A stretch of 27,620 nucleotides of DNA from a virus. Numbering within the stretch: the stretch's first letter is position 1; every line of letters starts with the position of its first letter. The notes beneath the pieces were generated by a model, which saw nothing but the letters and a program-made list of their open reading frames with translations, searched no databases and was not told the origin of the DNA. This document shows, one piece after another, positions 1-27,620 of the stretch. The translations under genes and the position numbers were made by a program. The stretch lies in the IMG/VR virus record IMGVR_UViG_3300046484_000120. One strand, written 5' to 3'.

Positions 1-17530: not shown

Positions 17531-18052
17531 ATGATTAGTTACGAAAAAGCAGTCGATATTCAAACTAAAGCCGAGAAGGCGTATGCAAAAGCATCAGCGC
17601 AATTGCAAGAAGCCAATAGTACATTGGAAGCTTTGAAGCGTGAACTTGAAATTGAATGCAGTACTTGTCACAAGACAACAAAGGTTAAGGATATCGAACT
17701 AATCGCTAGAAAGTCAGGAGGATATCAAAGTTACGATCATGGAGAGTGGCAATATAACACTAGGGTATGTTGGGTTTGCAAACATTGCACAACTCCGCAA
17801 TCACTACCCAGTGAAACAGAAGGCCCGTTCGCAAAGAAGCCACCATTTAAATATGGCTTTGATCATTATGTCAAAGCTGTTCATGAGTGGTATTCTGATA
17901 ACGAACGTTGTCACGGGAGAGTTCTGCAATTATTAGGGCCACATCTACAAAGAGAAGAGGATCTTCTGCGCAAGAAAGAAAAGGAAAGAAAAATTGAAGA
18001 AGCTAAAAAATTACTTGCAGACGAGGGTATATTAGGTAATACTGAAGCATAA
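17531..18052 (+). CDS. hypothetical protein with CxxC...CxxC motifs and a C-terminal Lys/Glu-rich coiled-coil
   Basis: Track ORF 17489..18052 overlaps tRNA-Arg; trimmed to the ATG at 17531 preceded by AAGAGGA. Contains CSTCHK ... CWVCKHC. Confidence 0.5.
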   Translation: MISYEKAVDIQTKAEKAYAKASAQLQEANSTLEALKRELEIECSTCHKTTKVKDIELIARKSGGYQSYDHGEWQYNTRVCWVCKHCTTPQSLPSETEGPFAKKPPFKYGFDHYVKAVHEWYSDNERCHGRVLQLLGPHLQREEDLLRKKEKERKIEEAKKLLADEGILGNTEA

Positions 18053-18060
18053 TTTAGAAC

Positions 18061-18138
18061 GCCGATGTAGTTCAATTGGTAGAACGCCAGTTTCATAAGC
18101 TGGGTCTTGTGTGGGTTCGACTCCCTCTATCGGCACCA
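18061..18138 (+). tRNA. tRNA-Met (anticodon CAU); Ile2/lysidine type cannot be excluded
   Basis: Acceptor GCCGATG/TATCGGC; D arm GTTC-AATTGGTA-GAAC; anticodon arm CCAGT-TTCATAA-GCTGG; T loop TTCGACT; discriminator A; CCA encoded. Confidence 0.7.
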
Positions 18139-18209
18139 AATGTTTGACGATCTACTATATAGCCTGACCACCACACGCGAGCCGCTAGCGGCGGCGTGTA
18201 GGAATAGTT

Positions 18210-18365
18210 ATGGCAAATCACAAGCGGCGAAAGCCTAAGAATAGTAGATCTGGATGTTTGATGTGTAAGTATTGGAAGATTAATGGCTTCTCCCCAAAAG
18301 AGAAGATGAAGTTTTCCGAATACCGAAGATACTCTGATGCTGCGGAACAGATGAAGGACGTCTGA
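18210..18365 (+). CDS. small basic protein (51 aa)
   Basis: Hand-found ORF MANHKRRKPKNSRSGCLMCKYWKINGF...; AGGAA upstream. Confidence 0.3.
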   Translation: MANHKRRKPKNSRSGCLMCKYWKINGFSPKEKMKFSEYRRYSDAAEQMKDV

Positions 18366-18433
18366 TTCTAGCAGAAGGATAGGTAATATGTTTGATACTA
18401 GTTAGGTAACCTTCTCTTCAAAAAGGAGGTGCC

Positions 18434-18586
18434 TATGCAATATTGCAAATGGTGTGCTCTCGTTCGCGAGCTGAGTAAAGACGAAACTGGCCACAGTAAG
18501 GTGGGCATGTGCCGTCAATGCTACAGAAAAGAGCACAAGACGGATACGATAGTCGATAGAAAAAGACTAAGAAAATCCAGAAAGTA
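18434..18586 (+). CDS. small zinc-ribbon protein (50 aa)
   Basis: Strong RBS AAGGAGGTG 5 nt upstream: MQYCKWCALVRELSKDETGHSKVGMCRQCYRKEHKTDTIVDRKRLRKSRK (CxxC...CxxC). Confidence 0.45.
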
Positions 18587-18631
18587 AGTAAACTGGAACC
18601 GAGACGTTTGTCAACTCAAGCGTCTCGTCAC

Positions 18632-18704
18632 GGGGCTGTAGCTCAACTGGGAGAGCGCTAGACCTGCAATCTAGAGGTTGTCGGTTCGATTCCGATCAGC
18701 TCCA
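18632..18704 (+). tRNA. tRNA-Ala (anticodon UGC)
   Basis: Very similar to the remembered E. coli tRNA-Ala(UGC) 5' half (GGGGCTGTAGCTCAACTGGGAGAGCGC); G3·U70; anticodon arm CTAGA-CCTGCAA-TCTAG; T arm GTCGG-TTCGATT-CCGAT. Confidence 0.8.
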
Positions 18705-18709
18705 CTTAC

Positions 18710-18781
18710 GGGGTCGTGTATAGGGATACAGATTTCCTTTGCAAGGAAATTTTGCGAGTTCAATTCTCGACGGCTCCACCA
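18710..18781 (+). tRNA. second tRNA-Ala(UGC)-like gene with a reduced D arm
   Basis: Acceptor GGGGTCG/CGGCTCC (G3·U70); anticodon arm TTTCC-TTTGCAA-GGAAA; T loop TTCAATT; discriminator A plus encoded CCA. The D region is only 13 nt (GTAT-AGGG-ATAC), so it may be a pseudo-tRNA. Confidence 0.4.
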
Positions 18782-18783
18782 AC

Positions 18784-18855
18784 GCTAGCTTTGCGCAATG
18801 GTAACGCACTTGTCTTGTAAACAAGTCCATATCAGTTCGAATCTGATAGCTAGCT
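18784..18855 (+). tRNA. tRNA-Thr (anticodon UGU)
   Basis: Acceptor GCTAGCT/AGCTAGC; anticodon arm CTTGT-CTTGTAA-ACAAG; T arm ATCAG-TTCGAAT-CTGAT. Confidence 0.7.
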
Positions 18856-18861
18856 CTACTT

Positions 18862-18933
18862 GCTGACTTGGTGCTAACGGAAGCATGTCTGTTTCGTAAT
18901 CAGAAGGTATCAGTTCAATTCTGATAGTCAGCT
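18862..18933 (+). tRNA. tRNA-Thr (anticodon CGU)
   Basis: Acceptor GCTGACT/AGTCAGC; D arm GTGC-TAACGGAA-GCAT; anticodon arm TCTGT-TTCGTAA-TCAGA (one T·T mismatch); T arm ATCAG-TTCAATT-CTGAT. Confidence 0.6.
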
Positions 18934-19001
18934 CAACGGATAATTTTGTATTTATATAGGAGTAATAGTTAAGTAATCAAGTCGCTCCAAAGAGGTGATA
19001 A

Positions 19002-19205
19002 ATGGTTACGGTAAAAGAAGCAATCATAAGAGTGGTAGCTGAAAAGCTTCGAGAATATTACCTTCGTGGTATTAGAGATGCCCGCATTGAAGTATCTGAA
19101 AACTCAATGCCAAGTATTCTTGAAACATTTGATGCTGGAGATTTTGATAATGCATATGATCAACATGTCTGGCTAAAAATAGCAGAGAACATCATAGATA
19201 TGTAA
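19002..19205 (+). CDS. hypothetical protein (67 aa)
   Basis: Track ORF with RBS AAAGAGGTG upstream. Confidence 0.45.
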   Translation: MVTVKEAIIRVVAEKLREYYLRGIRDARIEVSENSMPSILETFDAGDFDNAYDQHVWLKIAENIIDM

Positions 19206-19208
19206 CAT

Positions 19209-19279
19209 GCCCATGTAGTATAATGACATTACATTTCCTTGGTAAGGAAAAAAATCTGGTTTGATTCCAGCCTTGGGCT
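19209..19279 (+). tRNA. degenerate tRNA-Thr(GGU)-like element (possible pseudo-tRNA)
   Basis: Acceptor GCCCATG/CTTGGGC (6/7 pairs); perfect anticodon arm TTTCC-TTGGTAA-GGAAA; T loop TTTGATT (C56 replaced); D loop lacks GG. Overlaps the annotated TTG start of the HNH gene. Confidence 0.3.
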
Positions 19280-19968
19280 CTAATAGTAGTTCGATTCAGA
19301 ATTCAGCTGATATATGCCAACGCATGAGAGCTGGATTAACATACGAAGAAGCCGGTAAACTTGGGGCAATTGCTTACGCCAAAACAGCAGCTACTCTAAA
19401 GCAACAAAGAGTAGATAATTGGAACAATAATCCTAAGCTTTGTAAGGCATGTAGTAGCGCAATTCCATACGAGAAGCGTCAGAATAATTTCTGCAGCCAC
19501 AAATGTTCGGCAGCATTTAATAACAAGGGAATTAGAAGAAATGGTAACGCACCAATAAGCTGCCTCAACTGCGCAACTGAAACTCACAACCCAAAGTTTT
19601 GCTCTTCTAATTGTGCGCTTGAATGGAATTGGAAAGAGGCAAAGCAGCATTTGATAGACACTGGAGTCGATGAATCTTGTGCTAATAAAATTGGTAAAAG
19701 ATATCTGATAGAATTGCACGGTAGATGCCAGCAGTGCTTGTCATCTGAGTGGCAAGGAAAAGCAATCCCGTTAGTTCTAGATCATATCAACGGAAACCCA
19801 TATGATAACTCATTACCAAATCTCAGGGTAATATGTCCTAATTGCGACGCTCAAACCCCAACCTTTGCAGGAAGGAATAGAGGCAATGGTAGGTTTGAGA
19901 GAGCGAAGCGTTATAAGTTTGAGAAAGATACATTTTGTGATCTAAACAGATCACAATGGAAACATTAA
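19261..19968 (+). CDS. HNH endonuclease (homing-endonuclease-like)
   Basis: C-terminal HNH motif LVLDHINGNPYDNSLPNLRVICPNCDAQ plus multiple CxxC zinc-knuckle pairs; the true start may be the ATG at about 19324. Confidence 0.6.
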   Translation: MIPALGSNSSSIQNSADICQRMRAGLTYEEAGKLGAIAYAKTAATLKQQRVDNWNNNPKLCKACSSAIPYEKRQNNFCSHKCSAAFNNKGIRRNGNAPISCLNCATETHNPKFCSSNCALEWNWKEAKQHLIDTGVDESCANKIGKRYLIELHGRCQQCLSSEWQGKAIPLVLDHINGNPYDNSLPNLRVICPNCDAQTPTFAGRNRGNGRFERAKRYKFEKDTFCDLNRSQWKH

Positions 19969-20633
19969 TTTGCATAAACCCGCATAGAAGTATGGTTTCC
20001 AAAATTTCTATCGTCGGGGTTGATGATAGTGTATGTCCCGCAGATCTAGTTGATATTTCACAGACCTTTCAGTTTGTTGAGTGGGGCGTTAATCTATGCC
20101 CTGAACAAGAACAGAGGCCTGGACACCCCTCATCCGAATGGCTTGAAGAACTACTACCTTGCGCTGAAGATCTCCGATTGCGCGGAATCCTGCACGGCCG
20201 CTGGGAAAATGATGTGCTTGAAGGTGCTCCATCGCTAAAGGAGGAACGTCCAGATATCTGGGCAGCTTTTAGATGGTTGCAAGTTGACATCAGGAAAGAT
20301 CCAAAGAAGATATTAACATCACTGCAACATTACCCAGATAAGATTATTCTATATACAAATCTAGAGCCAACATTTTCATCTAGGATTCTATTACCAAGAA
20401 ATAAGATATTTACATGTCTTGATTATTGTGGATACGATTTACTTGAGTCTGACCTTGATTGGTTGTGCCAAGAAACGAAGAAGTCATTTTGGGTAAGCAT
20501 CGAGGGATTTAGATCTGATGACGAGATTACCATGGACCTCTCTAGGGTAGTGAAGTTTTTGAATAGGGCAGAAGATTTTGTCACCCATGATAGTTTGGTG
20601 AAATCTCTGCGTCATAAGGGTTATCGAATATGA
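19956..20633 (+). CDS. hypothetical protein (225 aa)
   Basis: Track ORF, ATGA-coupled to the downstream HD-domain gene. Confidence 0.45.
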   Translation: METLICINPHRSMVSKISIVGVDDSVCPADLVDISQTFQFVEWGVNLCPEQEQRPGHPSSEWLEELLPCAEDLRLRGILHGRWENDVLEGAPSLKEERPDIWAAFRWLQVDIRKDPKKILTSLQHYPDKIILYTNLEPTFSSRILLPRNKIFTCLDYCGYDLLESDLDWLCQETKKSFWVSIEGFRSDDEITMDLSRVVKFLNRAEDFVTHDSLVKSLRHKGYRI

Positions 20634-21505
20634 TCCTGAACCACATCAAGCAAATCGCACATTCCAACTACTCCGAAGAGATTCGGCATGTAACGAAGGA
20701 AGAGGTAGCCGCCCTAAGTTCACTTGACCTATCAATGCTTCACTCAATCATGATTGGGCCGCATGTAAGTTTGGCGTTAGCGGTACTTCAGCGTATTGGT
20801 TTCTTTGAAGATCTCATCCCGGAGATTCAGGAAGGGCTTGACCTCAAGAGTTCGAAGCACTTCAAAGAAATCTGGCCGCATACGATTCAGGTAGTTGGAC
20901 AAACTCCGCCGGTTATCAACATTCGCTGGGCGGCACTGTTTCACGATCTGGGTAAGGCTAAGGCATTCGATATCAAGAACAACAAGGTTACATTCCATAA
21001 CCACGAACATATCAGCGCATACATCTTCGATCAGTTTGCAAAGCGTACTGGGATTTTCAGTAACGGACAGCGAAGATCTATCCGATTCCTTGTAGCCAAT
21101 TTGGGTTATGTTGAAGCGTATGATAGCTCTTGGACTGATACCGCCGTACGTAGGTTTGATAAGGAAGTTAGTATTTTTATTGATGACCTCTTGACTTTAT
21201 CCGAGGCTGATATTACAACTAGCAAACCGGAAAACAGAAGGAGGATCCTTCGCAGGATTCAAGAGCTGAGAGACCGTATTGCAGATATACGAGAAAAAGA
21301 CTCCAAGCAACGCCCGCTTCCAAAGGGATTGGGAAATGCTATCTCTGACAACCTAGGAATTCCGTTAGGGCCTAGAATTGGGCAGCTGATGAAAGAATTA
21401 GAGGGAAAGGTTGAGATAGGAGAAATATCGGCAAATGAAGATATCACATACTATATTGAACACCTAAGAAAGTCCCAAGTCGAGATTGCTAATACGCCAG
21501 CATAA
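20630..21505 (+). CDS. HD-domain phosphohydrolase resembling the C-terminal HD domain of class II CCA-adding enzymes / poly(A) polymerases
   Basis: H (HTIQV) ... AALFHDLGKA ... FHNHEHISA pattern, as in the HD domain of bacterial Cca (HxxxV ... LAALLHDIGK ... FHGHE). Confidence 0.5.
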   Translation: MILNHIKQIAHSNYSEEIRHVTKEEVAALSSLDLSMLHSIMIGPHVSLALAVLQRIGFFEDLIPEIQEGLDLKSSKHFKEIWPHTIQVVGQTPPVINIRWAALFHDLGKAKAFDIKNNKVTFHNHEHISAYIFDQFAKRTGIFSNGQRRSIRFLVANLGYVEAYDSSWTDTAVRRFDKEVSIFIDDLLTLSEADITTSKPENRRRILRRIQELRDRIADIREKDSKQRPLPKGLGNAISDNLGIPLGPRIGQLMKELEGKVEIGEISANEDITYYIEHLRKSQVEIANTPA

Positions 21506-21510
21506 GGTGT

Positions 21511-21912
21511 ATGTCAGAAACAATCATTATCGACAATAGCTTCTTCACTTTGTCATATAACCCAGATACCAAGATCGTTCATCACGAAATAAAAGTTGCC
21601 CTCACTCACCAGGCGTTCATTAACTTGCTCACTGGTGGAGAGGCGGCTTTGAAAAGCAACCAGGCTATCAAGTGGTTGTCAGATGACCGTAAGTACAGCT
21701 CTCTAACTGCCGAAAATATGGATTGGTCTGGCCAGTGGTTACCTGGGGCCATGGCAGAGACCGGCTGGAAATATTGGGCGAGGGTTGTTGATAAGATGCC
21801 ACCAAAGCCAATTCAGGATCAATTCGTTTCCGGTTATGGCAGTTACGGTCTTGTGGCAAAGATATTCACAGATATGTCTGCGGCAATGAAGTGGCTAGAA
21901 GATCAGGTGTAA
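21511..21912 (+). CDS. hypothetical protein (133 aa)
   Basis: Track ORF. Confidence 0.45.
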   Translation: MSETIIIDNSFFTLSYNPDTKIVHHEIKVALTHQAFINLLTGGEAALKSNQAIKWLSDDRKYSSLTAENMDWSGQWLPGAMAETGWKYWARVVDKMPPKPIQDQFVSGYGSYGLVAKIFTDMSAAMKWLEDQV

Positions 21913-22044
21913 GCTACTAATACTTTGGAATAATTATCTAACCTGTCTCTTGAACACAACGATGATAGTTGGTTGGAACAGGACAAACCACTAACCATGG
22001 TTTGTGGCCATACCATAGCAGAATAATTCAGGGTGGTCATTTTT

Positions 22045-22116
22045 GCGGGCGTAGTTCAGCGGTAGAACGCGATCCTTCCAAGTTCGATGTCAGGAGTTCG
22101 ATCCTCCTCGCCCGCT
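22045..22116 (+). tRNA. tRNA-Gly (anticodon UCC)
   Basis: Acceptor GCGGGCG/CGCCCGC; discriminator T; D arm GTTC-AGCGGTA-GAAC; anticodon arm CGATC-CTTCCAA-GTTCG; T arm AGGAG-TTCGATC-CTCCT. Confidence 0.75.
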
Positions 22117-22241
22117 CTACCAATAATCTGGAGTTCTAACATGGGTATTAAGAAACATAGAAGTATTAAGACGCATCGTGTTCCTGGTGGTGCTGGTAGT
22201 GGATCAAAAGTGATTCCAATCAAGAGAACTAGTTAATATTT

Positions 22242-22314
22242 GCGGGCGTAACTCAATTGGCAGAGTACCAGCTTCCCAAGCTGGAGGTTGAGGGTCCGAT
22301 GCCCTTCGCCCGCT
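22242..22314 (+). tRNA. tRNA-Gly (anticodon CCC)
   Basis: Same acceptor GCGGGCG/CGCCCGC and discriminator T; D arm ACTC-AATTGGCA-GAGT; anticodon arm CCAGC-TTCCCAA-GCTGG; T arm GAGGG-TCCGATG-CCCTT. Confidence 0.65.
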
Positions 22315-22399
22315 CTCCCACCGGCGGTGGGAACAAATGGTTCTTAAGTGAACTGTTTCTGACTGTCACGATGTGAAAGCAGCGATTGATGGTCATTTC

Positions 22400-22480
22400 G
22401 CGGGCGTAGTCTAATGGTATGACAACAGCCTTCCAAGCTGTCTCCGAAAGGAATTGAGAGTTCGAGTCTCTTCGCCCGCT
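22400..22480 (+). tRNA. tRNA-Gly(UCC)-like with an unusually long (~14 nt) variable region
   Basis: Same acceptor GCGGGCG/CGCCCGC and discriminator T; anticodon arm ACAGC-CTTCCAA-GCTGT; extra CTCCGAAAGGAATT before the T arm GAGAG-TTCGAGT-CTCTT; same upstream GGTCATTT(T/C) as the 22045 copy. Confidence 0.45.
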
Positions 22481-22490
22481 CTCAACCCAC

Positions 22491-22563
22491 GCGGGTAACT
22501 CCTCAATGGTGAGGTGCCTCGTTGCCAACGAGGAAGCGGCCAGTTCGATCCTGGTTACCCGCT
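22491..22563 (+). tRNA. tRNA-Gly (anticodon GCC)
   Basis: Acceptor GCGGGTA/TACCCGC; D arm CCTC-AATGGT-GAGG; anticodon arm CCTCG-TTGCCAA-CGAGG; T arm CAG-TTCGATC-CTG region; discriminator T. Exact ends are uncertain by 1 nt. Confidence 0.55.
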
Positions 22564-22596
22564 CAAACAACACAACGCATATCCTGGAATTATACC

Positions 22597-23511
22597 ATGG
22601 ATTCCAATAAGCTCCTTAAACGCTGGGCATCTTCAAATAGAGATATCAATTCTCAATTGGTAGTTTCTGAAAATCTATTAGATGGTTTCTTTGGTACCAA
22701 AGTTGCTGCTGAATCTATGGATGATGAAGCCTGTAAGATTCTATCAGCCTACGTGGCGTTCACCAGAGCGCTCTACTTAGTACATCAACAGAATCATTGG
22801 GACGCCCAAGCATATGGAGATCACTTACTCTTTCAACGACTATACGAAGGGGCACAAGAACTAGCAGACGACGCGGCTGAGCGTGTAAAGGGTCTGTGTG
22901 GTGACGTTATTTTTGAAGGTGAAGAGGCCATCACAAAGAAGTTTGAACCAAGTATCAAGACACTAAGCTCACTTCTAGAATCCTCGTTGGAGATTGAACG
23001 CGCATTCCAGGATGTATGTCAAAACACCTATGATGCCATGAAGAAAAAAGATATGATGACTCTTGGGCTTGATGATCTTCTTATGTCACAAGCCAGTCAA
23101 GGTGAAGTACATATTTACCTTCTGCAGCAGGCTTTAAAGGGACTAGGAGAAGATATGAGTAGTGTAGCTGATAATGCTAAAGAGATTCTTGAAAAGACCG
23201 AGAGTTTTAGGGATATTTTGGTGGTGGCCGGCAGGAAGCGCAAGCCAGAATATAAGCCAAAGGACATCATCGAGTATATCGAAGCTGCCCTCAAGGTTCG
23301 TCCACATGAAGAAGTTTTCGCTTATATCAAGGGATTGGAAGAAGCCCTGCTAGATCAGGTCATCAACATCTTGATGAAAACTAACCCTGCTTTGTTGAAG
23401 AAGATCTTTGTTAGCAGCATCGCAAAGCCTGAAGTTGAAATTGAAGAAAAGATTGAATCTCCTGAGCTGCCAGGCTTGGAAGATGCGCAGAAGAGTGTTG
23501 TCCTGTTGTAA
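22597..23511 (+). CDS. Dps/ferritin-like domain protein with an extended C-terminal region
   Basis: Track ORF 22522..23511 overlaps tRNA-Gly(GCC); trimmed to the ATG at 22597 (MDSNKLL...). The N-terminal domain has a Dps-like ferroxidase pattern: LSAYVAFTRALYLVHQQNHWDAQAYGDHLLFQRLYEGAQELADDAAERV (compare LANxxVLYxKLHNFHWNVKGxxFxxLHExFEE...IAER). Confidence 0.55.
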   Translation: MDSNKLLKRWASSNRDINSQLVVSENLLDGFFGTKVAAESMDDEACKILSAYVAFTRALYLVHQQNHWDAQAYGDHLLFQRLYEGAQELADDAAERVKGLCGDVIFEGEEAITKKFEPSIKTLSSLLESSLEIERAFQDVCQNTYDAMKKKDMMTLGLDDLLMSQASQGEVHIYLLQQALKGLGEDMSSVADNAKEILEKTESFRDILVVAGRKRKPEYKPKDIIEYIEAALKVRPHEEVFAYIKGLEEALLDQVINILMKTNPALLKKIFVSSIAKPEVEIEEKIESPELPGLEDAQKSVVLL

Positions 23512-23541
23512 TAGAAAAGAGGTAGTTGTTATGCTTTAGTT

Positions 23542-23775
23542 ATGCAAACAACCAACAATTACGTTCCGACAATTATAGAACGCAGCGCCCGTCGAGCTAC
23601 CCGCCGTATCTGCGGGGGTGATAGAGCTTTGCGTTACTTTAAAAAATCATCACATCGTTCTTATCGAAGAATGATGAACCAACAACTCAGCGACATTACG
23701 TCTGGTTACATCGACGTGGAAGATTACAACGATGAACCCGGTCATTGCAAATGCACCAGCTGGGATATTTGGTAG
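23542..23775 (+). CDS. hypothetical basic protein (77 aa)
   Basis: Track ORF. Confidence 0.4.
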   Translation: MQTTNNYVPTIIERSARRATRRICGGDRALRYFKKSSHRSYRRMMNQQLSDITSGYIDVEDYNDEPGHCKCTSWDIW

Positions 23776-23865
23776 TTGATTGTATTACCTATTAATTGGC
23801 AACAGGTGATATTTCCCTATTATTTATAGGGTTTCAATAAAATTCAAAAATTACAGGGAGGTTAT

Positions 23866-24951
23866 ATGTCCACATCATTTTCTAGACTTATCACAAGTGT
23901 AGTTGTATTCATGGCGCTTTCCTGTGGCAGCAAAGGGCAAGAGAGCGGCAATGGAAATACTGGAGGATCTGGTTACGTAATTCAAACTGGCGGAACCGGA
24001 TCTGATATTGATGGAGGCTCTAATGGAGGTGGAACAACCTGTGCTCAGCAACAAGTCCCACTAAAAGTATTGCCTCCAGACATCTTGATAATTCAAGACA
24101 GATCTCAGTCGATGACTGATAACTCCAACGATAAAACCTGTACTGGTGGGTGCGGAGCGGCATCAAAATGGGCACAGGTAACCACCGCTATCGAGGATGT
24201 AGTTAACTCTACCCAAAATTCTGTAAATTGGGGACTGTTCTATTTCAGCAATGGAGTTACCGAATGTGGAGTTAATACAACACCAGCTGTGTCTGTATCT
24301 CTAGGCAATGCCAGTCAGATTGTTACTTCTCTAACGGCAAATTCTCCAAGTGGCGCAACCCCAACAACTGCAACTGTAAATAATGCAGTTGCCTATATGC
24401 AGACACTTACAGATCCTAATCCAAAGTATCTTTTGCTCGCAACAGATGGAGAACCAAACTGCCTTGGTGGAAATGCAAACAACAAAGACATTGCTGGGGC
24501 TACCGCAGCAATTGATAATGCAAAGTCTCTGGGCTTCCCCGTATTCGTTGTGGGTATTGGTAATGTCACTACAGCAACCTCAACACTAAATGGAATGGCT
24601 AACGCTGGTGGAAAAGCTCAAGCGGGCACCACAGCTTATTATGCGGTTACTGATACTGCGAGTCTTGAAACGGCCTTGACCAATATTGTAGGTATGGTAT
24701 CTTCATGTACCATCTCATTGCAAAATGTACCAAGTGGTCAATGGACAATTGCTATTTGGGCAACCGATTCTTCTGGTAAAACAATTCAGATCCAAAATAG
24801 CGCATCAGATGGTTGGGCCTATACTGACACAAACAAGTCGAGCATTGCACTGGTTGGACCAATATGTGATAACCTAAAGAATGGTACATATTCAAATATT
24901 CAGTTTGTTTATACTTGCCAAGATCAGGTTATTAATCCACCAGTGAACTAA
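23866..24951 (+). CDS. secreted/lipoprotein-like VWA domain protein
   Basis: RBS AGGGAGG; signal peptide with Cys (VVFMALSCGS); Gly-rich linker; MIDAS motif IQDRSQSMTD; LLLATDGEPN motif. Confidence 0.65.
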   Translation: MSTSFSRLITSVVVFMALSCGSKGQESGNGNTGGSGYVIQTGGTGSDIDGGSNGGGTTCAQQQVPLKVLPPDILIIQDRSQSMTDNSNDKTCTGGCGAASKWAQVTTAIEDVVNSTQNSVNWGLFYFSNGVTECGVNTTPAVSVSLGNASQIVTSLTANSPSGATPTTATVNNAVAYMQTLTDPNPKYLLLATDGEPNCLGGNANNKDIAGATAAIDNAKSLGFPVFVVGIGNVTTATSTLNGMANAGGKAQAGTTAYYAVTDTASLETALTNIVGMVSSCTISLQNVPSGQWTIAIWATDSSGKTIQIQNSASDGWAYTDTNKSSIALVGPICDNLKNGTYSNIQFVYTCQDQVINPPVN

Positions 24952-24952
24952 A

Positions 24953-25120
24953 GTGCCCAGACATATTCAAGAAAATCAATTATTATTAGCTAAAGAGAAA
25001 GATGTAGATAGGTTAGCTCAATATTTAGGTATTGATACAACAGGTTTATCAAAAGAAGATATAGCAAGTATTGTTGCTAGAAAAATTCAATTCTATACTG
25101 AGCCTGTTAATTACTATTGA
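24953..25120 (+). CDS. possible small ORF (55 aa, GTG start)
   Basis: Hand-found protein-like frame ...LAKEKDVDRLAQYLGIDTTGLSKEDIASIVARKIQFYTEPVNYY between the VWA gene and the next ORF. Confidence 0.25.
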   Translation: MPRHIQENQLLLAKEKDVDRLAQYLGIDTTGLSKEDIASIVARKIQFYTEPVNYY

Positions 25121-25142
25121 TGGAAAGACAAGCCAATTGGCG

Positions 25143-25511
25143 ATGGCATCAATTTCGAAAATTGACGAGCGCAAGCCTTGGGGATTCGAATTCCTCTCCT
25201 ACCGCAGAATGAGTAGATACACAGAAATTGCTAAGCGTCTCCAAAGCGGAGAAACTGTCACGTATAAAGAGTTCGGTAATTCAATGTTACCAAAGATGAA
25301 AAGTGGCGTGAAGGTAAGTGTCCGCCCCTGTAAATTAGAAGATTGTAATGTTGGTGATATTGTCCTATCTAAAGTACATGGAGCCCATTATTTGCACTAT
25401 GTCAAGGCTGTAGCCTCTGATGGTAAGGTTCAGATTGGAAATGCCCATGGACATATTAATGGATGGACAAGAACTGTCTTTGGTAAATTAGACTCCTTTG
25501 AAAATCCATAG
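25143..25511 (+). CDS. hypothetical protein
   Basis: Track ORF 25071..25511, trimmed to the ATG at 25143 (MASISKIDE...) to avoid overlap with the upstream small ORF. Confidence 0.4.
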   Translation: MASISKIDERKPWGFEFLSYRRMSRYTEIAKRLQSGETVTYKEFGNSMLPKMKSGVKVSVRPCKLEDCNVGDIVLSKVHGAHYLHYVKAVASDGKVQIGNAHGHINGWTRTVFGKLDSFENP

Positions 25512-25610
25512 TCGAGAAACGCGAAGTTCACGGCTATAAATTCAGCTAATAATTAAGAATAGATTTAATACCAAGATGCTTTACATAGGTAAAGTAAACC
25601 ACATCGGTTC

Positions 25611-25643
25611 AGCCCCGCCGCCTTAGTTGGCCGTGGGGCTTTT
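25611..25643 (+). terminator. rho-independent terminator candidate
   Basis: GC-rich imperfect hairpin AGCCCCGCCGCC...GGCCGTGGGGCT followed by TTTT. Confidence 0.45.
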
Positions 25644-25735
25644 GGGGTAGGTGCTCAATACTCAGATGGTACGAGAGCCACACCTGGATCCATTAGGCAG
25701 CGGTGACCATGACGCAGGGATAGACCGAATTCGAT

Positions 25736-26028
25736 GACAAGCGGATATTACAGCTAGTCTGGCATTGGAAAGACAATTGACAGCTCTGAGAAAGATCAGA
25801 GATCGAAGGTAAGCGGATTGCAGCTCCCTGGAATCTGGGAAGACAGATGACGGCCGGAAAGACAGCAAAGTCGATGAGTAAAGCGGACATGTATAAGCAG
25901 CTTCCCGACAATTCGGATAGACGATTGACAGCTGGAATTAGACAGCAAATCTCGATGATAAGCGGAGCAAATTTATACAGCTACAGACAGCGGGAAAGAC
26001 AGCTGACGGCGGGAACAGACCGCATTAT
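25736..26028. repeat. degenerate tandem repeat array (~4 units of 70-80 bp)
   Basis: Units begin with AAGCGGA at 25738, 25811, 25881 and 25960. Recurring sub-motifs are GAAAGACAG, TTGACAGCT(C/G)G, GACGGC(C)GG(G)AA and GACAGCAAA(G/T)(C)TCGATGA. Several motifs resemble the D-arm region of the two downstream tRNA-Ser genes (GGCGACGGAAC / ACAGCTGGCGATGGAAT). Confidence 0.5.
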
Positions 26029-26113
26029 GGAGAGTCAATCCGATTGGCGACGGAACCTGCTTGGAAAGTAGACGAGCGTAACAGCCTTGTGAGTTCGAAT
26101 CTCACACTCTCCG
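26029..26113 (+). tRNA. tRNA-Ser (anticodon GGA), type II
   Basis: Acceptor GGAGAGT/ACTCTCC perfect; D arm TCCG-ATTGGCGA-CGGA; anticodon arm CCTGC-TTGGAAA-GTAGA; ~16-nt variable arm; T arm GTGAG-TTCGAAT-CTCAC; discriminator G (serine-type). Confidence 0.65.
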
Positions 26114-26118
26114 CAAAG

Positions 26119-26565
26119 ATGAATGTTAACCAAAAAGGCGTGGTTGGTTTGGTTAAGGTAATATCCGATTTAGTAAGTAGAGGATATGAAGTATTCACGC
26201 CAATTTCTGATTTTTGCCCAGTTGATATTATTGTGGCAGATAGTAAAATGAACCTTAGGAGGATACAGGTAAAATACCGTGAACATGACAACAGGAATAA
26301 GAATGCAATAGTTGTACAACTTGACTCAATAGTAAATGGGAAAAGAGTTCCAGTTGATGTTTCGCTAATTGATGGGTGGGCAATATATTTCCCTGAAACT
26401 AATGAAATTTACTACGTTCCCAAAAGTGAAGTGCAGGGCAGGAGTATTTGGCTATGCATTAGGGAGTATAAATTAAGAAGAAACAAATTAGCAAGTAAGT
26501 TTCTTGATCCTGATAGAATTTTTGGAGAGGCAATCCAACAGCTGGCGATGGAATCTGGTTGCTAA
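26119..26565 (+). CDS. PD-(D/E)xK nuclease resembling archaeal Holliday-junction resolvase Hjc
   Basis: Track ORF 26044..26565 trimmed to the ATG at 26119. KGVVGLVKVISDLVSRGYEVFTPISDFCPVDIIVADSKMNLRRIQVKY...GWAIYFP parallels the Hjc pattern (KGxxxERELxxLLExxGFAVVRSAGSKKVDLVAG...IEVK...GW). The 3' end overlaps the first ~40 nt of tRNA-Ser(GCU). Confidence 0.5.
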   Translation: MNVNQKGVVGLVKVISDLVSRGYEVFTPISDFCPVDIIVADSKMNLRRIQVKYREHDNRNKNAIVVQLDSIVNGKRVPVDVSLIDGWAIYFPETNEIYYVPKSEVQGRSIWLCIREYKLRRNKLASKFLDPDRIFGEAIQQLAMESGC

Positions 26566-26613
26566 CCAGACGAGTTCGAAAGGGCCTTGCGAGTTCGACC
26601 CTCGCCCTCTCCG
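26524..26613 (+). tRNA. tRNA-Ser (anticodon GCU), type II
   Basis: Acceptor GGAGAGG/CCTCTCC perfect; D arm TCCA-ACAGCTGGCGA-TGGA; anticodon arm TCTGG-TTGCTAA-CCAGA; ~18-nt variable arm; T arm GCGAG-TTCGACC-CTCGC; discriminator G. Confidence 0.65.
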
Positions 26614-26627
26614 CAATATGAGTACCT

Positions 26628-27128
26628 ATGAAAAAAGATACCTTCTACGATCAATATCCACTTGTATTTCCCACACGAGAACCTGAACAAGGTTTTCATT
26701 GTGGCAAGGGATGGTATCAACTTCTGGATTGCCTATTCGAAGTAATCCAAAAACACCTTGAGAAGCTTGCAGAGCCGCCTCCGTTCCGCATTACTTACAT
26801 CAAAGAGAAGTATGGCACGGTGCGCATCGGCTACGAGCACGCCACAGACTACATCAAGGAAACCCTCATCCAAGCCGAAGAGATGAGCGGACACATTTGC
26901 GAAACATGCGGCGAGTATGGCAAGCTTCGTGACTCCGCGCTTTGGATCAAGGTTCGCTGCGATGATTGCGAAGAGAAACATTTCGCATATCAAAACGCAC
27001 CATTGTCTCCAGAGTCTCAAGCGGCGCTGGATGAGGGGCTACGTAGCGCCAAGGCTGACATCGAAGCTGGGAAGCCCCCGATTGATCTCGGGAGCTTCGC
27101 TCAGTACGCTGATGACGATGAAGAGTAG
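26628..27128 (+). CDS. hypothetical protein with CxxC...CxxC pair and acidic tail
   Basis: Track ORF; CETCGEYGKL ... CDDCEEKH; GC-richer than its surroundings. Confidence 0.5.
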   Translation: MKKDTFYDQYPLVFPTREPEQGFHCGKGWYQLLDCLFEVIQKHLEKLAEPPPFRITYIKEKYGTVRIGYEHATDYIKETLIQAEEMSGHICETCGEYGKLRDSALWIKVRCDDCEEKHFAYQNAPLSPESQAALDEGLRSAKADIEAGKPPIDLGSFAQYADDDEE

Positions 27129-27137
27129 GTGTTACTC

Positions 27138-27596
27138 TTATAGTATCACCATAGTCTCTCCGCTCGGTGCAACAAACCAATCTTTCGTCAGCTTGTCTCG
27201 AAAGATTAACCAATCAGTAGATAAGATCTTATCATCTACAATTTCGCACCTAAGCCTTTCTTGAATTCGCTTTAAGTTCTTATAATATCTCTGCTGATTG
27301 TTTCCGTAAAAATTACCTAGCACATATGCGTGCTTATCTGTCCATAGGTGCCATGACCCAAAACAAGCGGCCACGTCACCCTTTTCTTTTCGGAATTTTC
27401 TTGTCGGAATTGGATCGCCTTCTTTGACCGTTTTGCGAAATTCTTCTAGAAAGCTAGGATAACGATCTAGAATTTGTTCATTTGTCAGGTTTATAGATGG
27501 GAATCCTGTGAATAAACAAGACATCAAGCTGCCATCTTCCCATATAGCCCTATCATGCTTGAAAATCTCAACGTCATACTTACCACTTGAGAACAT
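27138..27596 (-). CDS. hypothetical protein (152 aa)
   Basis: Track ORF, convergent with the previous gene. Confidence 0.45.
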   Translation of the reverse strand: MFSSGKYDVEIFKHDRAIWEDGSLMSCLFTGFPSINLTNEQILDRYPSFLEEFRKTVKEGDPIPTRKFRKEKGDVAACFGSWHLWTDKHAYVLGNFYGNNQQRYYKNLKRIQERLRCEIVDDKILSTDWLIFRDKLTKDWFVAPSGETMVIL

Positions 27597-27620
27597 AGGA
27601 TAGACCCGAATATGGGCGCT

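Follow-up and report, generated by a model that had tools for sequence, protein, structure and literature searches.

Here we report that the third of four tandem glycine tRNA genes in an uncultivated viral genome is, on sequence grounds, a member of a recurrent class of tRNA-Gly that is essentially restricted to viruses, almost always bears the anticodon UCC and carries a long variable arm. Long variable arms in bacteria are restricted in textbooks to the tRNAs for Leu, Ser, Tyr and Sec. The gene, hereafter Gly3, lies in a window of 27,620 nucleotides (the whole stretch of DNA that was analysed; IMG/VR virus record IMGVR_UViG_3300046484_000120), where it belongs to an array that is the end of the tRNA island of a large uncultivated phage. 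A blastn search found no close cultured relatives of the window, and no description of long-arm class-I phage tRNAs was found in the open-access literature searched.

ARAGORN and the Rfam model RF00005 agreed on four tRNA-Gly genes at positions 22045-22564, with the anticodons UCC, CCC, UCC and GCC. The preliminary description, which had read four tandem genes with these anticodons manually, is borne out in that ARAGORN calls every copy and returns the same anticodons. The features in and around the array are the following.

21960..22044, + strand: leader 1, conserved and non-coding, with a hairpin ACAAACCA...TGGTTTGT; GGTCATTTT at its end abuts Gly1
22045..22117, + strand: Gly1, tRNA-Gly(UCC) of normal length (ARAGORN and RF00005, 63.3 bits)
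22141..22236, + strand: 31-codon open reading frame (MGIKKHRSIKTHRVPGGAGSGSKVIPIKRTS) of uncertain gene status in the Gly1-Gly2 spacer, with GGAG 9 nt upstream
22242..22315, + strand: Gly2, tRNA-Gly(CCC) (ARAGORN and RF00005, 60.7 bits)
22316..22399, + strand: leader 2, a paralogue of leader 1, with a 5' hairpin TCCCACC-GGC-GGTGGGA; its terminal GGTCATTTC abuts Gly3
22400..22481, + strand: Gly3, tRNA-Gly(UCC) with a long variable arm (ARAGORN and RF00005, 60.9 bits)
22442..22455, + strand: variable arm of Gly3, CUCCGAAAGGAAUU, read as C + UCC-GAAA-GGA + AUU, with a 3-bp stem and a GNRA tetraloop
22491..22564, + strand: Gly4, a divergent tRNA-Gly(GCC) (ARAGORN and RF00005, 37.1 bits)

All four genes score above the 29-bit gathering threshold of RF00005, each spans model positions 1-71, and none encodes CCA. 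The acceptor stem GCGGGCG/CGCCCGC and the U discriminator that had been noted as common to copies 1-3 are indeed seen there, and copy 4 has U73 as well. A sequence check found the set U73, G1:C72, C2:G71, C35 and C36, which are bacterial tRNA-Gly identity elements (PMC9976931), in all four. The identical acceptor helices had also been taken to indicate local duplication, a conclusion that does not stand. In E. coli the chromosomal gene for tRNA-Gly(CCC) bears the very same GCGGGCG/CGCCCGC, again with U73, and the positions are glycine identity elements (PMC9976931); because this is an ordinary bacterial tRNA-Gly stem, its identity among copies is no evidence of local duplication. Gly1 has a U30:U40 mismatch in its anticodon stem, while Gly4 has A8 and a U10:U25 mismatch; the D arm of Gly4 is similar to that of L010, a member of the long-arm family defined below. 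With UCC twice (GGA/GGG), CCC (GGG) and GCC (GGU/GGC), the array covers all four GGN codons.

The variable region of Gly1, Gly2 and Gly4 is 5 nt long, which places these three in class I (4-5 nt, no helix). Gly3 falls outside class I: the preliminary description had put about 14 nt between its anticodon and T arms, and the measured length is 14 nt (22442-22455), which in isolation fold into the hairpin UCC-GAAA-GGA. An arm of this length with a UCC/GGA stem is of the class-II type (>10 nt, 3-7 bp stem), and the identity of the molecule is not, its UCC anticodon and U73 standing in place of a Leu, Ser or Tyr anticodon and A73 or G73. Nor is Gly3 an allo-tRNA or (8/4) tRNA, which have 8/4 or 9/3 acceptor/T geometry, since it has a 7-bp acceptor and a 5-bp T stem. 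Its minimum-free-energy fold de novo is a five-arm cloverleaf that includes the UCC-GAAA-GGA hairpin (z = -2.65). G3:C70 is present along with U73, G1:C72, C2:G71, C35 and C36, and the acceptor stem, the 5-bp anticodon stem, U8, G18G19, U33, the T-loop UUCGA and G53:C61 are all intact; the D stem has 3 pairs and a U13:U22 mismatch. The marks of a pseudogene, namely broken stems, lost core nucleotides and a low score, are absent. An intron or other excised insert was considered and rejected, a 3-bp tetraloop hairpin being without the bulge-helix-bulge shape. Bacterial tRNA introns are group I introns sited in the anticodon loop.

We defined the long-arm family by a glycine-type acceptor, U73, an NCC anticodon (nearly always UCC), 7/5 geometry and a variable arm of 10-17 nt that has a short stem and, as a rule, a GNRA tetraloop. 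Gly3 has each of these features, and its layout is that of L028, L044, L071, L279, L292 and L283. In viral contigs the pattern GCGGG..CTNCCAA..(long V)..TTCRA..CCCGC, with C32 fixed, matched 67 loci and a U32 variant a further 20, giving 87, every one of them tRNA-shaped (84 UCC, 3 GCC). Position 73, left free in the pattern, is U in 85 of the 87 and A in 2. The C32 pattern is biased to UCC, as Gly-GCC and Gly-CCC tRNAs have U32: its matches were UCC in 67 of 67 cases, and a normal-length control under the C32-fixed pattern was likewise UCC in 107 of 107. The proposition that long-arm Gly tRNAs are always UCC was therefore dropped when the U32 rescan turned up the 3 GCC genes, which leave a strong skew to UCC and not exclusivity. 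The same C32 pattern gave 75 matches in prokaryotic genomes (596 Gb; 185,579 genomes), about 6 of them genuine, the rest being about 65 chance matches in sequence that is not tRNA and 4 tRNAs of normal form in which Ns had been masked; dense phage-like tRNA arrays hold 4 of the roughly 6 genuine genes. Among cultured jumbo phages, Serratia phage BF, Yersinia phage fHe-Yen9-04 and Erwinia phage pEa_SNUABM_12 are carriers, and their long-arm genes are annotated merely as tRNA-Gly; the BF gene lies at 306704-306788 of KY630187.

In a typical member the arm replaces the 4-5-nt loop by 1-2 nt, a stem of 2-3 bp with a GNRA tetraloop, and then 3-4 nt. Of 50 unique variable regions, 26 form a hairpin with a stem of 2 bp or more and a GNRA tetraloop, compared to a mean of 1.2 and a maximum of 5 in shuffles (n=1000), and the stems come in 12 different sequences. 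The second pair of the stem is AU in 11, GC in 8, UA in 7 and CG in 5, and pairing is lost when the partner is slid by one base; these counts are anchored on the loop, a MAFFT alignment of 31 members having put the arms out of register. RNAalifold, applied to 7 members of the same length, recovered all 3 arm pairs in 7/7, with 1, 3 and 3 double changes. In one subfamily the arm AGGCGAAUAGUUYAC is nearly fixed though the tRNA bodies diverge. On comparative grounds, the covariation of the stem and the spread of the arm over very different phages show that it is under selection. Odd D arms were also seen in many members of the family.

The long form is strongly skewed to one anticodon. In the same arrays the ratio of UCC to other anticodons is 84:3 among long-arm and 13:33 among normal-length Gly genes (p = 3e-17), and it is 10:10 among normal-length genes with the GCGGG acceptor (p = 1e-6 vs long-arm). 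Both UCC forms, canonical and long-arm, are present in at least 13 of the 67 viral loci found with the C32 pattern, and in most of the 67 the long-arm gene is the sole UCC gene nearby. Other class-I tRNAs have variable regions of 9 nt or more in 25/318 cases in long-arm-Gly arrays and 13/499 in normal-Gly arrays (p = 9e-4), an enrichment that, as in our other case-control tests, is confounded by differences in phage size and type between the two sets of loci. These are mostly Lys-UUU, Thr-UGU and Asn-GUU, and it is this trio that the PARIS nuclease AriB attacks (PMC12409363). Since long arms occur on several isoacceptors of the same phages, the trait is, to judge by the sequences, one of the phage as a whole.

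To place Gly3 in its lineage, we compared the window with the related viral loci L150 (the closest), L001, L151, L002 and L003. Leader 1 can be aligned with leader 2, and so can the leaders of L001, L150 and L151. The 8-mer GGTCATTT has two exact matches in the window, immediately 5' of Gly1 and of Gly3; by itself it is not significant (two or more matches in 37/100 shuffles), and it closes, on the 3' side, a leader of about 80 nt which is repeated and which related phages have kept. The leader reported earlier as common to copies 1 and 3 is thus, by leader alignment across related phages, a real repeated cassette element. Sigma-70-like promoters and terminators were searched for around the Gly array and none were found. 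Gly1 and its L150 orthologue share 96% identity, and in the latter a D-stem pair has changed in a compensatory way, from G10:C25 to A10:U25; the 31-codon open reading frame is missing from L150, the Gly1-Gly2 spacer there being just 31 nt. Gly2 (CCC) has 86% identity to its positional orthologue L150_B (UCC), with the anticodon loops TTCCCAA vs CTTCCAA. An anticodon switch therefore did occur, as had been proposed, through two loop substitutions and not the single one envisaged. At the slot of Gly3 and Gly4, L150 has a single GCC gene, whereas L001 and L151 each have a UCC gene resembling glyT. Across all the relatives compared, Gly tRNAs are of normal length only, so the long arm is dispensable in this lineage. 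Gly3 and Gly4 have the appearance of a replacement cassette, and among these relatives the turnover of cassettes at the Gly site is fast. Over 46 comparable core positions, a comparison biased by the search pattern, Gly3 shows 6 differences from L016, the nearest long-arm member, and 8 from Gly2, and its arm could have originated in place from AGGUU.

The remainder of the tRNA island lies upstream of the array.

17176..19280, + strand: upstream tRNA island with Ala-GGC, Arg-UCU, Met, Ala-UGC (twice), Thr-UGU, Thr-CGU and Thr-GGU, and small open reading frames between them
19261..19968, + strand: HNH homing-endonuclease-like gene within the tRNA island (phrog_10822, E = 3e-21)
20630..21505, + strand: HD-domain protein, CCA-enzyme-like (TIGR02692 positions 197-457 of 466, E = 2e-27; PDB 3wfo)

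The gene order of the upstream island is kept in L150 and L001. The Ala (GGC, UGC, UGC) and Thr (UGU, CGU, GGU) sets of the preliminary description are called and complete, and only the status given to Thr-GGU needs revision, as at 51.8 bits it is not a remnant; the second Ala-UGC is weak (31.4 bits), yet conserved in L150. The product of 20630..21505 corresponds to the C-terminal two thirds of a CCA tRNA nucleotidyltransferase, without a recognisable catalytic head. Further products of the island are a small alarmone hydrolase-like HD protein and a tRNA-methyltransferase-like protein (phrog_19153), and the window also encodes a vault-like protein whose matches are confined to uncultured huge phages. 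Homologues of the HNH gene are the protein family most enriched beside long-arm Gly tRNAs. Homing endonucleases move tRNA cassettes between phages. In a search for a protein partner in flanks of up to 15 kb, homing endonucleases alone were clearly enriched, and a small number of RNA ligase, Pth2 and NADAR-like genes turned up besides; those for RNA ligase and Pth2-like proteins lie close to long-arm arrays other than this one, at 5-6 loci vs 0 control loci. The window has a GC content of 43% and a GC3 of 40%; GGA and GGG make up 36% and 14% of Gly codons, and GCA 31% of Ala codons. That the tRNA set matches an AT-rich codon usage was thus overstated at this composition and with the rare GGG also covered, although the two anticodons present in duplicate, UCC and UGC, fit the most-used codons, GGA and GCA. 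Recoding of stop codons was considered, a CUA tRNA being present, and rejected: the standard code is coherent, and TAG readthrough brings no evident gain in long open reading frames.

What, then, might the arm of Gly3 do? We see an even chance that Gly3 functions in decoding GGA/GGG and that its extra arm shields it against a host defence that targets tRNA, a reading built on analogy. The Gly tRNAs would be transcribed behind the repeated leader cassettes, trimmed by RNase P and 3' nucleases and finished by a CCA-adding enzyme; host GlyRS would charge them for use in phage translation, where GGA is the commonest Gly codon. The arm would project beside the 3' strand of the anticodon stem, the cut site of several defence nucleases; with it, a defence enzyme able to inactivate the short-loop tRNA-Gly(UCC) of the host would act poorly on the phage's own GGA decoder, such that translation of phage genes could continue once the host tRNA was lost, Gly1 acting as plain supply and Gly3 as a resistant backup. 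The precedent is Retron-Eco7, whose PtuAB cleaves host tRNA-Tyr in the variable loop; the tRNA-Tyr of phage SP15 has a variable loop 5 nt longer, and the extra length is required to neutralise the retron (PMC12673091). A defence enzyme or nuclease specific for tRNA-Gly(UCC) was not found in the open-access literature searched, and the known tRNA-Gly-directed toxins TacT, AtaT2 and FaRel2 read the acceptor end, which the arm leaves unaltered. More broadly, and quite tentatively, phages may have repeatedly refitted class-I tRNAs (Gly-UCC mainly; also Lys-UUU, Thr-UGU and Asn-GUU) with a GNRA-capped arm as a general counter-measure to host tRNA-directed nucleases or toxins, acting by resistance or by distinguishability, with Gly3 as one instance.

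A different role, which we hold unlikely, would be that of a self-mark or handle read by a phage protein (for modification, CCA addition or repair, processing, or as a synthetase), by which the phage's own tRNAs are told from the host's while Gly3 still serves translation. GNRA tetraloops are classic protein- and RNA-docking motifs, which counts in its favour, as do the long arms on several isoacceptors of the same phages; the near-fixed AGGCGAAUAGUUYAC over divergent bodies suggests sequence-specific reading, and the island has the phrog_19153 methyltransferase-like and CCA-enzyme-like proteins as conceivable readers. However, no family besides homing endonucleases is strongly enriched near long-arm tRNAs within the flanks of up to 15 kb, and the stem sequences of most members vary freely, so any reader must recognise shape and not sequence. 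The enrichment of homing endonucleases next to long-arm genes is itself the kind of evidence expected if the arm were a tolerated or compensating variant, near-neutral or stabilising a weakened core, that spreads with mobile tRNA cassettes and has no specific function; the D-stem mismatch of Gly3, the odd D arms of many members and the close relatives without the arm point the same way. We nevertheless consider this unlikely, slightly more so than a mark. Neutral insertions would not converge on GNRA hairpins (26/50 vs 1.2 expected) and would not show compensatory stem changes, a skew to UCC, Lys-UUU, Thr-UGU and Asn-GUU, or near-absence from 185,579 prokaryotic genomes.

The coexistence of a canonical and a long-arm UCC gene, here and in the other loci with both forms, would suit a non-translational Gly3. 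Glycylated but reserved for some other reaction, it would donate glycine to a phage transferase, or else be an RNA regulator or decoy, with translation left to Gly1. Phage Mu Mom modifies DNA adenine using Gly-tRNA-Gly (PMC13219725), and staphylococci reportedly have distinct tRNA-Gly species for cell-wall synthesis (PMC12256121). Such a role is nonetheless improbable: the long-arm gene is the only UCC gene nearby in most of the 67 loci, the anticodon loop is strictly canonical and retains UCC, needless for a mere donor, Mom accepts all tRNA-Gly isoacceptors (PMC13219725), no Mom-like or Fem-like genes were seen in the window, and the long-arm Lys, Thr and Asn tRNAs would be left unexplained. 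The redundancy of a second UCC gene, the lack of the long form in relatives and the one D-stem mismatch could also speak for the decaying duplicate, a pseudogene with an insertion in its variable loop, that the preliminary description had suggested. We regard that as very improbable, and the data contradict it: Gly3 scores on par with its neighbours, its fold, stems and core nucleotides are intact, and the insertion is a clean tetraloop hairpin of a design common to a widespread, covarying family of 87 viral homologues. Scarcely credible, finally, is a recoding of GGA, in which the arm would let LeuRS, SerRS or TyrRS charge a UCC tRNA on the model of nematode nev-tRNA-Gly(CCC). The 14 nt and 3-bp stem are within the range of bacterial tRNA-Leu and tRNA-Tyr arms, and leucine has reportedly been attached in vitro to nematode V-arm tRNAs that bear Gly anticodons (PMC3333845, PMC4300185). 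But Gly3 and 85/87 viral members have U73, whereas Leu and Tyr need A73 and Ser G73 (PMC7609411); the glycine acceptor set G1:C72, C2:G71, G3:C70 and C35, C36 is retained, and a canonical Gly-UCC gene 280 bp upstream would compete.

Compared with known systems, Gly3 is like the canonical class-I tRNA-Gly(UCC) of E. coli (glyT) and T4 in its 7/5 geometry, UCC in a canonical loop, U73, G1:C72, C2:G71 and G3:C70, and unlike it in having a 14-nt hairpin in place of 4-5 unpaired nt and in the replacement of G45 of the (G10-Y25):G45 triple. With the class-II tRNAs (bacterial Leu, Ser, Tyr) it shares an arm of more than 10 nt, a 3-bp helical stem and a five-armed cloverleaf, whereas its anticodon, U73 and acceptor pairs are those of glycine and the stem in the family is short (2-3 bp) and typically GNRA-capped. 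The tRNA-Tyr of SP15 (T5-like) is, as Gly3, a phage isoacceptor with a variable arm longer than the host's, in its case with a length experimentally needed against Retron-Eco7 (PMC12673091; PMC11555353); it is already class II and gains 5 nt, whereas Gly3 is a class-I body that gained a whole arm, with a putative role as a shield. Variant tRNA-Lys(UUU), Thr(UGU) and Asn(GUU) of T5, which evade PARIS AriB, and a phage tRNA-Thr(UGU) that resists P2 Old, follow the same logic of a targeted isoacceptor altered near the anticodon stem (PMC12409363; PMC12445682), and Lys(UUU), Thr(UGU) and Asn(GUU) are the other main long-arm carriers in phage arrays. These escapes, however, are point substitutions or a shortened anticodon stem with no added arm, and the known targets exclude Gly(UCC) (PMC12409363; PMC12445682). 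Nematode nev-tRNA-Gly(CCC) and nev-tRNA-Ile(UAU), together with eukaryotic noncanonical V-arm tRNAs, combine a glycine-box anticodon with a long arm as Gly3 does, although they are eukaryotic, reportedly derive from tRNA-Leu and are charged with leucine, whereas the body and identity elements of Gly3 are glycine's (PMC3333845; PMC4300185). Allo-tRNAs and the (8/4) tRNA-Ser/tRNA-His of bacteria and phages are non-canonical, occur in metagenomic phage tRNA clusters and in part have long arms; what defines them is an 8/4 or 9/3 geometry together with D arms of the Sec type, unlike the standard 7/5 of Gly3 (PMC5389517).

To conclude, a glycine tRNA with a long arm recurs in viral tRNA arrays from many environments and is almost absent from some 185,000 prokaryotic genomes. 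Class-I tRNAs of 80-90 nt in phages should not be discarded as pseudogenes by annotators. There should be an as yet undiscovered defence acting on the host's tRNA-Gly(UCC) if the counter-measure reading is true, and a role as shield or self-mark would likewise predict one. Were the arm to serve as either, it would bring a structural device into the contest over tRNA between phages and bacterial immunity, known so far mainly from point changes in the anticodon arm.

The window comes from a large uncultivated phage; its GC content is about 43%, and its genes form a coherent set under the standard genetic code. No close GenBank phage was found for it at the DNA level, and its relatives in IMG/VR and JGI metagenomes (loci L001/L004/L149, L150, L151, L002/L152 and L003) keep the gene order at 62-85% protein identity. 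ARAGORN called 13 tRNA genes, all on the + strand, including four glycine tRNAs packed into 520 bp with the anticodons that had been read by eye in the preliminary description. Each spans the full Rfam tRNA model and scores above its 29-bit threshold.

Glycine tRNA genes of the window, with Rfam tRNA scores
22045-22117, + strand: Gly1, anticodon UCC, 63.3 bits
22242-22315, + strand: Gly2, anticodon CCC, 60.7 bits
22400-22481, + strand: Gly3, anticodon UCC, 60.9 bits
22491-22564, + strand: Gly4, anticodon GCC, 37.1 bits

These genes have an intact tRNA architecture and the glycine identity set, and none encodes CCA; GGA is the top glycine codon of the window (36%). As described earlier, Gly1-Gly3 share the acceptor stem GCGGGCG/CGCCCGC and U73, the latter also being present in Gly4. 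The variable region of Gly3, previously put at about 14 nt, is exactly that long (22442-22455, CUCCGAAAGGAAUU). The structure predicted for Gly3 by itself is a five-armed cloverleaf that includes an extra hairpin, UCC-GAAA-GGA (z = -2.65).

To find similar genes, we scanned IMG/VR with a pattern combining a glycine-type acceptor (GCGGG/CCCGC) with an NCC anticodon loop and, after a long gap, a T loop. This yielded 67 loci with C at position 32 (the C32 scan) and 20 more with U32. All 87 are tRNA-shaped (84 UCC, 3 GCC, no CCC), with U73 in 85 and A73 in two, although the pattern left position 73 free. Many lie on contigs of 100-540 kb within dense tRNA arrays. A control scan at normal variable-loop length returned at least 120 loci, so that long-arm forms are a minority of phage tRNA-Gly genes. 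Cultured carriers include Serratia phage BF, Yersinia phage fHe-Yen9-04, Erwinia phages pEa_SNUABM_12/47/50 and Erwinia phage Hallingskeid, and in the cultured jumbo phages the genes are annotated simply as tRNA-Gly. Since the Hallingskeid gene has the acceptor GAAGAUG, the class is wider than our scans. In prokaryotic genomes (596 Gb, 185,579 species) the C32 pattern gave 75 matches, comprising about 65 random non-tRNA hits, 4 normal tRNAs with masked bases and about 6 genuine cases. Four of these six belong to phage-like arrays that hold 4-17 tRNAs, one being a four-Gly tandem much like that of the window. A Thioploca MAG contig of 3.3 kb (L107, 478-921) holds an array of eight tRNAs with a four-Gly tandem (UCC-long, GCC, GCC, UCC) close in layout to that of the window; it is probably viral DNA that was binned into the bacterial MAG. 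Long-arm tRNA-Gly(UCC) genes that stand alone, outside arrays, were seen in a Gemmataceae MAG (L136, 4429-4514, 97-kb contig; 5-bp GCAA-capped arm, A73) and in a Dehalococcoidia contig of 2.5 Mb (L095, 4632-4712); both are possibly rare cellular forms. Phage class-I tRNAs with long arms were not described in the open-access literature that we searched, although an earlier description may exist; the nearest known concepts are nematode nev-tRNAs, allo-tRNAs and the arm of SP15 tRNA-Tyr.

The long-arm variable regions measure 10-17 nt. Among 50 unique arms, 26 contain a GNRA-capped hairpin with a stem of 2 bp or more (mean 1.2 and maximum 5 in 1000 shuffles), and the stems comprise 12 different sequences. 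In a loop-anchored alignment the second stem pair is AU in 11, GC in 8, UA in 7 and CG in 5; 23 of 31 have the third pair and 2 of 21 the fourth, and shifting the 3' partner by one base abolishes the pairing. For seven members with the 14-nt layout of Gly3, RNAalifold predicted a five-arm cloverleaf in which all three arm pairs are kept in all seven, with 1, 3 and 3 compensatory double changes. One subfamily, including the cultured Enterobacterales phages, has a nearly invariant arm, AGGCGAAUAG(U/G)UYMC. These patterns indicate that the arm is structured and under selection, and the comparison identifies Gly3 as a member of a recurrent viral class of long-arm tRNA-Gly.

That long-arm tRNA-Gly is always UCC (67 of 67 in the C32 scan) was rejected as partly an artefact, since the pattern fixed C32 and Gly-GCC and Gly-CCC have U32; a normal-length control with C32 was also UCC in 107 of 107 among the matches listed. 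Normal-length Gly genes in the same arrays are 13 UCC, 28 GCC and 5 CCC, against 84/3/0 for long-arm genes (p = 3e-17), and restriction to normal-length genes with a GCGGG acceptor (10 UCC, 10 other) gives p = 1e-6. The UCC skew is thus strong, not absolute. Long arms also occur in other isoacceptors.

Long arms in other isoacceptors within the 67 arrays of the C32 scan
Lys-UUU: 6 of 18
Thr-UGU: 5 of 17
Thr-CGU and Thr-GGU: 0 of 19
Asn-GUU: 3 of 6

Occasional examples in these arrays were Cys-GCA, Pro-UGG, Glu-UUC and Ala-UGC, and none was found among their 38 Arg, 28 Val, 16 Gln and 12 Asp tRNAs. Non-Gly class-I long arms number 25 of 318 beside long-arm Gly and 13 of 499 beside normal Gly (p = 9e-4), or 23 of 313 and 6 of 492 with Ile-UAU left out (p = 8e-6), in case and control loci that differ in phage type. 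tRNA-Ile(UAU) with an arm of 22-24 nt is common in both of these sets, and such genes with a variable arm of 21-25 nt are frequent in phage arrays with or without long-arm Gly (for example L160, L195, L218, L223, L233, L235, L257, L012 and L020). The families most enriched beside long-arm Gly are two homing endonuclease families, zinc-ribbon HNH/DUF559 (in 19 of 86 case loci and in 7 of 118 controls) and GIY-YIG (in 15 cases and 6 controls), examples being the window gene at 19261-19968, L285 and L282; this fits a shuffling of tRNA cassettes between phages by homing endonucleases.

Features in and beside the tRNA island
15906-16397, + strand: HD_4 protein, just upstream of the island
17176-22564, + strand: tRNA island, which also holds a methyltransferase of a PHROG family annotated as tRNA methyltransferase
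19261-19968, + strand: HNH homing endonuclease, inside the island
20630-21505, + strand: CCA-enzyme-like protein; its match to CCA tRNA nucleotidyltransferase covers only the C-terminal two thirds (197-457 of 466 positions)

An ORF overlapping the last of these from upstream (19956-20633, +) had no detectable homologue; the two together (19956-21505) may represent a CCA-adding enzyme that is split or strongly diverged, a candidate made relevant by the lack of encoded CCA in 11 of the 13 tRNA genes. Phage small alarmone hydrolases undo the pyrophosphorylation of tRNAs by toxSAS toxins, and among these toxins is one that targets tRNA-Gly as well as tRNA-Thr. The HD_4 protein is nearest to a (p)ppApp hydrolase of solved structure (PDB 7smg, E = 3e-25) and also to the hydrolase domains of RelA/SpoT, and the phage carrying this alarmone-hydrolase-like gene also has complete Gly and Thr tRNA sets. 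Between Gly1 and Gly2 sits a 31-codon ORF (22141-22236, +) with GGAG upstream, encoding a very basic peptide, MGIKKHRSIKTHRVPGGAGSGSKVIPIKRTS, and missing from L150, the closest relative; comparable small ORFs, basic or of zinc-ribbon type, lie among the upstream tRNAs (18211-18366 and 18436-18587). Elsewhere, a 91-nt tRNA with an amber-reading CUA anticodon (10094-10184, +; 53.4 bits, ARAGORN label 'Pyl') is Leu- or Tyr-like in its class-II shape (6-bp variable stem GCAGCC-GAGA-GGCUGC) and A73. TAG terminates 3 of 27 window genes and the standard code still fits the ORFs; this tRNA may serve recoded genes elsewhere in the genome. A 712-aa protein (4929-7067, +; noted with 4478-4864) carries the shoulder and repeat domains of the Major Vault Protein (E = 9e-28), and its only phage matches, at about 42% identity, are the uncultured huge phages LR756500, LR756501 and LR756503 (462-735 kb).

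Glycine tRNA arrays of the window and its relatives
Window: UCC, CCC, UCC-long, GCC
L150: UCC, UCC, GCC
L001 and L151: GCC, UCC
L002: UCC, GCC
L003: UCC

This comparison points to cassettes that turn over rapidly at one fixed site, which is flanked by the CCA-enzyme-like gene and a DUF5856/Dps-like gene. The identical acceptor helices had been taken to indicate local duplication; however, stem and discriminator are the same in the chromosomal tRNA-Gly(CCC) of E. coli, and these positions are glycine identity elements (PMC9976931), so the identity is no sign of recent duplication. The identity between Gly1 and its orthologue L150_A is 96%, and a compensatory change in the D stem replaces G10:C25 by A10:U25. 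L150_B(UCC) is the positional orthologue of Gly2(CCC) at 86% identity; the proposed anticodon switch is therefore real, but it involves two loop substitutions rather than one. The leader noted upstream of Gly1 and Gly3 also proved genuine, as a paralogous element of about 80 nt (21960-22044 and 22316-22399, +) ending in GGTCATTT(T/C), with a conserved hairpin (ACAAAC...GUUUGU) whose inner pairs covary. It is found in all relatives and is conserved in L001, L150 and L151. As no sigma-70-like promoter was found at the Gly leaders, they could be a phage-specific promoter or processing signal. The Gly3 5' flank and Gly4 3' flank match those of one slot, which in L150 is occupied by a single GCC gene and in L001 and L151 by a glyT-like UCC gene, so Gly3 and Gly4 look like a replacement or insertion there. 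The arm may have arisen in place (AGGUU to CUCCGAAAGGAAUU) or been brought by a cassette.

In the model we propose, the Gly tRNAs would be processed, receive CCA and be charged by host GlyRS; charged Gly3 would decode GGA/GGG, and its arm would protect it from host tRNA-targeting immunity. We favour protection by analogy, because phage tRNAs are established counter-measures to PARIS, Retron-Eco7, P2 Old and PrrC (PMC12409363, PMC11555353, PMC12445682), and because the host tRNA-Tyr is cleaved within its variable loop by Retron-Eco7 PtuAB, a defence that phage SP15 neutralises with a tRNA-Tyr whose longer variable loop is required for this (PMC12673091). Moreover, the AriB target set is exactly the other main long-arm isoacceptors, Lys-UUU, Thr-UGU and Asn-GUU, and the arm exits beside the anticodon stem 3' strand, where AriB and Old cut. 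Against this, we know of no nuclease specific for tRNA-Gly(UCC), the toxins known to act on tRNA-Gly recognise the acceptor end, and the window's close relatives lack the arm.

Among five rivals, the most plausible is that the arm is a handle for a phage enzyme, followed by the arm being a variant that is tolerated or compensating and is spread by homing endonucleases, and then by Gly3 acting as a non-translational glycyl donor, as for Mu Mom. Less plausible still is a pseudogene; the preliminary description had suggested a decaying duplicate, at odds with the score of 60.9 bits, the intact five-arm fold and membership of a covarying viral class. Mischarging by a class-II synthetase, against which U73 speaks, comes last. 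The tandem Gly array itself is ordinary for a large phage, and Gly3 is a variant kind of glycine tRNA that is experimentally tractable.

What the first reader, a model, noticed from the sequence alone, without database searches (positions are those of the whole stretch)
25736..26613. tRNA-Ser / Hjc-like nuclease / tRNA-Ser cassette, preceded by decayed tandem repeats that look like tRNA-Ser 5' fragments
Two serine tRNAs (GGA and GCU anticodons) share a near-identical 5' start (GGAGAG(T/G)CAATCC) and 3' end (CTCTCCGCA). They bracket a 148-aa ORF with an Hjc/PD-(D/E)xK resolvase-like signature (GYEVFTPISD...PVDIIVAD...RIQVK). The ORF runs into the 5' half of the second tRNA. Immediately upstream, four degenerate 70-80 bp tandem units carry motifs that echo the D-arm region of these tRNAs (GACGGCGGGAAC and ACAGCTGGAAT versus GGCGACGGAAC and ACAGCTGGCGATGGAAT). 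This looks like repeated duplication, integration and decay at a tRNA-Ser locus, with a structure-specific nuclease as the selfish or enabling component. The putative catalytic Glu of the E-V-K motif is Gln here (QVK), so the protein may bind rather than cut.
Basis: partly seen in the sequence, partly recalled or inferred. Interest (0 to 1): 0.65.

Follow-up and report, generated by a model that had tools for sequence, protein, structure and literature searches.

The report
Homing nuclease cassette beside hairpin array
A selfish DNA-cutting gene of a known family sits between two serine tRNA genes of a large phage, having brought its own copy of the second tRNA, and the "decayed repeats" next to it are nine small RNA hairpins of a widespread phage motif that has no Rfam match.

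Summary
Both serine tRNAs (GGA, GCU), the 148-aa nuclease ORF that runs 42 nt into the second tRNA, and four tandem 70-79 nt units are all present.

The nuclease is not Hjc. It belongs to Pfam PF11645, the I-Ssp6803I homing-endonuclease family (E 5e-18). Its best structural match is 2OST. Here it is free-standing.

All 19 intact homologue loci and one frameshifted remnant lie directly upstream of a tRNA-Ser(GCU) gene (ACU in one). The ORF usually has no stop of its own. In 9 of 17 loci it ends on the UAA formed by anticodon base 36 plus A37 and A38.

Nine related phage contigs have the empty site: tRNA-Ser(GGA), a roughly 10-nt spacer, then tRNA-Ser(GCU). A tenth carries an unrelated HNH/EndoVII-type nuclease at the same spot. 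In the window, the flanks are 91-94% identical to the closest relative, but tRNA-Ser(GCU) is only 67% identical. The nuclease and this tRNA therefore arrived as one block.

Gln in QVK is invariant across 36 homologues, so it is not decay.

The upstream units resemble tRNAs no better than chance. They are nine hairpins with covarying stems and a conserved GAAAGA loop. The twin-hairpin version occurs in 24 distinct viral contigs, often upstream of tRNAs, and has no Rfam match. Its function is unknown.

The parts
25612..25643 (+). Terminator-like hairpin (GCCCCGC...GTGGGGC followed by TTTT) after ORF 25071-25511. It precedes the hairpin array.
   Evidence: Read from the sequence. It is conserved in L037, L044, L006 and L050 with compensatory changes. 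The simple terminator scan does not flag it because the loop exceeds 8 nt.
25708..26028 (+). Array of 4.5 tandem units. U1 is 25731-25802, U2 25803-25870, U3 25871-25951 and U4 25952-26028. Each unit holds box A (TCGATGA.AAGCGGA), a CAGCT string and two short hairpins.
   Evidence: the repeat finder D1/D5. Unit-to-unit z 5-10. Motif count 4 against 0.07 expected. Unit alignment A8. An nhmmer unit profile hits only this place in the window. The array is 83.5% identical to L037.
25764..25777 (+). Hairpin 1a: ATTG [GAAAGA] CAAT
25784..25801 (+). Hairpin 1b: CTCTGA [GAAAGA] TCAGAG
   Evidence: The loop-closing pair is A-T here and G-C in L037 and L044, a compensatory change.
25833..25848 (+). Hairpin 2a: ATCTG [GGAAGA] CAGAT
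25853..25866 (+). Hairpin 2b: GCCG [GAAAGA] CAGC, with 3 of 4 pairs. L044 has GTGA/TCAC, with 4 of 4 pairs.
25909..25927 (+). Hairpin 3a: CAATT-C [GGATAGA] C-GATTG
   Evidence: The orthologues CAACT/GGTTG (L044) and CAATC/GATTG (L006) keep the pairing.
25931..25946 (+). Hairpin 3b: GCTG [GAATTAGA] CAGC
25988..26005 (+). Hairpin 4a: CAGCGG [GAAAGA] CAGCTG, with 5 of 6 pairs
26009..26023 (+). Hairpin 4b: GCGG [GAACAGA] CCGC. It ends 5 nt before the tRNA.
26029..26113 (+). tRNA-Ser(GGA), class II, with no encoded CCA. This is the resident gene of the lineage.
   Evidence: cmscan 33.6 bits. Cloverleaf minimum-free-energy fold. 94% identical to L037, with a compensatory T-stem change GTGAG/CTCAC to GCGAG/CTCGC.
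26116..26612 (+). Block that differs from the empty-site relatives: nuclease gene plus tRNA-Ser(GCU). It replaces their roughly 10-nt spacer plus their own tRNA-Ser(GCU).
   Evidence: Three-way alignment A6. Segment identities to L037 are 94% (tRNA-Ser GGA), 67% (tRNA-Ser GCU) and 91% (downstream ORF).
26119..26565 (+). Free-standing PD-(D/E)XK homing-endonuclease gene of the I-Ssp6803I family, 148 aa. The ATG lies 3 nt after the upstream tRNA's ...GCA. The last 14 codons and the stop lie inside tRNA-Ser(GCU).
   Evidence: PF11645 E 5e-18. PHROG 5018. AlphaFold2 model pLDDT 84.6. Foldseek top hit 2OST, E 4.6e-9, TM 0.71. D36, Q50 and K52 are invariant.
26524..26612 (+). tRNA-Ser(GCU), class II, with no encoded CCA. 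This allele came in with the nuclease gene. The anticodon is at 26561-26563.
   Evidence: cmscan. blastn to phage tRNA-Ser genes. Intact stems by inspection and fold. Only 67% identical to the L037 allele.
26628..27128 (+). Conserved downstream neighbour, a 166-aa protein with weak zinc-ribbon-like hits. It was used as the anchor to find empty-site relatives.

Best explanation
The locus holds two separate things.

(1) Nuclease cassette.
- A free-standing homing-endonuclease gene of the I-Ssp6803I / PF11645 PD-(D/E)XK family sits in the short spacer between two tRNA-Ser genes of a large phage's tRNA array.
- This clade of the family is bound to the 5' edge of tRNA-Ser(GCU) genes in phages.
- Inferred mechanism: during co-infection the enzyme cuts the nuclease-free allele in or next to tRNA-Ser(GCU). 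Repair then copies the nuclease gene together with the donor's tRNA-Ser(GCU) into the recipient. This explains why the window's tRNA-Ser(GCU) is foreign while both flanks are native.
- The gene has neither a leader nor a stop codon of its own. It starts 3 nt after the upstream tRNA and reads into the downstream tRNA, ending on the UAA made by anticodon base 36 plus A37 and A38.
- Inferred consequence: full-length protein can only be made from precursor RNA that RNase P has not yet cut at the tRNA 5' end. Expression would therefore be tied to, and probably limited by, tRNA processing.

(2) Hairpin array.
- The upstream 'decayed repeats' are nine short hairpins, each with a 4-6 bp stem of free but complementary sequence and a conserved GAAAGA-type loop. 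They are arranged as pairs 19-22 nt apart, one pair per 70-79 nt unit.
- They predate the nuclease, because nuclease-free relatives also carry them.
- They are an expanded copy of a twin-hairpin motif found in many unrelated phages.
- The most likely role is a cis-acting element of the transcript leader, recognised through its loops by a protein or by RNA polymerase. That role is inferred, not shown.
For: Family:
- PF11645 scores 65.9 bits against a cut-off of 26.1.
- The top PDB fold match is 2OST, I-Ssp6803I, E 4.6e-9 and TM 0.71 over the full length.
- PF11645 is the ssp6803i family according to PMC3424549.

Linkage to tRNA-Ser(GCU):
- In 17 of 17 viral loci a tRNA-Ser(GCU/ACU) gene follows the nuclease gene directly. 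The ORF runs into the tRNA in 16 of 17. The stop lies on the anticodon-loop UAA in 9 of 17.
- The tRNA also follows directly in L031, L042, L043 and the frameshifted L034.
- 14 of the 26 database homologues end in Cys at the last aligned position, as expected from UGC-UAA in the anticodon loop.

Mobility:
- Empty sites occur in L037, L006, L039, L046/47 and L048/49/50.
- An unrelated endonuclease VII/HNH-type ORF occupies the same spacer in L044 (PHROG 1035, E 2.4e-14).
- Identity to L037 is 94% for tRNA-Ser(GGA), 67% for tRNA-Ser(GCU) and 91% for the downstream ORF.
- Nuclease and tRNA co-diverge: Mantel r 0.48, reached by 1 of 5000 permutations.
- A decayed copy exists.

Precedent:
- The GIY-YIG endonuclease SegB is associated with phage tRNA genes (PMC13096335).
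- Stand-alone PDDEXK_5 genes are reported in jumbo phages (PMC12880540).

Hairpins:
- Within the lineage, 80% of cells pair against 62 +/- 3 in shuffles (0 of 500 reach it). The covariation score is 0.50 against 0.20.
- Across unrelated contigs, 98.3% of cells pair against 71 +/- 3 (0 of 500). Seven of 8 pairs show compensatory changes. Slid-partner controls give 20-58%.
- A pattern that fixes only the loops and the linker returns 24 distinct viral loci. Both stems pair fully in 20 of them, and 17 different stem-1 sequences occur.
- G-U pairs occur only when the strand of the tRNAs is read.
- A same-strand tRNA lies within 430 nt downstream in 6 of 24 loci, against a 4.7% background (p 7e-4).
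Against: - No cleavage activity, target site or homing event has been observed. The position of the cut is unknown.
- The window's tRNA-Ser(GCU) is still closest to its relatives' empty-site alleles (67-71%), not to any sampled nuclease-linked tRNA (at most 61%). The donor is therefore unsampled. Fast divergence after insertion cannot be excluded.
- I could not verify from a held paper whether I-Ssp6803I itself carries Gln at the position of Q50.
- The link between tRNA processing and translation is pure inference.
- For the hairpins, the fold energy of the whole array is not better than shuffles (z -0.65).
- The stems are only 4-6 bp long.
- The hairpin register was chosen by best pairing.
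- No binding partner has been identified.
- In pAEv1818 the motif lies in one early operon only, and the next ORF is not arginine-rich.
Confidence: 0.75

Rival explanations
1. First reader's model. The locus records repeated duplication, integration and decay of tRNA-Ser genes. The tandem units are dead tRNA-Ser 5' halves, and an Hjc-like structure-specific nuclease, possibly binding-only, drives or enables the process.
For: - The units are roughly tRNA-sized at 70-79 nt.
- TGGAATCTGG is shared between U2 and tRNA-Ser(GCU).
- GACAGCTG..CGG.AAC in U4 resembles the D-loop of the L006 tRNA-Ser(GCU).
- SegB-type endonucleases can drive tandem amplification next to tRNAs (PMC13096335).
Against: - Array-to-tRNA alignment scores are at chance level and no higher than for non-Ser tRNAs.
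- The Rfam tRNA model finds nothing in the array at E up to 10.
- The units are conserved at 83% in relatives without the nuclease.
- They consist of covarying hairpins that also occur in phages with no tRNA-Ser nearby.
- The nuclease's best match is I-Ssp6803I, not Hjc.
- Q50 is invariant.
Confidence: 0.05
2. The nuclease is no longer, or not only, selfish. It is kept because it serves the phage. It might promote amplification or exchange of tRNA genes under pressure from tRNA-targeting defences, as SegB does. Alternatively it might act on the tRNA-Ser precursor RNA.
For: - The strict, ancient linkage to one tRNA isoacceptor holds down to about 40% protein identity.
- The ORF is physically fused to the tRNA.
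- SegB is a precedent.
- tRNA splicing endonucleases share the fold and appear as weak Foldseek hits (3ajv, E 0.027).
- tRNA-Ser alleles at this locus are unusually polymorphic.
Against: - The gene is absent from nine of the ten closest relatives sampled, which otherwise keep the locus.
- A frameshifted copy exists.
- A different nuclease family can occupy the same site.
- These are all signs of a dispensable, invasive gene.
- No tandem tRNA amplification is seen in the window.
Confidence: 0.15
3. The hairpin array acts in trans as a decoy or sponge RNA. It would carry many copies of one protein-binding hairpin that titrate a host RNA-binding protein or toxin. CsrB/RsmZ do this for CsrA, and pseudo-ToxI repeats do it for the ToxN toxin.
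For: - Nine copies are present here against two in most phages. Copy number varies between relatives: 9 hairpins in the window, L037 and L044, about 5 in L006 and 2 in L050.
- GGA is present at 8 of 9 loops.
- The 19-nt spacing suits a dimeric binder (my own knowledge of CsrA dual-site binding).
- Phage-encoded tandem-repeat antitoxin mimics are known (my own knowledge; type III systems are reviewed in PMC3401426).
Against: - There is no Rfam hit to CsrB, Rsm or ToxI families.
- The first G of GGA is paired rather than central in the loop.
- The unit length of 70-79 nt differs from the 34-45 nt of type III antitoxins.
- In other phages the motif is a single pair inside leaders, which suits a cis role better.
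Confidence: 0.2
4. The repeats act as double-stranded DNA, as iterons of an origin, a packaging site or an operator array for a DNA-binding protein.
For: - The repeats are short, regularly spaced and contain inverted repeats. Lambda origin iterons look like this (my own knowledge).
- The array lies in a non-coding gap.
Against: - The centre of each inverted repeat is conserved and the arms are free to vary while staying complementary. This is the opposite of what dimeric DNA binders select.
- G-T 'pairs' appear on one strand only.
- The motif always has the orientation of the downstream genes or tRNAs.
Confidence: 0.1

Closest known systems
I-Ssp6803I (PDB 2OST), the PD-(D/E)XK homing endonuclease of the Synechocystis tRNA-fMet group I intron; Pfam PF11645 (PDDEXK_5)
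   Same: Same Pfam family and the same fold over the full length. About the same size (148 aa). It is likewise tied to one tRNA gene, whose stem-loops provide pseudo-palindromic DNA.
   Different: Here the gene is free-standing with no intron. It lies outside the tRNA at its 5' edge rather than in the anticodon loop. It is in a phage, and the tRNA is Ser(GCU) rather than fMet. Sequence identity to 2OST is only 18%, and HMM searches of the PDB do not reach it.
SegB and other free-standing homing endonucleases in phage tRNA clusters (T4/T6 SegB, GIY-YIG)
   Same: A free-standing endonuclease gene between phage tRNA genes. Flanking tRNA sequence is co-converted. Presence/absence varies between relatives (PMC13096335).
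   Different: The fold is unrelated (GIY-YIG against PD-(D/E)XK). SegB shows no preference for a tRNA isotype. This clade is bound to tRNA-Ser(GCU), and its ORF reads into the tRNA.
Stand-alone PDDEXK_5 genes of jumbo gut ('Jug') phages
   Same: The same Pfam family, counted as stand-alone homing endonucleases in huge phage genomes (PMC12880540).
   Different: The passage I searched in that paper (a term search for PDDEXK_5) mentions no tRNA-Ser linkage and no ORF/tRNA overlap.
Hjc archaeal Holliday-junction resolvase
   Same: Shares the PD-(D/E)XK core. It appears among the Foldseek hits (E 2e-4 and weaker, TM 0.43-0.52).
   Different: No Hjc Pfam match. The motif is QxK rather than ExK. The genetic behaviour is that of a homing endonuclease, not a resolvase.
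Lambda nut boxB hairpins and HK022 put RNAs (cis-acting antitermination elements in early leaders)
   Same: Short hairpins with purine-rich loops. Lambda boxB loops are GAAAA and GAAGA (my own knowledge). In pAEv1818 and a Serratia prophage the motif lies just after an early promoter next to the CI-like repressor. put RNA also consists of two stem-loops (PMC9378689).
   Different: The loops have six bases rather than five. The hairpins always come in pairs 19 nt apart, joined by a (T/G)GAC linker. No boxA or N-like protein was identified. put RNAs are about 70 nt with long, bulged stems. The motif occurs in one early operon only in pAEv1818. Function is untested.

Membership tests
PF11645 / I-Ssp6803I-type PD-(D/E)XK homing endonucleases | Sequence matches the family profile above the curated cut-off | tested here: met
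   65.9 bits against a cut-off of 26.1, E 5e-18, profile positions 1-127 of 138
PF11645 / I-Ssp6803I-type PD-(D/E)XK homing endonucleases | Fold of I-Ssp6803I | tested here: met
   AlphaFold2 model pLDDT 84.6. 2OST chains are the top four Foldseek PDB hits, E 4.6e-9, TM 0.71.
PF11645 / I-Ssp6803I-type PD-(D/E)XK homing endonucleases | Conserved catalytic D...(D/E)xK-type residues | tested here: inconclusive
   D36, Q50 and K52 are invariant and D31 nearly so in 36 homologues. Whether I-Ssp6803I carries Gln at the Q50 position could not be checked, because PMC1864971 is not held.
PF11645 / I-Ssp6803I-type PD-(D/E)XK homing endonucleases | Encoded inside a self-splicing intron of the target gene | tested here: not met
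   Complete tRNAs lie on both sides, and no Rfam intron hit was found. The gene is free-standing.
Homing endonuclease genes in general | Presence/absence polymorphism at one fixed site among otherwise collinear relatives | tested here: met
   Empty sites in L037, L006, L039, L046/47 and L048-50. Only the window is occupied. L044 is occupied by a different nuclease.
Homing endonuclease genes in general | Co-conversion of flanking markers | tested here: met
   tRNA-Ser(GCU) is 67% identical to L037, while the flanks are 91-94% identical.
Homing endonuclease genes in general | Site-specific cleavage of the allele that lacks the gene | not testable with these tools
   Needs purified protein and DNA substrates.
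Hjc Holliday-junction resolvases | Family-level sequence match and the E...D...ExK catalytic set | tested here: not met
   Only PF11645 is matched in Pfam. The motif is QxK. Structural similarity is weaker than to 2OST.
Class II tRNA-Ser genes | Cloverleaf with long variable arm, Ser anticodon, and a match to tRNA models | tested here: met
   26029-26113 scores 33.6 bits (gathering score 29), anticodon GGA. 26524-26612 has anticodon GCT with all four stems and a GAAA-capped variable arm. It scores best to the tRNA-Sec model (30.4 bits, below that model's cut-off), and its tRNA-model score is not shown. Both match annotated phage tRNA-Ser genes. ARAGORN calls neither.
tRNA-derived repeats or pseudogenes | Similarity of the units to a tRNA above chance | tested here: not met
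   z 0-1.7, no better than for non-Ser tRNAs. No tRNA-model hit in 25700-26028 at E up to 10.
Lambda nut (boxA + boxB, N protein) and HK022 put antitermination elements | Position in the leader just downstream of an early promoter | tested here: met
   True in the Serratia prophage L066 and in Aeromonas phage pAEv1818. It cannot be judged in the window, where no promoter was found.
Lambda nut (boxA + boxB, N protein) and HK022 put antitermination elements | boxA plus an N-like arginine-rich protein, or roughly 70-nt long bulged stems (put) | tested here: not met
   The first ORF after the motif in pAEv1818 is not arginine-rich. The stems are 4-6 bp and the pair spans about 34 nt, against about 70 nt for put. 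boxA was not searched for systematically.
CsrB/RsmZ-type sponge RNAs; type III (ToxI-like) antitoxin repeats | Match to the Rfam families, GGA centred in the loops, or 34-45 nt repeats next to a toxin gene | tested here: not met
   No Rfam hit. The first G of GGA is base-paired. Units are 70-79 nt. The array is followed by tRNA-Ser(GGA) and then the nuclease gene, not by a recognised toxin gene.

The most novel reading that the evidence does not exclude
The twin GAAAGA hairpin is consensus (U/G)GAC-N-[NNNG]-GAAAGA-[CNNN], occurring twice 19 nt apart. It may be an undescribed, widespread phage RNA element that acts in cis on the transcript it leads. Possible roles are keeping RNA polymerase elongating through untranslated, highly structured tRNA arrays, or docking a processing or regulatory protein. 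In this phage lineage it has been multiplied to nine hairpins in front of the tRNA-Ser genes. Separately, the nuclease's use of the tRNA anticodon loop as its stop codon may make tRNA 5' processing and nuclease translation mutually exclusive. That would be a built-in throttle on a selfish gene.
Probability: 0.4. Interest if true: 0.7.

Novelty: new variant of a known kind. Interest (0 to 1): 0.55.

Why it matters
- The nuclease extends the I-Ssp6803I family beyond an intron-borne curiosity of cyanobacterial tRNA-fMet. It shows a free-standing phage lineage with an equally tight but different tRNA partnership, to the 5' edge of tRNA-Ser(GCU).
- This gives a clean natural system for testing target choice. 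Occupied alleles, empty alleles and alleles occupied by a different nuclease are all available as sequences.
- The ORF that borrows its last 13 codons and its stop from a tRNA is an unusually compact gene arrangement. It yields a testable prediction about expression control by RNase P.
- tRNA-Ser alleles at this site are swapped between phages. This matters for understanding how phage tRNA sets evolve under tRNA-targeting defences.
- The hairpin motif is the more open result. It is a strongly covarying structure with no Rfam match, present in at least 24 distinct viral contigs and enriched upstream of tRNAs. Its function is unknown.

Tried and rejected
- Tandem Repeats Finder finds nothing at the locus. 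The units are too diverged and differ by indels.
- ARAGORN misses both Ser tRNAs. The Rfam gathering-mode scan of the whole window also misses them. Only the permissive local scan finds them.
- Exact look-up of the 148-aa protein fails, because the public gene call starts at an upstream TTG and gives 173 aa.
- Sequence searches of the PDB, with the single protein and with a 36-sequence profile, do not reach 2OST. The link needed a structure model.
- Folding the whole array gives no signal on either strand (z -0.65 and +0.22). RNAalifold on three orthologues gives almost no covariation term. The structure became clear only at the level of single hairpins.
- Simple promoter and terminator scans of 25000-27620 are at background level.
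- Alignment A9 of all the hairpins was out of register for the 7-nt loops. For A10 and A12 I therefore removed one loop base from six rows (x1-x5 and win_U4) to keep the arms in register. The arms themselves were not edited.
- A unit-level profile finds no further copies in the window or in other loci, apart from weak single units in L048-50.
- The motif does not precede the other tRNA clusters of the window.
- L040, L041 and L045 gave no tRNA, nuclease or array at the corresponding place.
- Zhao et al. 2007 (PMC1864971) is not held, so the I-Ssp6803I catalytic residues could not be read.
- Reading the array as a protein repeat was rejected. The 19-nt hairpin period and the 70/78-nt unit periods break any reading frame.
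Full report
**1. What is in the sequence**

The window looks like part of a large phage.
- It carries 13 tRNA genes called by ARAGORN, all on the + strand.
- It also carries an HNH endonuclease, a transglycosylase and a tRNA-nucleotidyltransferase-like HD protein.
- Its relatives are IMG/VR viral contigs.
- The public contigs that carry the same nuclease gene are 106-118 kb long.
- One homologue of the neighbouring gene lies on a 463-kb contig.

ARAGORN and the gathering-mode Rfam scan call no tRNA at 26000-26650. A permissive Rfam scan of 25450-26700 changes that.
- The tRNA model hits 26029-26113 at 33.6 bits, above the gathering score of 29.
- The tRNA-Sec model, another long-variable-arm tRNA model, hits 26524-26612 at 30.4 bits.

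Read by hand, the first has anticodon loop TTGGAAA (GGA) and the second TTGCTAA (GCT). Both have 7-bp acceptor stems, 3-bp D stems, canonical T arms and a long variable region. The first folds as a cloverleaf in its minimum-free-energy structure. blastn against phage genomes matches each to annotated tRNA-Ser genes at about 79%. Neither gene encodes CCA.

The ORF 26119-26565 encodes 148 aa.
- Its ATG lies 3 nt after the ...GCA that follows the first tRNA.
- Its last 42 nt, stop codon included, lie inside the second tRNA.
- Its TAA (26563-26565) is made from the last anticodon base plus A37 and A38.

**2. The nuclease**

Pfam gives a single hit, PF11645 (PDDEXK_5), E 5e-18, across almost the whole profile. 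PHROGs files the protein under a family of unknown function. PF11645 is the I-Ssp6803I family with structure 2OST (PMC3424549). It is also the family found in group I introns of cyanobacterial tRNA-fMet genes (PMC13011429).

Sequence searches of the PDB do not reach 2OST. An AlphaFold2 model built on 26 homologues does (pLDDT 84.6).
- The four 2OST chains are the top Foldseek hits, E 4.6e-9 and TM 0.71 over the full length.
- The nuclease domain of SPARDA systems comes next, and archaeal Hjc only after that (E 2e-4 and weaker, TM 0.43-0.52).

D36, Q50 and K52 are invariant in an alignment of 36 homologues. The Gln in QVK is thus a fixed trait of this lineage, not a lesion. I could not check the equivalent residue of I-Ssp6803I because the paper is not held.

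**3. A fixed partnership with tRNA-Ser(GCU)**

Back-translated searches of IMG/VR gave 17 non-redundant loci with homologues at 34-49% identity.
- In every one, a tRNA-Ser(GCU) gene (ACU in L001) follows the nuclease gene directly.
- In 16 of 17 the ORF runs into the tRNA.
- In 9 of 17 it stops on exactly the same anticodon-loop UAA as in the window.

Fourteen of the 26 database homologues end in ...C at the aligned last position. That is the signature of UGC-UAA in the anticodon loop.

The closest relatives show the same arrangement: L042 at 63%, L043 at 61% and L031 at 59% protein identity. L034-36 carry a frameshifted remnant that still lies upstream of a tRNA-Ser(GCU).

The upstream neighbour is not fixed. 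It can be tRNA-Val, Leu, Asn, Ala, Glu, Thr, Ser(UGA) or a protein gene. In the window's own subclade, however, it is always another tRNA-Ser: GGA, CGA, CGA and UGA.

Nuclease and tRNA identities are correlated across loci (Mantel r 0.48, reached by 1 of 5000 permutations). This fits joint descent, but it could also reflect phage phylogeny.

**4. Occupied, empty and differently occupied sites**

I used the downstream 166-aa ORF as an anchor and recovered ten related contigs.
- L037 (83% protein identity), L006 and L039 have tRNA-Ser(GGA), a spacer of about 10 nt, tRNA-Ser(GCU) and then the anchor gene, with no nuclease.
- L046/47 and L048-50 also lack the nuclease.
- L044 (84%) has a 170-aa ORF in exactly the same spacer. 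It matches PHROG 1035 'endonuclease VII' (E 2.4e-14) and an HNH PHROG, an unrelated nuclease fold. Both of its flanking Ser tRNAs differ from those of the window.

Segment identities between the window and L037 are as follows (alignment A6):

| Segment | Identity to L037 |
|---|---|
| Hairpin array | 83.5% |
| tRNA-Ser(GGA) | 94% |
| tRNA-Ser(GCU) | 67% |
| First 300 nt of the anchor gene | 91% |

The segment that differs therefore runs from just after the first tRNA to the 3' end of the second, about 26116-26612. The nuclease gene and its tRNA-Ser(GCU) replaced the resident spacer and tRNA as one block.

This is the pattern expected from double-strand-break repair with co-conversion. It is known for free-standing endonucleases of T-even phages, including SegB in the tRNA cluster (PMC13096335). 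The cleavage step itself is inferred.

One caution applies. The window's tRNA-Ser(GCU) is still closest to the empty-site alleles of its relatives (67-71%), not to any sampled nuclease-linked tRNA. The donor is therefore unsampled, and rapid divergence after insertion is not excluded.

**5. How the gene is likely expressed (inference)**

The gene has no room for a promoter, leader or terminator, so it must be read from the tRNA precursor transcript.
- 3' processing of the upstream CCA-less tRNA would leave an mRNA with a leader of only a few bases.
- RNase P cleavage at the 5' end of tRNA-Ser(GCU) would remove the last 13 sense codons and the stop codon.
- Full-length protein would then come only from unprocessed precursor.
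- Processed mRNA would be a non-stop message.

None of this was tested.

**6. The 'decayed tandem repeats'**

The repeats are real.
- Four units of 72, 68, 81 and 77 nt follow a partial unit.
- Pairwise z is 5-10.
- A 19-mer occurs 4 times against 0.07 expected.

Their similarity to the Ser tRNAs is at chance level. It is no higher than to the window's Ala, Thr, Gly, Arg or Met tRNAs. The tRNA model finds nothing there.

The array is conserved in relatives that never had this nuclease. L037 and L044 have four units, L006 has two, and L048-50 have one. It is therefore neither debris of the insertion nor tRNA-derived on present evidence.

Looking inside the units resolves them. Each holds two hairpins 19-22 nt apart. 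Each hairpin has a stem of 4-6 bp and a loop of GAAAGA or a near variant (GGAAGA, GATAGA, GAAYAGA, GAATTAGA). The loops are conserved. The stems differ between copies but stay complementary.
- On 21 hairpins from this lineage, 80% of cells pair against 62 +/- 3 in shuffles (0 of 500).
- The covariation score is 0.50 against 0.20 (0 of 500).
- Slid-partner controls give 20-55%.
- Five of those rows had one loop base removed to keep the arms in register.

**7. The same twin hairpin in unrelated phages**

A pattern taken from unit 4 returned 15 viral loci, about 10 of which are clearly the same two-hairpin structure.

On 15 pairs, mostly from unrelated contigs:
- 98.3% of cells pair against 71 +/- 3 in shuffles (0 of 500).
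- Seven of 8 pairs show compensatory changes.
- The covariation score is 0.71 against 0.17.
- Slid-partner controls give 20-58%.

A second pattern fixed only the two loops and the GAC linker and left all non-closing stem positions free. It returned 30 loci, 24 of them distinct.
- Both stems pair fully in 20 of the 24.
- 17 different stem-1 sequences occur.
- G-U pairs appear on the strand that matches the downstream genes.

Conserved loops, free but complementary stems, one-strand wobble pairs and a period that is not a multiple of three together argue for an RNA structure. They argue against a protein repeat or a duplex DNA operator.

Rfam 15 has no match at E up to 10 in the window or up to 1 in five other loci.

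The motif is essentially viral. A stricter pattern, which fixes the second stem as GCTG/CAGC, gave only two hits in 185,579 bacterial and archaeal genomes.

**8. Where the motif sits**

- In 6 of 24 distinct loci a same-strand tRNA starts within 430 nt downstream, against a 4.7% background in the same loci (p 7e-4).
- In L061 the pair ends 4 nt before a tRNA-Thr.
- In the window the last hairpin ends 5 nt before tRNA-Ser(GGA).
- In a Serratia prophage, and in the lambdoid Aeromonas phage pAEv1818, the pair lies about 120-150 nt downstream of a TTGACA/TAATAT-type promoter. That promoter is next to the CI-like repressor gene and heads the leftward early operon, which contains recE/recT-like genes. 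This is the position of nutL in lambda.
- The motif does not precede the other tRNA clusters of the window.
- pAEv1818 has it in one early operon only, and the next ORF is not N-like.
- HK022 put RNAs are twice as long, with bulged stems.

My best reading is a cis-acting leader element recognised through its loops, perhaps by a dimeric protein given the fixed 19-nt spacing. I do not file it as a nut or put site. A trans-acting sponge role for the nine-copy version remains possible.

**9. Verdict**

It is wrong about the nuclease family, the meaning of QVK and the origin of the repeats.

The nuclease is a new variant of a known kind: an I-Ssp6803I-family homing endonuclease that is free-standing, phage-borne, bound to tRNA-Ser(GCU) and terminated by the tRNA's anticodon loop.

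Stand-alone PDDEXK_5 genes in jumbo phages (PMC12880540) and endonucleases in phage tRNA clusters are already on record. That keeps the surprise moderate.

The twin GAAAGA hairpin is the less expected result, and its function remains open.

Noticed in passing
window 10094-10184 (+): A 91-nt tRNA with anticodon CTA and a long variable arm. ARAGORN labels it tRNA-Pyl, and it scores 53.4 bits on the Rfam tRNA model. It looks like an amber suppressor. Whether the phage reads TAG as sense was not examined.
   Followed up: no
window 19336-19968 (+): An HNH endonuclease gene (PHROG 10822, E 2e-21) lies directly after tRNA-Thr(GGT) at 19209-19280. It is a second homing-endonuclease-like gene in the same tRNA array.
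   Followed up: partly
window 4929-7067 (+): A 712-aa protein with major-vault-protein shoulder and Vault_3 domains (PF11978, E 9e-28). This is unusual in a phage.
   Followed up: no
window 20630-21505 (+): An HD-domain protein matches the PHROG for tRNA nucleotidyltransferase. This fits the Ser tRNA genes here having no encoded CCA.
   Followed up: no
L044 1879-2391: An endonuclease VII/HNH-type ORF of 170 aa occupies the same tRNA-Ser(GGA)/tRNA-Ser(GCU) spacer as the window's PD-(D/E)XK gene. Both of its flanking tRNAs are also divergent. The spacer is a hot spot for two unrelated nuclease families.
   Followed up: yes
L034/L035/L036 4001-4492: A frameshifted remnant of the PDDEXK_5 gene (109-aa call) lies next to a tRNA-Ser(GCU) that ARAGORN does not call. 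The contig is 222 kb.
   Followed up: partly
L042 100-218 and L043 about 1213-1325: The same spacer element of about 115 nt follows tRNA-Ser(GGA) in one contig and the nuclease-linked tRNA-Ser(GCU) in the other. This suggests recombination between Ser-tRNA paralogues through their shared 3' ends.
   Followed up: no
L046 2412-2499 and L044 2399-2488: A second allele class of tRNA-Ser(GCU) occurs at this locus (TATTGGGTATTAGGAAAA..., with encoded CCA). It is found with the HNH gene in L044 and without any nuclease in L046. With the window's allele, at least three allele classes exist among close relatives.
   Followed up: partly
L066 7319-7400 (-); L067 3128-3166; L068 about 18140-18180 (-): The twin GAAAGA hairpin lies in the leader of the leftward early operon. 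It is downstream of a sigma-70-like promoter and next to the CI-like repressor. This holds in a Serratia prophage and in Aeromonas phage pAEv1818, and it is a nutL-like position.
   Followed up: partly
L054 about 4250-4340 (-): Four consecutive hairpins of the same motif (GGTG/CACC, GTTG/CAAC, GCTG/CAGC, GCCG/CGGC) at a 19-20-nt period. They lie directly upstream of an ATG in an unrelated viral contig.
   Followed up: no
L031 3350-3958: About 600 nt without ORFs, containing several GGTTCGAATCC-type T-arm strings that ARAGORN does not call as tRNAs. It lies just upstream of tRNA-Ser(UGA).
   Followed up: no
L004 2163-2280: A cobalamin riboswitch (94 bits) in a short viral contig that also carries the nuclease/tRNA-Ser module.
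   Followed up: no
L048 1-1422: An IS200/IS605-type Y1 transposase and a TnpB (Cas12f1-like_TNB) gene lie next to the locus in a related phage contig.
   Followed up: no
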